From Nitrosopumilus sp. (GTDB lineage: Archaea; Thermoproteota; Nitrososphaeria; Nitrososphaerales; Nitrosopumilaceae), in NCBI GenBank assembly GCA_965224195.1, contig OZ245040.1, positions 1,504,001-1,568,000 on the forward strand: a stretch of DNA of 64,000 nucleotides. Reading direction: 5' to 3'. How positions within the stretch are numbered: position 1 is the stretch's first letter; the number at the start of each line of letters is the position of its first letter. Shown here one piece after another: positions 1 to 64,000 of this stretch. The notes beneath the pieces are model-generated. The model saw nothing but the letters and a program-made list of their open reading frames with translations. It was not told the origin of the DNA and did no database searches. The position numbers and the translations under genes are program-made.

Positions 1-167
1 AGGTTCCCTTGCAGGTCATAGTGAAATTATGCCAAAAAATACAATTTATAAATCCTGGAGTATTATTCATCTGGACTAGATAATTCAGCACGCTAGCGTA
101 ATGATTCACCAACCTAACGCAACACTAGCTTGAAATGGGAGCAAATTACTCAAAAGGATTCAAGATG
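1..167. repeat. Diverged copy of 11885..12066 (5' end of small Zn-finger gene plus IS-like end)
   Basis: aggttcccttgcaggtcatagtgaa...caccaacctaacgcaacactagcttgaaatggg...caagat aligns to 11885-12066; the second copy has an extra 16-bp tandem duplication. Confidence 0.9.
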
Positions 168-1064
168 CAAGGCAGTGGATGCAAAATGGTTCTGCAAGCT
201 TGTCAAGACCTGAACTGTAAATCTTGTTCTGAATCGTCTTCATGCATGTTTGAATTCTTTACACAGGAATTCCAGGATTGCTAATTTGTCATGGATTATT
301 TTGGATAACTTGATTGTCTTTCTCAATAATTATATGAAATTAGTTTTGGCGGCAATAGGTTTGCAATCACCTTGATTGTTATTTTTGGTAGTGTTTAATC
401 CAATCAAACTTTTCTAGTCCCTCATTTAAAATATCAGTCATAAATTTACAGTGTCTACTAAGGTCTGAAAAATATGTATGTGTAGCAGAAATTATTTCTT
501 TTTGAACAGCATCATCATCATTATCATCTGATGCGCTCAGGTGTTGAGACTTGTCCCTTAAAACATTCTTCCATGTGTCGTAACTGTTATGCAGTTTATC
601 ATTATATGCATCAATGGCTTGGTGTATATTTTTGACAGATTTTATTTCATCCAAACTTAATTTTATCAATGATCCGCTGTCTTCAATGGCTTTCCAGAAA
701 TTAAATTCCAGCGGTATGTAAAATTTCGCTACTATTTTCTTATCCATTTTTTTAGAAACCAATTCCTTTACAAAAGACTGAATATTTTTTTCAGATTCCA
801 AACAAGGTTCTACACGTGCCAAACGCTTATCCACGAGATCATAAAGTCGTTTAAAGTCATCTTGCAACAGCTGTTTTATTTTTTTTATCTCTCTTTGGTC
901 CTTTTTACGCTCCCAAAAAATTGAAATAAAAAACCCAAAGCCAGCTCCAAGTACTGCTCCAATAAATGCAATTCCCAGTGCTTCAAGGGCCGTCATCCAT
1001 TGGCGTTTCACCTATATGTCTAATGAGTTTTCTGCATTGCATTATCCATAAGAATATTTTTAAA
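119..1064. repeat. 946-bp segmental duplication, colinear with 10277..11222
   Basis: Constant offset 10158, no indels, from gcaacactagcttg to aagaatatttttaaa. Confidence 0.95.
379..1011 (-). CDS. N-terminally membrane-anchored hypothetical protein (paralog of 10537..11154)
   Basis: 210-aa ORF; hydrophobic ALGIAFIGAVLGAGFGFFISIFW followed by basic residues and a helical domain; true start may be the Met at 996. Confidence 0.8.
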   Translation of the reverse strand: MKRQWMTALEALGIAFIGAVLGAGFGFFISIFWERKKDQREIKKIKQLLQDDFKRLYDLVDKRLARVEPCLESEKNIQSFVKELVSKKMDKKIVAKFYIPLEFNFWKAIEDSGSLIKLSLDEIKSVKNIHQAIDAYNDKLHNSYDTWKNVLRDKSQHLSASDDNDDDAVQKEIISATHTYFSDLSRHCKFMTDILNEGLEKFDWIKHYQK

Positions 1065-1120
1065 ATAAAAAGAGGGAGTGGTGTTGTTTGCTGTCAGCTT
1101 TGCAATGTAAGGCGTTGGTA

Positions 1121-2245
1121 ACCCTAACTGAACCACTCTGTCACCCAAATTTACCATCAGTTGAAAATCCGGCCTAGTTTTGACCAAAGTATCAGATAAC
1201 ATAGCATTCAAAAAATGCGGGATGTCATTTGCGCGACATGTCTGCGCGTACTGTATGCTGCAAATAGCTCATTGCCTTTGCTTCCTCCAGTTTCATTGCA
1301 TCAAGTATCTCCGGGTTTTGCAGCTTGCCTGACGGCGAGGGCACAATCCATATGGTTGCAGGCTCTGCCAGATCAGGGGACGGCCTGTCATATATGCTGC
1401 CATACATATCCTTTGCATGCTGCAATGCGCGGTCCCTCTCATGGGATATCATGCCGTCATAGTTTGAGTTTGCCCTCCTTGATCTCAATTTCAGCTCTAA
1501 AAGCTGGTGTATGCTCATCTAAACTCATGTGTGGTTTTATGTAATTGTGGCATAGTTTGATTCCTGTAATTGCTGGTGAATCATCTTTTTTCAAAACCTC
1601 GTTCTATATCTAATTCATGTTGTGCGAATGCCCTGGTTGCATTATCATCCCAATCTACTTTGTTCATACTATATGTTGATTTTTAGGTTAATTATATTAT
1701 TTGCGATCATTTTACTAGAGAATAAAAAATATTTCACAATATTGGGAATTGATAGTAGTTTAAGGTTCAACTAATTTTTGAGATGAAATTTGGATTATGT
1801 AGTTTGCGATCAAAATTATAAAGTTGATTATTGGAATTTAGTTTTAGATCGTCACATTTAATATCCAATTGGTAATATTTTCCATTTAGTTGGATCAGAA
1901 TACAGGAAATAACAGCATTCAAATTTATCGATATAAAAAAGAGATCCAGTTATCATATGATATCATTGAAGAGAAAATCAGCAGTGAAACAGAACACAAA
2001 TATTCTTTAAAAATAAAAAAAGATGAAAAAACTAAGAGATATTCTTCTACTTTTGAGTTTAAAAAAAGAACTTCAATTAAAGAGAATGAAGACTTGTTAT
2101 GGTATGGCGTTGATGCACAAAGAGAGACAGAGTCAGAAGTTCTAAGTTTACATCATAATGTGTGTTTTAGTAAAAAAGGATTTTTAATAATTACTGGAAT
2201 GACTAATAGAAATACATTGTTAAAATATCTTGTAGATTTACTACA
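1121..2245. repeat. 1125-bp near-identical duplication of 47613..48737
   Basis: Offset 46492; only two mismatches noticed by eye. Confidence 0.95.
1225..1518 (-). pseudogene. C-terminal fragment of the surface-protein family seen at 36719..37940
   Basis: RANSNYDGMISHERDRALQ...EPATIWIVPS...DAMKLEEAKA aligns with the C-terminus at 36780..36983. Confidence 0.65.
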
Positions 2246-2618
2246 TCCTCAAAAATATGTATTTGAACCAAAGTATTTGAGTAAAAAAGAAATTCAAGAA
2301 TTTACAAACAAACTTCTAAAAAAGAAGGTCAATAAAATATATCAACCAAGATTCCGTTTTTCTGAGAGATATAGAAAAAGAGAATTTAATGATTTTATTG
2401 TAGGTGAGGATGAATGTGCAACAGATGATAAAGAATATCCAAAAATGATGAAAAAATGCTCTTATTTTGAACCAGTGTTTAAGATTAATAAAATAAATGA
2501 CGATGATATTATAACAAAATTCAAAGTGAATCATGCAGGACGTCTTTATAGTTCACGTGCATTAACTTTTGAGCAATGGATTAGTTTGATTAAAAATTAC
2601 TTATCTTGGTGTATGTGA
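1890..2618 (+). CDS. Hypothetical protein (low-GC island gene)
   Basis: 242-aa ORF; truncated copy at 48382. Confidence 0.7.
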   Translation: MDQNTGNNSIQIYRYKKEIQLSYDIIEEKISSETEHKYSLKIKKDEKTKRYSSTFEFKKRTSIKENEDLLWYGVDAQRETESEVLSLHHNVCFSKKGFLIITGMTNRNTLLKYLVDLLHPQKYVFEPKYLSKKEIQEFTNKLLKKKVNKIYQPRFRFSERYRKREFNDFIVGEDECATDDKEYPKMMKKCSYFEPVFKINKINDDDIITKFKVNHAGRLYSSRALTFEQWISLIKNYLSWCM

Positions 2619-2658
2619 TGATGATAAAGTTTTTACTTAGTAAATTCTAATATTAATC

Positions 2659-3147
2659 ATGAGTGCAGAAGAGCAATTATCATTATCATTATCTGTTATT
2701 GCAATTGTGTGTATGATTGCTATATCTACACTTCAATTAATGTTCAAGTTCTATAATATCAAAAAAGAGAGAGATGTAATGATTAGTGAAGCAAAAATAC
2801 TTTGCATGGATCTTAAGAGGATATTAACAGATTGTGACAAAGATAATGAAGAAGAGATTTATGAGATTGAATTATCTTTAGCATCTTATTTTAAAGATAA
2901 TAGTTTAAGATTAAAATTATTGGCAGATAAATTGGCAGAATCCCAACCATGGTATTATAAAAATTCTGAATTAAAATATATTGGAAAATTACTTGACTGG
3001 TTGATCAGTGATTTCTATGATGCTACATCTGATGAAGAAGAAAGAATACGCATATGGTCACAAAACGTTCAAGGTTTTCATATCAGATATTCACAATCAT
3101 TTCATAAAGAATCTATGACGATATCACATATACAAAACAGATCGTAA
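2659..3147 (+). CDS. Hypothetical protein with N-terminal TM helix
   Basis: 162-aa ORF, LSLSLSVIAIVCMIAISTLQLMF; co-oriented 40 bp after the previous ORF. Confidence 0.7.
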   Translation: MSAEEQLSLSLSVIAIVCMIAISTLQLMFKFYNIKKERDVMISEAKILCMDLKRILTDCDKDNEEEIYEIELSLASYFKDNSLRLKLLADKLAESQPWYYKNSELKYIGKLLDWLISDFYDATSDEEERIRIWSQNVQGFHIRYSQSFHKESMTISHIQNRS

Positions 3148-3771
3148 TCACATTCACTTATTTGGTGTTGTTTTTATTTTACCTGCCAAAAAATTATCAA
3201 TAACCGAGTTTGCATAATTTATTTGGTTTGCCGTCCATTGTGTTGTCATAGTTTTAGATGATATGTTTTTAGGTTTAAAGTTTTATCCAATTAGGGTTGT
3301 CCAATATAATGCATTCATAATGTGGAGCAGAAAATACAACTCCAGACTGTTTTACGTACTGCAGTCATAAGTTTTTAGTGAATGGATCATTTGGGAAACT
3401 TGCGCTTAATAATCTTGTTTGCTTCTTGTTTTGACAGATTATGCATGCCATCCGTCGTGACAGTAAGGTGGGTGTAAAATTGCAGTGCTTCCCCGCCTAT
3501 CTCCTTTTGGCATATATCACACATCATACCTTGTGATGATCCGTATGCGTGATTTAACTATTTTGGATGGACGTCTGTGCAATGTACTGGGGCATGACTT
3601 TTGCGCATCAGACAGAACATAGTTTTCATAAAAGGCACATGCAGCAGCAGATTCAGATGCGGTTGCATATGTTTGCTAACGTATCAGGCGCTATGATATG
3701 CAGCGTTGCATTTGTATTGTTTTTATCCCTGATAGTGACCATCCCATATGCTTTGCCTTTTGGTCATATGG

Positions 3772-3871
3772 TTTTAAAAATTCTTTAGTTGTGTGCTTTA
3801 CAATTACAGGCTTATTTTTTTAAAAATTCTTTAGTTGTGTGCTTTACAATTACAGGTTTATTTTTTTAAAA
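3772..3871. repeat. 46-bp tandem duplication
   Basis: ttttaaaaattctttagttgtgtgctttacaattacagg(c/t)ttattt twice, bounded by ttttaaaa microhomology. Confidence 0.9.
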
Positions 3872-4004
3872 TCGTTTAGACAGTGTTATAATCCTACTTG
3901 AATTAGAAAAAATTAGGATATACTCGTATTCCTCATTGTCATTGTACAACCATTCGCCATTCTCAAATACTGCAATACCGCCAAAGACCTTCTTCTTGGG
4001 CTTG

Positions 4005-4235
4005 TTATCTCTGATGTATCTTGATAATCTCTAAAACTATCTTGATGTGTTTGCAGTCTGCTTTTCTGCAATTATGATCCTTACACTCACATCTTAAACC
4101 GTTATCAGTCTTTGATATAATATAATGATTATTAGGATTTGACTGCGATCTAACCTTGAATTTGTCATGGTCAATCTGGGAACAATAGCCTATAATTTCC
4201 ATCATTTGTTTAGCTCTTTGTGATCTTTGATTCAT
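4005..4235 (-). pseudogene. SWIM zinc-finger N-terminal fragment, probably of an IS6-family transposase
   Basis: FKVRSQS...CECKDH...CKHIKIV (CxC-xn-CxH); lies among IS6-type ends. Confidence 0.6.
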
Positions 4236-4430
4236 GAAAATACCTCAAAAATTATAAAGTGGCAGAAAGAATAATGCTCAGTTCGTAACAAGTTCATCAT
4301 AGGCTCTGCCAAGCCTTTGATTTTCTTTTTCATCATTGCACAATTCATACTAATAGTATTTACTTTTAGTAATATTAACCTTATTATTGGAGTAACTACT
4401 AAAGGTAAATAATGGTAGTGATAAAACGGG

Positions 4431-4817
4431 ATGTATGCAGGTGTAACAAATGTAAAAATGAATGGATTCCAAGAGGTAAAGATTTACCTATATGCTGTGG
4501 AAAATGCAAATCACCCTATTGGAATCAATAATAAAACGATCAAATTTTCTTACCAATTAAACTCAAAATTTCATACCTTTAATTCTAAAAACATATTAAC
4601 TGATAACAACGTGATTAAATTGGTGTATAAAATGAGTTCAAAAAATCCTAGAATCCTAGTGGAGTTTCCATCTGTTGATTGTACAGAACGTGGATTTGAA
4701 ACCCTTTGTTCATCCCAGCGTAGTTTCAACTATGTGGGAAAGGACAGATACGAAATAACTCAAATTCAATTGAATGCATTAGATATACAGGGAATACCAT
4801 ACAAAATTATTCCTTAA
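4431..4817 (+). CDS. Hypothetical protein (IS passenger candidate)
   Basis: 128-aa ORF; real start may be the downstream Met (MSSKNP). Confidence 0.5.
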   Translation: MYAGVTNVKMNGFQEVKIYLYAVENANHPIGINNKTIKFSYQLNSKFHTFNSKNILTDNNVIKLVYKMSSKNPRILVEFPSVDCTERGFETLCSSQRSFNYVGKDRYEITQIQLNALDIQGIPYKIIP

Positions 4818-4833
4818 TTTTTTGTGATTTAAA

Positions 4834-5199
4834 ATGTTTATTAATAAATACACTGTTCAAATGACAATTAGTTTTGTGAGAACAAAAAATTTTAAAAATA
4901 CTAAACTTGGATTTACTTTTCACACGATAATAGAAGAATCAATATCTGATTTGAAACCTGATGGTAATGGACCAATTAAGGAAAGAATAAAAAATCCAAA
5001 GTTTGTCATAAATAATATGGGTGGTAATAATCTTGAGTGTATATTAAATATACCAATATCTGATTTTGATGGTGCCATGAGGGAATTAATAGTTCAACTC
5101 ATATCAAAACTTAAGAAAAATTTCCAAAAATGGGGAAAATACAAGATTCAAATTAATGGTTTATCAATCTTGCAGAATATAGATGATGTAAAATTATAA
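4834..5199 (+). CDS. Hypothetical protein (IS passenger candidate)
   Basis: 121-aa ORF. Confidence 0.55.
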   Translation: MFINKYTVQMTISFVRTKNFKNTKLGFTFHTIIEESISDLKPDGNGPIKERIKNPKFVINNMGGNNLECILNIPISDFDGAMRELIVQLISKLKKNFQKWGKYKIQINGLSILQNIDDVKL

Positions 5200-5266
5200 A
5201 TTCAAAATGCTAGTTTACACAAGGAAAATTCAATTTAGAGAAAATTCATATTTCGGGTCTCGATAA

Positions 5267-5375
5267 TGCAACAAAACCCGCAGTTCCTTTTTACCCAACA
5301 ATTAAAACCATTTTACACAATTAATAAATCAGCACCCGAAGATGTTACAGAACCCTATTTTTGGGTTCTGCCAGC
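5267..5375. mobile_element. Cluster of IS6-type terminal inverted repeats, including a head-to-head pair
   Basis: tgcaacaaaacc (5267-5278); gatgttaCAGAACC-ctatttttg-GGTTCTGccagc (5341-5375); resembles the IS257/IS431 end GGTTCTGTTGCAA. Confidence 0.65.
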
Positions 5376-5411
5376 TTGTCTGGACTTGTCTTAAATTCTT
5401 GACAGATTCTA

Positions 5412-5540
5412 ATTTTATGAAATTGCCATGAATTCTTCTCTCCATTTAATCTTGAAATTAGTAATTCCACAAACAATGTCACTTGTTCCGTCATATCTGC
5501 ACAGCCTGTTCCTAAATGTTTCTGAATTGATTCTAAATTA
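5412..5540 (-). pseudogene. IS5-family transposase 3' remnant
   Basis: Nucleotide similarity to 13320-13445 (..CRYD..SDIVCGITNFKIKWREEF). Confidence 0.75.
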
Positions 5541-5556
5541 ATTTATAATTGTATTT

Positions 5557-5774
5557 TATTTTTTTATAGTTATCATAATATTGTCAGAATCTTTTATTTT
5601 ATAGTTATCAGAATCTTTTATTTTATAGCTGTCATAATATTGTCAGAATCTTTTATTTTATAGCTGTCATAATATTGTCAGAATCTTTTATTTTATAGCT
5701 GTCATAATATTGTCAGAATCTTTTATTTTATAGCTGTCATAATATTGTCAGAATCTTTTATTTTATAGTTATCA
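5557..5774. repeat. 35-bp tandem repeat (about 6 units, some partial) at 3' end of PKD-like gene
   Basis: ttttattttatagctgtcataatattgtcagaatc at 5616, 5651, 5686, 5721 plus partial or variant units. Confidence 0.95.
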
Positions 5775-7314
5775 CTAATGGCTAAAGTAAAATTATATTT
5801 TCCTATAACATCAGGTGTGAATTTAGACACAGATTGAGTCGGGTTTGTTATTTTTGAATCTGTCAAAGTGCTTTGTATTGGAACATTGCCAAATATTTCC
5901 CACACATAATCCAAAGAATGATTTAAAGAATCCTTACTTTTAGAACCGTCAAGTATTATTTCAGCAGAGTTTAGAGTAAAATTAGCGGTACCATCAGTGT
6001 AGGTTTCATTCTCCCCAGCATTTGCATGAATTGAAGATATTGCAACATTTGATGAATTATTGCCTGACTTTCTGCCATCACTAACAGCTAGGTTAAATTC
6101 AAACATACCTGCAATATCAGGAATTGTAAAAGTTGGTTTTGCAATTGTTTTATTCATTAGAACATCTAAACCTTTTATTTGTGTCCAAGTATAGAATAAC
6201 TTTGAATCATCTTGATCATTGCTTTTAGAACCATCCAAAGTTATCAATGCACCACTTGGAAAATGCCCTCCAGTTCCAGCGTCAGCTACTGGTGGATTGT
6301 TAAAAGAACCTTTAGCAATTGGCAGTACATAAAATGAAACCAGCTTGTTATCTCTTTGTTTCCCAAACACAGAATTTATCTCCAAAGTGTATTGCCCACG
6401 AGTGTTGGAATTATCCGGTACAAGCCAGCTGTTAGCATATGAGCCAGATGCAGAAGTCACACCTTTGAATTTATGAACTGTTTGGCCATCAGGATTCTTT
6501 ATGGTTCCATCTATTGCAACATCAGATAGTACATTTCCTACAAAAGAGTTGTAGTCATCAACATATTGATGCGTGCATCATCAGTAACTAGTATATCATA
6601 TCGCAGCGTATTTTTCCACTCTACATGATGCGGAACAGAAATGTATACCTTTGTTTTCTGTACTGTATTTACAACATCTTTTTTTGGATCCTACTTTGCC
6701 GTCTTTTTAAAATCATCAGTTATCAATTTCATACCCGTCTGTTTTTGTGATTCCTTCCAGTCCTCCATAATGCCATGAGATGTCTTGCCATTCATATTCT
6801 TTGTATTTTGCTCTGCAATTCTTTCCAGCCTGTCATCTGATATCTTTTTTGCCTCTGCTGTTTTTCTCTCCTTTTCTAGCAATTGTTTTTCTTTAAAAGC
6901 CATGTCATGTTCAGACTTGACAGACTCTAAAGTTTTTTGATTCATTTCATCCAACAGATTGCGCTGTGCAGTGTTTTTTGCAGGCTCTGATACATCAGAC
7001 AAGAACCTCAATCTGACGCCATCATCATCATCTGCAAGCTTTGCAATTATCAGATACTTGTAATCTGCTACTTGTTTTGCCAGAATTTTTATATCATTAT
7101 CAAATATGTACAGCTTTTGATTTTTATAAATTAACTTTATGTCATCCCATGAATACTGGACATCCTTGTGTGTTATCTTGCCTGATGTTGTATCGCCCTG
7201 AATCTGCATGTGTATTTTAGAATCATGATGCGACCCCCTGATATCTTCAGAGTAAGATAACGGAATAAAACTGGACAAAATTAGCAATGCCATAAAAACA
7301 TAAAGCAGTGCCAT
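5723..7314 (-). pseudogene. Secreted/surface protein with two PKD/REJ-like Ig domains, split by a nonsense codon (6691) and a frameshift (about 6575)
   Basis: Signal peptide MALLYVFMALLILSSFIPLSYS; frame continues past the TAG (DPKKDVVNTVQKTKVYISVPHHVEWK); NNPPVADAG...TLDGSKSND...YTWTQ motifs. Confidence 0.75.
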
Positions 7315-7481
7315 GTGGTCTTGTTACTGCGTGATTATATCTGCATTGTGCTTTAGTCTGACACATCAAAGATACATCATAATAAAATTAATGATATGTT
7401 GTGATGTTTTTTATTTAATTCGTGCTATATCAGTGAGATCAAGACATGTGCGGGATGATAAGAACAAGCTAGGATCGCCAA

Positions 7482-7829
7482 TCATCCTAGCTTGTCATAT
7501 ATGATTTTTGTAAACTGCCCAACCATTGCAGGGTTTGGGGCCTCGTCATATCTCTTGAGGGCATGCAAAACTCTCTGATTAATTTTGTACAAGAGCACGG
7601 CATTTGCATCAATGACACTGCACGTCTCAGAATCCAAGTCGCCAGGCGGCGTTTTATTCTCAAGATCAATGCGTCTCTTCTCCATGTGAACCTGGTTGTC
7701 AGACTTGCCACAGCTTTGGTCTTTGCACCAGTGATCATTTACTTTGTATATGGCATCACCGGCTCTGATTTGTACGCTGCAGACCTTGCAGGTGCTGTCA
7801 AACCTTGAGGCCATGGATACGGCAGACAT
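7482..7829 (-). CDS. Provirus-like hypothetical protein with Cys motif
   Basis: 115 aa, CKVC...HWCKDQSC; abuts the nuclease gene. Confidence 0.6.
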   Translation of the reverse strand: MSAVSMASRFDSTCKVCSVQIRAGDAIYKVNDHWCKDQSCGKSDNQVHMEKRRIDLENKTPPGDLDSETCSVIDANAVLLYKINQRVLHALKRYDEAPNPAMVGQFTKIIYDKLG

Positions 7830-8528
7830 TTAGTTTATCCTCCTCAAAAACTCTAGATATTTTGTTGGCGAGTTGTCAGTTGATTCAGGCAAATAAAACA
7901 TTTGGATTGTCTCAAGCATCTCATCTGCATAGTCTGCAAACTTTACCTTGTGTATCCTGCACTTTCCGTCCTCACATGACTCTATGATGACGATTTGATT
8001 TGCAACAAAATTTGTCTCCTCATAATGCATAAAGGCATACATTGCAGCCTGCAGATACCACACGTCCCGTCGTTTGCCGTAGCGAGGCTTTCGCGTCGTC
8101 TTAAAATCAATGACGGATGAGACGCCATCATATGCTGCAATGACATCTGCAGTTCCGGCCACTTTCAGGGTGTCAGACTTCATAATTTTTTCCAGTCCCC
8201 GAACATCGGATATTTTATTGAGATGTTCTGAAATCTGTGACACGTGTGCTGATGCAACCAGGCCCAGCTTTGTCACATTTAGTCCTGAAAGTTTTTCATA
8301 GAGAGCCTGATGTACTGCTGTTCCAATTTTTGCCGCATTGTTTCGTCTGTCATTTAATGCTTCTTGCGACAGATTCACATATTGCATCCAGGACTTGTCC
8401 TGCATCGAATCAAGCAGGGTTGTAGCTGATGCATAGATTGAATCATCATGAGAGTAATATCGAAAATCATTCTCATCATGACAAATTATTTTTTCCTCTT
8501 GAATTTGTATTTGATTCATATCTATCAT
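7830..8528 (-). CDS. PD-(D/E)XK exonuclease (viral RecB/YqaJ-like)
   Basis: Y.SATTLL, GTAVH, AGTADVI, VIDFKT, LQAAMYA motifs; no Cas4 C-terminal Cys cluster. Confidence 0.85.
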   Translation of the reverse strand: MIDMNQIQIQEEKIICHDENDFRYYSHDDSIYASATTLLDSMQDKSWMQYVNLSQEALNDRRNNAAKIGTAVHQALYEKLSGLNVTKLGLVASAHVSQISEHLNKISDVRGLEKIMKSDTLKVAGTADVIAAYDGVSSVIDFKTTRKPRYGKRRDVWYLQAAMYAFMHYEETNFVANQIVIIESCEDGKCRIHKVKFADYADEMLETIQMFYLPESTDNSPTKYLEFLRRIN

Positions 8529-8605
8529 ATACTAATACAGTATATATATACCTATTCAGTATATTTACCCATTATGTATATATATGACAAGGAATAAAAA
8601 ATAAT

Positions 8606-8749
8606 ATGAGTAAAAAAGTAGATGGCGACTACTACAGGCATGAGTGCAACAGATGTACATTCATTTGGTACAGCTTGAATTCAAACCCAGGCACATGCAA
8701 CAACCAGTACTGCAGATCTCCATACTGGAATAAAAAGAGAGTAAGATAA
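8606..8749 (+). CDS. Small Zn-ribbon protein, virus-like
   Basis: Hand-translated 47 aa MSKKVDGDYYRHECNRCTFIWYSLNSNPGTCNNQYCRSPYWNKKRVR. Confidence 0.7.
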   Translation: MSKKVDGDYYRHECNRCTFIWYSLNSNPGTCNNQYCRSPYWNKKRVR

Positions 8750-8922
8750 AAAAGAAGGCGATGATGAGAGCCGTGACTTTTGATTCTCCTCATTTTAAAA
8801 AATGATCTGAATCATTTCCCGAGCCTTCTTCTTTTTTAACATTCATAAAATCTTATAAATTCTTCTATGAAAGTTCGATTCAAACTGGCTTTCTTTTGCA
8901 AAAGCTCCGTCTTCTATTTTGT

Positions 8923-9110
8923 TTTTTAATGGGGCCTCACCAGGAGGTGAGGAAATTATGAGCATGTTTGTTTGCTTGCTTGCCTGCCCTAGCTTCAATA
9001 TTTTGCTTCAATGGGGGCCGTAACAACAATACGGAATATTTGCATGATTGACCTGCATATGGCGGCATGTTTCAATCTTGCTTTAAACGGCCCGCCTGTC
9101 TACAGCATCA
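8923..9110 (-). CRISPR. Degenerate CRISPR-repeat-like mini-array (type I-G-like hairpins), no cas genes nearby
   Basis: Minus strand: ATTGAAAC-29nt-ATATTCCGTAttgttgtTACGGCCCCCATTGAAGC-aaaat-ATTGAAGC-35nt-ATTTCCTCACCtcctGGTGAGGCCCCATTAAAAA. Confidence 0.55.
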
Positions 9111-9382
9111 TTTCACTTGGGCATAAAACTATCAAATCTGGCAGTTTTCTTAAATTTGCGGGATTAATTTTTCAGGCTTTAAAACTGAAAATGAATTAAT
9201 TGAATTCAATAATCTCTAAATCTTCACTCCAAGATACAATTACTGTTTGGATTTCTTGTCCATCTGTATTTTGAGTGGATTGTGTGATAACTACTGGTGT
9301 CTCATCAGTAAGAGCATGTACTTGATTCATTATAATAAATAAAATTCATACATTATTTAAGACTTGCTCGGTTATTGTGAGA

Positions 9383-9820
9383 TTACTGTTTTGGCAGAGT
9401 AACCTGTATTGACGCCTGTGCATTAATATTGTATATTCTGTCACCGTCTGCATTATAGACTTTAGTTCTGGAGATACCTCCCAAAGTAGAATGTATTAGA
9501 ACACGAGTATTATCATCTAAAATATATTCATTCACCTCATATGAGATGGTATCGTATTGAGAATTTTCAACTTCAATATTTTTTATTAAATCTTCTTCAG
9601 TCCATTTAGTTTGATTTTTCTCTCCTTGTAATGAAACATCACATAACATGACAGTAACCATTTTAATATTCACAGAATAATTCTTTTTACCATCTTTCTC
9701 AAAATACCATGCAGACTCTAATATAACTCGTGTTTTCAATTTACTGCCATCTCTAAGACCATATTTATTCCAAGGTTCTTTAACTATCTCAAAATCTAGA
9801 TAATTTCTAGTATCTGCCAT
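9383..9820 (-). CDS. Hypothetical protein (probable start MADTRNY)
   Basis: ORF track 9383..9922; V.EPWN.Y.L.DG motif repeated internally (YEVNEYILDD). Confidence 0.7.
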   Translation of the reverse strand: MADTRNYLDFEIVKEPWNKYGLRDGSKLKTRVILESAWYFEKDGKKNYSVNIKMVTVMLCDVSLQGEKNQTKWTEEDLIKNIEVENSQYDTISYEVNEYILDDNTRVLIHSTLGGISRTKVYNADGDRIYNINAQASIQVTLPKQ

Positions 9821-9969
9821 ATTTGTTCTTATTATTTTGTACTTTAAAATGTTTATGATAGTGCTTAAGCTCCTTTTCAATATCTGAGAGTTGCGTATAA
9901 AATTCATCATTTTTTGCAGCAAATGCTTTTTCTAAATTTTTCTTACTTTTCATAATATCCTACCATTTC

Positions 9970-10155
9970 TCATTTACTACCAGCCTCAAGAGACACTTTA
10001 TTTTTACACATCTTGAATAGCAATGAATTAGGACTAGCTAATGATTTAATAATTGGTTTAGGTATTCTGCAAATCAAACTTTCTGATCCATCTCGATTCT
10101 TGTTTTTACTTAGAGATACATCAAATTCCTTGGCATCTTTTGCCCACCTTGTCAT
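9970..10155 (-). CDS. Small AbrB-like DNA-binding protein
   Basis: 61 aa, SLICRIPKPIIKSLASPNSLLF. Confidence 0.6.
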   Translation of the reverse strand: MTRWAKDAKEFDVSLSKNKNRDGSESLICRIPKPIIKSLASPNSLLFKMCKNKVSLEAGSK

Positions 10156-10199
10156 GATGAAATATTCTCATAAAACTATATAAAATAACCGATCTGTTA

Positions 10200-10274
10200 A
10201 ACTTGACGGTGATAACAAGTGGAAAACCATAATTCAAAACTCCATCTAATAGGTCTCCAAGATGTTACAGAACC
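10200..10274 (+). mobile_element. IS6 transposase 3' tail plus terminal inverted repeat
   Basis: LDGDNKWKTIIQNSI* matches the C-termini of the 41107, 42009 and 44506 transposases; followed by gatgttaCAGAACC. Confidence 0.8.
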
Positions 10275-10536
10275 ATGCAACACTAGCTTGAAATGGGAGC
10301 AAATTGCTCAAAAGGATTCAAGATGCAAGGCAGTGGATGCAAAATGGTTCTGCAAGCTTGTCAAGACCTGAACTGTAAATCTTGTTCTGAATCGTCTTCA
10401 TGCATGTTTGAATTCTTTACACAGGAATTCCAGGATTGCTAATTTGTCATGGATTATTTTGGATAACTTGATTGTCTTTCTCAATAATTATATGAAATTA
10501 GTTTTGGCGGCAATAGGTTTGCAATCACCTTGATTG

Positions 10537-11154
10537 TTATTTTTGGTAGGGTTTAATCCAATCAAACCTTACTGGTCCCTCATTTAAAATACCAGTCATA
10601 AATTTACAGCGTCTACTAAGGTCTGAAAAATATGCACGTGTAGCAGGAGTTATTTCTTTTTGAACAGCAACATCATCATTATCATCTGATGTGTTCAGGT
10701 GTTGAGACTTATCCCCTAAAACATTCTCCCATGTGTTGTAACTGCTATTCAGTTTATCAGCACATTCATCAATGCGTTGGCATATATTTTTGACATATTT
10801 TATCTCATCCAAACTTAATTTTATCAATGATCCGCTGTCTTCAATGGCTTTCCAGAAATTAAATTCCAGCGGTATGTAAAATTTCGCTACTATTTTCTTA
10901 TCCATTTTTTTAGAAACCAATTCCTTTACAAAAGACTGAATATTTTTTTCAGATTCCAAACAAGGTTCTACAAGTGCCAAATGCTTATCCATGATAACAC
11001 AAAGTCGTTTAAAGTCATCTCGCAACAGCTGTTTTATTTTTTTTATCTCTCTTTGGTCCTTTTTACGCTCCCAAAAAATTGAAATAAAAAACCCAAAGCC
11101 AGCTCCAAGTACTGCTCCAATAAATGCAATTCCAAGTGCTTCAAGGGCCGTCAT
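10537..11154 (-). CDS. Membrane-anchored hypothetical protein, paralog of 379..1011
   Basis: 205 aa, 31 substitutions relative to the first copy. Confidence 0.8.
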   Translation of the reverse strand: MTALEALGIAFIGAVLGAGFGFFISIFWERKKDQREIKKIKQLLRDDFKRLCVIMDKHLALVEPCLESEKNIQSFVKELVSKKMDKKIVAKFYIPLEFNFWKAIEDSGSLIKLSLDEIKYVKNICQRIDECADKLNSSYNTWENVLGDKSQHLNTSDDNDDVAVQKEITPATRAYFSDLSRRCKFMTGILNEGPVRFDWIKPYQK

Positions 11155-11222
11155 CTATTGGCGTTTCACCTATATGTCTAATGAGTTTTCTGCATTGCAT
11201 TATCTATAAGAATATTTTTAAA

Positions 11223-11350
11223 GGTTCTGTTGCGTTAGTGGGTGTTAGGTACAAATTTTTACACTGTTACATCTTAGGTCGTTTTAGCTAATTTCTGAGA
11301 TTTTGAATTGGTGTTACATTCGGTTGGTGAACTGTTACGTTAGGGTGTTA
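11223..11350. mobile_element. IS6-type end
   Basis: GGTTCTGTTGCGTTAGTGGGTGTTA identical to 41974-41998; internal tgttac repeats. Confidence 0.75.
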
Positions 11351-11684
11351 CTTTAAACAACAAAACTAGGCTATTTTTTTAGTAAAAAATTTTACTCTGT
11401 AATTAAGAATCATCTCTCGTCTTTTCTGAGCATTTTACCAGTAGTGCAGAATGTAATAGAGGAATCATCATTGCTTGGATCATTCTGAGCCAGGGGACAA
11501 GGGAATAGAGAACTGATGCATATAGTAATATAATAACCAATATAATGACCAATCATTAGCCAAACTCATGGGCCGTAATCATATAATTTTGTGTTTGTGT
11601 ATTCATGTTCCACTCCCGATTGCGGCCCCATTGATGCATTAAAAATAAATTAACCTAGCATAAAGTCAACTCTTGATCAAGTGT

Positions 11685-11903
11685 CTATTTGATTCTCTTT
11701 ACGACTTGAACCGTCTGCAGCTGTCTTCTGTTTTTCGTGTTGCGCGGCCTTGTCCTTAGCACAAAATTACAGCATGGACAGTGCTTGCCATTCCAGTACA
11801 TGAAAACCTCGCATATGGAGCACATCTTTTGTCCTTGGATGTAGCGATTAATACCATGAACTCTTTTTGCCTTGTGTCGAGTGCAGGTTCCCTTGCAGGT
11901 CAT
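11685..11903 (-). CDS. Small Cys-rich Zn-finger protein (probable start MTCKGTC)
   Basis: CKGTC...CSICEVF...CPCCNFVLRTRPR; related fragment at about 43096-43232. Confidence 0.75.
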   Translation of the reverse strand: MTCKGTCTRHKAKRVHGINRYIQGQKMCSICEVFMYWNGKHCPCCNFVLRTRPRNTKNRRQLQTVQVVKRIK

Positions 11904-12189
11904 AGTGAAGTTATGCCAGAAAATACAATTTATAAATCTTGGAGTATCATTCATCTGGACTAGATAATTCAATACACTAATGTAATGATTCACTAATGTA
12001 ATGATTCACCAACCTAACGCAACACTAGCTTGAAATGGGGGCAAATTACTCAAAACGATTCAAGATTCCAGTTAAAACAGATGGTTTCATCATATATCCA
12101 CCAACACAAATCATCTTCTGCAAATACATAATCATGTGAATGGTATACTTGCAATATGGTTATTTAACCTTAGCCCCTTATAGTACAAT

Positions 12190-12432
12190 GTGAAGTTAAG
12201 TTTTGGTAACAAGTTGTTTTTGATTGGTGTTGCAGTTGTAGCTGTTACGATTATTAGTTTGGGTCTTATTGAGACATGTGTATGTCAGGGAGGAGGTGTG
12301 GTAGATTGTGTTCCTCTTACACTTGATGATGTAGGATGCCTTGAATACAGTCAACTAAAATGCAGTAATTTTTGGAGTGATATTTTAAAATTATTATTTT
12401 TGGAAATTTTTAGAATTTATGCTGCTGGATGA
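12190..12432 (+). CDS. Small Cys-containing membrane/secreted protein
   Basis: 80 aa with hydrophobic N-terminus. Confidence 0.5.
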   Translation: MKLSFGNKLFLIGVAVVAVTIISLGLIETCVCQGGGVVDCVPLTLDDVGCLEYSQLKCSNFWSDILKLLFLEIFRIYAAG

Positions 12433-12657
12433 ATAAACATGGCAGTCTCACTATGCAGGTTATCATTATTTACGGCATAGATATCAACAGTATAACCCTT
12501 ATCAAGGTTGTTTGTGAGATACCTGTGGTTAACTGCAGCAGATATTTGTTACAATCTTTCTAGAAATTTTGTGCTAATATCCTCAATTATAGACATGTCA
12601 AGTTTTTCAGAATGTATATGGTGTATTGTAACATAGTCCATTTCTAATTAATTTTCT

Positions 12658-12894
12658 TTATTTGGGAATAGTTGTTTCTTTTGATTGAGCTTTTCTAAAA
12701 TAGAAAATTACTATCGTAGTAAAGTTGGTTGATAAAACACCCAAAACTAACAACATGATCTGGTTCTCCCCAGTAATTGGATGGGTTAAAACATAATAAA
12801 TTACAAATCCCAAAAATGTAGTTAATGCTATTGCGATTGCACTTCGAGTTGTAATTTTATCCAAAATCAATTTTTGTAAACTAGAATCAGGCAA
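12658..12894 (-). CDS. Small two-TM membrane protein
   Basis: 78 aa, two hydrophobic helices, basic tail. Confidence 0.6.
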   Translation of the reverse strand: MPDSSLQKLILDKITTRSAIAIALTTFLGFVIYYVLTHPITGENQIMLLVLGVLSTNFTTIVIFYFRKAQSKETTIPK

Positions 12895-13262
12895 TGGAAA
12901 AAAATATCATCTGCCAATAAAGGTATTATCACAAATCTATGTTTGATACCTTAAACTATTCTTAAAGATTATATCAATTGAAATTGAAATAGGTCTTATT
13001 AATTCATTAATTATTGTAATTTACAATGACGACAAACATGACAAAATCACTAGTTATGTTTGCTATGTTACCATTACTTATGGCCAGTTTGGTGGTGGGG
13101 AGTCTACGTATACAATTGGCATAACTAATAATATGCCCAATCTTTTTTTATAAAATATTATTCTATTGTCATTTATGCATAGCCATATTTTATACCAGTG
13201 GAGGATTATTTATTTTTAGTTCAGCTGTTACTAAGAATCGATTCTATCAAGGGATGACACTA

Positions 13263-14328
13263 GATGAGTTGCGCAATTGCAAGCAAAAATCTAACTTTTC
13301 TATCATTTAATTTTTAATTTTATGGAATTGTAATGAATTCTTCTTTCCATTTAATCTTGAAACTGACAGTCCCACAAACAATTTCACTTATCACATCATA
13401 TCTGCATAATTTGTTTCTAAACACATCGCGATTTATCCGAAATTGCCTGACTTGTGCAATGACACGTCCAACTTTTATTCTAATTTTTGACTGCATCCTG
13501 TTCCACTCCTTTTGAGCAACAGTCAATTTTTTTCCTTTCTTTTTCTTGCATGGCAAAACACTTGCCTGTTCTGGAAAGTCTTTTTCCATCCCCAAATATC
13601 CAGGATCATAAGACTGCAGCAACCCTTCAGACAATGTTGGATGCCTTGGTTTGTAAATTCCGTAATCATGATGGCTGCCAGGCGAATGTGCAGATTTGTG
13701 GATTGTTATCCCATCAGGATTTATGGCAATTTGATTTTGTACTGCATGTTTTTTCTTTTTGCCTGAATGGCGTGCCTTTCTTTTCTTTTTGTTTTTTGGT
13801 CTTGGGATGGGCTGTTCTGTGCCATCAGTGATTGCAATTAATTCCGGAAAGAATTCTTGCAATTCCTGCATGCCGTTAATCTTTTTTGAATCTGCATATT
13901 TTTTGGCAGCAATTATAATGGACTGCTTCACTGCAGGCTCCAAACATCTGATGTTTCTCATTACGTTTGGTTTGTCCAAATCAAATGTCATCCCTGGCAT
14001 GTCATATGTTGTGTACATTCTGTAGTACATGAAAAACATTAGAATTCTGCCTTTGAAGGACAAGTCAAACTTGTGTCCTGCACCAATGTCCCTTTCTCTG
14101 TTTTTGGACAGTCCCTTTTGTTCTGCAGTTTTGCAATTTTTCTTTGTTTCTTTGTATGGGGAATCAAACTGTGGAACGGTTAGTCCTGCTATTGGCAGGA
14201 ATTGCTTTGGTTTTTTTGCCAGTTTGTGCAATTAAACATGAATTGAAAATAATTCAGCCTTAGCTTTGGATCTTATGATTAGAAAATGTTGAGATTATGC
14301 TCAAATTGGACTAATTGCACAACTCATC
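13263..14328 (-). mobile_element. IS5-family element with TIRs, flanked by TA
   Basis: ta-GATGAGTTGCGCAATT at left, AATTGCACAACTCATC-ta at right; encloses the transposase. Confidence 0.9.
13320..14231 (-). CDS. IS5-family (DDE_Tnp_4-like) transposase, possibly inactive
   Basis: HTH region, TDGTEQPIPRP, SGKKKKH, GSHHD, YDPGYLG; RIKVGRVIA where a catalytic Glu (RIxVE) is expected. Confidence 0.85.
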   Translation of the reverse strand: MHKLAKKPKQFLPIAGLTVPQFDSPYKETKKNCKTAEQKGLSKNRERDIGAGHKFDLSFKGRILMFFMYYRMYTTYDMPGMTFDLDKPNVMRNIRCLEPAVKQSIIIAAKKYADSKKINGMQELQEFFPELIAITDGTEQPIPRPKNKKKRKARHSGKKKKHAVQNQIAINPDGITIHKSAHSPGSHHDYGIYKPRHPTLSEGLLQSYDPGYLGMEKDFPEQASVLPCKKKKGKKLTVAQKEWNRMQSKIRIKVGRVIAQVRQFRINRDVFRNKLCRYDVISEIVCGTVSFKIKWKEEFITIP

Positions 14329-14774
14329 TATTGTTGATAGTTTACAGTGCAAGTGTAAAAATTAACATCTTCTTTGAATTTGTATTGAATTTCAAAAGAT
14401 ATAGGTAATTCATTGTCTTGTAAGAAAATATCTATGAAAACCTGTTTAATTTGATGAACGTCAAATGGCTTATGAATTATAGGAATGTTCAACAAGTTAA
14501 GGAGAGGAGAATCATATACGTTCAGATCTCCACTAATTATAATAAATTTAGCCTTTGAATCCAGATCCTTAATATTTTCAATAGCATAGTATCCATCATA
14601 TCTAGGCATTTGCAAATCAGACAAAACTAAATCAGGTTTGTGTTTCTTATACAACTCTACTGCATCTTTGCCATCATTACCAGTTGCAAGTATTTCTACA
14701 CCAACTACATGCAATAAGTCTGAAAATACATCTACAATATCCTGATCATCATCGATCAGTATACAGTTAACCAT
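14328..14774 (-). CDS. Response regulator receiver protein, 3' end cut by the IS
   Basis: ILIDDD...DLQMP..DG...HKP; stop codon overlaps the IS end. Confidence 0.85.
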   Translation of the reverse strand: MVNCILIDDDQDIVDVFSDLLHVVGVEILATGNDGKDAVELYKKHKPDLVLSDLQMPRYDGYYAIENIKDLDSKAKFIIISGDLNVYDSPLLNLLNIPIIHKPFDVHQIKQVFIDIFLQDNELPISFEIQYKFKEDVNFYTCTVNYQQ

Positions 14775-14928
14775 GTAAAACGAGCCTCAAATTTAAAATC
14801 ATATTTTATTCTAATATGTTACTCATACTTCAGGTCATTATATTATTTTATTAAATCCCAAACTTGGGAATGTCATTAGGCGTAATATTCTATTAAAAAT
14901 TAGTAATCATTAAAAATCAAATAGCAGA

Positions 14929-15633
14929 TTATAGAACTTTTTTTCTTACAGCATCAATTCTAATAATTCCAACTTTCTTTTTTGGTCCAATTAATCTAGC
15001 CTCAAATATTGGGACATAGACTTCAGAAATATCACGTAATGCAAATTCTTCATTTAAATTTTTAACATCAGATTCCATTGGTTTTTTTAGTTGGGTTTGA
15101 AGTTTATCTATTGCAGCATCATAAGTCATCTCAGGTTTTTTTACATTTGATTCATTTTTTTCGAGTAATTGTTTTGGATAATTCTCCATAGTCTTTGAGT
15201 TTATCTTAAATGGGAATTTTATTTCATTCCCATGATGATCAAAAGTCAATTCATCTTCTTCTTCAACAAAAACATGTTCATCTAATTTAAAATCAATTTT
15301 ATTTTTTCCTCTTTTTCCAACAAATGCCTTTGTAATACTTGATTTTGAACGTATTGGAAATAATCCATCACCTAAAGAAACTTCATATACGTTTGAATCA
15401 ACAGAGATGGAATGAGTAGCTTTTCTAAAATAATCGGCAACATATTTTCCAGAAACCATCAAAATACATTCATAGTATAATTTCAACGAATGAATGTGGA
15501 CATCCTCACTTTTTACGCGTGAAAGTAATGATTTGAATGGACCTGTTTTCTTTGAGTTTACAATATCCATAGCTTCTGTTTCATCAATATTTTTTCGTAA
15601 AACCACAGTCTTTACATCATAAGTTTTTGTCAA
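14929..15633 (-). CDS. Conserved hypothetical protein
   Basis: 234-aa ORF, core-like composition. Confidence 0.75.
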   Translation of the reverse strand: MTKTYDVKTVVLRKNIDETEAMDIVNSKKTGPFKSLLSRVKSEDVHIHSLKLYYECILMVSGKYVADYFRKATHSISVDSNVYEVSLGDGLFPIRSKSSITKAFVGKRGKNKIDFKLDEHVFVEEEDELTFDHHGNEIKFPFKINSKTMENYPKQLLEKNESNVKKPEMTYDAAIDKLQTQLKKPMESDVKNLNEEFALRDISEVYVPIFEARLIGPKKKVGIIRIDAVRKKVL

Positions 15634-15714
15634 AACTGTTCAAAGTACGGAATTCTATCTATTAAATCAATTCAGATAGGAAAGAAATAATAGATTTAAG
15701 AATAATCTAAATTC

Positions 15715-16077
15715 ATGGGAGATAAGAAAGGTGGCTATATTGACAAATTTTTGAAAAAAGCAGACAAGGCGATTCAAGAAGGGGTAAAAAAAGCAGATGA
15801 GGCATTAGAAGAAGCTGTTGAATTTGGTTCAATGACTGCAAAACAAGCAGCAAAAACAAGTAAAGAATTACGCAATCAGGCAAAAAAAGAAAGAGCCACA
15901 TTGCAGAAAAAAGGAATTGCAAAAATCAACGAAGGACTAGCCAATGCAAAAAAAGTTACAACAAATACACAAGATGATTTAGAAATATTGAAAAAATTAG
16001 GTAAATTAAGAAAAGCAGAAGTAATTACAGAAAAAGAATTTCAAGCTAAAAAGAAAAAGATTTTGGATAGAATATAA
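15715..16077 (+). CDS. Coiled-coil protein with C-terminal SHOCT-like motif
   Basis: LKKLGKLRKAEVITEKEFQAKKKKIL. Confidence 0.75.
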   Translation: MGDKKGGYIDKFLKKADKAIQEGVKKADEALEEAVEFGSMTAKQAAKTSKELRNQAKKERATLQKKGIAKINEGLANAKKVTTNTQDDLEILKKLGKLRKAEVITEKEFQAKKKKILDRI

Positions 16078-16078
16078 A

Positions 16079-16534
16079 ATGAAAAAATCAAATATTTTAG
16101 GGACTAGCGATAAAAGAAAAGTAAACCCAAACTGGTTTACAAATAAAACGTGGATAAAAGTTCTTTCAGAAAAAATTAAAGCAAAAGATCAAGATATCTA
16201 TCATGTACATTTTGAGAAAGGTTCAAGAACAAAACTTCATCAACATAATGGCAATCAAGTGTTAATTGGAGTTAAAGGTAAAGGGAGTCTTGAAATATTT
16301 AGAAAATATGGTTCTAGTAAATCAAATTTTAAAATAAAAAAAATTGAGAAAATTAGCCTCAATGAAGGAGACATAGTGCACATTCCAGCAAAAACACTTC
16401 ATACACATGGGTCAATTGACAAGAAAAAAGAATTTTCACACATAGCCATAAACATTCTTCCAAAGAAAAATGCAATATACAAAACAGAATGGTATGAATC
16501 AGATTTTAAAACCAAAGTTTCAACCATCATCTAA
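16079..16534 (+). CDS. Cupin domain protein
   Basis: LHQHNGNQ...GDIVHIPAKTLHTHG. Confidence 0.85.
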   Translation: MKKSNILGTSDKRKVNPNWFTNKTWIKVLSEKIKAKDQDIYHVHFEKGSRTKLHQHNGNQVLIGVKGKGSLEIFRKYGSSKSNFKIKKIEKISLNEGDIVHIPAKTLHTHGSIDKKKEFSHIAINILPKKNAIYKTEWYESDFKTKVSTII

Positions 16535-16539
16535 ATAAA

Positions 16540-16902
16540 ATGTCATTACGTAAAAATTCAGAAATTGATTCAATTAAAGGAAATGAAGGTACTAAAATCA
16601 AACAATATTTTCATCCACATAACACTCTAAATGGAATTAACTACAGTTTAGCTCAATTCACATTAGAAACAGGAAAAAAATCAAAACTTCATAAAATGAA
16701 TTCATCTGAAATATACTATATTTTAGATGGTTTGGGAATTCTATACATCAATGATGAATCGCATAATTTAGAGAAAGATGATTCAGCATATGTACCACCA
16801 AACTCCAAACAATTTATTGAGAATGTAGGGAATAATGATTTGAAATTTTTGTGTATTGTAGAGCCTGCATGGAAAGAAGAAGATGAAGTTTTGTTAGAAT
16901 AA
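16540..16902 (+). CDS. Cupin domain protein
   Basis: LHKM.SSEIYYILDG...AYVPPNSKQ. Confidence 0.85.
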   Translation: MSLRKNSEIDSIKGNEGTKIKQYFHPHNTLNGINYSLAQFTLETGKKSKLHKMNSSEIYYILDGLGILYINDESHNLEKDDSAYVPPNSKQFIENVGNNDLKFLCIVEPAWKEEDEVLLE

Positions 16903-16961
16903 ACAAATTAACTGTAAATAATGGGTAATTATTTTTAACATATGATAAATATCTATTTTTA

Positions 16962-17636
16962 GTGAATACATTTCAAGCACTCAGAGTATTGAATGTGGAT
17001 TCTAGTTCATCACAAACTGAGATCAAAGCAGCATATAGAAAAATGGCACTAGCATTGCATCCAGATAAGAACAATGGAAAATCAGAAGATGGAGAATTTA
17101 AAAAAATTACTGAAGCATACAATCATTTAAAGAACAACCACAATCAAAGAACTAATTCTAATTATCAAGAGACAGCACAGAACAAACAAAAAAATAATTT
17201 TAAAAGAAAACCTCAATGGGAAGCACCAGATGATGGAAGTATACCTGAGCAAGACTGGGGTAAATATACTCGTGAATTTGAAGAGGGGGATCCTGATTTT
17301 TGGAAAGAATATGAACGAAAATTCTGGGAAGATTACAATGCTAGAATACGTGCAGATGGACGAAATGGTGAATTTGAAAAAGCACAAGAGCCAAAAAAAC
17401 AGCCAGATCTTTTTGTCAATGTTGATGAAAGTTTGTGTATAGGATGCTGTAGTTGTGAAATTATTGCACCAGACGTATTTTCAATTAACAAAGAAAGCAG
17501 ATCAAATCCCAAATCATCAGTAATAAATCAAAAAGGTGCAGGAATTAACAAAATTATGAATGCTGCAGAAACTTGTCCCACTAAAGCAATTAGGATAGAT
17601 AACGCAGAAACCAAAGAACGGCTGTACCCGTATTAA
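16962..17636 (+). CDS. DnaJ-ferredoxin fusion protein
   Basis: J-domain HPDKN; C-terminal CIGCCSC...CP. Confidence 0.9.
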   Translation: MNTFQALRVLNVDSSSSQTEIKAAYRKMALALHPDKNNGKSEDGEFKKITEAYNHLKNNHNQRTNSNYQETAQNKQKNNFKRKPQWEAPDDGSIPEQDWGKYTREFEEGDPDFWKEYERKFWEDYNARIRADGRNGEFEKAQEPKKQPDLFVNVDESLCIGCCSCEIIAPDVFSINKESRSNPKSSVINQKGAGINKIMNAAETCPTKAIRIDNAETKERLYPY

Positions 17637-18040
17637 ATTTTCAGTTTTTCATAGAGTTCATTCATTTCAAATTCAGATAGAATTACAGTAGAACTAAACA
17701 TACTATGAATTGCACCGGCAGAATCATCTTTACTTCTAGGAACTAAATGAACATGAACGTGAGGAATTTCTTGACCTGCATCTTTTCCATTATGAATTGC
17801 AACCAAAGTAGATCCAGTAATTGTATCAACATTTGAAACCATTTGTTGAACTAGTGAAAAGAGGTCAGTATTTTCTTCAATACTCATATCTTGAATTTTT
17901 TGATGATGATTTTTTGGAATAACCAAAACATGCCCTGTTGCAAGAGGAAATGCATCTAAAAATGAAACAGAATGTTTTGTTTCTGTTAAGAATTTTGATT
18001 TTATTTCACCAGACATAATCTTACAAAAAATACAATCCAT
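17633..18040 (-). CDS. HIT family hydrolase
   Basis: CIFCKI...HVHVHLVPR. Confidence 0.95.
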   Translation of the reverse strand: MDCIFCKIMSGEIKSKFLTETKHSVSFLDAFPLATGHVLVIPKNHHQKIQDMSIEENTDLFSLVQQMVSNVDTITGSTLVAIHNGKDAGQEIPHVHVHLVPRSKDDSAGAIHSMFSSTVILSEFEMNELYEKLKI

Positions 18041-18077
18041 GATATTTTACAAAGGTTTTAAAATATTAAATCATCGA

Positions 18078-18356
18078 TTATGGCTCAACAATTGTTGCCC
18101 ATGCAAGACCTTCTCCAAATTTTATAGTTGCAACATCACCAGATTTCAACGTGCAATCCTCAATGATTTTAGGAATTGTGTCAGAGGTCTCAACATAACA
18201 AACACCATCGTCATTAGTCAAAATAATCACTTCTTCAAATACATCATCACGAATTAAATTCCAAAATGGAAAAACCAAAGTAGATAACACAATTCCTGCA
18301 AGAAGAAAAGCACCTACAAACACAATACTGGTTTTCTGACTAGAGTTGAGTTCCAT
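18078..18356 (-). CDS. Small membrane-anchored hypothetical protein
   Basis: 92 aa, N-terminal TM helix. Confidence 0.7.
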   Translation of the reverse strand: MELNSSQKTSIVFVGAFLLAGIVLSTLVFPFWNLIRDDVFEEVIILTNDDGVCYVETSDTIPKIIEDCTLKSGDVATIKFGEGLAWATIVEP

Positions 18357-18524
18357 TTACCAGGTTCCACCATCACCTGCGTTAGGATCTAATTTTTTAG
18401 CAGGTATGTTGCCATGTGCTTTTTTCATATGTTTTTTTAGTCGTTCAGGATCATGCAATTCAGTTCCACAAACATCACATTTGGTTTTAGTCTCATCATC
18501 CTTCTTACGTTTAAACAAGCCCAT
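18357..18524 (-). CDS. Small C2H2 zinc-finger protein
   Basis: Hand-translated MGLFKRKKDDETKTKCDVCGTELHDPERLKKHMKKAH... Confidence 0.75.
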   Translation of the reverse strand: MGLFKRKKDDETKTKCDVCGTELHDPERLKKHMKKAHGNIPAKKLDPNAGDGGTW

Positions 18525-18578
18525 TGAATAATAAAATTTTGAAATACATTATAAAGGATACTCGATTTTTATTAAATT

Positions 18579-19718
18579 GTGACAGTGAAAAACATCACAG
18601 TTTTAGGTTCTGGAGTAATGGGACACGGCATAGCCCAAGTTTCAGCAACTGCAGGATACAATGTGGTTTTACGGGACATTAAACAGGAATTTTTAGACAA
18701 AGCAATGGGGAAAATAAAATGGAGTTTAGACAAATTAGTATCAAAAGAAAAAATATCAAAAGAAGAAGGAGACGCAATTTTTTCAAGAATTACACCTATT
18801 GTTGATTTGAGTGATGCAGTAAAAAATGCAGAACTTGTAATTGAAGTAGTTCCTGAAATTATGGATTTAAAAAAATCAGTGTATGCAGAACTAGACAAAG
18901 TTGCAGGACCTGAAGTGATTTTTGCATCAAATACAAGTACATTACCAATTACAGAAATTGCAAATACAACATCAAGGCCTGAAAAATTTATAGGAATTCA
19001 TTTTTTCAATCCACCACAACTAATGAAATTAGTTGAAGTAATTCCAGGAGAGAAAACAGCACAAGCAATCACAGATTTAACTCAAGAATATGTCAAATCA
19101 GTTAACAAGCAATCTGTGTTGTGTAGAAAAGACGTTCCAGGATTCATAATTAATAGATTATTCATTCCGATGGTTCATGAAGCATGTTTTGTAAAAGATA
19201 GAACTGGAGCTACACTTGAAGAAATTGATTCAGCGGTGAAATTCAAGCTCGGATTTCCAATGGGTATTTTTGAATTAGCAGATTTTACTGGAATGGATGT
19301 AATTCACAAAGCTACAGTAGAGATGCATTTACGCGACAAAAAAGTAATCAATCCACATCTACTTGTTGGAAAAATGTTTGATGAGAAAAAGCTTGGACAA
19401 AAATCAGGAGAAGGGTATTACAAATATTCAGATGACAAATACGGACGTGTTGCACTTTCAGAAGAGTTATCTAAAAAATGTGATCCAATTCAACTTGTTG
19501 CAAATATTTTAAACAATGCTGCATGGCTTGTCTCAAATGGAGCAAGTGACATAGAAGAAATTGAAAAAGCAGCACAGTTAGGACTAGGTCTCAAAAAACC
19601 ATTGTTTGAAACTGCAAAAGAAATTGGAATCAAAAAAATAGTTGACGAATTAAATAAATTGGCAGATGAACATGGTGAATTTTACAGACCAGATCCATTA
19701 TTGATTTCCATGCAATAA
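18579..19718 (+). CDS. 3-hydroxyacyl-CoA (3-hydroxybutyryl-CoA) dehydrogenase
   Basis: GSGVMGHGIA, SNTSTL, GIHFFNP, PGFIINR, PMGIFELAD. Confidence 0.92.
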   Translation: MTVKNITVLGSGVMGHGIAQVSATAGYNVVLRDIKQEFLDKAMGKIKWSLDKLVSKEKISKEEGDAIFSRITPIVDLSDAVKNAELVIEVVPEIMDLKKSVYAELDKVAGPEVIFASNTSTLPITEIANTTSRPEKFIGIHFFNPPQLMKLVEVIPGEKTAQAITDLTQEYVKSVNKQSVLCRKDVPGFIINRLFIPMVHEACFVKDRTGATLEEIDSAVKFKLGFPMGIFELADFTGMDVIHKATVEMHLRDKKVINPHLLVGKMFDEKKLGQKSGEGYYKYSDDKYGRVALSEELSKKCDPIQLVANILNNAAWLVSNGASDIEEIEKAAQLGLGLKKPLFETAKEIGIKKIVDELNKLADEHGEFYRPDPLLISMQ

Positions 19719-19761
19719 CTACCAGAATTCATCTCAAAGTCAACATAAATTATATCATAAT

Positions 19762-20064
19762 TTGATAAAGATTAGAAAAAGAATGATTCCAAAACCACCA
19801 AGACAAGAAGTTAATGTCACAAGAATGATAATCTATTCACTTATACCAATTCTGTCAATTTATACAGGGTGGAGAATAAAAAAATTTTGGATATTAGTTG
19901 GAATAAATATTCTAATTGGTTTTGCATTAGGAATTCCAATCCAGTTGGCATTAGGAGAAACATATGGTAATCTAGTCTCGATACCACTAAGCATAATCAT
20001 ATCAATCTATGTAGTGAGACATTTTGCAAAAAAGTACAATGATGAAATCAATTCATCTAATTAG
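19762..20064 (+). CDS. Small membrane protein
   Basis: 100 aa, three hydrophobic segments. Confidence 0.6.
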   Translation: MIKIRKRMIPKPPRQEVNVTRMIIYSLIPILSIYTGWRIKKFWILVGINILIGFALGIPIQLALGETYGNLVSIPLSIIISIYVVRHFAKKYNDEINSSN

Positions 20065-20566
20065 AAATTAATTCTAAAATTTTCCGTACTGCTTCTTGTG
20101 CAGTATCTACACCAATTATTTTGATATTTTTCCTATGATCAATATACCCATCAATATATGGATCAACTGAACTTCCAAGGTTTTTGACTGCAACCATTGG
20201 TTTTTTGTACATATAGGATGCACAGGCTTCAGATAAAGTTCCAGACCCACCTCCAACAATAATAACACCGTCTGCACTTAGGGCATTTAGATAATCACGA
20301 GTAAGACCCATGCCAGTAGGAATTACAATGTCACAGAATTCATTAGCCAAAGAAGCATCATCTTGCGGAATTATTCCAACTGTTAATCCATTTGCATCAT
20401 GTGCACCATGGGATGCAGCCTCCATCACCCCACCAAGACCACCATTAACCAAAATGGAATCAGATTTTGCAATTTCAGATCCAATATCATAAGCAATTTT
20501 TTCATGTTTTGGAGTACAACCATTTGTATTATTTCCAATTACCAAAATTTGTCTTTTTTTTACCAC
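20057..20566 (-). CDS. LOG-family (TIGR00725-like) Rossmann protein
   Basis: GGLGGVMEAAS, VGIIP, GGGSGTLSE. Confidence 0.9.
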   Translation of the reverse strand: MVKKRQILVIGNNTNGCTPKHEKIAYDIGSEIAKSDSILVNGGLGGVMEAASHGAHDANGLTVGIIPQDDASLANEFCDIVIPTGMGLTRDYLNALSADGVIIVGGGSGTLSEACASYMYKKPMVAVKNLGSSVDPYIDGYIDHRKNIKIIGVDTAQEAVRKILELISN

Positions 20567-20641
20567 GAATAATATTGGAAAATTGGTTTGAAATATCTTT
20601 CCAAGAGAAAAAGATATTAGGTAAAAATATTGACTATCAGT

Positions 20642-20764
20642 ATGGAAAATCGTTCAATGCCAGTATGTTTTACTGATAAGCAATACAAAATGATCGAAGA
20701 ATTTGCCAAGAGAAATGGTATGCTTAACGCAAGTCAAGCTCTTGAAAAAATCTTAAGTGAATAA
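20642..20764 (+). CDS. Small ribbon-helix-helix-like protein
   Basis: Hand-translated MENRSMPVCFTDKQYKMIEEFAKRNGMLNASQALEKILSE. Confidence 0.55.
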   Translation: MENRSMPVCFTDKQYKMIEEFAKRNGMLNASQALEKILSE

Positions 20765-20824
20765 GCATTTTTTGTTATTTTTATTTTGTTTACATTTATA
20801 GAATATATCATATCATAAAGAATA

Positions 20825-21235
20825 ATGGGGCTATTTAGCAAAAAACCATCATTTTGTAGTGTTTGTAACAAGGAACTTACTCACAAACACAAACCGAAAA
20901 AAGAATGGAATGTTAAAGGTTCACTATGTGGAGATTGCCATTTTGATAAATCAAAAGAATACTATGAAGGAAAAGTAAGACAACCATGTGTCGTATGTGG
21001 AATGACACAGAAAATTACTGATTTGTGGGAACCCAGATGGCAGTGGGACATGGAAGGTTTGTTATGCAAAAAATGCTTTGATCAAAAAGAAGAAGATCAT
21101 GGGAAGAAAAAGAATTTTTGTTCTCTATGCGGAGGGAAAATGGGACTCATCAGGTATAATCCAAAGGGCAACTGGAAGATAGAAGGCCAGCTTTGTAGAA
21201 AATGCTGGGATGAAAAGAAAGCAGAGTTTGGATAA
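20825..21235 (+). CDS. Cys-rich protein with three CxxC...LCxxC repeats
   Basis: 136 aa. Confidence 0.8.
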   Translation: MGLFSKKPSFCSVCNKELTHKHKPKKEWNVKGSLCGDCHFDKSKEYYEGKVRQPCVVCGMTQKITDLWEPRWQWDMEGLLCKKCFDQKEEDHGKKKNFCSLCGGKMGLIRYNPKGNWKIEGQLCRKCWDEKKAEFG

Positions 21236-21237
21236 AA

Positions 21238-21435
21238 GTGAGACTCTTTAAAAAAATTAAATGTGAAATTTGCGATAAGAAATTTTCAAAAGAAGAAGAA
21301 GTAATGAACCATAAACAGATTATTCATGGGAAAGATTTGAAGTATGATTGCAAAGAGTGTAACAAGTATTTTTCAAACATGGAAGACATGAGAACTCATT
21401 TACAAAGAGAACATAGTTACAAAAAAGATAGATAA
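21238..21435 (+). CDS. Double C2H2 zinc-finger protein
   Basis: CEIC...HKQIIH; CKEC...HLQREH. Confidence 0.85.
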   Translation: MRLFKKIKCEICDKKFSKEEEVMNHKQIIHGKDLKYDCKECNKYFSNMEDMRTHLQREHSYKKDR

Positions 21436-21642
21436 CTAAATTGCTTTAACTGTTTTAACTACTGGAGGTCTATCTTTGGTAAACACTCTGAAACCACAAA
21501 TGCATTTGATTTCAGGTAATCTAGATAATTCAGAATTTAAAACACTAGTACCGCATCTTAAACAAGAATAACTCACATCAAAAGTTTCAACAGGTGTTTC
21601 TTCTACTTCTTCTATTCCTTCTTCAACCATGTTAATCATCAA
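21436..21642 (-). CDS. rpoP: RNA polymerase subunit Rpo12 (P)
   Basis: YSCLRCG...IKCICGFRVFTKDRP. Confidence 0.85.
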   Translation of the reverse strand: MMINMVEEGIEEVEETPVETFDVSYSCLRCGTSVLNSELSRLPEIKCICGFRVFTKDRPPVVKTVKAI

Positions 21643-21668
21643 AATTTCTATAATTTAAGGATACCAGA

Positions 21669-21977
21669 TTATGTTAGAGACAATTCAATATAGACATCAT
21701 CAGGAATTTTTAGTCTCATTAATTGTCTAATTGCCTTATCGTCAGCATTGATATTGATAATTCGTCTATGCATTTTCATCTCCCATTTCTCATAGGTTTC
21801 AGTCCCACTGCCACATGGTGATTTTCTTGTTGCAACATGTAGTCTTTTTACAGGAAGCGGAGTTGGACCTTTAACTTTAACACCGGTTTTTTTACCAATG
21901 CCCATAATCTCACCACATACACCATCTAATTTTGGTAGGCTGGTAGATGTGAGTTTAACACGGGCGGTTTGTGTCAT
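21669..21977 (-). CDS. rpsJ: 30S ribosomal protein S10 (uS10)
   Basis: KGPTPLP...TRKSPCGSGTETYEKWEMKMHRR. Confidence 0.97.
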   Translation of the reverse strand: MTQTARVKLTSTSLPKLDGVCGEIMGIGKKTGVKVKGPTPLPVKRLHVATRKSPCGSGTETYEKWEMKMHRRIININADDKAIRQLMRLKIPDDVYIELSLT

Positions 21978-21986
21978 AAAATCCGC

Positions 21987-23285
21987 CTATGGTTTGTACT
22001 CTTCAGTAATTTCCTTCACAATTCCTGCTGCAATAGTTGCACCCATATCTCTAAGGGCGAATCTACCCATTTCAGGGAATTCTTGGAATGTTTCAATACA
22101 TGTTGGTCTCACCGGTCTGATTTTTACAATTGCAGAATCTCCAACTTTAAGAAATTTTGGATTTTCTTCTTCAACTGCACCAGATGCTGGGTTGATCTTT
22201 TGGAGGAACTCAGTAACAGTTGCTGCAACTTGTGTAGTGTGTGCGTGCATTACCGGTGTGTAACCAGGAGCAATTGCTGTTGGGTGGTGAATAACAATAA
22301 TTTGGGCTTTGAATTCTTTTGCAACATTTGGTGGTGCATCAGGAGTACCAAGAACATCTCCTCTCTTGATATCTTTCTTCTCAACACCTCTAAGGTTGAA
22401 ACCAATATTGTCACCTGCTTCTGCAGATGGCATTTCAGTGTGGTGTGTTTCAATAGATTTAATTTCACCAGGAGCACCTGAAGGCATTACAACAATTTTG
22501 TCTCCTGCTTTCATAATTCCTGTTTCAACTCTACCTACTGGTACAGTTCCTACACCTGTGATAGTGTAAACGTCTTGAATTGGAACACGTAGTGGTTTAC
22601 CGACTGGTTTTTCAGTGACAGTAAAGTCATCAAATGCTTCTAACAAAGTCTTACCTTTGTACCAAGCCATGTTCTCGGATTTCTTGACCAAGTTATCTCC
22701 CTTCCATCCAGAAATTGGAATAACTGGGACATTTTCTAATTTGTAACCAACAGATTTTGCTAGACCTTCACCTTTTTCTTTGGCTGCATTGAATGCGTCT
22801 TCTTTGTATTCGACTGCATCCATTTTGTTGATTGCAATGATTAGTTGGCTTACACCGAGTGTTTTAAGCAAGAATGCATGTTCTCTTGCTTGTCCACCTG
22901 CAGCAATTGCAGTGTCAGTTTCACCTTCTTTTGCTGAAAGTACTAGAATGGCGGCATCTGCTTCAGAAGCACCAGTAATCATATTTTTAATAAAGTCCCT
23001 GTGACCAGGAGCGTCAATTAAAGTAAAGAAATACTTTGGTGACTCAAACTTTTGGAAAGCCAAGTCGATTGTAATACCTCTCTCTCTTTCGTCTTTAATG
23101 TTATCCATAACCCATGCATACTTGAAAGTATCACCTTTTCCGGTCTTTTCGGATTCGGCTCCGTGAGCTGCAATAGTTCTTTCATCTACAACTCCGAGAT
23201 CCATCAAAAAATGACCCATAGTAGTTGATTTTCCATTATCAATATGTCCTGTAACAATCAGGTTCAAGTGGGGTTTATCTGCCAT
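21987..23285 (-). CDS. tuf: Translation elongation factor EF-1alpha
   Basis: GHIDNGKST, RGITI, DAPGHRDF, NKMD. Confidence 0.98.
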   Translation of the reverse strand: MADKPHLNLIVTGHIDNGKSTTMGHFLMDLGVVDERTIAAHGAESEKTGKGDTFKYAWVMDNIKDERERGITIDLAFQKFESPKYFFTLIDAPGHRDFIKNMITGASEADAAILVLSAKEGETDTAIAAGGQAREHAFLLKTLGVSQLIIAINKMDAVEYKEDAFNAAKEKGEGLAKSVGYKLENVPVIPISGWKGDNLVKKSENMAWYKGKTLLEAFDDFTVTEKPVGKPLRVPIQDVYTITGVGTVPVGRVETGIMKAGDKIVVMPSGAPGEIKSIETHHTEMPSAEAGDNIGFNLRGVEKKDIKRGDVLGTPDAPPNVAKEFKAQIIVIHHPTAIAPGYTPVMHAHTTQVAATVTEFLQKINPASGAVEEENPKFLKVGDSAIVKIRPVRPTCIETFQEFPEMGRFALRDMGATIAAGIVKEITEEYKP

Positions 23286-23415
23286 ATGGAAAGCCTCACT
23301 GAGGGCATTTATTAGCGTTATGAATTTTTGAAGAAAAATTAAAGAAACTTCAATTAATTACAGATCAGAAGACTTTGCTAAAAGCACATAAATCAAAGAG
23401 ATAAAAATCAATTTT

Positions 23416-24549
23416 ATGAAAATTACAGTTTCAGTTATCAAAGCAGATGTCGGTGGAATCGGCGGACATACAAAACCTAGTGACGGCCTAATCAAAGCAA
23501 TTAGAGATACCGTTGAAAATTCAGGCGATTTACTTATTGATCATTACATAGGATATTGTGGAGACGACACACACATCGTTATGACTCACACACATGGTGT
23601 TGATAATGAAAAAATCCACAAGTTAGCATGGGACGCATTCATGGCAGGTACCCAAGTAGCAAAGAATGAAGGATTGTATGGAGCAGGTCAGGATTTGTTA
23701 AAAGATTCATTTTCAGGAAATGTAAAAGGGATGGGTCCAGGAGTTGCAGAGTTAGAATTTGAAGAAAGACCTAATGAAGCATTTACTGTTTTTGCAGCAG
23801 ACAAAACAGAACCAGGTGCATTCAACTATCCAATCTACAGAATGTTTGTAGATACATTAAGTAACACAGCATTGATTGTAAACAAAAGTCTAGCATCAGG
23901 TGTTGTAATGAATATCATGGATGTAGAGAAAGCACAAATTGCATCATTGCAATTATGGGAAGATAAACCAACCATCGAAGCTGCATTAATGTATCCAGGA
24001 AGATATGTCGTAGATTCAGTATACACTAAAGAAGGTGAGCCAATTCTTGATGCATCTACGGACAGATTACATAACATTGCAGGAACATATGTCGGAAAAG
24101 ATGATCCAATCATGTTAGTTAGAACTCAAAAGAATTTTCCAGCAACAGAAGAAGTAGGAAGCATGTTTAACAATCCACACTATGTTGCAGGCAACACAAG
24201 AGGTAGTCACAACATGCCATTAATGCCAGTAAAATTAAACTCGGCAGCATCAATCAACTTTTGCATCCCAATTGTTGAATCACTAGTATTCAGCATGCAT
24301 AACGGTAAATTGGTTGGACCATTTGATGGGTTCTCAACACCAGATTGGGATTACATTAGAGAGATTGCAACAAAGAAATCCATGGCAATTAGAAGTCAAG
24401 GATTCATTCACCCAGCAACATTGGTACCATCAGAACTAGAATATGCTGAAGGCTACAGAGCAAGAATGGATATTCTTGAAACCAAGATGAAACCAATGGA
24501 AGAAACATCATCCGGTGAAAAGAAAGAAAATTACGAAGATCCAGATTAG
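23416..24549 (+). CDS. fbp: Fructose-1,6-bisphosphate aldolase/phosphatase (class V FBPase)
   Basis: SVIKADVGGIGGH, GAGQDLL, ADKTEPGAFN, YVGKDDP. Confidence 0.96.
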   Translation: MKITVSVIKADVGGIGGHTKPSDGLIKAIRDTVENSGDLLIDHYIGYCGDDTHIVMTHTHGVDNEKIHKLAWDAFMAGTQVAKNEGLYGAGQDLLKDSFSGNVKGMGPGVAELEFEERPNEAFTVFAADKTEPGAFNYPIYRMFVDTLSNTALIVNKSLASGVVMNIMDVEKAQIASLQLWEDKPTIEAALMYPGRYVVDSVYTKEGEPILDASTDRLHNIAGTYVGKDDPIMLVRTQKNFPATEEVGSMFNNPHYVAGNTRGSHNMPLMPVKLNSAASINFCIPIVESLVFSMHNGKLVGPFDGFSTPDWDYIREIATKKSMAIRSQGFIHPATLVPSELEYAEGYRARMDILETKMKPMEETSSGEKKENYEDPD

Positions 24550-24614
24550 TGATTTCAGATCTTGCTAATCATAGGAAATAGTTAAATCAAAAAAGACAGT
24601 ATTCGTATTAAGTC

Positions 24615-25025
24615 ATGAATGCTTTCCAAAAGGTGTTTAATTGGAAAACGTATATTTTCACAGCATTAGCCGTCATATCTTTTTCAAGTTTTGTAGCCGT
24701 ATTATTTGGACAAACTATTCCTGGAATAATTTTAGCATTTTTTAAAATTGCAGGAGAATATGTGGTTTTTGGAACAGTGTGTATTTTTGCCCTAGCATGG
24801 TTACTCAAAGCAAAGCCTAACAATCGCCCAAAAGAATATTCTGTGATACCATTTGACGTGTATGGTAAAAAAAGCAAAATTGACGGGATTAAAACAAATT
24901 TCAAAAGACATGACGTTGCATGGAGCTTTATGAAACAATACAAAGAATCATACCCATTTTACAATTTTGCACTGGTTTCAGATCTTCCAAAGTCTGACAA
25001 ACCAACAATCTTCAGATACATCTAA
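24615..25025 (+). CDS. Membrane protein, hypothetical
   Basis: 136 aa, two TM helices. Confidence 0.75.
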   Translation: MNAFQKVFNWKTYIFTALAVISFSSFVAVLFGQTIPGIILAFFKIAGEYVVFGTVCIFALAWLLKAKPNNRPKEYSVIPFDVYGKKSKIDGIKTNFKRHDVAWSFMKQYKESYPFYNFALVSDLPKSDKPTIFRYI

Positions 25026-25061
25026 TTCAGACTTTTATTCAAGATTACACAGAGAAGTGAA

Positions 25062-26879
25062 ATGGAGTTTTCAATTTTAGCTGAGTCTTTTAACAAAATG
25101 GAATCCACTAGAAAAAGATTAGAATTAACACAGTTTTTAGTGGAATTATTTGAAAAAACTCCTCATGATGTAATTTCAAAAATCGTATACCTTATTCAAG
25201 GAAAATTAAGACCAGATTTTGAAGGCATTGAATTAGGGGTTTCAGAAAAATTAGTGTTAAGAGCTGCAAAAAAATCATTAGGGATAAATGAAAATGATAT
25301 AATTGCCACTTTAAATAAAATAGGTGATCTTGGAACTGCAATCTCAAATACATTAGAGAAAAAAACACAAACAGGATTATTTGATTTTGGAATTGATTCA
25401 GATACATATGATGAAGCAATATTTAACACCAAAGCCAACACAATAGAAAGAATTTATGAAGTATTATGGTCAATTTCCCAATTAGAAGGTGCAGGAAAAA
25501 ATATTCAAGATAAAAAAATTAATTTCATTTCTAGCCTATGGAATAAATCTAAACCAACTGAAGTAAAATTTGTAACAAAGTTACTACTTGGAACTCTACG
25601 ACTAGGGGTTGCAGAAAATACAGTAATGGATGCACTAGCAATAGCATATTCAGGCAATAAAGAGAATAGGAAAAAACTACAACATGCATACAATGTTACT
25701 AGTGATTTAGGTAATGTTGCAGAGACCATTGCCACTAAAGGTATAGAAGGAATTGAAAAATTTGAAATTATATTATTTAATCCAATTAGACCAATGTTAG
25801 CAGACAGAATCAAAAGTGAAACTGAATCTATTGAGAAAATGGGGAATGAATTTGCAGCTGAATACAAACTAGATGGTGAAAGAGTTCAACTTCACATCGA
25901 AGGAGAAAAAGTTGTATTGTTTTCTAGAAGTTTAGAAAGAATTGAAAGCTACTATCCAGACATTATAGAGAAAATTCCTAAAAACATTAAAGCAGATAAC
26001 ATAATTTTAGAGGCTGAAGCAGTAGCAATAAATGAAAACACTGGAGAATTTTTACCTTTTCAAGAATTAATGCATAGAAGAAGGAAATACAAAATAGAAA
26101 AGGCAGTTACAGAGTATCCAATAAGTGTAAACTTTTTTGATGTTCTATATTGTAATGGAAAAAACTGTACAGAATTAAGCTACAAAGAGAGAAGAAAGAT
26201 ACTAGAAAAACATGTCAAAGAAGATGAATTTGCAAAATACATCCCAATGAGCATAGTGAAAAATGAAAATGAAATTGAAGATTTTATGGAAAATAGTATC
26301 AATGCAGGTAGTGAAGGGTTGATGCTCAAAATGTTAGATAAACCATATCAAGCAGGTTCTAGAGGAAGTCACTGGTTAAAACTAAAAAGAGAATACAGAA
26401 ACGAGTTAGGAGATAGTTTAGATCTTGTTGTTATAGGAGGGTATTTCGGAAAAGGAAGAAGGACTGGAAATTATGGAACATTACTTTTAGCAACATATGA
26501 TGAAGATGAAGATGCTTTTCCTAGTATTTGTAAAGTAGGGACTGGGTTTACAGATGAGTCTTTAGATCAACTTTATCAAATTTTAAATCCCAAAGTTTCA
26601 ATTAAAAAAAATCCACGCATCATCAGTGAAATGGAAGCAGATGTATGGTTTGAACCTGAATTAGTAGTTGAAGTAGTTGCATCTGAAATTACACTCAGTC
26701 CAATTCACAAAGCAGCAATGAATGCAATTAGAAAAGATGCAGGATTAGCTTTGAGATTTCCAAAATTCACTGGAAAAATCAGAGTTGAAAAAGCAGTTGA
26801 AGATGCATCAACAAACGAAGAAGTCATCACATTATACAAAGGACAGGAAAAAATTGCTCATGATAAAAATTTGATGTGA
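25062..26879 (+). CDS. lig: ATP-dependent DNA ligase
   Basis: EYKLDGER, EGLMLK, WLKLKREY, LRFPKF. Confidence 0.97.
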   Translation: MEFSILAESFNKMESTRKRLELTQFLVELFEKTPHDVISKIVYLIQGKLRPDFEGIELGVSEKLVLRAAKKSLGINENDIIATLNKIGDLGTAISNTLEKKTQTGLFDFGIDSDTYDEAIFNTKANTIERIYEVLWSISQLEGAGKNIQDKKINFISSLWNKSKPTEVKFVTKLLLGTLRLGVAENTVMDALAIAYSGNKENRKKLQHAYNVTSDLGNVAETIATKGIEGIEKFEIILFNPIRPMLADRIKSETESIEKMGNEFAAEYKLDGERVQLHIEGEKVVLFSRSLERIESYYPDIIEKIPKNIKADNIILEAEAVAINENTGEFLPFQELMHRRRKYKIEKAVTEYPISVNFFDVLYCNGKNCTELSYKERRKILEKHVKEDEFAKYIPMSIVKNENEIEDFMENSINAGSEGLMLKMLDKPYQAGSRGSHWLKLKREYRNELGDSLDLVVIGGYFGKGRRTGNYGTLLLATYDEDEDAFPSICKVGTGFTDESLDQLYQILNPKVSIKKNPRIISEMEADVWFEPELVVEVVASEITLSPIHKAAMNAIRKDAGLALRFPKFTGKIRVEKAVEDASTNEEVITLYKGQEKIAHDKNLM

Positions 26880-26946
26880 TTTGTGCTCAAAAAAGTTCTA
26901 AAATCATAGAGGATTTAAATTACCTCGAGGTTTTTTCACTTATGTT

Positions 26947-27600
26947 ATGTATAGCGGAGAGCTTGAAGTTCAAGCAAAAAGAAAGGCTATAGCAGTTTTA
27001 CAAGACGAAATCAACAGAATTCTAAATGCATCTAGAGAACTCGCAACACTTCCTGAGCTAATGATGAAAAAAGACAAAACAGGAATAAAAAATACATTAG
27101 AACAAATCTCAACAATCGAAGAAGAAGTAGAAAACTTGAGAAGAAAAATTACACGCGAAGTAGCTGATGTCGGAGGTTTAATCATGAATAGAGAAAATCT
27201 TTTGAATACAGCATATACAATGGATGAGATCGCAGGTTACATCACAGGTATTTCATTCAAGCTATCAAATGTAAAAATTGCAACTCTAAAAAGTGCAAAA
27301 CTAGATACAGATATTACAAAATTGATTGAATTAGTTGTAGACGAAGTTTACAAACTAAACGAAATTATTCGTAGTCTTAATACAAACACTGCAAATGCTA
27401 TTGAACTGGCCCAAGAAACACAAACAATTGAAAGAGAAATAGACATTAAATACAGAGAAGCAACAATAAAACTCCTAGCAGCAGTTACAGATACAAAAGA
27501 ATTGTTGTTAATCAAAGATGTAATTGAAGGAATAGAAGAGATGTCAGATAAATGTCAAAGAGTTTCAGATTCTTTCATATTGTTAGCACTGAGCCTATAA
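26947..27600 (+). CDS. DUF47/PhoU-like phosphate transport regulator
   Basis: Helical repeats IEEEVENLRR / IEREIDIKYR. Confidence 0.8.
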   Translation: MYSGELEVQAKRKAIAVLQDEINRILNASRELATLPELMMKKDKTGIKNTLEQISTIEEEVENLRRKITREVADVGGLIMNRENLLNTAYTMDEIAGYITGISFKLSNVKIATLKSAKLDTDITKLIELVVDEVYKLNEIIRSLNTNTANAIELAQETQTIEREIDIKYREATIKLLAAVTDTKELLLIKDVIEGIEEMSDKCQRVSDSFILLALSL

Positions 27601-27694
27601 TCAAACAAAATTCTTACACTTTTACTTTATTTTTAATTTAAACAACCACACATTTTACTAAAGAATTCATATACAGATAGAGGTCTACAAATTT

Positions 27695-28231
27695 ATGAAA
27701 AGTGAACTAATTGAAAATAGAATCATAGTCTGGAATATAGAAGATTCAAAAAAACTTTTCAGCGAAGGATATTATGGAAAACCCATAGGCATACCAAAAC
27801 CAAAAATCGAAGAAATAGACGCACCATTAATTTTAGATTTGATTGAAGGACTATACCTATTAGAAAATAAGAAAATAACAATAACAAAATCTAAACAAAA
27901 AATCACACCAGAGCAATTAATTGGAATTTGTAAGAAAGAAGTTTTTGAATTTGATAAAAAATATCTAGTATACAAAAACTTTAGAGATAAAGGATATATC
28001 ATTAATCCAGGAATTAAATTTGGATGTGACTTTGCAGTGTATGAAAAAGGTCCAGGTATTGATCATGCACCATTTTTAATTCAAGTGTATACTAGAAGTG
28101 AATCAATTTCATCTACAGGTATTGTTCTAGCAGGAAGACTAGCAACTACAGTTAGAAAACAATTCATTTTAGCAATTCCAAAAGGCAAGGACAAGGTAGA
28201 CTTCTTAGCATTAGATTGGTGGAAAGCTTAG
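27695..28231 (+). CDS. endA: tRNA-splicing endonuclease catalytic subunit
   Basis: YLVYKNFRDKGY...GIKFGCDFAVY...DHAP...RLATTVRK. Confidence 0.93.
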   Translation: MKSELIENRIIVWNIEDSKKLFSEGYYGKPIGIPKPKIEEIDAPLILDLIEGLYLLENKKITITKSKQKITPEQLIGICKKEVFEFDKKYLVYKNFRDKGYIINPGIKFGCDFAVYEKGPGIDHAPFLIQVYTRSESISSTGIVLAGRLATTVRKQFILAIPKGKDKVDFLALDWWKA

Positions 28232-28605
28232 ACAGATTTTATGTAACCAGCTATTCTATCATAAATTTCAAAAAGTTCTTTTGTTATTCCAAAAGCAATA
28301 TGATTATCCCATTTACCTCTAATTCTTACTGCCACTTCAGTAGGTTCTACATAGATTGTGGCATCTTTAACAGATTGTTTTGCTATCATGTCATTTAACT
28401 CAGAATCAGAATTTAGTTTTGATGCTAGGCTTCCTGAACCATTCCATTCTACTTTGACCACAGTTTTTGATGCAAAATGGCCCTTTGTAGTTAGTTTAGT
28501 TTTTGCAACATAATTGGAAAAACTAGAACCCGTAGATTTTCTTACTATGAATTGAGCTTGAAATCTATCTAATGCGCCCCAAGGGAGTGGATTTGGATCT
28601 TGCAT
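28228..28605 (-). CDS. Conserved hypothetical protein
   Basis: 125-aa ORF. Confidence 0.75.
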   Translation of the reverse strand: MQDPNPLPWGALDRFQAQFIVRKSTGSSFSNYVAKTKLTTKGHFASKTVVKVEWNGSGSLASKLNSDSELNDMIAKQSVKDATIYVEPTEVAVRIRGKWDNHIAFGITKELFEIYDRIAGYIKSV

Positions 28606-28607
28606 GA

Positions 28608-28844
28608 TTATCCCTTTTGAATTATTTGTATTGCGTCAATGTTTGAATTCTTGACATCAATACATCCTCTATTAGTTACCATTCTAGGTGTTTGAGCAAA
28701 ATATCTACTATAGTAATCATCTTTTTCAATTTCATCAGTTCCAATTTCTTTAGATTCAGAATCTACACCGATCTCTTTTAACATTCCAGAAAATTTTTCA
28801 GGCCATGATTGGTAGACAAATGTGTCTGACTCGGTATCATGCAT
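28608..28844 (-). CDS. Conserved hypothetical protein
   Basis: 78-aa ORF in operon with the previous gene. Confidence 0.7.
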   Translation of the reverse strand: MHDTESDTFVYQSWPEKFSGMLKEIGVDSESKEIGTDEIEKDDYYSRYFAQTPRMVTNRGCIDVKNSNIDAIQIIQKG

Positions 28845-28943
28845 TATTTACCATGAATCATACCCACAAATAAAGATATCAAGAAAAAATTGAGAATAGA
28901 GATCAATCAAAATAAATATCACAAAAGTTCTGTCAGTTTATCT

Positions 28944-30713
28944 ATGCTTAAATTCCAAAATAAAATCGCCCTAATTACAGGGAGTGGTACTGGAATAGGC
29001 AAAGCCATTGCTACAAAATTCATTGAAGAAGGAGCTAGTGTTATAATTCTTGGAAGAAGAAAAGAACCATTAGAAGAAGCAGCAAAAGAACTTGAAGGAA
29101 AAATCCCTCAAGGTACAAACGCTTCAGTTAGAATTTTTGCAGGAATAGATGTTGCAGATGAAACAGCAATGAACAACATGTTTGATACACTAAAAAATGA
29201 AAATTCAACAATAGATTACATAATTAACAATGCAGGAGTTTCAGGACCTGTCACATGTTTTGCAAATACATCACTTGATGAATTCAAAAGTACGATTGGA
29301 ATTCACTTGACAGGGACATTCTGGGGCTCGGTTCAAGCACTAAAAATAATGAAAGAAGGTGGAAAAATAATTACCATTTCTACATTCTTCACAGAAGAAA
29401 AACCATTAGAACAAAGACCTTACAGATTTAGAAGTCCATATACTGCAGCACAAGGGGCAAAAAATAGATTAGCAGAATTAATGTCATGGGAATTAACAGA
29501 TAAAGGAATAATATCCATTGCAACAAATCCTGGACCAGTTCATTCAGATAGAATTTACAAAACAGTATATCCAAAAGCAGCTGCAGAGTTTATGAGAGTA
29601 AGTGGATTTGAAGATTTGGCTCCAACTGAAGTAGATGAAGCAAATAAAGAATTACTTGCATTATTAGGCGAAGATGAAAACGTGATTAAAGAAGGAATTG
29701 CCGCTGCTGCTACAAAACTTGCAAATGGAAAGGATGTTTCAAAACTCACAGACACATTTACCAATCTATTAAACAAAATTCAAACCATTGCAGAAAAGGT
29801 CCAAAACAATACATCACACATGATTGCAAACAAAGAATTTCTATCACAAGGGCAAGTTTCTGAGACGGTTCTCAATTTATGTGATGATGAAATTGCAAAA
29901 ATAATTAATGGTAAAGTAATTCCAGGAGATAGAGTATTTTATCCAGTTAAACCACATATTGGAACATCAACACCAGGGGTTCATCAACCAGACTTTACAG
30001 GAAAAGCAGTTGTTTTCACAATTGATGCAACAGACAAGACAGATGCAGAAAGAGTAGAGTTTTTGGCACAACACATTGAGAAGAACGGAGGAAAAGTAGC
30101 TTGTTTCATATCACAATCAACATCAGCTGAACTACAAGAATACATCAGTAGTAAATTCCATTCACATGTAGTAGACATAAAGAATCCAGAAGAAGTTGCA
30201 AGATGGCTAAACACTGCAAAAACCAACATCGGCGATATTTTAGGCGTAATTCACATAACAGGAAAACTTCCAGACATACCAAAATTAACTGAAGTCTCAA
30301 GACCAGTATGGGAAGCATTAACTGAGAAATTCATTTCCACTCCAGCAACTGTTGCACAAAGAGCACTAGAACAATTTGTTCCAGGTGGAAGTAAAGATCC
30401 ACGACTTTACAAAGATGCCAAAGGTGCAATTATGATTATTGGTCCAGATTTACCAATAGGTAGAAAAGTTACAGGTACTCAAAGAGCACAGGTAGAAGTG
30501 TTCAGAGGAGCCCTAAGACCATTTACAACTACGGTTAATCAAGAACTAAGTGATGTTCTAAAATCAAAAATCAGAATGTTTACAATTTTCCCAGGAACAG
30601 TAACAGGTTCAGAACCAAACAATCAAAAAATTGCAGATGCATTTAATTTTCTAGTAACAGAAAATGCAGCAGCATCAGCAGAAATTGTCTTTTGTGTTGA
30701 TGAATCAAGATAA
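28944..30713 (+). CDS. Large SDR-family oxidoreductase with a second degenerate SDR domain
   Basis: TGSGTGIG, NNAG, RSPYTAAQ, NPGPVHSDR; start taken at MLKFQ. Confidence 0.88.
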   Translation: MLKFQNKIALITGSGTGIGKAIATKFIEEGASVIILGRRKEPLEEAAKELEGKIPQGTNASVRIFAGIDVADETAMNNMFDTLKNENSTIDYIINNAGVSGPVTCFANTSLDEFKSTIGIHLTGTFWGSVQALKIMKEGGKIITISTFFTEEKPLEQRPYRFRSPYTAAQGAKNRLAELMSWELTDKGIISIATNPGPVHSDRIYKTVYPKAAAEFMRVSGFEDLAPTEVDEANKELLALLGEDENVIKEGIAAAATKLANGKDVSKLTDTFTNLLNKIQTIAEKVQNNTSHMIANKEFLSQGQVSETVLNLCDDEIAKIINGKVIPGDRVFYPVKPHIGTSTPGVHQPDFTGKAVVFTIDATDKTDAERVEFLAQHIEKNGGKVACFISQSTSAELQEYISSKFHSHVVDIKNPEEVARWLNTAKTNIGDILGVIHITGKLPDIPKLTEVSRPVWEALTEKFISTPATVAQRALEQFVPGGSKDPRLYKDAKGAIMIIGPDLPIGRKVTGTQRAQVEVFRGALRPFTTTVNQELSDVLKSKIRMFTIFPGTVTGSEPNNQKIADAFNFLVTENAAASAEIVFCVDESR

Positions 30714-30715
30714 GA

Positions 30716-31168
30716 ATGAAAATATTCTCAGAGTTTAGAGTAAACGATACATTTCATTCCACATGTAGTATTTCAGATAAAGAACTAGAAGAATATCTAA
30801 AATTTTCCAGAGTGAAAAATGCATTCTTGGAAGATAAAAGAAAAGGAGAACAGCAGTTAGTTTCAGGAAGAGCTGTTCTATCAAGGATGGAAGGGGAATT
30901 TACAAGACTGAATCAAATTTATGGAAATGATATAATTTTTCTAGGAACTGATGGGGATACAGAGTGGGAAAATAGAAACACACGATTTCTCAAACCGCTA
31001 TACACAGATCAAGTGTTAAAACTGAAATTCACCATATCAAAAATAGAAGATATTGATGATGAATTTGGGAAAATTTTTGTAGACTATGAAGGAACATCTC
31101 AAGATGATGAAATTATTGTAATATCAAAGAAAAATATTTACAGAATTAAAAAAGAGCCACCCAGATAA
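30716..31168 (+). CDS. Hotdog/MaoC-like protein
   Basis: LVSGRAVL...TRFLKPLYTDQVL. Confidence 0.7.
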   Translation: MKIFSEFRVNDTFHSTCSISDKELEEYLKFSRVKNAFLEDKRKGEQQLVSGRAVLSRMEGEFTRLNQIYGNDIIFLGTDGDTEWENRNTRFLKPLYTDQVLKLKFTISKIEDIDDEFGKIFVDYEGTSQDDEIIVISKKNIYRIKKEPPR

Positions 31169-31295
31169 AACATAAAATTAATCTTCTAATTCTTCATCAT
31201 TTCTTCTTGCAGGTCTTATTGGGATGAACATTACTGTCATAGAAGGGATTCGGTAATTTTGTATTTAATAGAGACGTAGAAATCATATTTTGTTT

Positions 31296-31361
31296 TAGAA
31301 AATAACAGGAGAGCAGACATGTCTCTCCCGCCCTTAGGTCATAAGACCTAATGAACAACAT
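31296..31361 (-). ncRNA. Putative small structured RNA
   Basis: Hairpins TTAGGTC-ttat-GACCTAA and GGAGAG-acatgtctg-CTCTCC; TTTTATA box about 20-25 nt upstream, T-rich tail. Confidence 0.35.
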
Positions 31362-31412
31362 ATATTACAAAATTAGTATAAAAACATAAAATGAAATATC
31401 GAGGCTAAAATT

Positions 31413-32174
31413 CTAAAACAAATTTCCAGAAAAGGAATCAGAGAATAATTTTACAGCTGCAATTAGAATAACAACAGAAACAAGAATTTGTAAATAACGT
31501 TCTTTGATATCAATAGACAATCTTGCACCAACCAATCCTCCGATAAACGAACCAATGGATAAGAATCCTGCTTGAAGAAAATCAGGATGTCCCAAGAAAC
31601 TATGAACAATTACTCCAGATAAAGATGCAAACAAGAGAATCATTTGAGACGTAGGAGCAGCTTTTTTCATTGCCATTCCCATTCCCACAACCATTAACGG
31701 AACGAAAATTATTCCACCACCAATACCAAAAAAGGAAGAAATTATTCCTGCAAAGAAACTTGCACCAATTACAAAAACAATCATTTGTTTTGAAATAGTT
31801 TTCTCTTTGGTTTCAATTTTTTTTCTTAAAAATATGTACACAGCTGATGCAATCAATACAAATCCAAACAAAATTTTAAAAATATCAGGCGCAACATCAG
31901 TGGATATTATTGCACCAAGAATGGTTCCAGGAATTGAAAGTAATCCAAGTTTAAAACCTAAAGAATATTCTATTCGTTTTTGTTTTGAGTAAGAGATTGT
32001 AGAGGCAGCAGCATTACTTAACGCAGCAAACAAACTGTTACTTGCAGCAACAGTTGGAGGGAATCCCAAAAATGTTAATACCGGAACTACAATTATTCCA
32101 CCACCAAGACCAATCATAGAACCTAAAAGTCCAGCTGCGAATCCCAAAGGAATTAGCCATAGTTGATCAATCAT
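31413..32174 (-). CDS. TauE/SafE (sulfite exporter) family permease
   Basis: Twice-repeated G(L/I)GGGII.VP motif, multiple TM helices. Confidence 0.92.
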   Translation of the reverse strand: MIDQLWLIPLGFAAGLLGSMIGLGGGIIVVPVLTFLGFPPTVAASNSLFAALSNAAASTISYSKQKRIEYSLGFKLGLLSIPGTILGAIISTDVAPDIFKILFGFVLIASAVYIFLRKKIETKEKTISKQMIVFVIGASFFAGIISSFFGIGGGIIFVPLMVVGMGMAMKKAAPTSQMILLFASLSGVIVHSFLGHPDFLQAGFLSIGSFIGGLVGARLSIDIKERYLQILVSVVILIAAVKLFSDSFSGNLF

Positions 32175-32213
32175 TGTAATGTCAATCAGAGAATTTTCTA
32201 TTATATAATTAAA

Positions 32214-32846
32214 CTATTTTAGAATAAGCAATGTCTGCAAAATAGAATTATCCTTTGTAGTTATTTCTAAAAGTATTTCATATCCGGCTAAATCATCGAT
32301 TTTAGATTTAATATTACGCTTGTCAGAATCAATGTAAAAAGTTTGAACCTCCTCCAACCATGAAGAAATTGTAGGATAGTCTTCAGATTTTTCTTCTTCC
32401 CAGCAGTCACAAACAAGGGTTTCAATCATAACCTCAAACACAGTAAAAACTTCATCTTGACTTGATTCTAGAGAAGGGGTTTCAAGATTAGCAATAGCTA
32501 GAATAGGAGACTGAGTATCTCCTCCAATGTTGATATTTCCAAGAGAAGTTCCCTGATAGTCCAATACTGCAGTGGTAGTACAGTATTCTACACTTCTTGG
32601 AAGTCCCTTTTCAAAATAAGTACAGTATTGACTTATGGTGTGATCAGCAATTGCTGTAGGAGAAGAGACAAAAATATTGTGGTCTTCTAAATTATTTTGA
32701 ATGTGTTCAATATCATAATAACTAAATCCAACATCATAGATCAATTGAGATTCAGAGTCTGAAGATGTATCATTTGATAACATAAGAAAAACTGAAACAG
32801 CAATAATAATTCCCACTAAAATAGGAATTATAATCATCTTGTTCAT
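32214..32846 (-). CDS. Membrane-anchored acidic hypothetical protein
   Basis: 210 aa with signal anchor. Confidence 0.75.
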   Translation of the reverse strand: MNKMIIIPILVGIIIAVSVFLMLSNDTSSDSESQLIYDVGFSYYDIEHIQNNLEDHNIFVSSPTAIADHTISQYCTYFEKGLPRSVEYCTTTAVLDYQGTSLGNINIGGDTQSPILAIANLETPSLESSQDEVFTVFEVMIETLVCDCWEEEKSEDYPTISSWLEEVQTFYIDSDKRNIKSKIDDLAGYEILLEITTKDNSILQTLLILK

Positions 32847-32886
32847 AAAAAATCTATTTTTTATTCAAAGATAAGGCTTTGCAATT

Positions 32887-33378
32887 TTATATTGATATAA
32901 TGGTTAATTTTGAATCTATTGTGATATTGTTTTGATCAATAAATCCAGAAGTCAATTCAAGAACATATGATGCTTCATTATCTGGCACTACACTCTGACA
33001 AGTAGTTATTTCTACTACAGTTTTACATGGTGGTACATCTTTTTCAATATGTACAACATTTCCATCTTGATCAAACCAAATCATATCTAAGGGAAATTGC
33101 ATGTTAAGCATCCATAAAGAGTACAATCCAGGTTCAGTAAATACAAAAATCATTCCTTGATCATAAGGTAATTGATCTTGGAACATCAATCCACGAACTC
33201 TTCGTGGTTCAGAATCAGCAATTTGAACTTCTAGTGCAACATCATCAACCAAAATAGTACCACGAGGGAATTCAACGGATTCTAATTTACTATCACTTGG
33301 AAGAGTCAACATACCAACTACTCCAATAATCACAGCTGCAATTGTAATTGGAATTAATGCTTGAGCACGAGTTGTCAT
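32887..33378 (-). CDS. DUF192 family protein
   Basis: RGLMF...GMIFVF...LWMLNMQFPLDMIW...YVLEL. Confidence 0.92.
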   Translation of the reverse strand: MTTRAQALIPITIAAVIIGVVGMLTLPSDSKLESVEFPRGTILVDDVALEVQIADSEPRRVRGLMFQDQLPYDQGMIFVFTEPGLYSLWMLNMQFPLDMIWFDQDGNVVHIEKDVPPCKTVVEITTCQSVVPDNEASYVLELTSGFIDQNNITIDSKLTIISI

Positions 33379-33418
33379 GAATTAATTGGTTTGGCTCCTT
33401 TTTAAAAACTAAGAGTAT

Positions 33419-33769
33419 TTACATTACAGAATTTCTAAAGTCACTAATGGTAGACATGTTATTTTTTGTCTGATGCCCAATGTCATTAAGGGTGGAACCA
33501 TTGTATTTTTTGTCAAGATATCGTCCAGCAACTATCATAGGTCCTCCAATAGCACAAGTCACACCAGTTGGTTCAGGTACCCATAACATCAAAAATCCTA
33601 TTTTTTGAAGTTTTTTACCAGGGGCAGGTGCTTTTTGTAGAGCCCCCAATGAACGAGCAGTATGTTTGTCATTCATCCCAGATACTTCACAATACAGATT
33701 TGCCCTACGCTTAGCAGAATCAGAGAATTTCTTCAATTTTTCGAGACGTTCCTTTAAGGGATCAACCAT
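33419..33769 (-). CDS. Hypothetical protein
   Basis: 116-aa ORF. Confidence 0.7.
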   Translation of the reverse strand: MVDPLKERLEKLKKFSDSAKRRANLYCEVSGMNDKHTARSLGALQKAPAPGKKLQKIGFLMLWVPEPTGVTCAIGGPMIVAGRYLDKKYNGSTLNDIGHQTKNNMSTISDFRNSVM

Positions 33770-33901
33770 TCCAACCTTGATTTAGAAGAAATTAGTTAAG
33801 AAACAAAGATCAACTCATGTCACATTCAAGTCAACAAAGAATAGCTAAAATCAACAAAAAGACACTCAATTATACTAGATTTCATTTAGATACAAAGATA
33901 C

Positions 33902-34366
33902 ATGAAAACTAAGAATTCCAAAAGACTAGATTCAATCAAAGCAGCTCATGAATTAGAAAGAACTCGTTCAAGTTCAAGAATGGAAGATTATTTGGAAATT
34001 ATTGGAGAATTAGTAGAGTTGAAAGGATATGCAACCACTTTGGATATTTCAAGATACATGAATGTCAGTGCACCAAGTGTAACTAAAATGCTTCAAAGAC
34101 TAGAGGAAAATGGGTTTTTAGAATATGAAAAATATCATGGAATCAATCTTACAGATAAAGGAATGCAAGTTGCAGAAGGAATAAGACAGAAACATGGAAT
34201 ATTATTAGAATTTTTTGAAATTTTAGGAGTAGGATATGAAACAGCCAACCAAGATGCAGAAGGAATAGAACATCACTTAAATCCAAAAACAATAAAACAA
34301 TTAAGAAAATTTATTACTTTTCTGAAAGCAAATCCAAAAATTATTGATAATTTTAAAAATCTTTAA
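33902..34366 (+). CDS. DtxR/MntR metal-dependent regulator
   Basis: MEDYLEII...SAPSVTKML...DAEGIEH. Confidence 0.93.
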   Translation: MKTKNSKRLDSIKAAHELERTRSSSRMEDYLEIIGELVELKGYATTLDISRYMNVSAPSVTKMLQRLEENGFLEYEKYHGINLTDKGMQVAEGIRQKHGILLEFFEILGVGYETANQDAEGIEHHLNPKTIKQLRKFITFLKANPKIIDNFKNL

Positions 34367-36173
34367 GATATAATTTGATATCATTTTGTGAAGATGAAAA
34401 ATCCATCAAGGTTCGTGCCACATCAGAACGTTTTGGAATTTTAAGTTGTCCTTTTTTTCCAATTCTAACAGATGCAACGAATTTTTCATTGGCATAGATA
34501 TCAGTATGCATTGATGTAAAATCCCTATTCACAGTAAGAAGAATTGCAGTTTTTGATTCAGAGAAACTAAATGGTAAATCATTAGATGTTAGTGATATAT
34601 CATCAGGTGATTTTTCAACAACGTCAATATGGACTTTGAGTAATTTTTCAATTTCATTAATGTTTGAGCCTCCACGTCCAATAATGGATGCAATATTTCG
34701 CTCATTGACCATAACTTTAACTCGATTATCAGATAAAATTTCAACTTCTGCATGTGGATCATATTGTCTGAAAGTTTCTTTAATTTTATCCTCAGCAAGT
34801 TTTTCTATTCCAATTTTATCGACTTTTTTCCCTACTGGAACTATAACATTTTCTTCACCAAAAGTGTAAATCTCATGTTCTAGAACATCATTCTCAAAAT
34901 TTCTAATTTCAATTACGGGTCTAGCCAAATCAGATTCAGTCATCCCAGTTGGAACTTTTACTTTTAATTCTAAATCATATACCATTTGAATTTCACCGTC
35001 TTTTACAAAAACTACAGTATCCAAAACATTTGGAATAATTCCTAATTCAATTTTACCAATGAATCGCTGAATTGCATCTAATGGAGAATTTGCATGTACA
35101 ACGCCAACCATTCCAACTCCAGTTAATCTCAAATCAGCAAAAGTAGCAAAATCTTCCCTTCGTCTTACTTCATCAAAAATTGTATAATCAGGTCTAACTA
35201 ATAATAAAATATCAGCAGAATTATCAAAACTTCCATCAAGTTTACTGTATTGAGTTACTCCCGAATCAACTTGTAAATCTCGTGGAGATTCAAATGTTTT
35301 TACAATCTTTCCCTGTTTATGATAAAAATTTGCAAGTCCTGATGCAAGTGTACTTTTTCCAGAACCAGGAGCACCTGAAATAACAATACCTTCTGCACTA
35401 CCAGAGAATCGTTCCATTAATTTTTCAGAAATAGAATAATCTTCAAGAGATAATTTTACAATTGGATGAACTATGGTAATTTCAAAAGATTCTGAAAAAG
35501 GAGGATGTGTAATTGCAATTCTATAATCTTGATGTTGAACAACAGATGCGCCTGTTTTAGATATTTCCAGAGCAGTAGAATCAGATATGTTCACGACATC
35601 CAAAATTTGTGCTGAAATCATTTCTAAATAATCCTTAGATAGAAGATCATCATTTAACTTTGTCAACACAAAGGCTCCAGGTTTTCCTTTTTTTGCCAAA
35701 GGGCATTGATTTTCTTTTAGATGAACACTCATTGTTTCAGAATCAAAATATTTTAAAAATTCTAAAGATTCATTTTTAATTTCAGATTTTAAAAATACTG
35801 TTTCAACACCTTCTCCCTGCGCCACCAAATGTTGAACATGATCAGAGGTGTACAGTATTGCATTGTTTTGTTTAGCCATATCTACTATTAGAGAATCAAT
35901 TCTCCCACTACTAGCAAGATTCACATCATCTGAAGAAGGATGTGTTCCATCCACAACAATACTTAGCCCATAACTTCCAGACAATAATTTCAGCTTTCGA
36001 ATCTTCTCAAGACCAATAAATCCCTGTTCTTTTTTCTTCGATGCCTGTGATTGCAACTCATCAAATACAGCTTGAGGAATAATGATTTCAAAATTTCTAA
36101 CACTCCCAGATTCAATTTGGGATACAAGTTGGCCATTGATAATTACGCTAGTATCAGCTACAATTTTTGACAA
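34353..36173 (-). CDS. PINA: PIN + P-loop ATPase + KH domain protein
   Basis: VADTSVII, GAPGSGKST, RPDYTIFDEVR, IIGRGG. Confidence 0.93.
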   Translation of the reverse strand: MSKIVADTSVIINGQLVSQIESGSVRNFEIIIPQAVFDELQSQASKKKEQGFIGLEKIRKLKLLSGSYGLSIVVDGTHPSSDDVNLASSGRIDSLIVDMAKQNNAILYTSDHVQHLVAQGEGVETVFLKSEIKNESLEFLKYFDSETMSVHLKENQCPLAKKGKPGAFVLTKLNDDLLSKDYLEMISAQILDVVNISDSTALEISKTGASVVQHQDYRIAITHPPFSESFEITIVHPIVKLSLEDYSISEKLMERFSGSAEGIVISGAPGSGKSTLASGLANFYHKQGKIVKTFESPRDLQVDSGVTQYSKLDGSFDNSADILLLVRPDYTIFDEVRRREDFATFADLRLTGVGMVGVVHANSPLDAIQRFIGKIELGIIPNVLDTVVFVKDGEIQMVYDLELKVKVPTGMTESDLARPVIEIRNFENDVLEHEIYTFGEENVIVPVGKKVDKIGIEKLAEDKIKETFRQYDPHAEVEILSDNRVKVMVNERNIASIIGRGGSNINEIEKLLKVHIDVVEKSPDDISLTSNDLPFSFSESKTAILLTVNRDFTSMHTDIYANEKFVASVRIGKKGQLKIPKRSDVARTLMDFSSSQNDIKLYLKDF

Positions 36174-36523
36174 ATTTTAGTTCAATGGATTAGATGATTA
36201 ATGCCCTAATTTACTTTCTTAAATTAAAGACTTGATGATTCTAAATGCCATTAATTGCTTAAAGAAAACAAACTTTCAGAACTAAAATCACTCACACTCT
36301 TAACAAAATGGATATTTTTTCATTCAGATTATGGAACAACTACATGAGAAAAACAAGGAATTTTATGAAAATTGTACCAAGTATTTTGAATTTTTACGTA
36401 AAAAATCAGGTACAGACTATAATTTTGAAGATGAGTACTATTTCACCATGCCTGCAATATCAAGGCAGAGATAGCAGAAGATTTACGAGCAACTCACAAT
36501 TGCATAGAATATGAAATACAAGA

Positions 36524-36666
36524 TTACAGGATCTTGCAGATAAGGCACTCAAATATGCAGAACAGTCAGGTGCTCAATATTGTAACATTAGAGCAGAACA
36601 ACAAGAACGAAGATCAGTATTAATAGGAAAAAATCAGTAGAATATGTTAAAGTTGATAACGATGCA
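36524..36666 (+). pseudogene. TldD/PmbA-like N-terminal remnant at the island boundary
   Basis: LQDLADKALKYAEQSGAQYCNIRAEQQERRSVLI, then frameshift and truncation. Confidence 0.55.
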
Positions 36667-36718
36667 TCTTGTAAGAAAAATGACCAAAAAAACAAGGACT
36701 AAATCAAAGGTGTAAGAA

Positions 36719-37940
36719 TTATTCATCTGCTGGCATTGTGGGCACGAACTACTGACTGCAAGTATTGCACTGCCTTTGCCTACTCTATCTTCATCGCATC
36801 TATTACCACTGGGTCTGACAGCTTGTCTGATGATGGCACTATCCAGATGGTTACTGGCTCTTTCAGGTCATTAAATGACTCATCAAAGAGCCCAGAGTTT
36901 GAATAATATTCCTTTACGTATTGCAGTGCACGATCCTTCTCATAGGATATGATACCATCATAGTTTGAGTTTGTCCTGCTCATTACATTTTTGATGTCAT
37001 CCTGGTATCGTACAAACTCGTCTCTTTCCAGCTAGAGCCACGTGCCAAAGTCGTTATGTGTCCATGCATATCCCCACTGGTCAGCAGTCAAAAATGTCAG
37101 AGCTTGAGCAGCAACAGCAGGTCGTTATGTGTCCATGCATATCCCCACGGGTCAGCCCACAGGTTGCCGGCTCTGTCTGTCTGGGTCAGTACCAGCTGGT
37201 GGATGCTTGCATATTCCTCTGAGTGATACATGCCGCTGCTTACAATGTGTCTCACATCAGCAGGGTTTAGTGACTCCCCAATTACGACAAAGCCGTGATT
37301 AAAATAATTCATGTGGATTCGTCTGTCAGTATCGACTGCTCCAATAGCAAATACCTTGTGTATTGGCGTCTCGTTGAAGTCAAACTGCAGCGTTACAGTG
37401 TGGCATTTTGGCGTTGTGTCTGTGCGCAGGCATTTGCTTGGCTCTATGGTTGCAGCAGTTACCGTACCATCCAGTAACCCTTCTGCATCAAGCACATCAA
37501 TTCTGACTACATAGTTATTGGGACTGGTATAGTTTCTAGACAGGTGTACCTTTACGCTTGTCTCTACATTATATACATCTCCAAGTCTTGGCACTCCAAA
37601 GAAAAACTCCACATAAGATAATATCTTGTCTGTGCATACCTTGCCTTGCAGATAGTTTGTGGTGTCTACCAGGATTTTGTCCTCAGGATACTCAGTGTGC
37701 CAGTCCGTCACGTCAACGCAGTTTTCATTCAGGCACATGCCGTTATTTACAATTAAATCATGTGTCAACTGAGACTTGCCAAAGGTTGGCTTTTTGTAAT
37801 CCTGCTGTATGATTGCAACATCATTGTTTGCAGCTGTGGTTGTTGCATCAACTGTTCCAATAGTTGTTGAAAATAATATTGATGCTGATACCAGTAGTAG
37901 AATTGTTATGTGATACTGCGTGTACCCCCTCCCCCTTCAT
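36719..37940 (-). pseudogene. Secreted surface-protein pseudogene (frameshift in G-tract, 71-bp insertion, two TAG codons)
   Basis: Reconstructed: MKGEG/YTQYHITILLLVSASILFSTTIGTVDA...KPTFG...VDVTDWHTEYP...ADPWGYAWTHND/FGTWL*LERDEF...MSRTNSNY. Confidence 0.8.
37050..37156. repeat. 36-bp direct repeat flanking a 35-bp insert
   Basis: gtcgttatgtgtccatgcatatccccac(t/g)ggtcagc at 37050-37085 and 37121-37156. Confidence 0.95.
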
Positions 37941-38206
37941 TGTTTGCTTTAAGCTCATTTACAATTATAGGATTTATATAATATTTAATACATCTTTCAT
38001 TCACAACCAGCCAGCGATCTCCTGACGTATGGTTTTGATTTCATATATTCATACTGCAATTATTCAACCGACTGGAATATTGAGGAGCCAAGTTTCAAGA
38101 AATATTCTCAAAATTTACAGCAAAAAGAATTTTGGAAAAAAGATTCTCAAATATGCAATAAAATTAGTCTATTCATCCGGCAAGATGAATCTGTAAAAGA
38201 TATCAG

Positions 38207-38545
38207 TTGACTCATCATGATGGGTCAATCAAAGAAATCACATCAGTTTATGCAGACAAGGAATACGACAGCACAGCAATCAGAAATTATTTGAAAAATA
38301 GAAACATTACCCCATGCATTCCAAAAAGAAATTTCAAGAAAAACAGTACTGAAAAATATAGTTACAAAAATTACAACAAGGTGAGATTTGTTGTGGAGAG
38401 ATTTTTTGCATGGTTCTGGTCCACTATGGTTGAACAATGGTTTTCATAGAACTAGAATCAGACATGAAAGAATTACAGATAATTATTTGTCATTTGCTTA
38501 TTTGGCATCAATTATGATGTATTGGAGGGTTTTAGGATAAGTTGA
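38207..38545 (+). pseudogene. IS5-family transposase C-terminal remnant
   Basis: YADKEYDS...IPKR...RFVVERFFAW, then shifted frame GFHRTRIRHER...WRVLG*. Confidence 0.85.
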
Positions 38546-38548
38546 ATA

Positions 38549-38654
38549 GATGAGTTGCGCAATTGATTCAAAATGCAAGTAAAATTTAGTCTCAGATCTC
38601 GATACTTAACACGAAGAAGATCCATAGTTGAGGTCTTGATTACTTAACAGAACC
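38549..38654. mobile_element. Orphan IS5 end plus IS6-type end
   Basis: ta-GATGAGTTGCGCAATTG identical to the 13263 TIR; ttacttaaCAGAACC ending at 38654. Confidence 0.75.
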
Positions 38655-38931
38655 TAATAATAACATCATAATCATCATATAGATTGAATTTTTCTTATAG
38701 ACCTGGCCATATGCTATTGTATCCTTTTCTGGCTCGGGTTTAGATTTTGGTTCTGGTTTAGTTTTCCAAAATCTCTTAAAATGATTTAACATCATGAGGT
38801 TTTTTAAAGAAATATACTAAAAGAAAGTATTTTAACTAAAAAGATTAACGTTAACGTGTTTTAGAATTTTCTTTCCTTTTCATTTGATTGTATTTTCTTC
38901 ATTACATCGTCATAGTTAATTTTCCATCAGG

Positions 38932-39039
38932 TAAGAAGTGTGTAAATATTTTTCCTATGTTTCCATCTTGAGAATTTTGTTAAATGTAATGTCTATGCTC
39001 TTTTAAGAAGTGTGTAAATATTTTTCCTATGTTTCCATC
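38932..39039. repeat. 36-bp direct repeat flanking a 36-bp insert
   Basis: taagaagtgtgtaaatatttttcctatgtttccatc at 38932-38967 and 39004-39039. Confidence 0.95.
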
Positions 39040-39390
39040 AGGTAAGATTTTAAAAGTTATGATAACTGTTTGATTGCCATTAGTTGAAGTGAATCCTATC
39101 TTCCGGTCTGTAAGATAAGATGTGTCTCCTAATGATTGGACGTTTTTATATTTGGATGTAAAATTCATGTACTCTGGAGTTTGTTTGACTTTGTTTTCAA
39201 TACTGGTAAAAGGTTCCCATACAAGATCTCCGTAGATATTTCCAGATGAAAATAAATTCCAAATTAAACTGTATTGTGTAGCTCCCAAAATGACGAAAAT
39301 GGAGAGAAAAATAATTAAAATAATACCTGTCAATGGATTATTTTTAAAAAAAGAAAAAAAGTTAGAAATGAGCATGCCACCATTGAACAT
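38980..39390 (-). CDS. Membrane-anchored protein, C-terminus altered by the insert
   Basis: TM LTGIILIIFLSIFVILGA; overlaps the stop of the upstream gene. Confidence 0.7.
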   Translation of the reverse strand: MFNGGMLISNFFSFFKNNPLTGIILIIFLSIFVILGATQYSLIWNLFSSGNIYGDLVWEPFTSIENKVKQTPEYMNFTSKYKNVQSLGDTSYLTDRKIGFTSTNGNQTVIITFKILPDGNIGKIFTHFLKEHRHYI

Positions 39391-40693
39391 AGCTAGGCCA
39401 CCACAATCCAGGCCAAATATAACTTAGAACCTCAGGATTTGGTTCTTGACCATAGACGATATAGTCATAGCTTGATCTATCAATAATTGCCTGATCTCTG
39501 AACTGACCACTATTACAATTTCCTGGAGCGCCACTACTGACAACTTTGGCATAATCATATGGTCTAGAGGCTTCACCACTAAATGTTGCATATGAAGAAA
39601 CTTGATGATATCTATCACGCAGTAAATCATGCTGAGCTTGATAGAGGCTGCTGAATCCAGATTCGGAATCAATAACGCCTATATCTGGATGAGGATTAGA
39701 CATTCCATAACTTCCACAAGCACTAGGGCTTGAATTTGTACTGTGTCTTACTTTGGTGATTTCTGTATCAGACTCAACTCCAAATGCTGATTTTATAGGG
39801 GTTGAGACTTGATCATACATTACAAATACAATTTGCGTGTCATCTGTCAAATGTTCAGTATGAACTATACTCTCCACAGGATCAAACATTTTATGGAATT
39901 GTCCTGATTCCAATGATTCTATTGCATCATCAGATTGTTTCTCATCAACATCAGTTTGATCATAAAATGCATCGGCCATCTTATTGTGTATATCTGCAAA
40001 GTCTACAATTATCTGAATTTCAGAATTTGTCAATCCTTCAGATCTTAGAGTCTTTTTGTCTACAATCATGTGCATTGCATCATCAAAGGATACAAAATTC
40101 TCTGCATGTTCAAAAGCATGTCCAATTTCATCTATGGGATAACCAGTTACAATAGCATCCTCGTTCTCTTGGGCATACTGTCTGTCCAATCTGTCATTTA
40201 GCTTTGCAAGTCTATTCTCGGCCTTGGCAAGCTTTTCACTCAATACCTCAACTTTGTTGGAATTTTCTTTTGATTCCTGTGCAATCTTTACAGCTAACTT
40301 GGAAATTCGCTTCTCAACCTGATTGATTAGATGCTTAGTTGTTTCTATTTGCCCTTTTTTGGCATCTAGTTTATCCTGAATTTTGGCATGTTTTGCTTCT
40401 AACTTGACTAGTTTCTGCTCTACATTACCAATCTTTTCTTCAATGTCTTGAATGTGTTTTTGGTTTCCTTGTTCCTGTGCTTTGAGAAGTTTTTCTGCAA
40501 AGTCTGCCTTTTTGCTTTCAATGTTGGCAATCTCGTCTGCAATCTTTTGGAGTTTGATCTCAAGTTTGTCGATCTTTTTTTGTTTTTTATAGTCTGAGGT
40601 TGCAGCATCTGCCATATTCATAGATGAAAATGGTAGAATCATTGCAACAATCAACGAAGCAAACAAAAACGTTTTCGTTCTTCTATTTGTCAT
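39362..40693 (-). CDS. Secreted coiled-coil protein with Trp-rich C-terminal domain
   Basis: Signal peptide TKTFLFASLIVAMILPFSSMNMADA; long heptad region; EPNPEVLSYIWPGLWWPSYVQWWH. Confidence 0.85.
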   Translation of the reverse strand: MTNRRTKTFLFASLIVAMILPFSSMNMADAATSDYKKQKKIDKLEIKLQKIADEIANIESKKADFAEKLLKAQEQGNQKHIQDIEEKIGNVEQKLVKLEAKHAKIQDKLDAKKGQIETTKHLINQVEKRISKLAVKIAQESKENSNKVEVLSEKLAKAENRLAKLNDRLDRQYAQENEDAIVTGYPIDEIGHAFEHAENFVSFDDAMHMIVDKKTLRSEGLTNSEIQIIVDFADIHNKMADAFYDQTDVDEKQSDDAIESLESGQFHKMFDPVESIVHTEHLTDDTQIVFVMYDQVSTPIKSAFGVESDTEITKVRHSTNSSPSACGSYGMSNPHPDIGVIDSESGFSSLYQAQHDLLRDRYHQVSSYATFSGEASRPYDYAKVVSSGAPGNCNSGQFRDQAIIDRSSYDYIVYGQEPNPEVLSYIWPGLWWPSYVQWWHAHF

Positions 40694-41079
40694 TAAATTA
40701 GAATAAAATTATTTAGATTTAAAGATGATGATCAACTCATATAAAATATCATTAATCATATACCAAAATACTAAACAACAATACTAGGAACTCAAGTAAC
40801 AGATCAACGCTTTTATCTCAGATCATCACTGAATTTACCATGTCAAATAGTACAAAAAGTGCCAAATGTCCTCAGTGTCAGTTGACTGTCCGGGGAGAGT
40901 ATCTATGATATTTGGATATCGTGTAAACCAGAGGAAAAAGAAATCCAGTCCTGGTGTAAGGGATGCCGCTCTACTTCTTAACTGTCATACTCTATTAATG
41001 GCAGGGCTTTATCCTATTGATATTTCTCCATATGTTAGAATAATGCCATTAATTCCATTTTATATGTGGTATAATCACA

Positions 41080-41973
41080 GGTTCTGCTAACTTATCGAGG
41101 GATAAACTAGACTGAATTTTCCTTGTATAAACTGGCGTTTTCAATAATAGTTTTCCATCTATTCTTACCATCAACTTCAATCATGGCTTGTTCTGCTGGT
41201 GTCTTGCCTTTCAAAGAACCGTGTTTCTTTGTGAAATTGTAATAGGCCTTCATTCCGTCAATCAAAGGAGTATCAAATTTCTTTAATCCTCGGAATACTT
41301 TCTCTCTGTCTCTTATTTCTCCATTCAATCTCTCCATCTTGTTATTGCTGCCTCTGCCTCTTCTGCCTGCAATGTGAATATGTCCGACATGGTTGGTTTT
41401 CTTTCCAAAGACTTTCTTGCTTGACTTCATATATGCTGGCAGTCCATCAGTTACAAAGTGTGCAGGGGATTTTCCAATCTTCTTTTTTGTCAATTCCAAT
41501 AATGTGCCTGCATTATGCTGGAATTTTGTCTCTGACGTGTCACTAGCCAACCAGTAACGAGTATCATCATCCATAGAGGCAAAGAGATAGTTTTGTTTTC
41601 CTGCGATTTTAATCCAAACCTCATCTGCTCTGACCATAGCCCTGTCATTGGTTCTTGGTACAATGTCATTTAGATATTTTGAAACCATTGTGGAATATTT
41701 ACAAATCCATTTGTAAACTGCAACATCAGATACCTCAATACCCATCATCTCATAATGGTTTGAAATATCCCTTGTGGACATCCACGAATAATACATTTGT
41801 AATGCATCTGTAATTGTATTGGGGCTATCTTGTTTTCTCAAATCCAAAGTTTAAGCTAAATTTCTTCTTGCAGTCTAGACATTCAAAGATTCTAACTTTA
41901 CCGTTTTTGTTCTTTCTAAATCCATCTTTTCTTAATCTGCCTGAATCACAGTATTTGCATAGTTCTAATTTTG
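41080..41973 (-). mobile_element. IS6-family element, frameshifted and 5'-truncated transposase with TIR at 41080
   Basis: ADEVWIK, YLFASMDDDTR, VTDGLPAY, NNKMERLNGEIRDRE; upstream Zn finger CKYC...CLDC in another frame; GGTTCTGCTAAC. Confidence 0.9.
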
Positions 41974-42460
41974 GGTTCTGTTGCGTTAGTGGGTGTTAAG
42001 TAAAAATCTTATTCGTGTTGCGTGTCGGGTGTTTTTGAGGCGTTTTGAATTATGGTCAACCATTTGTTGTTTCCTTTAATGTCAATGCCTGCCCTCAAAG
42101 CTGGCGTATTACTATACAAGCTCATGTGAGGTCTAATGTAATTGTGATATAGCTTGATTCCTGTTAAAGCTGGACTGTCGTCTTTTTTCAAACCACGAAA
42201 TACTTTCTCACGATCCCGAAACTCACCGTTCAATCTTTCCTGTATGTTGTTGTTGGCTAATTGATTCTTAAAGTGAACATCTTTGACGTGCTTGCTTGGC
42301 TTGTGTAGGAAATTCTTTGGTGCAAACTCCTTTTTGAATGCGTCATTATACGCTGGCAATCCATCAGTTACAAATGTAGAGGGAACTTTCTTTGCAACTT
42401 TCTTACCCATCTTTAGAAGACTTTGAGCGTCATGCTTGAACTTACTATCTACCACTTCCT
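41974..42460 (-). mobile_element. Second IS6 element (3' half) abutting and cutting the first
   Basis: GGTTCTGTTGCG at 41974; VTDGLPAY...NNNIQERLNGEFRDRE...HNYIRPH. Confidence 0.9.
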
Positions 42461-42641
42461 GAATTGAAACATGGTGATGAATTTGAGAAAAGAGTCAAGC
42501 ATCTAAAACATGATATGCAAGAAAAATACTTTGATCGTGCTGAATTTGTTAAAATGGGGCAACAAAAAATGAATGAATCCCTATTTCGTGATTTTATTAA
42601 ATTCACAAACAAGATAAACACCAAATAATCACGCTTCTACT

Positions 42642-43090
42642 ATGATACATGATTTTATTTTTAACATGACTCATCTACTTGATATATTTGCATTAGCTGC
42701 AAACATAACACTCATAGTTACAGTCTACATATTATTCTCTCAATCCAGAAAGAAAAACAAAATTGCATCCATCCAATTATGTCGAGATTTGTTAAATCTC
42801 ACAGGTAAAGGTAATAAACTAAAAGAGACAAACAATTTCATAGTAAATAATGATTAGACAATTGCAAAAAAATTGATATTGAAAACTTTCTAAACGAATA
42901 TGATGATATTGCATTTTATTGGTCTGATGGTATTGTACATATAAAACACATAAAAGAAATGCATGGAGCTATTCTCTCAAAAATCAAAACTGATAAACTA
43001 ATCCAAAATATCATAAAAGAAAAAAGAAAAGAAGATGAGTTTTATTTCTCCAATTTGGTAAAATTATTGAAAAAGATTAAAACTATCTAG
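42642..43090 (+). pseudogene. Frameshifted membrane-anchored hypothetical gene
   Basis: TM-bearing 71-aa ORF continuing in another frame (IDIENFLNEYDDIAFYW...). Confidence 0.5.
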
Positions 43091-43503
43091 TACCTGTTCT
43101 GCCACCTGTGAGATATTTCTCAAACATGACGGTAAGTTTTGCCCCTGTTGCAAAACTCAGCTAAGAACAAAACCAAAATCTAAATTGGGTAAACAAAAAT
43201 GGACTGAAAGACACGGACTGCCATTCCTCTAATGTAAGAACCGTAATTGGAAAGAACGGATTGCCTTTATGTACTAGTAAAATGTTAAGGAAGGATGAGA
43301 AATAATGTACCCAACGCTGAAATAATGCTTTAATATGGTAATTATGATTTAAAACATATGGATTCATTACAGAGTTTTGTACATAATGTAGTAAGAGATG
43401 ATAATTCAGATACAAAAGGACTTCAAGATCTTATGAAGATATTAAATGATCTTGATAGTGAAGAGAAACCATTATACATTCGTCGTAAAGTGACATCTAA
43501 CAG

Positions 43504-44400
43504 ATGAAGGATATTATAACTGACGGAATTTTTACTAATATTTTAAATCAAAACAATCATGATTATAGACAAAAGCTGATAAAACTAATCGAGGATAATC
43601 TTGGTGGCAGGATCATATGTTATATTGAAAACCCAGAACATCCATTTGCATTTATCAATATGGATGATGCAATTGCATTTGAGGATATGTTGCGTTCTAC
43701 TGGAAAATCTAAAAAAGGATTTTTAATCTTAAATTCTTCTGGCGGTGATGGAAATGCGGCTGAAAAACTACTGTCTATGTGTAGAGAAAGATTTACAGAT
43801 GGTTTTACGATAATTGTTCCAAACTTTGCAAAAAGTGCTGCAACTATGATGTGTCTTGGAGCTGATAAGATTATGATGGGTTATCTTGCAGAGCTTGGCC
43901 CTATTGATCCACAGATCTCTATTCCTAACGGAGTTCCCATACCTGCCCGTTCGTTCATTGATGGTTTGGAAATGGTTAGACAAAATGTGAAAGAGGGTGA
44001 TCCTCCCACCATGTATTTGTCTATGTTACAAAAAGTACGACCTGAGTTGATTTCTCTTTGTAATTCTGCAATTGAAGATGCAAAATGTTTTGCGACTGAT
44101 TGGCTTACCAAGTACATGTTAAAAGATAATCCGGCACACGCCAAAAAAGTTTCTGAATGGCTGTCTGATGGTAAAACATACAAATCTCATGGTAAAATGA
44201 TTAACTATAATGAATCTAAAAATATTTTAAAATTGAATGTTGATTTAATTGATTGTAATTCTGAGCTTTGGTATTGGATTTGGGAATTGTATGTGAGTTC
44301 TATTGTTTATATTCAAAGACAGGGTCCTCACATTGCCAAGCTTTTTGAGAGTTCGACGGTTTCTTTAACTTCATCTGTTGTTCTACCCACACCTAAATAG
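43504..44400 (+). CDS. ClpP-fold serine protease (SDH/SppA-like)
   Basis: LNSSGGDGNAAE, VPNFAKSAATM, ELGPIDPQ, KSHG. Confidence 0.9.
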   Translation: MKDIITDGIFTNILNQNNHDYRQKLIKLIEDNLGGRIICYIENPEHPFAFINMDDAIAFEDMLRSTGKSKKGFLILNSSGGDGNAAEKLLSMCRERFTDGFTIIVPNFAKSAATMMCLGADKIMMGYLAELGPIDPQISIPNGVPIPARSFIDGLEMVRQNVKEGDPPTMYLSMLQKVRPELISLCNSAIEDAKCFATDWLTKYMLKDNPAHAKKVSEWLSDGKTYKSHGKMINYNESKNILKLNVDLIDCNSELWYWIWELYVSSIVYIQRQGPHIAKLFESSTVSLTSSVVLPTPK

Positions 44401-44505
44401 GGCATTGTAAAGTTGATGGGGCTTTAGATCCTAATTTTCTCTTGTCAACTTTCGAGACCTACATTGTTACTTTTCGGTTGCTGTGAAAACAATCTAAATT
44501 TGGAA

Positions 44506-45566
44506 ATAAAATATGTATTTGCAATGATGGATGATGAAACCAGATTCTGGATTGCTCAAGAAGTTGGTGACAGAAAAGAAGGACATAACGCAGGAGGGTT
44601 ACTACAAAAGGCAAAACAAGTTACACAAACAAAACCTAAAGTGTTCATCACAGATGGTCTAGGATCATATCATGAAGCATACAAGAAAGAATTTTGGACA
44701 TTGAAAAGACGTAACAGAACATTACACATCAGACATATTCACTTGCAAGATGACATGAACAATAACAAGATGGAACGACTCAATGGAGAAATTAGAGATA
44801 GGGAAAAAGTAATGAGAGGAATAAAGAAAAAAGATTCAGTTACACTAACTGGTTATCAGTTGTTTCACAATTACATTCGACCACACAGTGCATTAGGTGG
44901 ATTGACACCTAGTGAAAAATGTGGTATGGAGATTCAAGGAGACAATAAATGGATTACATTAATTCAGAATGCTAGTAAGAAATGATTATTGATTATCTTG
45001 ACAATGAACAAAGAACAGGATTTTTCTATCTCTCATTGGATTAATTACAACTTCTACTCTTCCATCAATGATAAACAACATGTGTCCTGCACTTTTTTGA
45101 ACATGTGTACATTCAACAAATGCAGGATGTTTTTCAGGATGTTCAAATTCAACAATGTCTGTTTTGAATTTGGTTAGAAGATCTACGGAAGGATCAGAAA
45201 CATACTCAATATTTACAAAATATTGTGACCACGTAGGTGTTTTACATGTCCAAAAACGAGTCAATATGTAACAAAAACTACTGAGGGATTAAATATCTAC
45301 TTCTTGATCTTCCGTATGCGTCTCAAATTTCTTAGATGATTCTTGTGCTATTTTGAAATGACGTTCTTCCCAATGTCTTTTCTCGGATTTCATGTTATAA
45401 TGTAACATAATACATGTTATAAATTTTCGAAGTTTTACAACAATCACACACGATTATTAAGAAATTTACATAATCTTAATAATATTTGATATTTGGACGG
45501 TACCACTCAAATCTCCATCAACTGACTTTTTACGCCTATTTTATCAACCGCAGGCTTTACAGAACC
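44506..45566 (+). mobile_element. IS6 element 3' part: transposase fragment (to 44985), two passenger ORFs, TIR at 45560-45566
   Basis: KYVFAMMDDETR, ITDGL, NNKMERLNGEIRDRE; ctttaCAGAACC. Confidence 0.8.
44986..45264 (-). CDS. Hypothetical passenger protein
   Basis: 92-aa ORF, preceded by a 34-aa ORF at 45289..45393. Confidence 0.55.
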   Translation of the reverse strand: MTRFWTCKTPTWSQYFVNIEYVSDPSVDLLTKFKTDIVEFEHPEKHPAFVECTHVQKSAGHMLFIIDGRVEVVINPMRDRKILFFVHCQDNQ

Positions 45567-45642
45567 CAAAAATGACTAAAACTGATCCGTTTTTCGTATA
45601 AAATGGACCAAACGGTTATAACGTAATAATGTGAAAAGTACG

Positions 45643-45752
45643 GTATGCAACTTACTGTAACATATAACATTGAGAAAACTCTAAATATTCAGTTAGCCTA
45701 AATGCGTTAGACTAAGTATGCAACCTACTGTAACATATAACATTGAGAAAAC
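45643..45752. repeat. 37-bp direct repeat flanking a 36-bp insert
   Basis: gtatgcaac(t/c)tactgtaacatataacattgagaaaac at 45643-45679 and 45716-45752. Confidence 0.95.
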
Positions 45753-45939
45753 CACTAGTGGTTTTATTGGACAATGTGTTCAGTTTCCACAAATATTCAC
45801 AGAAGCAAAAACTGAAACTGCACTAAAAAAAGAAATGGATGTTGTTTTAGATGGTTATTTCAAAGCATGTCCACAAGCACACAAAATGATTAAGAAAAAT
45901 GTAGGACATGGAACGTACGAAATCAAGAAAAACGCATAA
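45718..45939 (+). CDS. HicB-like antitoxin
   Basis: IEKTTSGFIGQCVQFPQIFTEAKTETAL pattern. Confidence 0.7.
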   Translation: MQPTVTYNIEKTTSGFIGQCVQFPQIFTEAKTETALKKEMDVVLDGYFKACPQAHKMIKKNVGHGTYEIKKNA

Positions 45940-46153
45940 CTGGAATCAAATCCATTATGTGGTTACTACAATTTTAGGATATAGATCACTTTCAAAATAT
46001 CGAGATGCTTATGTTTACTATCAGCGTGCTGGTTCTTACATAATACCCGTAAAAAAATCCAATTCATTGTCTAAAGAATATACTCAAAAATTAATTCCAT
46101 TGTTTGGAATTTCATATACCGAATTTGTAGATTTGTATAAATCTCGTTCTTAA
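45908..46153 (+). CDS. HicA-like protein
   Basis: Overlaps the hicB-like gene; ILGY...IIPV...L...FGISYTEF. Confidence 0.55.
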   Translation: MERTKSRKTHNWNQIHYVVTTILGYRSLSKYRDAYVYYQRAGSYIIPVKKSNSLSKEYTQKLIPLFGISYTEFVDLYKSRS

Positions 46154-47140
46154 TCTTTACTAGTATTTTGAATTAACGTAATCAATTTATTATATTCTTT
46201 AATCTCCACTTCATATACACTAAACTCATATTATTTTTTCTTCCCTCTAAAGTGGGGGCAAAAAAACAATACTCGTTAATTTCGTCTAACTATGAGAATG
46301 ACAACAGATAATACCACACCACCACCAAGACCTGTTAAAACAATATTCCAGAAATTTTCAATCATGCAATAACTATCAAACTGTGCATATAACTTCTATG
46401 TAACAATCATTTTGATTTTGTTTAATTAATAATTATTAATTAATCAATTTTGTAATCGTTTGAATAATTTATCACATTCTTCTTGTGCTTTTCTACTTGG
46501 TTCATGCCAATACGGATTATGGTTAATCTCTTCTTTCTTGAAAGGGGGACTGGAACAACAGTCCAAGCGTTCAGTATTTGACACTGAAGCATATGCTGCC
46601 CAATCCAGGGCAAGGCATAAGCGCATATGAAACAGCAGACTGTCACAATTGAACTGTGACGGGTTTGCAAATAAATGCCGCATTACAATGATGTTCATAA
46701 TGAGAAAATAAATGACCTTGTAATGCGTTTCTGCATGCGGTGCAGAGTTTCAAAATTATACGGCATATATTTACGAGACTGTATCTGCTGCTATTTTTGC
46801 ATCTGTTGGTGGCAAAGACCTTGAGCTTGCAGGTGCTGTTGCATCTGTTATGAACATGCAGTATTCCAAATGTCAATCTCTGGCGTATCCGGATAGTTTT
46901 TCAGATTACAGGAATCTCACTATATGTTGTTTTTTAGACCGGTTCAGGTTTGCTGTTGATGATTGTGTTACAGCACGCCAGATGCATTCTGAAAATCCTG
47001 GCATGCCTGTAGTTGAGGACATCACCGCAAAATTTCTAGAAGTCATCAAGATTTCACTTATTTGTAGCTGGATGAAATTATTATCTTGAATTTTTTTTAA
47101 ACGTGAACAGTTTTATTAACTCTGAATTTAATTCAGTTTA

Positions 47141-47590
47141 ATGGAAGATCCACATCATTGCAAATGCTTTTCTATTAAAAGTATTCAAGAGTTTAAAGAT
47201 ATTCTTTTGGATTTAGGATTTAAAGATGGATTTCAAGAAAATCACGGACAGGTTTATGGCTACGCATTAAGAGTTGAAGATAAACTTTAACATCATATCA
47301 AAGTAATGCCTGATGGCAATATTGAATCAGAAATGGAACCGCCACCTGCATATCCTGCAGCACATCTAAATCAAGAGCATAGTTATCCTGCACATCAAGA
47401 AACAGAAAAAGTTTTACGCAAAGCAAAAATTTAATATGATATTATAAATCCAATACCAAACACATGCTTGAACAGAAAAATCAAAAAACCAGATAATCCA
47501 ACACATGCAGCTGGATTTGCCATTGGAGGAGCATTATTAGGCATAGCAGGCTATTTTTTGAAAAAATTATTCGATGATGATAAAAAATGA
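47141..47590 (+). pseudogene. 150-codon gene with two in-frame TAA codons and a C-terminal TM
   Basis: MEDPHHCKCF...EDKL*HHIKVMPDG...KAKI*YDII...FAIGGALLGIAGYFLKK. Confidence 0.75.
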
Positions 47591-47612
47591 TCATGCCAAT
47601 AATTTTACCATC

Positions 47613-48737
47613 ACCCTAACTGAACCACTCTGTCACCCGAATTTACCATCAGTTGAAAATCCGGCCTAGTTTTGACCAAAGTATCAGATAACATAACATT
47701 CAAAAAATGCGGGATGTCATTTGCGCGACATGTCTGCGCGTACTGTATGCTGCAAATAGCTCATTGCCTTTGCTTCCTCCAGTTTCATTGCATCAAGTAT
47801 CTCCGGGTTTTGCAGCTTGCCTGACGGCGAGGGCACAATCCATATGGTTGCAGGCTCTGCCAGATCAGGGGACGGCCTGTCATATATGCTGCCATACATA
47901 TCCTTTGCATGCTGCAATGCGCGGTCCCTCTCATGGGATATCATGCCGTCATAGTTTGAGTTTGCCCTCCTTGATCTCAATTTCAGCTCTAAAAGCTGGT
48001 GTATGCTCATCTAAACTCATGTGTGGTTTTATGTAATTGTGGCATAGTTTGATTCCTGTAATTGCTGGTGAATCATCTTTTTTCAAAACCTCGTTCTATA
48101 TCTAATTCATGTTGTGCGAATGCCCTGGTTGCATTATCATCCCAATCTACTTTGTTCATACTATATGTTGATTTTTAGGTTAATTATATTATTTGCGATC
48201 ATTTTACTAGAGAATAAAAAATATTTCACAATATTGGGAATTGATAGTAGTTTAAGGTTCAACTAATTTTTGAGATGAAATTTGGATTATGTAGTTTGCG
48301 ATCAAAATTATAAAGTTGATTATTGGAATTTAGTTTTAGATCGTCACATTTAATATCCAATTGGTAATATTTTCCATTTAGTTGGATCAGAATACAGGAA
48401 ATAACAGCATTCAAATTTATCGATATAAAAAAGAGATCCAGTTATCATATGATATCATTGAAGAGAAAATCAGCAGTGAAACAGAACACAAATATTCTTT
48501 AAAAATAAAAAAAGATGAAAAAACTAAGAGATATTCTTCTACTTTTGAGTTTAAAAAAAGAACTTCAATTAAAGAGAATGAAGACTTGTTATGGTATGGC
48601 GTTGATGCACAAAGAGAGACAGAGTCAGAAGTTCTAAGTTTACATCATAATGTGTGTTTTAGTAAAAAAGGATTTTTAATAATTACTGGAATGACTAATA
48701 GAAATACATTGTTAAAATATCTTGTAGATTTACTACA
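47613..48737. repeat. Second copy of 1121..2245; truncates the ORF at 48382
   Basis: Identity ends at ttactaca|ggggtgttctgcaatcc. Confidence 0.95.
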
Positions 48738-48865
48738 GGGGTGTTCTGCAATCCACACTTCTGATTCCCAAGAAATATGTTCAAAATATTTTTTGAAAAA
48801 AGATATTATAAAATTATTTAAGTTAATTATAAAGTTAAAAAATAATAAAAAAGTGAAAATAGACA

Positions 48866-49423
48866 TTGACTATACTTCCTAGAGAGTTTTATTCAAAAGA
48901 TACTGTTACTGTTGCAAAAAATCTTTTAGGGAAAAAAATAATTAGAAAGATAGGACATGATGAAATATCAGGAATTATTATTGAAACAGAAGCATATAGA
49001 CATAATGATGACCCAGCAAGTCATGCATTTAGAAAAATTACAGATAGAAATAAGATAATGTTTGGAGATGTAGGATTTGCCTATGTCTATTTCACATATG
49101 GAATGCATTTTTGTTTTAATGTTGTTGCAAAAGATGCTAAAAAAGCAGCTGGAGCAGTTCTTATTCGTGCAATTAAGCCTGAAAAAGGAATTAAAATAAT
49201 GCAAAAAAATCGAGGAATACAAAATTTAAAAAATCTTGTTAACGGACCTGCAAAACTAGCACAAGCCTTAGACATCACCAAAGAACATTATGGTATAGAT
49301 TTGACAAAAAAATCTAAACTATACATAACTGAAGGGATTAAATCAAAAAAAGTAACAGCATCAGAAAGAATAGGAATTACAAAGGCAATAGATAAGCTTT
49401 GGAATTTTAAAATTAAAATCTAA
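48866..49423 (+). CDS. 3-methyladenine DNA glycosylase (MPG)
   Basis: IIETEAY, AYVYFTYGMH, AVLIRA, NGPAKL, RIGI. Confidence 0.95.
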   Translation: MTILPREFYSKDTVTVAKNLLGKKIIRKIGHDEISGIIIETEAYRHNDDPASHAFRKITDRNKIMFGDVGFAYVYFTYGMHFCFNVVAKDAKKAAGAVLIRAIKPEKGIKIMQKNRGIQNLKNLVNGPAKLAQALDITKEHYGIDLTKKSKLYITEGIKSKKVTASERIGITKAIDKLWNFKIKI

Positions 49424-50052
49424 TCTTTGTTATTTTCATCCAAAGTCCAAGGGGCAAACTTTCCAAGGATTCTTGCCCAATCTAATCTTAGTAACAATAC
49501 AATAACTGCAGTCATCATTACTGCAAAAATAATAATTCCAATGTATATCGAAGTTGCGTCATCTACATTTTCAAGGAATGGTTCTACTAATGACAATCCC
49601 AAATAATGTGAAATAAATACAATAGAGTAACTTAGAACTATTTTTCCAGTAAGAGTTGCAATAAAGAATCGTTTTGGATTATATTTTGCCAATCCCAATG
49701 GAACGTACACTAAATCGTCAGGAATTGGAGTTGCTGCAGCAAAGAATGCAGCTGCTGCACCATATTTTTTAATTAATCTTTCAAATGGACGCATTCTCTT
49801 TTGAGTTTTTTCATTAATCATTCTTCTCCCTCTAGAACTAATATAGAAAATAATTTGTTTTGCGACAGTTGCAGTTATTGCAGATACCAATGCTAAAATA
49901 TGTAGATCGTACTGATTACCTACAGACATTGTAGCAAGAAGTAAGAATCCAGGTAATGGGACAAAAGGAACTAAAGAACCAAAGAAATTAACTAAAGCTA
50001 GAAGAGTATATCCAATGTCAGGTGCAAACGGAAAGATGTCAACAAAATCCAC
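49420..50052 (-). CDS. DedA/VTT family membrane protein
   Basis: AATPIPDDL...RFFIATLTGK. Confidence 0.85.
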   Translation of the reverse strand: MDFVDIFPFAPDIGYTLLALVNFFGSLVPFVPLPGFLLLATMSVGNQYDLHILALVSAITATVAKQIIFYISSRGRRMINEKTQKRMRPFERLIKKYGAAAAFFAAATPIPDDLVYVPLGLAKYNPKRFFIATLTGKIVLSYSIVFISHYLGLSLVEPFLENVDDATSIYIGIIIFAVMMTAVIVLLLRLDWARILGKFAPWTLDENNKD

Positions 50053-50217
50053 AAATCAGACTGTTTTCAGGCCGTATTTAATTAAATCTAGAATGGAAAC
50101 ACCTTGCAATTCATTAACTAATCGTTATTTGGAAAGAAATAGTCTAAAATGCACTAACTATAGGTAAATTATTAAACTAAAAAATTGTTAATTATTAATA
50201 TTTTAAAATCATCATAA

Positions 50218-50619
50218 ATGCCAAAAAAAGATGAATCATCAAAATTTGATTGGAAAAATATGGAATTGGTAGGACTAGGTCCTACAAAGTTTAGTAATCC
50301 TGAAGGAGCAGATGCAAGACGCCCAAGAATTGCAAATGCAATGTATCTTGGCCAATATCCAAAAAATTACGAAATGGCAATTTTTGTTGACGGAATGACC
50401 ATTTCTTCAACTTCTACAACATTTAATTCAAAGGTTCGAATTCATAAAATTCCAATCAATAAGCCAGAGCATATTTGCCTAATCTTAGAATTGGATGCAA
50501 ATACAATTCAGTTTACAGAATTAGATGATATTCTTAATTCATCCGAACTTAAATTATTATCAGAATGGATCAATAATGAGAATGTTCAACTATTAAAAAT
50601 TGCTAATGAGTATGAATAA
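50218..50619 (+). CDS. Hypothetical protein
   Basis: 133-aa ORF. Confidence 0.6.
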   Translation: MPKKDESSKFDWKNMELVGLGPTKFSNPEGADARRPRIANAMYLGQYPKNYEMAIFVDGMTISSTSTTFNSKVRIHKIPINKPEHICLILELDANTIQFTELDDILNSSELKLLSEWINNENVQLLKIANEYE

Positions 50620-51335
50620 TATAATAGACAATTTTATCATTTTATGTACGACATTATTGGAATCATTAAATCCATCTCCCCCTTAAATTCAAATCTTCAA
50701 AATAAAATTATTTCTCAAACTACAACAGCATTAACATTATTTCATAACAGAATTCAATGTGAAGTATATGCAGCATACCTATAAACAAATCATTTAATTG
50801 AGTTATTTCCAGACAATCAAGAGAATTTAACAGAACCAGATTTAAAAATTGATGGAGTTTATTCAGATATTAAAACAATACTAATTTTAAATCATAATAA
50901 AGAAAAACTATTAAAAAACTATCAAAATAGATTGAAAAAAATCTTAGATGATGAATTAGCTCATTCACAAGTTGGAGATAAAGGGACATTCTTTATTGGA
51001 GTTTGGTCTGGTTTTGTTGCATCAGTTATTTTTTCAGTAATAAACAAATTTCATTCAAACTCTGCTCTGCAAAAAATATCTATTTCAGAAACCATCCCAA
51101 AATTTGAGCCAAATAAGATTATCTTTGTTTTACCAACAGAGGTTGCTTTCAAAAATTGCTATATTACAATGGATAAAAATAGAATAATTTGAGTTTTAGA
51201 TTGGATAATTAAAAAAGGATTTCCAAAAATTCAAAAAATTGAACCCATGGCATACTTGGGGAAAATTGACATTCGTAAAGGATGTACTTTTGGGATAACA
51301 GGCTCTAATCCGATGGCGGTATTCAAACTTAATTA
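50612..51335 (+). pseudogene. Decayed gene, possibly PD-(D/E)XK-like
   Basis: Interrupted frame CEVYAAYL*...EPDLKIDGVYSDIK continuing into 50932..51192 and beyond. Confidence 0.45.
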
Positions 51336-51498
51336 AAACAAATTACCGTTAAAAATCCATAATATAAAAAATTCAGATTATTCCTAAAAATGAGCCAAAA
51401 TTGAACCCTGATAAGACATAATCATAAAAAGATAGATTATTTTTGCGAGAATATGTGATGACATGCATTAAAATATCATCTTTTTAGAACTCTATCAA

Positions 51499-51873
51499 TT
51501 GTCAAAAAAAGATTTTGAAACTATTTGTGATACAATTGCAACAATTAGTCCATTTATCAGATTTATAGGCGTAATTGGTGAAAGTGGGAATCTTTTAGCA
51601 TACAAACGAAGACCAGAATTGATTCCATTATTAAATGAAAAAAATACACAGTATCAATTTTCACATATTGCAATGAAGACAGATTTAGAGGGATTTTTTG
51701 ATAAAAATCTAGGAGAGATTGAATTTGTCTGGGAGGAAAGGAAGAAAGTACAAACAATCTCATTTGCAATTAAAAAATCAAGAGTTTGGATATCAATTGA
51801 TAAAAAAGTAATCAGATCAGAAGCATTAAGAATCATTGATTCATGTTTGCCGATTGTGAAAAAATATTCTTAA
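51499..51873 (+). CDS. Roadblock/longin-like hypothetical protein
   Basis: IRFIGVIGESGNLL...LGEIEFVWEERKKV. Confidence 0.65.
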   Translation: MSKKDFETICDTIATISPFIRFIGVIGESGNLLAYKRRPELIPLLNEKNTQYQFSHIAMKTDLEGFFDKNLGEIEFVWEERKKVQTISFAIKKSRVWISIDKKVIRSEALRIIDSCLPIVKKYS

Positions 51874-52075
51874 CACATGAAATGCCCATATTGTGAAATT
51901 GACCTGGATTTACTTAGTATGACTGATGGATTAAAACACATACTAGAACATAAAAAAGAAATACAAAATTAAAATATTTGAATAATTTTTAAAAAACAGG
52001 GATGAATCAGATGAGGTTCAAAATTTAATCGACGAGATCAATTTTAGAAAATCAAATTCTAAAAACTATGAAAAA

Positions 52076-52291
52076 ATGAAATCTATTGAAATCAGTAAAG
52101 AATTAAAAGAAATCATGAAATTTAAACAAGAATCATTTAAGAAAATTGAAGAGTTTGAAAAAACTCAAAAAACCCAGGATTTAGTTCAATACGCTAAAAT
52201 GATTAGTAGAAATACAACTGGAAGAGAAATTTCCCAACTACAAGAAATATACTTGAAAAAAATTGATGATGAATTTCTTAAGAAAAAATAA
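52076..52291 (+). CDS. Hypothetical protein
   Basis: 71-aa ORF. Confidence 0.45.
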   Translation: MKSIEISKELKEIMKFKQESFKKIEEFEKTQKTQDLVQYAKMISRNTTGREISQLQEIYLKKIDDEFLKKK

Positions 52292-52293
52292 AT

Positions 52294-53235
52294 TTATTTT
52301 TCATCTTCATATAACCAACAACGAACATAACCAGTTTCAGTTTTAAATTTAGGAGGGAGTTCTTTGCATTTCTCTATTGCTAATGGACATCTTTCAATAA
52401 ATCTACATTGTGTTGGAGCATCAAGTAAGCTTGGAGGAATGCCTTTGATGTATTTTGGAGTACCGCCTTTCAAAGTAGGAATTGATTCTAAGAGTCCCTG
52501 AGTATAGGGATGTTTTGGATTCTTGTAAATTTGTTCTGAAGAACCAAATTCTACCATTTGTCCGCCATACATTATACCAATTTTATCAGAAATTTCAGAT
52601 AGAACTGCCAAATCATGCGTAATTAGCATAAAGGACATGCCCTCTTTTTTTAAAGATTTTAGTAAATTGATGATTTGTGCTTGAATTAAAACATCTAATG
52701 CAGTTGTAGGTTCATCAGCAATTACAAATTTTGGTTTGAGCAGTAACGCCATTGCAATGATAACTCTTTGTTTCATCCCACCACTTAATTCATGAGGATA
52801 TTTCTTTAGAATATTTTTATCAAGAGATACAGAATTCATTGCATCAGAAATTATTTTCTTTAAATCACCATCAAAGGAATGCTCTTTTAAAATCTCAATA
52901 AATTGCTCATTAATTGTAAATACAGGATCCAATGAATTCATGGCACCTTGAAAAATCATTGAGATTTTTTTCCATCTATATTCATCATCAAATTTTAAAT
53001 CAGTTAATTCTAAAATAGAAACTCCATCAAATGTGATTTGCCCTTCAGTAACACCGCCCGAAAGCATTCGAATTAAGGATAATCCTAAGGTACTTTTTCC
53101 ACATGCACTTTCACCGGCAATTCCTATGGATTCACCATTATTCAATTCAAAATCTACATCATCGACAGCATATACTGGTCCTTTAGATGAAGAATATTTT
53201 GAGGACAATCCACTAACATTTAGAAATGTCATCAT
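52294..53235 (-). CDS. Oligopeptide/dipeptide ABC transporter ATPase
   Basis: GESACGKS, LSGGMKQR, ADEPTTALD, PKHPYT, CRF..RC. Confidence 0.95.
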   Translation of the reverse strand: MMTFLNVSGLSSKYSSSKGPVYAVDDVDFELNNGESIGIAGESACGKSTLGLSLIRMLSGGVTEGQITFDGVSILELTDLKFDDEYRWKKISMIFQGAMNSLDPVFTINEQFIEILKEHSFDGDLKKIISDAMNSVSLDKNILKKYPHELSGGMKQRVIIAMALLLKPKFVIADEPTTALDVLIQAQIINLLKSLKKEGMSFMLITHDLAVLSEISDKIGIMYGGQMVEFGSSEQIYKNPKHPYTQGLLESIPTLKGGTPKYIKGIPPSLLDAPTQCRFIERCPLAIEKCKELPPKFKTETGYVRCWLYEDEK

Positions 53236-53314
53236 TCTCTTAGATCCAAACTAGGATTTTTATTTTGCACTAAGGGATATAAACAACATTATCAGAATGA
53301 AAAAGTCGATTTAA

Positions 53315-53827
53315 ATGAAATTACCTATTTGTGGCTTTGATGCAAAAAATTCTATTCTTTGTCCTCAATGTGAAAGTAAAATTGAATCAGGAGAATTGAC
53401 AAAAGCTGATGCAGAAGCATCAATAAATCTTGCAAAAATTGCAAAATCAAATAAAGAAATTGAAAATTTCACACTATATTCTTGTAAAGAATTTGATGGA
53501 AATTTTGTATTATCCCTAGCAAAAAATGATATTATGCTAATTAGACAAAGTAGAACATTATATCGAACATTACAAGACCAATTCAAAGGTAAAATTTGGC
53601 TTGTAGAAGCAGATGAAACAGACAAACGCTTCATAGAAGATTTGTTCTTTCCCACCAAAATCCTATCAATTAATGAAGTTTGGGCACCAGGCGGTGTTCA
53701 AAAAACAAAAGCAGTTGTTTCAGGGAAATGGACTCCAAAATTCCCTATTGACACTGAAAAAGTAGTACAGATAGTCAAGAATGCCCGAAACCTTGACATT
53801 GAGATAGAATTTGAGGATAAAAGATAG
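53315..53827 (+). CDS. NusA-like transcription factor
   Basis: MKLPIC..D.K..ILCPQC N-terminus; located before aspS. Confidence 0.75.
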   Translation: MKLPICGFDAKNSILCPQCESKIESGELTKADAEASINLAKIAKSNKEIENFTLYSCKEFDGNFVLSLAKNDIMLIRQSRTLYRTLQDQFKGKIWLVEADETDKRFIEDLFFPTKILSINEVWAPGGVQKTKAVVSGKWTPKFPIDTEKVVQIVKNARNLDIEIEFEDKR

Positions 53828-53829
53828 AC

Positions 53830-55116
53830 ATGATTTTTGTAAAAACTCACGATATTTCTGAACTAAATCAAGAACTGATAGGAAAAGAAGTAGTATTGGG
53901 AGGATGGATTGAGGATCTTAGAAAATTAGGAAAAATGTCATTTATCACTCTTCGGGATGTGTCAGGAATATCTCAAATTATAGTTAAAGGAGAACTAAAT
54001 GACAATCTTGGTGAGATTAATCGTCAAAGTGTTGTCATCATTAAAGGAATAATGCAAGAAACTAAAGCTCGGGACTTTGCATTTGAGGTTAAGGCAGATG
54101 AAATAGAAGTTTTAGGAAAAGCAATTCACCCATTACCAGTTGACCCAATTGGCAGACTGGAAAGTAATATCGATACAAGATTAAATCATAGAGCACTAGA
54201 TATGAGAAATCAAAAAACAGCTTCAATTTTTAAATTACGACATCATGTATTACAATCTTTAAGAAAAACCCTTGCAGACAAAAAATTTATCGAAATCACA
54301 ACTCCAAAAATAATTGGAAGTGCAAGTGAAGGGGGTGCAGATTTATTTTCATTGGACTATTTTGGAAAAACAGCATATCTTGCTCAGAGTCCACAATTAT
54401 ACAAAGAACAAATGACAATCGGTTTAGAACGAGTATTTGAGATTTCAAATTTTTACAGGGCAGAAAATTCTCATACAGGAAGACATTTGACAGAATTTAC
54501 CAGTATTGACATTGAAGCTGCATTTATGGACTATGAGGATGTCATGAATGTTTTAGAATCTCTAGTATTATCAGTTTACAAAGATGTTTCAGAAAATTGT
54601 AAAACAGAGCAAGAAGCAATTGAGCACACAATAGAAGTTCCCTCAACACCGTTTGAGAGAATTACATACACACAGTGTGTTGAAGAGTTGAAAAAAGCAG
54701 GGGAAAAAGTCGAATTTGGAGACGATTTACTTGATGCACATCTTAGAATCATTGGACAAAACCATCCAGGGTTTTTCTTTTTAACTGACTGGCCCATGAA
54801 ACTAAAACCATTTTACATCAGAGAAAAGGATGATGATGCAGCACTTTCACGTTCTTTTGATTTGCAGTATGGATTTTTAGAATTGTCCTCAGGAGGAACT
54901 AGACTTCACAATCCAGAAATGCTCAAAGAGAGACTAAAAGAACAAGGATTAGATCCTAACCAATTTGCAGACCACCTTAAAACATTTGATTGGGGAATGC
55001 CACCACATTCAGGTTGGGGAATGGGATTAGATAGATTGATGACTACACTAATTGGAATGGATAATGTTCGCGAAGTAGTTTTGTATCCACGAGACCCAGA
55101 CAGGCTTAGTCCATAG
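53830..55116 (+). CDS. aspS: Aspartyl-tRNA synthetase (archaeal type)
   Basis: OB fold, YLAQSPQLYK, YRAENS, GMPPHSGWGMGLDR. Confidence 0.97.
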   Translation: MIFVKTHDISELNQELIGKEVVLGGWIEDLRKLGKMSFITLRDVSGISQIIVKGELNDNLGEINRQSVVIIKGIMQETKARDFAFEVKADEIEVLGKAIHPLPVDPIGRLESNIDTRLNHRALDMRNQKTASIFKLRHHVLQSLRKTLADKKFIEITTPKIIGSASEGGADLFSLDYFGKTAYLAQSPQLYKEQMTIGLERVFEISNFYRAENSHTGRHLTEFTSIDIEAAFMDYEDVMNVLESLVLSVYKDVSENCKTEQEAIEHTIEVPSTPFERITYTQCVEELKKAGEKVEFGDDLLDAHLRIIGQNHPGFFFLTDWPMKLKPFYIREKDDDAALSRSFDLQYGFLELSSGGTRLHNPEMLKERLKEQGLDPNQFADHLKTFDWGMPPHSGWGMGLDRLMTTLIGMDNVREVVLYPRDPDRLSP

Positions 55117-55131
55117 AGGAGCATATGAAAT

Positions 55132-55365
55132 ATGACATTATTCTGTAAACAATGTAACGAAAGAAGATTACCGATAGTCTTTGCTAAAGACAAACCTCCA
55201 TTATGGATATGTGAAAAATGTGAAAATTTTGCAGATGGTGAAGATGTTATAATTCGAGAAGTAACTAAAGAAGAAAAAGAGGGAATAAAGAAAAAGTTGG
55301 AAGATTTTGAAAATAACACCGAATTAAATGGTGAAAAACTAAAAAGAAGAAAAGGCGTTAATTGA
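55132..55365 (+). CDS. Zn-ribbon protein
   Basis: CKQC...WICEKC. Confidence 0.75.
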   Translation: MTLFCKQCNERRLPIVFAKDKPPLWICEKCENFADGEDVIIREVTKEEKEGIKKKLEDFENNTELNGEKLKRRKGVN

Positions 55366-55622
55366 TCATGATTGATCAAAAGGATGCGAAAAAAGTTGTA
55401 GAAGTAATTGGGAACAATTTGATTGGAGTATCACATGATTCTAGTAGTTTTGCTAAATTGCCTGACTCATTTTGGGGATATTTTGCAAGAGGGCACGATA
55501 CAAAAGGGACATTTGGTGTCATCGTGACTTATTCTGAAGAAGGTAAAGATGTGGATGGGCTGATCAAAATGTATGAAGAATGGGCTGCAAAAAATAAAAC
55601 AAAATCAGAAGAACCTACTTAG
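55362..55622 (+). CDS. Conserved hypothetical protein
   Basis: 86-aa ORF in operon. Confidence 0.7.
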   Translation: MIMIDQKDAKKVVEVIGNNLIGVSHDSSSFAKLPDSFWGYFARGHDTKGTFGVIVTYSEEGKDVDGLIKMYEEWAAKNKTKSEEPT

Positions 55623-55666
55623 TTTATTGTCAATTTTGTTTAGTAAACTCAGACATAAAAAATATT

Positions 55667-56422
55667 TTAATCATTTTTTACTTCAATTTTATTTTTATTG
55701 AATTTGTTGTAACCCTCTTTGTTGTAGCCCTCTTTGTTGTAGCCTAGGTGATCATATCCAAGTCTATCATACCCGTCTTTGTTGTGCCCATTGCTATCAT
55801 ACCCATCTAAATCATACCCGTCTTTGTTGTATCCATTTACATCATATCCATTACTATCATATCCATTTTTATCATATCCGTCTTTGTTAAACCCGTCTTT
55901 GTTAAACCCGTCTTTGTTGTATCCCTTTAGATCATACCCGTCTTTGTTAAACCCATTTTTGTTGTATCCATCTTTGTTGTATCCTTTTTTGTTGTACCCA
56001 TTTTTGTTGTATCCATCTTTGTTGTATCCTTTTTTGTTGTACCCGTCTTTATCAAAATTTATTTTTGTATCAATGTGAATCCCATCAAGAGAAAAACCAC
56101 GATTATCGTACCCGTCTTTGTTGTATCCCTTGTTGTTGTATCCATTTTTGTTGTATCCGTCTTTGTCGTAACCCTTGTAATTGTATCCATCTTCGTCGTA
56201 TCCATCTTTGTATCCCTTTTTGTCATATCCATTTTTGTTGTAACCCTTTTTGTCATATCCATTTTTGTTGTAACCCTTTTTGTCATATCTCTTGTTGTTG
56301 TATCCATCTTTATCAAATCCATTTTTGTTGTAACCCTTTTTGTCATATCCATCTTTATCATACCCATCCAAGTCATACCCAAACTTGTCAAATGTTTTAC
56401 TAAATTTATCAAACAAACCCAT
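55667..56422 (-). CDS. G(Y/F)(D/N)KX pentapeptide-repeat protein
   Basis: About 40 five-residue repeats (15-bp period) in two blocks around RGFSLDGIHIDTKINF. Confidence 0.85.
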   Translation of the reverse strand: MGLFDKFSKTFDKFGYDLDGYDKDGYDKKGYNKNGFDKDGYNNKRYDKKGYNKNGYDKKGYNKNGYDKKGYKDGYDEDGYNYKGYDKDGYNKNGYNNKGYNKDGYDNRGFSLDGIHIDTKINFDKDGYNKKGYNKDGYNKNGYNKKGYNKDGYNKNGFNKDGYDLKGYNKDGFNKDGFNKDGYDKNGYDSNGYDVNGYNKDGYDLDGYDSNGHNKDGYDRLGYDHLGYNKEGYNKEGYNKFNKNKIEVKND

Positions 56423-56493
56423 AACAGAATTTCATGAATCCAATTTAGATAAGCATTTTCATACCTGAGAATAGTCAATAAACGGATCTATTG

Positions 56494-56625
56494 CTACTTA
56501 GTTTCTTTGAGTAATTTACGATATCCTGCACATTCTTTACAAATTGGTTTTCCTTTGTATTTTGGATTTCCATCAGTAATTTTTAGAGTTCCAGGAACGG
56601 CTTTACAAATACAACAATCCACCAT
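56494..56625 (-). CDS. Small Zn-finger protein
   Basis: Hand-translated MVDCCICKAVPGTLKITDGNPKYKGKPICKECAGYRKLLKETK. Confidence 0.65.
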   Translation of the reverse strand: MVDCCICKAVPGTLKITDGNPKYKGKPICKECAGYRKLLKETK

Positions 56626-56995
56626 AGATTTTGGTTTGAATATGCAATTAATAAAAATTGGTAATTGTTAAAAATTTATAAATTATTAGTGAGTTTAGGC
56701 TCAAAAGATAAGAATAACCAAAAAATCAAATTTTTTACACTTTTTGATCTTTATCGAAAATTATCTAATAATTTTCATGGGATCAAACTATGAAGCATTT
56801 TTGTGGATTATTCAAAACCAGAAAAAAATTCATGAGGAATATATTCAGAAAATATCATAGTTTAGAAATAATTAAGGATTATCAGTAAAATAGAATGCCC
56901 ATCTTCAATCCCCTATTTTTAGACAAACTCATCAGCATTGTCCTAGTTGGGTAATCAAAGATTGGGTTTATTTCCTTCCAATAAAATCAATAACT

Positions 56996-58117
56996 GTGAA
57001 AGCGCAGACAATAATTATATTATTTTTAGTAATGACATGTTCGATAATCTCGCCTATTTTTGCACAGGAATTTGTAGAGCCACACTATACAATTCGTGGA
57101 GCCGATGTTTTAGACTTTGAATTAGACGGTGAATCCTCATCCCTAATCATTACACTTGATGGTCGGGCTAGAGGGGAAATAATCATCACACTACCAAGAT
57201 ATCTAATTGATGCTAAAATCGACTCTGAAGATACTGATTTTGAAATTTTAGTAGGTGGATTTAGAATTAATTCCTTTGATGAAAAAGTTACTTTAACTGA
57301 GAGAATAATTGCAATTCCATTTAAAAAAAATACCACTGAAATAAAAATTATTGGAACTCATGTTTTAACTCAAGTATCTGCTGTGCAAACTAGTCTTGCT
57401 AATCAAATGGATAACACAATACAATCAGAACTGAAAAAGCAAACTGCTGACGGTACCGCCAAACTGTTGGTATTTTCTAATACAAAATGGACTGGTGCTT
57501 TGCAATCATCAACTGTTGCGTATACTGAAATAAATGGTAATGGTGATAAAATTATCACTTTTGGATGTGAATCAACGCAATTTAATCAGGGATCTTTTGG
57601 TGCAAAAATTCAAAAAATTACAGAGAATGGTTTTGTGAGAATTGTTGCAATTCAGAATCAACAAATCATTACACAAGGTACAAGTGATGTGCAGTTTGAA
57701 GAAGTGTTCATTAATGGTGATTGTTATTCAAGTTTTGCTGCAAGTCCGGGTGGATGTCTTATAGCTACTGCCACATATGGCACAGAACTTGCACCCCAAG
57801 TACAACTCCTGCGAGAAATTAGAGATGAATCACTATTACAAACAGAATACGGGACTAATTTTATGAATTTGTTCAACGATGTATACTATTCATTTAGCCC
57901 AATAATTGCAGATTATGAGCGCGAAAACCCAACATTCAAAGAAATTGTAAAGATTGCAATTACACCAATGATTAGTTCTTTGTCCATTTTGAATTATGTT
58001 GATATGGATTCAGAAAGTGCGGTGTTAGGATATGGAATATCTTTGATCATACTAAATGGAATGATGTATGTTGGGATTCCAGTTGTTACAATTGTTGGAT
58101 TTAAGAAAAGATTCTGA
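56996..58117 (+). CDS. Secreted protein with CFI-box-CTERM domain
   Basis: Signal peptide; GGCLIATATYGTELAPQVQLLREIRD; C-terminal TM. Confidence 0.9.
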   Translation: MKAQTIIILFLVMTCSIISPIFAQEFVEPHYTIRGADVLDFELDGESSSLIITLDGRARGEIIITLPRYLIDAKIDSEDTDFEILVGGFRINSFDEKVTLTERIIAIPFKKNTTEIKIIGTHVLTQVSAVQTSLANQMDNTIQSELKKQTADGTAKLLVFSNTKWTGALQSSTVAYTEINGNGDKIITFGCESTQFNQGSFGAKIQKITENGFVRIVAIQNQQIITQGTSDVQFEEVFINGDCYSSFAASPGGCLIATATYGTELAPQVQLLREIRDESLLQTEYGTNFMNLFNDVYYSFSPIIADYERENPTFKEIVKIAITPMISSLSILNYVDMDSESAVLGYGISLIILNGMMYVGIPVVTIVGFKKRF

Positions 58118-58185
58118 AAATTTTAGATTTTAGTACTTTATTACGACCGTCGTATTCTCACGACTAAATCTGAGGCATTCTATTT

Positions 58186-59199
58186 TTAGAGATTATCAGT
58201 AATTTGTTTTGTAAATTCCGAGGTACTTGCATCTCCACCAATATCTTTAGTCTTGACACCAGACTTTACTAAATCAAATATTGTTGATTCCAACTTTTGA
58301 CCAACTTCAATACATTTGGAATCATTGTGTTTGTTTCCCAACCAATCAAGCATCATCTTAATTGATAGCAAGAATGATGAAGGATTTGCAATGTTTTGTC
58401 CGGCAATATCAAATGCCGCACCGTGAACTGGCTCAAACAATGCAAATTTGTCTCCAATGTTAGCAGCTGGCGCCATACCTAATCCTCCAACCACTTGGGA
58501 TGATTCATCAGATAAAATATCCCCAAACAAATTAGTAGTAACTATAACATCAAACTGTTCTGGTTGTCGAATCAAATTCATAGCACATGCATCAACATAC
58601 ATTTCTTCAAATGTAATATCAGGATAATCTTTTGATACATCAGTACATGCTTTGGCAAACATTCCATCGGTAACTCGCATTACATTTGATTTATGAACAC
58701 AAGTTACTTTTTTCATAGAGTCACGTTGTGTGGCAGTTTCAAAAGCATATTTTGCAATTCGCTTTGAAGCTTTTTCAGAAATTATTCTAAGTGCAACTGA
58801 AGAATTACCCAAGCTAAATTCTTTTCCAGTGTATAGATCCTCAGTATTCTCTCGAACTATCACCATGTCAATATCATCACGTAATGCAGTCATATGCGGA
58901 TATGATTTTGCAGGTCGGATATTTGCATACAAATCAAGCATTCGCCTCAACACCACTATTACATCAGCCGCACTTTCACCAACGGGTGCTTTCATACATG
59001 CATCAGATTGTTTTATGGAATCAACTGTTTCATCAGGAAGTGCTTTTCCAGTTTCAGACAATGCATGGTCACCGGCAGATAACTTGGCAATATCAAATTT
59101 CAAATCAAGTTTATCATGAATTGTAGTTAAAACAGAAATTGCAGATTCTGATAATTCAGGGCCAATTCCATCGCCAGTGATTAAAGAAATTTTATACAT
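58186..59199 (-). CDS. leuB: 3-isopropylmalate dehydrogenase
   Basis: GDGIGPE, RENTE, NLFGDILSD, FEPVHG; in leu/ilv operon. Confidence 0.88.
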   Translation of the reverse strand: MYKISLITGDGIGPELSESAISVLTTIHDKLDLKFDIAKLSAGDHALSETGKALPDETVDSIKQSDACMKAPVGESAADVIVVLRRMLDLYANIRPAKSYPHMTALRDDIDMVIVRENTEDLYTGKEFSLGNSSVALRIISEKASKRIAKYAFETATQRDSMKKVTCVHKSNVMRVTDGMFAKACTDVSKDYPDITFEEMYVDACAMNLIRQPEQFDVIVTTNLFGDILSDESSQVVGGLGMAPAANIGDKFALFEPVHGAAFDIAGQNIANPSSFLLSIKMMLDWLGNKHNDSKCIEVGQKLESTIFDLVKSGVKTKDIGGDASTSEFTKQITDNL

Positions 59200-59249
59200 A
59201 TCAAAACATCACAACAAGGGAATTTTAGGTTTAGCTTATCTGCTTTTCG

Positions 59250-60752
59250 CTAAGGCATCTTTTTGAACATAATTCCATTGATTGCATCAATTACTGCCTT
59301 TACAGAAGTAGTAACAATATCCTCACCAACTGATTTTGCTGAAACCTTGTTTCCTAATGGATCCTCAACTTTTACTGTAACTTCACACAAGGCATCAGAG
59401 CCACCAGAAATTGATGCCAATCCATAGTCTTTAATTCTAATCTCTGAAATCTTACCTGTAATTTTTTGAATTGCATTTAATGCTGCATCTACAGGTCCAA
59501 CCCCATAATCAGTTCCAATGTGATCCTGACCATCAATGTTTAATTTTACAAATGCATATGGCATGGTTCCAATACCAGTAGATACTGAAAAACCAGTTAA
59601 TCGTACAATTCTTTTGAGTTCTTTTTCACCCAAAACTTCACTTGCCATAGATAACAATTCTACATCGGTAACTTGTTTTCCTTGATCACCAAGTATTTTG
59701 ATTTTTTCTAAGATTTGTTTTGCTTGTTCTTCAGTTGGTTTTACACCATATTCTGCCAATATTGCATTCATTCCATGAACTCCTGCATGTTTTCCAACCT
59801 TTAACCATCTTTTTCTTCCAACTAATTCAGGACTAATTGGTTCGTAAGTGAGAGGATTATTCAATACACCATGAGTGTGAATTCCAGACTCGTGGCCAAA
59901 TGCATTGGCACCAACGATTGCCTTGTTAGGTTGTACCATTATCCCCACAGTCTTTGAGATGAATCTAGAAGTTTCATAGATTAATTCAGATTTAATATTA
60001 GTTTCATAATTTTGTTCATAAGGCAAACATTTGAGTGCCATTGAAAATTCTTCCAATGAAGCATTTCCTGCACGTTCTCCAATTCCATTAATTGTAACAT
60101 GTGCACATGCAGCACCTGCATGAATACCAGATAACGCATTTGCAACTGCCAATCCAAAATCATTGTGACAGTGAACACTTACTGGGAGTTTTGTAGCTTC
60201 AATTGTATCTCTAGTGATTTCAGCCATATATTCAGGAGTTGAATACCCCACAGTATCAGGAATATTAACACGATCAGCACCTGCTTTTGCAACAGCACCA
60301 AAAACTTTTTTCAAAAATTCTCGGTCTGTTCTGGATGCATCCTCAGCTGAAAACTCTACTTGTAATCCACGGGACTTTCCATACTCTACTGCCTCAATTG
60401 CTTTTTCAAGTGCTTGGTCTCGGGTCATTTGGAGCTTGTGTTCCAAATGAATATCTGATGTTGCAATGAAGGTATGAATATAATTTAATCCAGCATCAAC
60501 TGCTGCATCAATATCTTTTTTGATAGTTCTAGTTAATCCTGCAATTTCACAAGATAATCCTTCAGAAGTAATCATCTTGACTGCTTTTAATTCACCATCA
60601 GAAATTACCGGAAATCCAGCTTCAATTGCATCAACACCTAATGCATCAAGTTTTTTTGCAATTGCTAATTTTTGATCTGGAGACAAAGATACACCAAGGG
60701 TTTGTTCACCATCACGTAATGTGGTATCAAAAATTCTAACATTTACCATCAT
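59250..60752 (-). CDS. leuA: 2-isopropylmalate synthase (LeuA/CimA family)
   Basis: DTTLRDGEQ, HCHNDFG, GERAGN, HESGIH, GVGPVDA. Confidence 0.88.
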   Translation of the reverse strand: MMVNVRIFDTTLRDGEQTLGVSLSPDQKLAIAKKLDALGVDAIEAGFPVISDGELKAVKMITSEGLSCEIAGLTRTIKKDIDAAVDAGLNYIHTFIATSDIHLEHKLQMTRDQALEKAIEAVEYGKSRGLQVEFSAEDASRTDREFLKKVFGAVAKAGADRVNIPDTVGYSTPEYMAEITRDTIEATKLPVSVHCHNDFGLAVANALSGIHAGAACAHVTINGIGERAGNASLEEFSMALKCLPYEQNYETNIKSELIYETSRFISKTVGIMVQPNKAIVGANAFGHESGIHTHGVLNNPLTYEPISPELVGRKRWLKVGKHAGVHGMNAILAEYGVKPTEEQAKQILEKIKILGDQGKQVTDVELLSMASEVLGEKELKRIVRLTGFSVSTGIGTMPYAFVKLNIDGQDHIGTDYGVGPVDAALNAIQKITGKISEIRIKDYGLASISGGSDALCEVTVKVEDPLGNKVSAKSVGEDIVTTSVKAVIDAINGIMFKKMP

Positions 60753-61234
60753 GCACCACTTCTCTGTAATGCAGCAACACCAGTTCGAGCAACATCAAGA
60801 ATACCAAATGGCTTTACTAATTCTTCAAAGGCTTTGATTTGATCAGGAGTGGCAGTTAATTCTACCATCATAGAATCTTTTTTCACATCATGGACTTTGC
60901 CACCATATGCATTTGCTAATTTGTTAACTTCCATACTATCATTAGCATTACTGAGTTTTATCTTAAAAATACTAAGTTCTCGAAACACAGTTTTGTGCTC
61001 ATCTAACCGTTCAACTTTGACAGTATCAATCATTTTATCAAGTTGTTTTACTACCTGCTCGATTCGTTTTTCATCTCCATATGTGGTGATGGTCATTTTT
61101 GAATAATCAGGATTTTCAGTAATTCCAACTGAAATACTATCAATATTGAAATTTCTTGCTCTAAAAAGATGAGTTATCTTGAATAAAATTCCAGGTTTGT
61201 TTTCAACTAAAATAGAAAGGATTGCCCACATCAT
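60749..61234 (-). CDS. ilvN: Acetolactate synthase small subunit
   Basis: VENKPGIL...RNFNIDS...ARTG. Confidence 0.95.
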   Translation of the reverse strand: MMWAILSILVENKPGILFKITHLFRARNFNIDSISVGITENPDYSKMTITTYGDEKRIEQVVKQLDKMIDTVKVERLDEHKTVFRELSIFKIKLSNANDSMEVNKLANAYGGKVHDVKKDSMMVELTATPDQIKAFEELVKPFGILDVARTGVAALQRSGA

Positions 61235-61241
61235 AAATCAC

Positions 61242-62939
61242 CTAAGATGGTAAAATCATATCCGATAACGAAGTTCCAGGAGCTACAAATGGTAATACAT
61301 CTTCTTCAGGATCAATTGGAATGTCGATAACTGTTGCAACATCACTACTCAATGCATTTTTGATTGCTTTGTCAAGTTCATCCATTGATTGTGCACAAAT
61401 TCCTTGAGCACCATAAGACTCTGCTAATTTAACATAATCAGGACAACTGTGTTGTTCGACACCAGTCATTCGTCTATCATAGAAAGTTCTCTGCCATTGA
61501 GCTACCATTCCCAATGAAGAGTTGTTTAAAATAAATACAATTACAGGAATATCTTCTAAAACTGCAGTTGCAAGAGAATTTTCGGTCATACTAAAACTGC
61601 CATCACCTGCAATATCCACAACAGGAACATCAGGTTTTGCAACTTTGGCACCAATAGCAGCTGGGAATCCCCAACCCATAGTACCAAGTCCTGTAGAACT
61701 AAAGAAAGTACCAGGTTGAATTACATCATAGAATAATGATGCCCACATTTGGTGTTGTCCAACTTCAGTAGTTACAATAGATTCTTTTGGTAATAATTCA
61801 CGAAGTTTACGTAAAATTTTAGCAGCACCCATTTTACCTGGATGGATTTTTAAGTTTTCTTTCCAATATGCTTTGGTTTCTTTAACATGTTTTACCCAAG
61901 GGGATTCATCAGTTTTTTTAATAGTCTTTTGTAAAAGTAACTTTACCATAACTCGAAGGTTTACCTTTACATCTCCAACAACAGCTATCTGAGCATTTTG
62001 ATTCTTGCCAATTTCAGCAGGGTCAACATCCATGTGAATAATTTTTAATCGTTTTTCAAAAGCCTCAAAAGTTCCAACAGACCTATCTGAAAATCTAGTT
62101 CCAATAGCTAAAACACAGTCAGCTTCTGCCATCATTTTGTTAGCTTCTGCATGTCCATGCATCCCAATTGGACCTAATGACAAAGGATGAGTTTCAGGAA
62201 ATGCACCTTTACCTTTGAAAGTAGAAACTACAGGAAGCATAAGAGTTTCTGCAACAGCTTGTAATTCAGCAAATGCCGATGAAATAATTGCTCCACCACC
62301 AGCTAAGATAATTGGTTTTTCAGCATGAAGTAACATATCGATTGCTCTTTCGACATTAACAATATCAGGATCAGCCCACGGATGATAACCTTGAATTTTA
62401 AATTCATCTGGAAATTCCATTGGTGCTTCATTAGTTTGAACATCTTTTGGAATGTCAATCAATACAGGTCCAGGCCTTCCAGTTTCTGCAATGAAAAATC
62501 CTTTCTTGACAACTTCTGGAATTTCTCCAGCGGTTCTTGGTTGAAATGCATATTTTACAACAGGATTTGCCATTCCAATAATATCACTTTCTTGAAATGC
62601 ATCTTTACCAATCATGTTAACAGCTACTTGTCCAGTAACTGCAATCATAGGTGCAGAATCTGCTTGTGCAGTTGCAATACCTGTTAAAATGTTAGTTGCA
62701 CCAGGACCAGAGGTTGCAAAGCATACACCAGGTTTTCTACTAACCCTTCCAAATCCATCAGCCATATGAGCAGCTGACTGTTCATGTCTTACCAAAATAT
62801 GTCGAATATCACATCGGTTAAATTCATCGTACATTGGAAGGTTGGCACCTCCCGGCAATCCAAATACTTGTTTGACGCCTTCTTTTTCCATAGCCGTCAT
62901 CAAGGCTTTTGCACCTGTCATAGTTTCCATTTCATTCAT
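61242..62939 (-). CDS. ilvB: Acetolactate synthase large subunit
   Basis: RHEQ, TSGPGATN, GDGSF...NN. Confidence 0.96.
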   Translation of the reverse strand: MNEMETMTGAKALMTAMEKEGVKQVFGLPGGANLPMYDEFNRCDIRHILVRHEQSAAHMADGFGRVSRKPGVCFATSGPGATNILTGIATAQADSAPMIAVTGQVAVNMIGKDAFQESDIIGMANPVVKYAFQPRTAGEIPEVVKKGFFIAETGRPGPVLIDIPKDVQTNEAPMEFPDEFKIQGYHPWADPDIVNVERAIDMLLHAEKPIILAGGGAIISSAFAELQAVAETLMLPVVSTFKGKGAFPETHPLSLGPIGMHGHAEANKMMAEADCVLAIGTRFSDRSVGTFEAFEKRLKIIHMDVDPAEIGKNQNAQIAVVGDVKVNLRVMVKLLLQKTIKKTDESPWVKHVKETKAYWKENLKIHPGKMGAAKILRKLRELLPKESIVTTEVGQHQMWASLFYDVIQPGTFFSSTGLGTMGWGFPAAIGAKVAKPDVPVVDIAGDGSFSMTENSLATAVLEDIPVIVFILNNSSLGMVAQWQRTFYDRRMTGVEQHSCPDYVKLAESYGAQGICAQSMDELDKAIKNALSSDVATVIDIPIDPEEDVLPFVAPGTSLSDMILPS

Positions 62940-63063
62940 TTAATTTCTCTCCATAATTTTAAGCTAGTAAATTTTGGGCACACTATAATAGAACAACAAG
63001 AGGCAAATCATTGCCAAATATTTTAGTTAATTTTGTGTCCATTGAAATCATAAAAACAATCAA

Positions 63064-63567
63064 TTGATAATTAATAAAGATTATCTAAAAAATAATCAAG
63101 GATTCACTCTATATCGTGCAGAAGACTTAAACGGATATTTTCTGAATTTGGAATGGACTATTTTGAGCGATAATGAAGAAATAATCAACATCATAGAAAC
63201 ATTATTTGAATCAGGAATCAACAAAGATCTTTCAAAACTTAGAGACATTCATCTAAATGATTCCAAATTTTCTAGCTTTAGTGATTTGCCACCATATGAC
63301 CTTAAAGATTATCAAACAACAATTGAACTTGAAGAATTGAGATTCATCAGCATATCAGATTATTCATATGAAATAAAAAATCCAAAAATTAGCTTGTTTG
63401 GATATACAGCAGTTGTTGCTTTAGAACTAATTCAAAAAGGGATGTTGGTAGATAACAAGGCATACACAGGAGAACACATGGTGATTACGGGTCGTGCAAC
63501 ATTTGTTTTAGTAAAGCAGCCAACATGGAAAATAGCACACATTCATTTATCAAAGATTGACGGATAA
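63064..63567 (+). CDS. NTF2/SnoaL-like protein
   Basis: GRATFVL...WKIAHIHLS. Confidence 0.7.
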   Translation: MIINKDYLKNNQGFTLYRAEDLNGYFLNLEWTILSDNEEIINIIETLFESGINKDLSKLRDIHLNDSKFSSFSDLPPYDLKDYQTTIELEELRFISISDYSYEIKNPKISLFGYTAVVALELIQKGMLVDNKAYTGEHMVITGRATFVLVKQPTWKIAHIHLSKIDG

Positions 63568-63570
63568 TTT

Positions 63571-64000
63571 CTATTTTTTAGTAATAGTGGGTTTGTTTTG
63601 ATTAGGGTTGTTTGGTTTGTTTGATTTCTTTTGATTAGGGTTGTTTGGTTTGTTTGATTTCTTTTTAGGTTCTTCACTAACTAATTTTTGGTATAATTTG
63701 AAGGCCTGATCAACATTTTTGTTATTATGAACAATTGCCCTAACGGCTTTAATCATTGAAACTGGATGGTCAGATTGCCAAATGTTTCTACCCATATCAA
63801 CACCTACGGCACCGCCTTTAATTGCATTAAATGTTAATTGTAAAGCATCACGTTCAGGAATTTTTTTTCCACCTGCCACAATAATTGGGACAGGACATGA
63901 TTCAACTACTTTTTCAAAATTATCACAATAGTATGTTTTAACAATATGAGCACCTTGTTCTGCTGCAACACGACATGCTAATGAAAGATATCTAGCATCC
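63571..64000 (-). CDS. Class I aldolase (LsrF/DhnA family), 3' part; runs off the window
   Basis: GAHIVKTYY...VAGG...[13 protein letters not shown]; 11-aa tandem repeat [11 protein letters not shown] in tail. Confidence 0.88.

Follow-up and report, generated by a model that had tools for sequence, protein, structure and literature searches.

A cas-less, chimeric CRISPR-derived mini-array beside a nuclease gene in an ammonia-oxidising archaeon

The locus and its neighbourhood

In this study, we examine a short non-coding module that lies upstream of a nuclease gene in a window of 64,000 nucleotides (the whole stretch of DNA analysed), which corresponds to C1:1504001-1568000 of a 2.07-Mb genome. 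This genome encodes an archaeal AmoA (386 bits), and the host is thus an ammonia-oxidising archaeon. The nuclease gene (7830..8528, minus strand) encodes a PD-(D/E)XK exonuclease of 232 aa that matches phrog_298 (4.7e-33) and PF12705 (1e-4), as well as phrog_1706, annotated as 'CRISPR/Cas system associated' (2.9e-7), with a weak Cas4-type likeness. It is followed on the same strand by the gene of a Cys-rich protein of 115 aa (7482..7829; phrog_1581, 6.3e-5), which forms the end of a cassette of about 1.7 kb. On the module side, an ORF of 47 aa with a zinc-ribbon pattern (CxxC..CxxxxC; 8606..8749, plus strand) is convergent with the module; it has no Pfam family. Both the exonuclease and the zinc-ribbon ORF announced in the original prediction were therefore found next to the module. 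Between the latter and the zinc-ribbon ORF lies an inverted repeat (8745..8840; TAAAAAAGAAGGC / GCCTTCTTCTTTTTTA) whose two strands both carry runs of T and which may possibly serve as a two-way terminator. The genome contains the nuclease in 7 copies, full or partial, and its close relatives are confined to this genome; more distant homologues (about 30-38% identity, mostly in one copy) were found in 149 of 400 family genomes, a tally that includes one unpublished genome (G260).

The surroundings are those of an IS-rich variable or defence island. In the first 16 kb of the window lie an IS present about 24 times in the genome, together with a PKD-domain protein, a response regulator and family-less ORFs; beyond about 16 kb, housekeeping genes take over (EF-1 alpha, fructose-bisphosphatase, DNA ligase). 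Upstream of the window, a restriction-modification gene of the MmeI/Eco57I type is split in two ORFs; DprA and an S-layer-like protein are also encoded there. The module exists in four copies in the genome, termed A (that of the window), B, C and D, and around B and C we found an IS240-type transposase, an MT-A70 methylase and a solute-binding protein. Many of the ORFs scanned around the four copies are family-less, and none belongs to a capsid, terminase, portal, integrase or conjugation family. The module had been proposed to belong to a provirus or an archaeal virus; this idea finds no support in the ORFs scanned, which contain no viral hallmark family, and the setting is that of an IS-rich island beside restriction-modification and housekeeping genes.

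Layout of the module

The module is read on the minus strand (9095..8856) as a degenerate repeat, 40 nt, a first repeat (R1), 48 nt, a second repeat (R2), 37 nt and a degenerate I-B repeat. All the letters initially quoted are present on this strand, and the coordinates given for them (within 8923-9160) are accurate; the feature runs on to 8856. The TTTAAG box after which the module was said to follow does exist (9154..9149), but the region that carries it is not common to the other copies. Conservation among A, B and C starts instead at psi-R0 (9080..9095), which corresponds to the 3' part of a type I-G repeat in degenerate form (..GGCGGGCCGTTTAAAGC / ..GGGCCGTTTAAAGC) and inside which TTTAAA (9087..9082) forms a TATA-like word. 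The 40 nt of interval 1 (9040..9079) consist of aag, the octamer ATTGAAAC (9076..9069) and 29 nt (9068..9040). This octamer is also the handle of the third host array, a lead only for such a short AT-rich word. R1 (9005..9039; ATATTCCGTAttgttgtTACGGCCCCCATTGAAGC) is a type I-G-like repeat with an eroded hairpin of 5 bp, whose parts read ATATTCCGTA-ttgttgt-TACGG-CCCCC-ATTGAAGC; its 3' end, CCCCCATTGAAGC, is of the host type plus one extra C, and the linker is 5 nt long in the window copy. Interval 2 (8957..9004, 48 nt) begins with AAAAT and the octamer ATTGAAGC (together 9004..8992), and its last 35 nt (8991..8957) are made of TAGGGCA, a low-complexity GCAA/ACAA run and TGCTCATA; the second guide, described as low-complexity, is partly so.

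R2 (8921..8956; ATTTCCTCACCtcctGGTGAGGCCCCATTAAAAA at 8923..8956, or in parts ATTTCC-TCACC..GGTGA-GG-CCCC-ATTAAAAA) is an I-G-type repeat with a 7-bp stem, CCTCACC/GGTGAGG, and a 4-nt loop, set between host-type flanks (ATTTCC .. GGCCCCATT). Its 3' end, ATTAAAAAAC, is also the end of two I-B-like solitary repeats found elsewhere in the genome, which we mention as a lead only. The A-rich interval 3 (8886..8920) contains a weak GCTTT..AAAGC hairpin and measures 37 nt in A and 35 nt in B, C and D when counted after the 8-nt ATTAAAAC. The module closes with psi-R(I-B) (8856..8885; GTTTGAATCGAACTTTCATAG..), a degenerate copy of the 30-nt type I-B repeat of the host, to which its first 21 nt are identical at 19 positions, the remainder being diverged; in copy C, 24 nt of this repeat align with that of the host with 2 mismatches. 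This end was recognised via a weak match to the I-B array of a genus relative (G177). Since an I-B-type repeat stands 37 nt past R2, the repeats of two CRISPR subtypes follow one another in one orientation and at spacer-like distances.

The stems had been described as differing in sequence yet staying paired. This is true of R2, with its perfect 7 bp, and it is the most stable element of the module (-12.4 kcal/mol, z -4.17, 0/200 shuffles as good), but the R1 of the window, with 5 bp, folds little better than its shuffles (-4.9 kcal/mol, z -0.66, 49/200 as good) and that of copy B is weaker still (z +0.19). The hairpin of interval 3 is not better than shuffles (z -0.08), and neither is the one proposed in interval 2. 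Taken as a whole, the module has a z of -1.77 on the minus strand and 0.00 on the plus strand. Against Rfam, the module has no match at gathering level: CRISPR-DR16 matches R1 weakly (9005-9032, 15.1 bits, E 7.6), and C/D-box families reach 16-25 bits, below threshold. The module is non-coding, as had been supposed: the small ORFs over it are broken by indels of 1, 2, 3 and 4 nt between copies, and none of the 4 small ORFs over or beside it has a Pfam family.

Repeats of the host and its CRISPR-Cas systems

With a 15-nt word from R1 as query, a host I-G array of 90 repeats was located (C1:707205-713740), with a 36-nt repeat, ATTTCCGTAACCAAAATGTTACGGCCCCATTGAAGC (-8.2 kcal/mol), and spacers of 34-42 nt. 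The end of this repeat, CCCCATTGAAGC, is the ending of the I-G-like repeat of the module. The corresponding cas genes are distributed over two loci. The first (C1:713.9-723 kb), next to this array, comprises cas2, a cas4g/cas1g fusion (714.7 bits), a Cas3-extension protein, cas3g, csb2 and csb1, together with an ORF of 238 aa that resembles the C-terminal, Cas6-like half of Csb2. The second (C1:1228-1236 kb) comprises cas3g, cas8g1/csx17 (579.8 bits), csb1 and csb2; it has no cas1, cas2, cas4 or array adjoining, and at its end stand an N-terminal fragment of Csb2 and an IS5 remnant. The complete Csb2 proteins of the two loci share 19% identity, and the 238-aa fragment resembles the second of them more closely, with 40% identity to its C-domain, so that these diverged paralogues and the Cas6-like ORF leave room for different hairpin preferences. 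Of 150 other genomes of the genus, 13 contain Csb2 genes. The host also carries two further large arrays, each accompanied by type I-B-like genes: one of about 69 repeats of GTTTGAATCGAACTATTATAGGATTGAAAT (C1:942019-946558) and one of 132 repeats (C1:1457181-1466783), with a 37-nt unit ending in AAGGATTGAAAC, which lies 37 kb upstream of the window. Altogether, four sets of type I effectors and about 290 spacers are present in the host.

In a bacterial type I-G system, Csb2 is described as cutting the 36-nt repeat 4 nt behind its 7-bp stem, which leaves an 8-nt handle, and as staying on the hairpin via its Cas6-like C-domain, the reported PAM being TTN (PMC9638904). Both the host repeat and R2 are built as 4 nt, a 7-bp stem, 4 nt and 8 nt; this geometry is also found in the R1 of copy D, and not in that of the window. 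Between R2 and the host repeat, three base pairs of the stem differ, each on both sides, and the flanks ATTTCC and GGCCCCATT are unchanged. The repeats had been called type I-G-like on sight, pending a comparison with the host, and this assignment is upheld by the matching repeat of the 90-repeat array, by the geometry of R2 and by the presence of the I-G genes themselves. Outside the I-G array, the copies of the module are the only repeat-like matches at E<=0.04 in blastn-short searches: copy D is identical to the host repeat at 32 of 35 positions (E 7e-7), B and C share 19-20 nt exactly, and the window copy falls below this listing owing to its one extra C. The identity of the module as a CRISPR-derived, cas-less and chimeric mini-array, drawn from type I-G (and I-B) arrays, is secure.

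Could such a module nevertheless serve something other than CRISPR? It could be an untranslated leader of the nuclease cassette, a processing site or a small RNA descended from CRISPR repeats, and at the extreme the resemblance would be due to chance. The match to the host repeat excludes this extreme form. As for the rest, the position and orientation of the module upstream of the nuclease gene are fixed in 3 of the 4 copies, and copy C lies directly upstream of another gene, that of an 844-aa beta-propeller protein, which would fit such a role; in A and B, however, a convergent zinc-ribbon ORF and the T-rich inverted repeat stand between the module and the nuclease gene. We consider a function unrelated to CRISPR to be improbable.

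Four copies of one module

Copy A (C1:1512860-1513095), copy B (C1:793503-793851) and copy D (C1:1626099-1626330) are upstream of the same PD-(D/E)XK nuclease and in its orientation, and share the cassette of about 1.7 kb formed by the nuclease and the 115-aa Cys-rich protein; the zinc-ribbon ORF is missing at D. Copy C (C1:790370-790603), 3 kb before B, comes without the cassette. Contigs from two DNA runs of one study (X1 and X2) contain paralogous variants, and those of a run with another organism label (X3) cover the nuclease part and leave 8862-9119 uncovered, a gap that says nothing about the presence of the module.

Copy D looks the least altered of the four. Its R0 is a clear truncated repeat, AAAAGTTACGGTCCCATTGAAGG, broken off in the loop, and its R1 is near-canonical (TTTTCCGTAACGAAAAAGTTACGGTCCCATTGAAGC, -9.9 kcal/mol). 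Its interval 2, of 36 nt, begins with AAAATATTGAAGC and leads to R2, after which come 35 nt and the I-B-like repeat. The spacings of 38, 36 and 35 nt are canonical, lying within the host ranges (34-42 nt for I-G, 32-39 nt for I-B), but the repeats of copy D are unlike each other: a partial R0, R1, R2 with another stem and an I-B-like end. Interval 1 is the same in A, B and C, and is replaced in D by an unrelated interval of 38 nt. Interval 2 measures 48 nt in A, 52 nt in B and C and 36 nt in D; its ends are nearly invariant and the length differences fall in the middle, the growth to 48-52 nt in A-C being due to changes in the GCAA/ACAA run. This bears on the doubled 5' handles that had been described for the module. 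The octamers are indeed present, and they lie inside spacer-length intervals (40 nt, and 36 nt in copy D). Copy D lacks the first of them, and the second falls there within an interval of ordinary length, which weakens the doubled handle as a design feature.

The loop of R1 in copy D is GAAAAA, as in the I-G arrays of G443 and G291, two relatives within the genus, the host loop being CAAAAT. Being closer in this respect to the repeat of these relatives than to that of its own host, this R1 points to an import, and the module was probably acquired from a related strain and then duplicated together with the nuclease cassette among the IS-rich islands.

The divergence between the copies is uneven. 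Between A and D, 58 of the 231 third codon positions of the nuclease differ (25%). The count is 7 of 35 positions for interval 3, 10 of 32 for R1 and 10 of 30 for the I-B-like repeat, against 1 of 20 in the block formed by handle, AAAAT, handle and TAGRGCA, and none of the 41 aligned nt of the GCTCATA-R2 block, either between A and D or between B and D. Nearly invariant R2 and handle blocks are the pattern that would be expected from selection there. The cassette is itself a mosaic, however, with 3.2% difference between A and D in the 115-aa gene and 15% in the nuclease gene, which makes recent gene conversion a fair alternative for these blocks. No compensatory change was found among the four copies at any of the 35 predicted pairs. 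Finally, the linkers have undergone indels, namely an extra C after R1 in A and GCC after the R2 stem in C; as these fall in the 4-nt linkers, the predicted cut would be shifted.

Search for targets, leader and relatives

If the intervals were guides, their targets might be expected in competing elements or, as originally suggested, in cas promoters. In the own genome, the intervals have no match elsewhere (<=14 nt for interval 1). With up to 3 mismatches, interval 1 of A-C has no match in 150 genus genomes, nor does that of D in 88 of them. IMG/VR contains no match for the nuclease protein, the doubled handle, R2 or interval 1 (one exact 20-mer). A seed search in the four cas regions returned scattered 8-12-mers of AT-rich words only, the longest of them inside genes, and one within 2 kb of the modules gave a single match, in copy A only, with TAA in place of TTN; neither a cas-promoter target nor a local one thus came to light. 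In the reverse direction, the 287 host spacers (89+67+131) have nothing above 18 nt exact, or above 24 nt with 2 mismatches, in the own genome outside the arrays, so the islands are not self-targeted.

No copy is preceded by a sequence resembling the leaders of the three host arrays beyond chance matches of 9-15 nt. Relatives of the module were found neither in 200 family genomes (BLAST, chance-level matches only) nor in 150 genus genomes, and the pattern GGTGAGGYCCCATT is absent from 400 family genomes. A few candidates were examined and dismissed. The I-G repeat end occurs in IMG/VR on two contigs, GC-rich and evidently unrelated; the 21-nt handle-AAAAT-handle word has one match on a metagenome contig, in unrelated sequence, and two on genome contigs (Saprospiraceae, Shewanella), which were set aside by their record titles.

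These searches bear on the possibility that the module is a working mini-array of a mobile element, with intervals 1 and 2 as true guides that use the host I-G effector against competing elements, in the manner of the Sulfolobales portogloboviruses. The layout does resemble an array, with one to three spacer-length intervals, the repeats are near those of the host or its relatives, and the difference in interval 1 between D and A-C is what spacer turnover would give. Yet no protospacer was found in the genomes and viral sequences listed above, there is no host-like leader and no mobile-element hallmark among the adjoining ORFs scanned, and interval 2 is low-complexity and variable in length. 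We therefore regard a working mini-array as unlikely.

What the module may do

The reading that we tentatively prefer, at somewhat less than an even chance, is that the module is still processed into a non-targeting, crRNA-like RNA that would occupy I-G proteins. A promoter located at psi-R0 or upstream of it would drive transcription of the minus strand, and the transcript would end near 8745-8840, at the T-rich inverted repeat. One of the Csb2 nucleases of the host would then bind the R2 hairpin, and also R1 where it is intact, and cut 4 nt behind the stem, with predicted cuts at 9013/9012 and 8931/8930. The RNA so released would consist of the 8-nt handle ATTGAAGC, interval 2 and the R2 hairpin, and would act as a non-cleaving occupant of the I-G effector proteins, be it a decoy or a regulator, and not as an immune guide. 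A non-cleaving role is favored over a guide since no target was found and the middle of interval 2 is low-complexity and variable in length.

Much of what counts against such processing is also what a dead relic would leave behind. According to this explanation, the module is what remains of the trailer end of a longer imported I-G array, fused to part of an I-B-type array, and makes no functional RNA; it would have lost its leader and most of its repeats and then been copied with the nuclease cassette by recombination in a repeat-rich genome. R0 is truncated or degenerate, R1 is eroded in A, B and C, the linkers carry indels, interval 2 ranges from 36 to 52 nt by slippage, and no host-like leader or relatives were found. 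To this, the processed RNA reading has to add the 0/35 compensatory pairs, and the relic explanation can add the missing target, a genome full of mosaic repeats with about 24 copies of one IS, identity levels whose mosaic points to gene conversion, and the fact that D differs from A-C at the leader end and shares the trailer end, which is normal for real arrays. What a relic accounts for less well is R2, which combines a perfect 7-bp stem, host-type flanks and a 4-nt linker in 3 of the 4 copies, and whose block has 0/41 differences against 25% at the neighbouring third codon positions; moreover, random joining would not give spacer-length distances between unlike repeats. On balance, a dead relic is nearly as likely as the crRNA-like RNA.

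A more ambitious version of the processed RNA would make the module a purpose-built crRNA mimic for several systems, with handles or hairpins on one transcript meant for the two different I-G Csb2 nucleases and for a type I-B Cas6. Under this version, the R2-type hairpin could provide a 'private' RNA for the array-less second I-G effector (Cas3g-Cas8g-Csb1-Csb2), or else several of the four type I effectors of the host could be blunted at once. We find this rather doubtful; were it true, the module would be an RNA anti-CRISPR or regulator of chimeric make, the first of its kind in type I-G and in ammonia-oxidising archaea. A functional module would imply that CRISPR systems residing together in a mesophilic ammonia oxidiser engage in cross-talk, and would offer a concrete RNA for testing on Csb2, a type I-G nuclease that has been little studied. 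A relic, for its part, would record how CRISPR arrays move horizontally and recombine between related strains.

Comparison with known systems

CRISPR-associated transposons use guide RNAs with atypical 'private' repeats, in which a diverged stem can restrict use to one effector variant. Unlike these, no transposase-Cascade system is present here, and the array-less I-G operon keeps cas3g.

More generally, cas-less mini-arrays and repeat mimics are known means for mobile DNA to use or disarm CRISPR-Cas, and those described in the literature surveyed come from bacteria and Sulfolobales viruses, with one repeat type per unit. The mini-CRISPR arrays of SPV1 and SPV2 (Sulfolobales) have promoter-bearing, host-like leaders, host-matching repeats, a surrounding viral genome and spacers that match sister viruses (Medvedeva et al. 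2019, PMC6858448). Like them, the module is cas-less, contains one to few spacer-length intervals, has host-like repeats and lies outside cas loci; unlike them, it comes without a host-like leader, its repeats are mutually unlike, and no viral genes or targets were found.

A Racr consists of a single repeat unit (Camara-Wilpert et al. 2023, PMC10651486; PMC11656645), spacer-free and with a promoter of its own, on a virus or plasmid, and acts by drawing Cas6- or Cas7-type proteins into aberrant complexes, which lowers interference. The module shares with the Racrs the nature of a repeat mimic in accessory DNA that could tie up Cas6- or Cas7-type proteins without guiding cleavage (PMC11656645). 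It differs in having several repeats with spacer-length gaps, its putative promoter is a TTTAAA word, and no viral or conjugation family was seen among the ORFs scanned around it. Type I-G is not named in the portions surveyed of these two sources (PMC10651486, PMC11656645). With CreR, CreA and the viral Cracr, described as a degenerate repeat, a pseudo-spacer and a degenerate repeat, sometimes in arrays, the module has in common the degenerate repeats (R1 and R2) around interval 2, and their conserved PAM-proximal part, with a freer rest, can be compared with interval 2 (Liu et al., bioRxiv 10.1101/2024.10.29.618823). [quoted passage not shown]

The stand-alone arrays of Thaumarchaeota, which are of type I-B, have 69 and 96 spacers and are carried by integrated conjugative elements (Krupovic et al. 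2019, PMC6563490), belong to the same phylum, are also cas-less and have repeats like those of host arrays, there taken as used in trans. Our module is instead a chimeric I-G-type fragment of two to three units, in an island where no conjugation genes were seen. No 'hybrid' or 'chimeric' CRISPR array is named in the literature surveyed, which is no proof of absence. Within what these sources cover, the module is new with respect to the published mini-arrays, Racrs, Cracrs and thaumarchaeal arrays in its unlike repeats within one unit, in its I-G type and in its host lineage.

Host CRISPR Arrays and Solitary Repeats

The host carries a third CRISPR array 37 kb upstream of the window; it has 132 repeats of 37 nt (GTCAAAATGACAAATCCATCATAACAAGGATTGAAAC) and is accompanied by cas7/csh2-like, cas5b, cas3, cas1 and cas4 genes (L063:13461-19900 and G000:C1:1457181-1466783). 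One of its spacers has 21/22 nt in common with spacer 10 of the type I-G array. In the type I-B array, a pair of consecutive spacers is present twice, four units apart (G000:C1:943549-943990), which indicates a segmental duplication within this array.

Repeats also occur outside the arrays. Two solitary type I-B-like repeats, of the form GTTTGAATCGAAC..GGATTAAAAAAT/C, were found downstream of the nuclease cassette of copy B of the mini-CRISPR module (L026:9250-9420 and L026:10470-10640), each within a repeated element of about 190 nt and flanked by the perfect 10-nt inverted repeat GTGGATGCAC/GTGCATCCAC. A solitary sequence resembling the repeat of the third array (29/37 identical, E 0.002) lies on the minus strand at G000:C1:1261569-1261605. 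Finally, three copies of TTGCGGCCCCATTGATGC-like words, which differ from the I-G repeat's end by 2-4 mismatches and are followed by ATTAAAAATAAA, sit in a repeated segment (window 11352-12066): at window 11620-11637 (plus strand), G000:C1:1503737 and G000:C1:1694167.

Repeated Segments and Mobile Elements

Repeated segments make the genome a mosaic. For instance, window 119-1064 matches window 10277-11222 at 95.8%, window 1121-2245 matches window 47613-48737 at 99.8%, and an IS element with a DDE_Tnp_4 transposase (window 13260-14330) is present in about 24 copies genome-wide, at 96-98% identity. A 35-nt unit occurs six times in tandem upstream of the PKD-domain gene (window 5562-5768), and a 251-aa ORF contains an extended stretch of repeats with 15/45-nt periodicity (window 55700-56400). 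Immediately upstream of the window, an MmeI/Eco57I-type restriction-modification enzyme reads as two ORFs, 500 and 530 aa long, that overlap (L065:13539-16606); the gene is possibly frameshifted or split.

Beside the module lies a perfect 12-nt inverted repeat bordered by runs of T on either side (window 8745-8840), with AUGAUGA and CUGA words enclosed in it. Its plus strand gave weak hits to several C/D-box snoRNA families (16-22 bits, all below threshold), and it may be a terminator, a small RNA or neither.

A Second Type I-G Operon

A second type I-G effector operon, without an array, comprises cas3g, cas8g1/csx17, csb1 and csb2 (L078:9138-17368, equal to G000:C1:1228137-1236367). Behind the operon come an N-terminal piece of Csb2 and the remnant of an IS5 element, and a Csb2 C-terminal fragment adjoins cas4g/cas1g at the I-G array locus, 510 kb away. 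These complementary fragments suggest that an old rearrangement split a csb2 gene; the C-terminal fragment is 40% identical to the Csb2 of the array-less operon.

Follow-up and report, generated by a model that had tools for sequence, protein, structure and literature searches.

Natural off-target spacer integration as the very probable origin of isolated repeat-insert-repeat units in a Nitrosopumilus chromosome

Three repeat-insert-repeat units and their host genes

The window, a stretch of 64,000 nucleotides from the chromosome of a Nitrosopumilus sp., contains three short units in which a segment of local sequence occurs twice, separated by a fragment of similar length. They measure 36/35/36, 36/36/36 and 37/36/37 bp and consist of the following features, with positions counted from the first letter of the window:

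37050..37085, plus strand: locus 1, first target copy, 36 bp, close to the 3' end of an ORF on the minus strand
37086..37120, no strand assigned: locus 1, insert, 35 bp, spacer-sized, no likeness to the flanks
37121..37156, plus strand: locus 1, second target copy, one mismatch to the first copy, period 71
38932..38967, minus strand: locus 2, first target copy, 36 bp, in the C-terminal portion of an ORF (~149 aa) on the minus strand
38968..39003, no strand assigned: locus 2, insert, 36 bp
39004..39039, minus strand: locus 2, second target copy, identical to the first copy, period 72
45643..45679, plus strand: locus 3, first target copy, 37 bp, includes an ATG
45680..45715, no strand assigned: locus 3, insert, 36 bp
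45716..45752, plus strand: locus 3, second target copy, 37 bp, one mismatch, period 73, carries an ATG at 45718

These units had been described in a first-pass annotation, which was also correct in calling the three repeats mutually unrelated and in the terminal letters that it quoted for them. The strand given for locus 2 is the orientation of the target motif as assigned by expectation-maximisation (EM) alignment. The window genes suffer only mild effects. At loci 1 and 2, the former situated in a member of a five-copy gene family, the C-terminal 4% and 10% of the genes are replaced, respectively. At locus 3, the ATG at 45718 opens a 73-aa ORF (45718-45939), and since the second target copy keeps this ATG, the gene is intact with its upstream region shifted by 73 bp. 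No second copy of the locus 1 insert was found in the genome, in viral contigs or, with up to three mismatches allowed, in 150 further genomes of the genus, and neither the locus 2 nor the locus 3 insert has a further copy in the genome or in viral contigs.

Locus 1 is spanned by contigs of two public runs from one study, X1 covering 36000-38044 and X2 covering 36000-38338; these are gap-free across the locus and show one differing letter, and the runs are possibly the source of the assembly itself. Contigs are interrupted at locus 2, at 38961 and 39010, presumably because the perfect 36-bp repeat exceeds the assembly word length, and no spanning piece for loci 2 and 3 is present among the listed contigs (contigs, not raw reads, being compared). 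No contig from any run examined skips an insert, and no joints indicating strain-level empty alleles were seen in the contigs. Uninterrupted versions of the target sites, which the annotation had proposed to look for in relatives, were found instead as paralogues within the genome for eight events, including locus 1; the available relatives are only 65-88% identical. Both flanks are conserved in these paralogous sites, except for event 1745573, in which the left flank has diverged. At locus 1, the alignment with four paralogues (C1:671-672k, 1017k, 1160k and 1602k) extends over the site, and in both of those aligned base by base the target is single-copy with the same flanks.

Genome-wide occurrence and agreement with CRISPR arrays

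Across the 2.06-Mb chromosome, 40 isolated units of this kind were catalogued. The majority (33/40) combine a duplication of 34-39 bp with a period of 70-76. In two others, with periods of 66 and 69, the duplication is 30 bp long, and the remaining five, whose duplications span 32-49 bp, are atypical. The target copies are identical in 28 units and differ by one base in ten and by two bases in two, while insert lengths range from 29 to 40 bp and are mostly 34-38 bp. When the whole chromosome was searched for isolated direct repeats in two copies (repeat length 30 bp or more, insert 15 bp or more), 32 were found at periods 70-76 compared to eight at all other periods between 40 and 150 bp, and simulating the genome with a third-order Markov model yielded no repeat longer than 15 bp. 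The genome-wide peak at about 36/36 that the annotation had anticipated is thus present, and the pattern is far beyond chance. No unit (0/40) contains a second spacer or a third repeat copy, and the suggestion that such units seed growing de novo arrays is therefore unsupported. Furthermore, the conserved repeat of a functional CRISPR array is absent, each unit repeating its own local sequence, and so is the conserved element of an IS, MITE or casposon, as the inserts are mutually dissimilar apart from copies of host loci.

The host carries three CRISPR arrays, with repeats of 36, 30 and 37 nt and spacers of 35-37 nt:

array with 36-nt repeat: 90 repeats, all perfect; spacers mostly 36-37 nt
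array with 30-nt repeat: 68 repeats, all perfect; spacers 36-37 nt
array with 37-nt repeat: 132 repeats, all perfect; spacers 35-36 nt

Each array adjoins its own cas1-cas2-cas4 set: a type I-G Cas4/Cas1 fusion with Cas2, a Cas4-Cas1b-Cas2 set, and an I-B-like Cas7-Cas5-Cas3 followed by Cas1-Cas2-Cas4. Three Cas1 genes exceed the Pfam cut-off, each with Cas2, an array and a separate or fused Cas4 alongside. The host modules and arrays, which the first-pass annotation had singled out for comparison, therefore have the same unit sizes as the isolated units: duplications of 34-39 bp match the 36- and 37-nt repeats, those of 30 bp match the 30-nt repeat, and inserts of mostly 34-38 bp match the array modes of 35-37.

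Units also recur in relatives of the genus, studied in 400-kb samples that were picked around cas loci and not at random. G009, which has I-G and 30-nt arrays, contains ten units of 36-39 bp and one of 30 bp; G118, with an I-G array, contains six of 35-37 bp and four of 27-32 bp; and G087, with a repeat of about 36 nt and a period of 70-72, contains two of 35 bp with a period of 69. In these samples, the duplication length follows the repeat length of each congener, at 36-37 bp in G009 and G118 for a repeat of 36 nt and at 35 bp in G087 for one of about 36 nt. In G009, two diverged paralogues have been struck at the same position by different inserts. Although G055 possesses a large I-G array together with a Cas4/Cas1 fusion, no units were found in its 400-kb sample, which implies either that the module is not sufficient or that activity differs by lineage; the repetitiveness of the samples does not account for this difference. 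G007 has no Cas1 hit, yet contains two candidate units in 400 kb (660163 and 517108), which need either a past loss of CRISPR-Cas or chance.

Within the host, the units are spread over most of the chromosome and are not confined to the island; the first-pass annotation had seen none in the core blocks. They are depleted in long ORFs, with 23/40 lying in ORFs of 100 aa or more compared to 85.4% of 3000 random positions (p=2e-5), and one 508-kb stretch lacks any unit (p=4.5e-4). Survivability accounts for this distribution as well as a target preference would. The presumed preference for mobile-island genes amounts to a non-significant enrichment, with nine of the 40 units in multi-copy or mobile sequence against a background of 12.8% multi-copy random 37-mers (p=0.09).

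Target motif and origin of the inserts

Alignment of the targets by EM revealed a motif, ct|GYTRCAAY, at one target end only, with a score of 206 compared to 161 +/- 6.9 for 25 random site sets (z ~6.5). This motif agrees with seven of the eight positions of the spacer-side terminus, on the bottom strand, of the 36- and 37-nt repeats (GCTTCAAT and GTTTCAAT), with a systematic difference at position 4, which is a purine in 39/40 ectopic sites and T in the host repeats. The target site thus resembles a normal integration site, namely a repeat terminus, of which either end may be the one mimicked. The initial G of the motif is present in 26/40 sites, whereas only 9/40 duplications end in C. As the conserved G is found at one end only, an attack in front of a G on both strands is not the general rule. 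In addition, a motif matrix derived from G000 gives the 11 events of G009 higher scores than random sites (P=0.002).

The inserts are of both self and foreign origin. Eight of the 40 correspond to other chromosomal loci along practically their entire length, with the match ending at the insert ends; among the 287 array spacers there is no such case (Fisher p=3e-8, based on 8/41, before one row was dropped). One such copy lies in the window:

8390..8426 (C1:1512390-1512426), plus strand: chromosomal copy of the insert of unit C1:173581, 36/37 bases identical

By its sequence, this segment is likely the source protospacer of the C1:173581 insert or a paralogue of one; another copy, at C1:794137-794173, is 34/37 identical. 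The flanks of nine self-derived protospacers display no clear or consistent shared motif (PAM). The 32 inserts without a genomic source have a mean GC content of 41.9%, which is equal to that of array spacers (40-42%, p=0.61) and differs from that of random genome 36-mers (mean 33.5%, p=8e-7). The inserts are not local templated copies, an origin that would have spoken against spacer acquisition. In G009, one ectopic insert shares 35 identical nt with part of a 40-nt spacer of its own I-G array, and the match extends one base into the adjoining repeat; in the chosen orientation, this insert is inverted relative to the spacer. Another G009 insert copies a G009 locus.

Proposed mechanism, alternatives and known systems

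Taken together, the units are very probably the result of natural off-target (non-canonical) full-site spacer integration by the CRISPR adaptation complexes of the host. The core of the first-pass interpretation, a Cas1-type integrase that writes spacer-sized DNA outside arrays and duplicates a repeat-length target, is hereby supported by the length peak, the modules, the non-local inserts and the empty sites, each of the annotation's checks that was run having turned out in its favour; Cas1-Cas2 itself is the inferred catalyst. In the proposed mechanism, Cas1-Cas2 loaded with a prespacer of ~35-37 bp would dock at a chromosomal site that resembles a repeat terminus (ct|G-Y-T-R-C-A-A-Y). The complex would then attack one strand at the motif and the other strand one repeat-length away, the distance being set by the complex and not by the sequence; the order of these two attacks is presumed, as is the module behind each event. 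For the type I-G module and the module with 37-nt repeats, this ruler would measure 36-37 bp, and for the one with 30-nt repeats 30 bp. Subsequent repair of the gaps would duplicate the intervening target, yielding target-spacer-target. Prespacers may be drawn from the pool that feeds the arrays as well as from host DNA, and the persistence of self-derived inserts at ectopic sites is presumably due to the flanking 'repeats' escaping crRNA processing, so that no autoimmunity would arise. The surviving events would be the insertions tolerated by selection, such as those in intergenic regions, at gene ends, in frame, or in accessory or mobile genes.

Local tandem duplication by replication slippage or break repair, with capture of a filler fragment and no integrase, could explain why some inserts copy distant chromosomal DNA, as templated repair insertions can. 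However, this explanation, which is very improbable, accounts neither for a fixed duplication of 36-37 or 30 bp with a fixed filler of 34-39 bp nor for the spacer-like rather than genome-like GC content of most inserts, and it predicts neither a one-sided motif nor lengths that equal the host repeat and spacer and shift with them across genomes; the rarity of isolated pairs at other periods (8 vs 32) argues against it as well. Equally little probability is assigned to insertion of short DNA by a different integrase or transposase with a stagger of about 36 bp. IS elements are indeed abundant in the genome (fragments of IS6/IS240 and IS4/5, with the multi-copy background given above), and G007 has candidate units without a Cas1 hit. 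On the other hand, the inserts have no common sequence or terminal repeats and are thus not a mobile element, the coexistence of two length classes (36-37 and 30) fits two array types, and one G009 insert overlaps an array spacer. Moreover, IS target duplications are much shorter, ranging from a few bp to about 15 bp, and those of casposons are about 14-15 bp.

Viruses and other mobile elements are known to carry mini-arrays and solitary repeat units. For integrated elements of thaumarchaea, stand-alone arrays have been described (PMC6563490), and the units could by this precedent be functional mini-CRISPR arrays carried on mobile elements or moved by recombination with arrays. This is extremely unlikely, as their 'repeats' are local gene sequence, locus-specific, single-copy in paralogues and unlike the host repeats beyond about eight terminal positions, whereas no unit has more than one spacer and eight inserts target the host's own chromosome. 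An assembly or sequencing artefact is just as hard to credit: support comes from contigs and not raw reads, with loci 2 and 3 unspanned by the listed pieces, but locus 1 is spanned in two runs, and exact target duplications with paralogous empty sites, inserts copied from afar, a target motif and the reappearance of such units in four further genome assemblies would not be expected of an artefact.

Off-target integration by host adaptation complexes, the preferred reading, relies on a mechanism that is itself already known. Casposon integration is catalyzed by casposases of the Cas1 family, one of which is the family 1 enzyme of Ca. Nitrosopumilus koreensis (PMC8464041), and shares with the units a Cas1-family integrase, the genus and a target-site duplication. 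Casposons are, however, kilobase elements with terminal inverted repeats, and all three Cas1 hits of the host adjoin arrays together with Cas2 and Cas4 (separate or fused). In type II-A arrays of Streptococcus thermophilus and S. mutans, 'ectopic spacer acquisition' likewise denotes integration away from the leader-proximal repeat, but there into an internal repeat of a genuine array instead of unrelated genes (PMC7999890, PMC5338259, PMC8265633). Pyrococcus furiosus Cas1-Cas2 performs off-target full-site integration in vitro at repeat-like sites one repeat-length apart (Grainy et al. 2019, PMC6698737). As proposed here, paired attacks on opposite strands occur at non-CRISPR sequences that share positionally conserved repeat bases, and the critical leader-repeat junction CCCT|GTTA resembles ct|GYTR. 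Those experiments were run on plasmid DNA in vitro, the repeat being 30 bp long and selection absent (PMC6698737), whereas the present events are chromosomal, filtered by selection and follow rulers of 36-37 bp and 30 bp.

Another close counterpart is Escherichia coli over-expressing type I-E Cas1-Cas2, in which off-target integration gives rise to 'neo-CRISPR' units (Nivala, Shipman and Church 2018, Nat Microbiol). Both cases involve a spacer-sized insert outside the array, duplication of a repeat-length target and sites that resemble normal integration elements. For natural genomes, a preprint citing that study calls the evidence for two other species 'circumstantial', and no report of natural events at the present scale was found in the literature searched. 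In contrast to the artificial over-expression in E. coli (Nivala et al. 2018), the units described here are fixed in wild archaeal genomes, with about 40 in one chromosome. They are associated with modules of type I-G and I-B-like type that include Cas4, are found again in congeners and never hold more than one spacer. These ~40 scars would show how, and at what cost, a spacer-writing enzyme misfires in nature, in an ammonia-oxidising archaeon.

Repeat-insert-repeat units and arrays of the host chromosome

The three repeat-insert-repeat units that the first-pass annotation had read as ectopic spacer acquisitions are present in the window at exactly the positions it gave. Each consists of a spacer-sized insert between two copies of a repeat-length target:

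Units in the window
Locus 1: 37050-37085 and 37121-37156; 36-bp duplication with 1 mismatch, 35-bp insert, period 71
Locus 2: 38932-38967 and 39004-39039; 36-bp duplication with identical copies, 36-bp insert, period 72
Locus 3: 45643-45679 and 45716-45752; 37-bp duplication with 1 mismatch, 36-bp insert, period 73

The three duplicated sequences show no relatedness to one another. At locus 1, roughly the final 4% of a 277-codon ORF belonging to a five-copy family is replaced, and at locus 2 roughly the final 10% of a 149-codon ORF. At locus 3 the duplication includes the start codon of a 73-aa ORF, and the gene remains intact. None of these ORFs (0/3) has a Pfam match. The surrounding island contains IS6/IS240 transposase fragments. 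A 1.06-kb element (window 44503-45567), which stops some 75 bp upstream of locus 3, covers an IS6/IS240-type DDE transposase ORF (44464-44985) and has copies on the chromosome (C1) at C1:1891042-1892105 (100% identical) and C1:1426911-1427975 (99%). Just upstream of the three-unit island lies a 606-aa ORF on the minus strand (34353-36173) with a PIN domain, a secretion-type ATPase domain and KH domains. The window also contains tandem repeats that have no connection with the units, namely an array of about 700 bp with a 15-bp period (55711-56406), a 35-bp period array (5546-5779) and two-copy tandems of 46 bp (3767-3858) and 33 bp (63592-63657).

Contigs from public sequencing runs were compared with the window. 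Locus 1 is spanned, with one letter differing, by contigs of runs X1 and X2, which belong to a single study that is possibly the assembly's own source; run X3, from another study, gave fragments only. Among four runs there were no insert-skipping contigs, and the contigs contained no joints. At locus 2 the contigs break within the perfect repeat, the likely reason being that this repeat is longer than their assembly word length, and no contig pieces are listed across locus 2 or locus 3.

The window corresponds to C1:1504001-1568000 of the host genome (G000; 2.06 Mb, GC 33.6%). With the arrays masked, a seed-and-extend scan of this genome for direct repeats at distances of 20-400 bp yielded 41 isolated candidates, or 40 units after exclusion of a protein tandem repeat (1911472). 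A duplication of 34-39 bp with a period of 70-76 is found in 33/40 units; two have a 30-bp duplication with periods of 66 and 69, and five are atypical (32-49 bp). The copies within a unit are identical in 28 cases and carry one difference in 10 and two in 2, and a third target copy is found in none (0/40). Isolated pairs of at least 30 bp number 32 at periods 70-76, compared to 8 at the remaining periods of 40-150, and the longest repeat in a third-order Markov genome is at most 15 bp. The host genome is unusually repetitive, with 12.8% of random 37-mers having another copy (at least 89% identity over at least 29 nt).

The chromosome carries three CRISPR arrays, all of whose repeats are perfect (290/290), and the only three Cas1 matches of the genome lie beside them:

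CRISPR arrays of the chromosome
Array A: C1:707205-713740; 90 repeats of 36 nt, spacers mostly 36-37 nt; type I-G, with a Cas4/Cas1 fusion, Cas2, Csb2, Cas3g and Cas7g
Array B: C1:942056-946529; 68 repeats of 30 nt, spacers 36-37 nt; Cas4, Cas1b and Cas2
Array C: C1:1457181-1466783; 132 repeats of 37 nt, spacers 35-36 nt; Cas7, Cas5, Cas3, Cas1, Cas2 and Cas4

Since the units, including the minority 30-bp class, match the arrays in length, they reproduce the repeat-plus-spacer geometry of the host. Array A is adjoined by archaeal ribosomal proteins, and the nearest Cas4/Cas1 relatives are from Nitrosopumilus or Nitrosopumilaceae. One 'spacer' of array A (C1:710968-711004) matches the I-G repeat of two congeners, G055 and G118, at 88% identity over 34 nt; either it was captured as a spacer from a different CRISPR array or it represents a copy of the repeat that has diverged. 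Furthermore, an orphan pair of degenerate I-G-like repeats (C1:1626224-1626335, period 74, no cas gene near) is probably a remnant array; one of its repeats has 4 substitutions relative to the array A repeat and is nearer the variant of the congener G009. A solo copy resembling the 30-nt repeat lies at C1:795315.

Empty sites, insert origin and target choice

For eight events, a paralogous chromosomal copy carries the target once with both flanks continuing. These are 1541050 (window locus 1), 1363425, 1639458, 1692970, 1718775, 1892823, 1973078 and the more diverged 1745573, where the left flank diverges. Such uninterrupted paralogous sites indicate that the units are insertions. The relatives compared were one genome per species, with 65-88% identity in this region.

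For eight of the 40 inserts there is a matching locus elsewhere on the chromosome; the match covers essentially the whole insert, and identity stops where the insert does. One of the source loci lies in the window (8390-8426). Such a match outside the arrays is found for 0/287 array spacers (Fisher p=3e-8, computed with 8/41). The 32 inserts without a genomic source have a mean GC of 41.9%, which is similar to that of array spacers (40-42%, p=0.61) and differs from that of random genome 36-mers (33.5%, p=8e-7). Ectopic inserts thus come from the mainly foreign pool that also supplies the array spacers, together with self DNA that the arrays do not retain. The GC of the array spacers, set against the 33.6% of the genome, also implies that the recorded invaders are richer in GC than the host. 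The exact 27-28-nt cores of the three window inserts have 0 matches in viral contigs, the locus 1 insert was found with at most 3 mismatches in 0/150 other genomes of the genus, and the host arrays contain no significant match to any of the 40 inserts. No consistent motif was found flanking 9 self-derived protospacers, the end-nucleotide biases of the inserts are array-spacer-like in both orientations and do not settle orientation, and no origin or terminus emerged from cumulative GC skew for comparison with the protospacer positions. A 39-kb region (C1:195937-234901) is the source of 3/8 self-derived inserts (195966, 207998 and 234901) and may be a hotspot where prespacers arise, for instance an active element or a site of frequent breakage.

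With the unit removed in silico, 23/40 sites fall in an ORF of at least 100 codons, compared to 85.4% of 3000 random positions (p=2e-5), and no unit lies within the 508-kb stretch at 174-682 kb (p=4.5e-4). Pfam matches were obtained for 11 of 30 flanking ORFs and not for the other 19. Among them are a short-chain dehydrogenase, a DsbA-like thioredoxin, an MCM-like protein, an IS4/5 transposase broken into two parts, a cupredoxin/beta-propeller protein that carries its insertion in frame, and two that merely abut their unit, one being a UvrD-like helicase-nuclease.

Expectation-maximisation (EM) alignment of the 40 sites over orientation and offset revealed the motif ct/G-Y-T-R-C-A-A-Y at one boundary (slash), with G as the first duplicated base in 26/40. 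The EM score was 206, compared to 161 +/- 6.9 for 25 random-site sets given the same treatment. Comparable conservation at the opposite boundary was not found, and conservation at one boundary only fits one half-site that is read by sequence and a second cut that is set by distance. The motif agrees at 7/8 positions with the spacer-side terminus of the 36- and 37-nt repeats (bottom strand) and at 6/8 positions with the leader-side starts of the 30- and 37-nt repeats, and may mimic either repeat end. In a second EM on 63 pooled events the register moved 2 bp onto 'CTG', with no further conserved block within the target or at its far end; because of this shift, the G000 motif and its cross-validation alone are reported. 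Targets lie in multi-copy sequence in 9/40 cases against the 12.8% background, an enrichment that is not significant (p=0.09).

Units in other genomes of the genus

Six congeners were sampled over 400 kb each, five of the samples being centred on cas loci and hence non-random:

Units in the sampled congeners
G009: I-G and 30-nt arrays; 10 units of 36-39 bp, 1 unit of 30 bp
G118: I-G array, Cas1 fragment elsewhere; 6 units of 35-37 bp, 4 units of 27-32 bp
G087: repeat of about 36 nt, period 70-72; 2 units of 35 bp, period 69
G017: 30-nt array only; 1 unit of 29 bp near the array, and one 36/36 unit on a three-copy element
G055: I-G only; 0 units
G007: no Cas1 match; 2 candidates

The counts exclude G009 1640343 (insert is a repeat copy) and 1873316 (29-bp duplication, 45-bp insert), G118 1464128 and 1482757, G055 1526592 (within a tandem region), and G007 599983 along with 75-bp protein repeats. 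In G017, three copies of one element (G017:C1:1221667, 1305769 and 1318834) carry the same unit with a variable G-run in the insert. A mobile or duplicated element seems to have taken this unit with it when it was copied, and the three copies are counted as one old event at most.

The 36-37-bp events of G118 and G009, where the only arrays of that repeat length are type I-G, indicate that the I-G module is capable of ectopic events. It does not always produce them, as G055 illustrates. Sample repetitiveness was considered as a reason for the zero count in G055 and rejected (0.19, with 0.16 in G009 and 0.04-0.21 in G000 blocks). The 11 G009 events score above random G009 sites with the G000 motif matrix (P=0.002). 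In addition, two diverged paralogues (G009:C1:1744491 and 1800775) each have a unit, starting GCTGCAAAAGG, at the same position. The duplication is 36 bp in both and the inserts differ, which points to recurrent, sequence-directed targeting. One G009 insert contains 35 nt identical to part of a 40-nt I-G array spacer, the match extending one base into the adjoining repeat, and another is a copy of a G009 locus.

Cas1-family matches, casposases included, occur in 52/121 sampled genomes of the genus. Many lie in open frames of about 410-450 aa, of which a genome often has several (e.g. G109, G100 and G048) and G000 none; we take their length to fit casposases rather than CRISPR Cas1.

Origin of the units and comparison with known systems

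Taken together, the sequence evidence fits off-target full-site integration by resident Cas1-Cas2 complexes, an explanation that we regard as very probable. The other origins considered fit poorly, whether the units are put down to slippage or repair, to another transposase, to mobile mini-arrays or to an artefact.

A further question is whether such integration serves the host. Because direct repeats of about 36 bp flank each insertion, recombination or slippage would excise it precisely and restore the gene. Ectopic integration in Nitrosopumilus could thus be a selected reversible gene switch or a means of mobile-element silencing, in which case often-misfiring adaptation modules would give rise to heritable changes that can revert (knock-outs, C-terminal swaps and displaced promoters) in accessory and mobile genes. 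We consider this quite improbable. It is much more likely that misfiring is a sizeable, measurable genotoxic cost of an active adaptation module, a cost that may help explain the patchy distribution of CRISPR-Cas in the genus.

Read as off-target Cas1-Cas2 integration, the units would represent about 40 fixed events on one wild archaeal chromosome, with more in the sampled congeners. They would provide direct evidence of mutagenesis by CRISPR adaptation (truncated genes, in-frame insertions and displaced promoters) in ecologically important ammonia oxidisers, as well as a natural map, testable in vitro, of the targets that type I-G and I-B-like Cas1-Cas2 intrinsically prefer and of their ruler length. 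Moreover, with 20% self-derived ectopic inserts versus none in arrays, they would form a less-filtered record of capture that bears on self/non-self discrimination at acquisition. On the practical side, such units will be misread by CRISPR finders and gene callers.

According to the portions of the respective papers available, off-target spacer integration has been described with over-expressed E. coli Cas1-Cas2 (Nivala et al. 2018) and in vitro with P. furiosus Cas1-Cas2 (PMC6698737), its natural frequency and cost are described as unclear, and accessory factors have been proposed to keep integration from occurring outside arrays (PMC9456107). For streptococci, 'ectopic' acquisition inside arrays is likewise described, and the available text of a thaumarchaeal mobile-element survey mentions arrays and no such units (PMC6563490). 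Full-text literature searches found no report of tens of natural ectopic spacers per genome, or of any in Nitrosopumilus. The motif at the target boundary resembles CCCT/GTTA, the junction that the available part of the P. furiosus study gives as critical for Cas1-Cas2 (PMC6698737). The mechanism is established, while the scale on which it is seen in nature and its recurrence across the lineage appear to be new.
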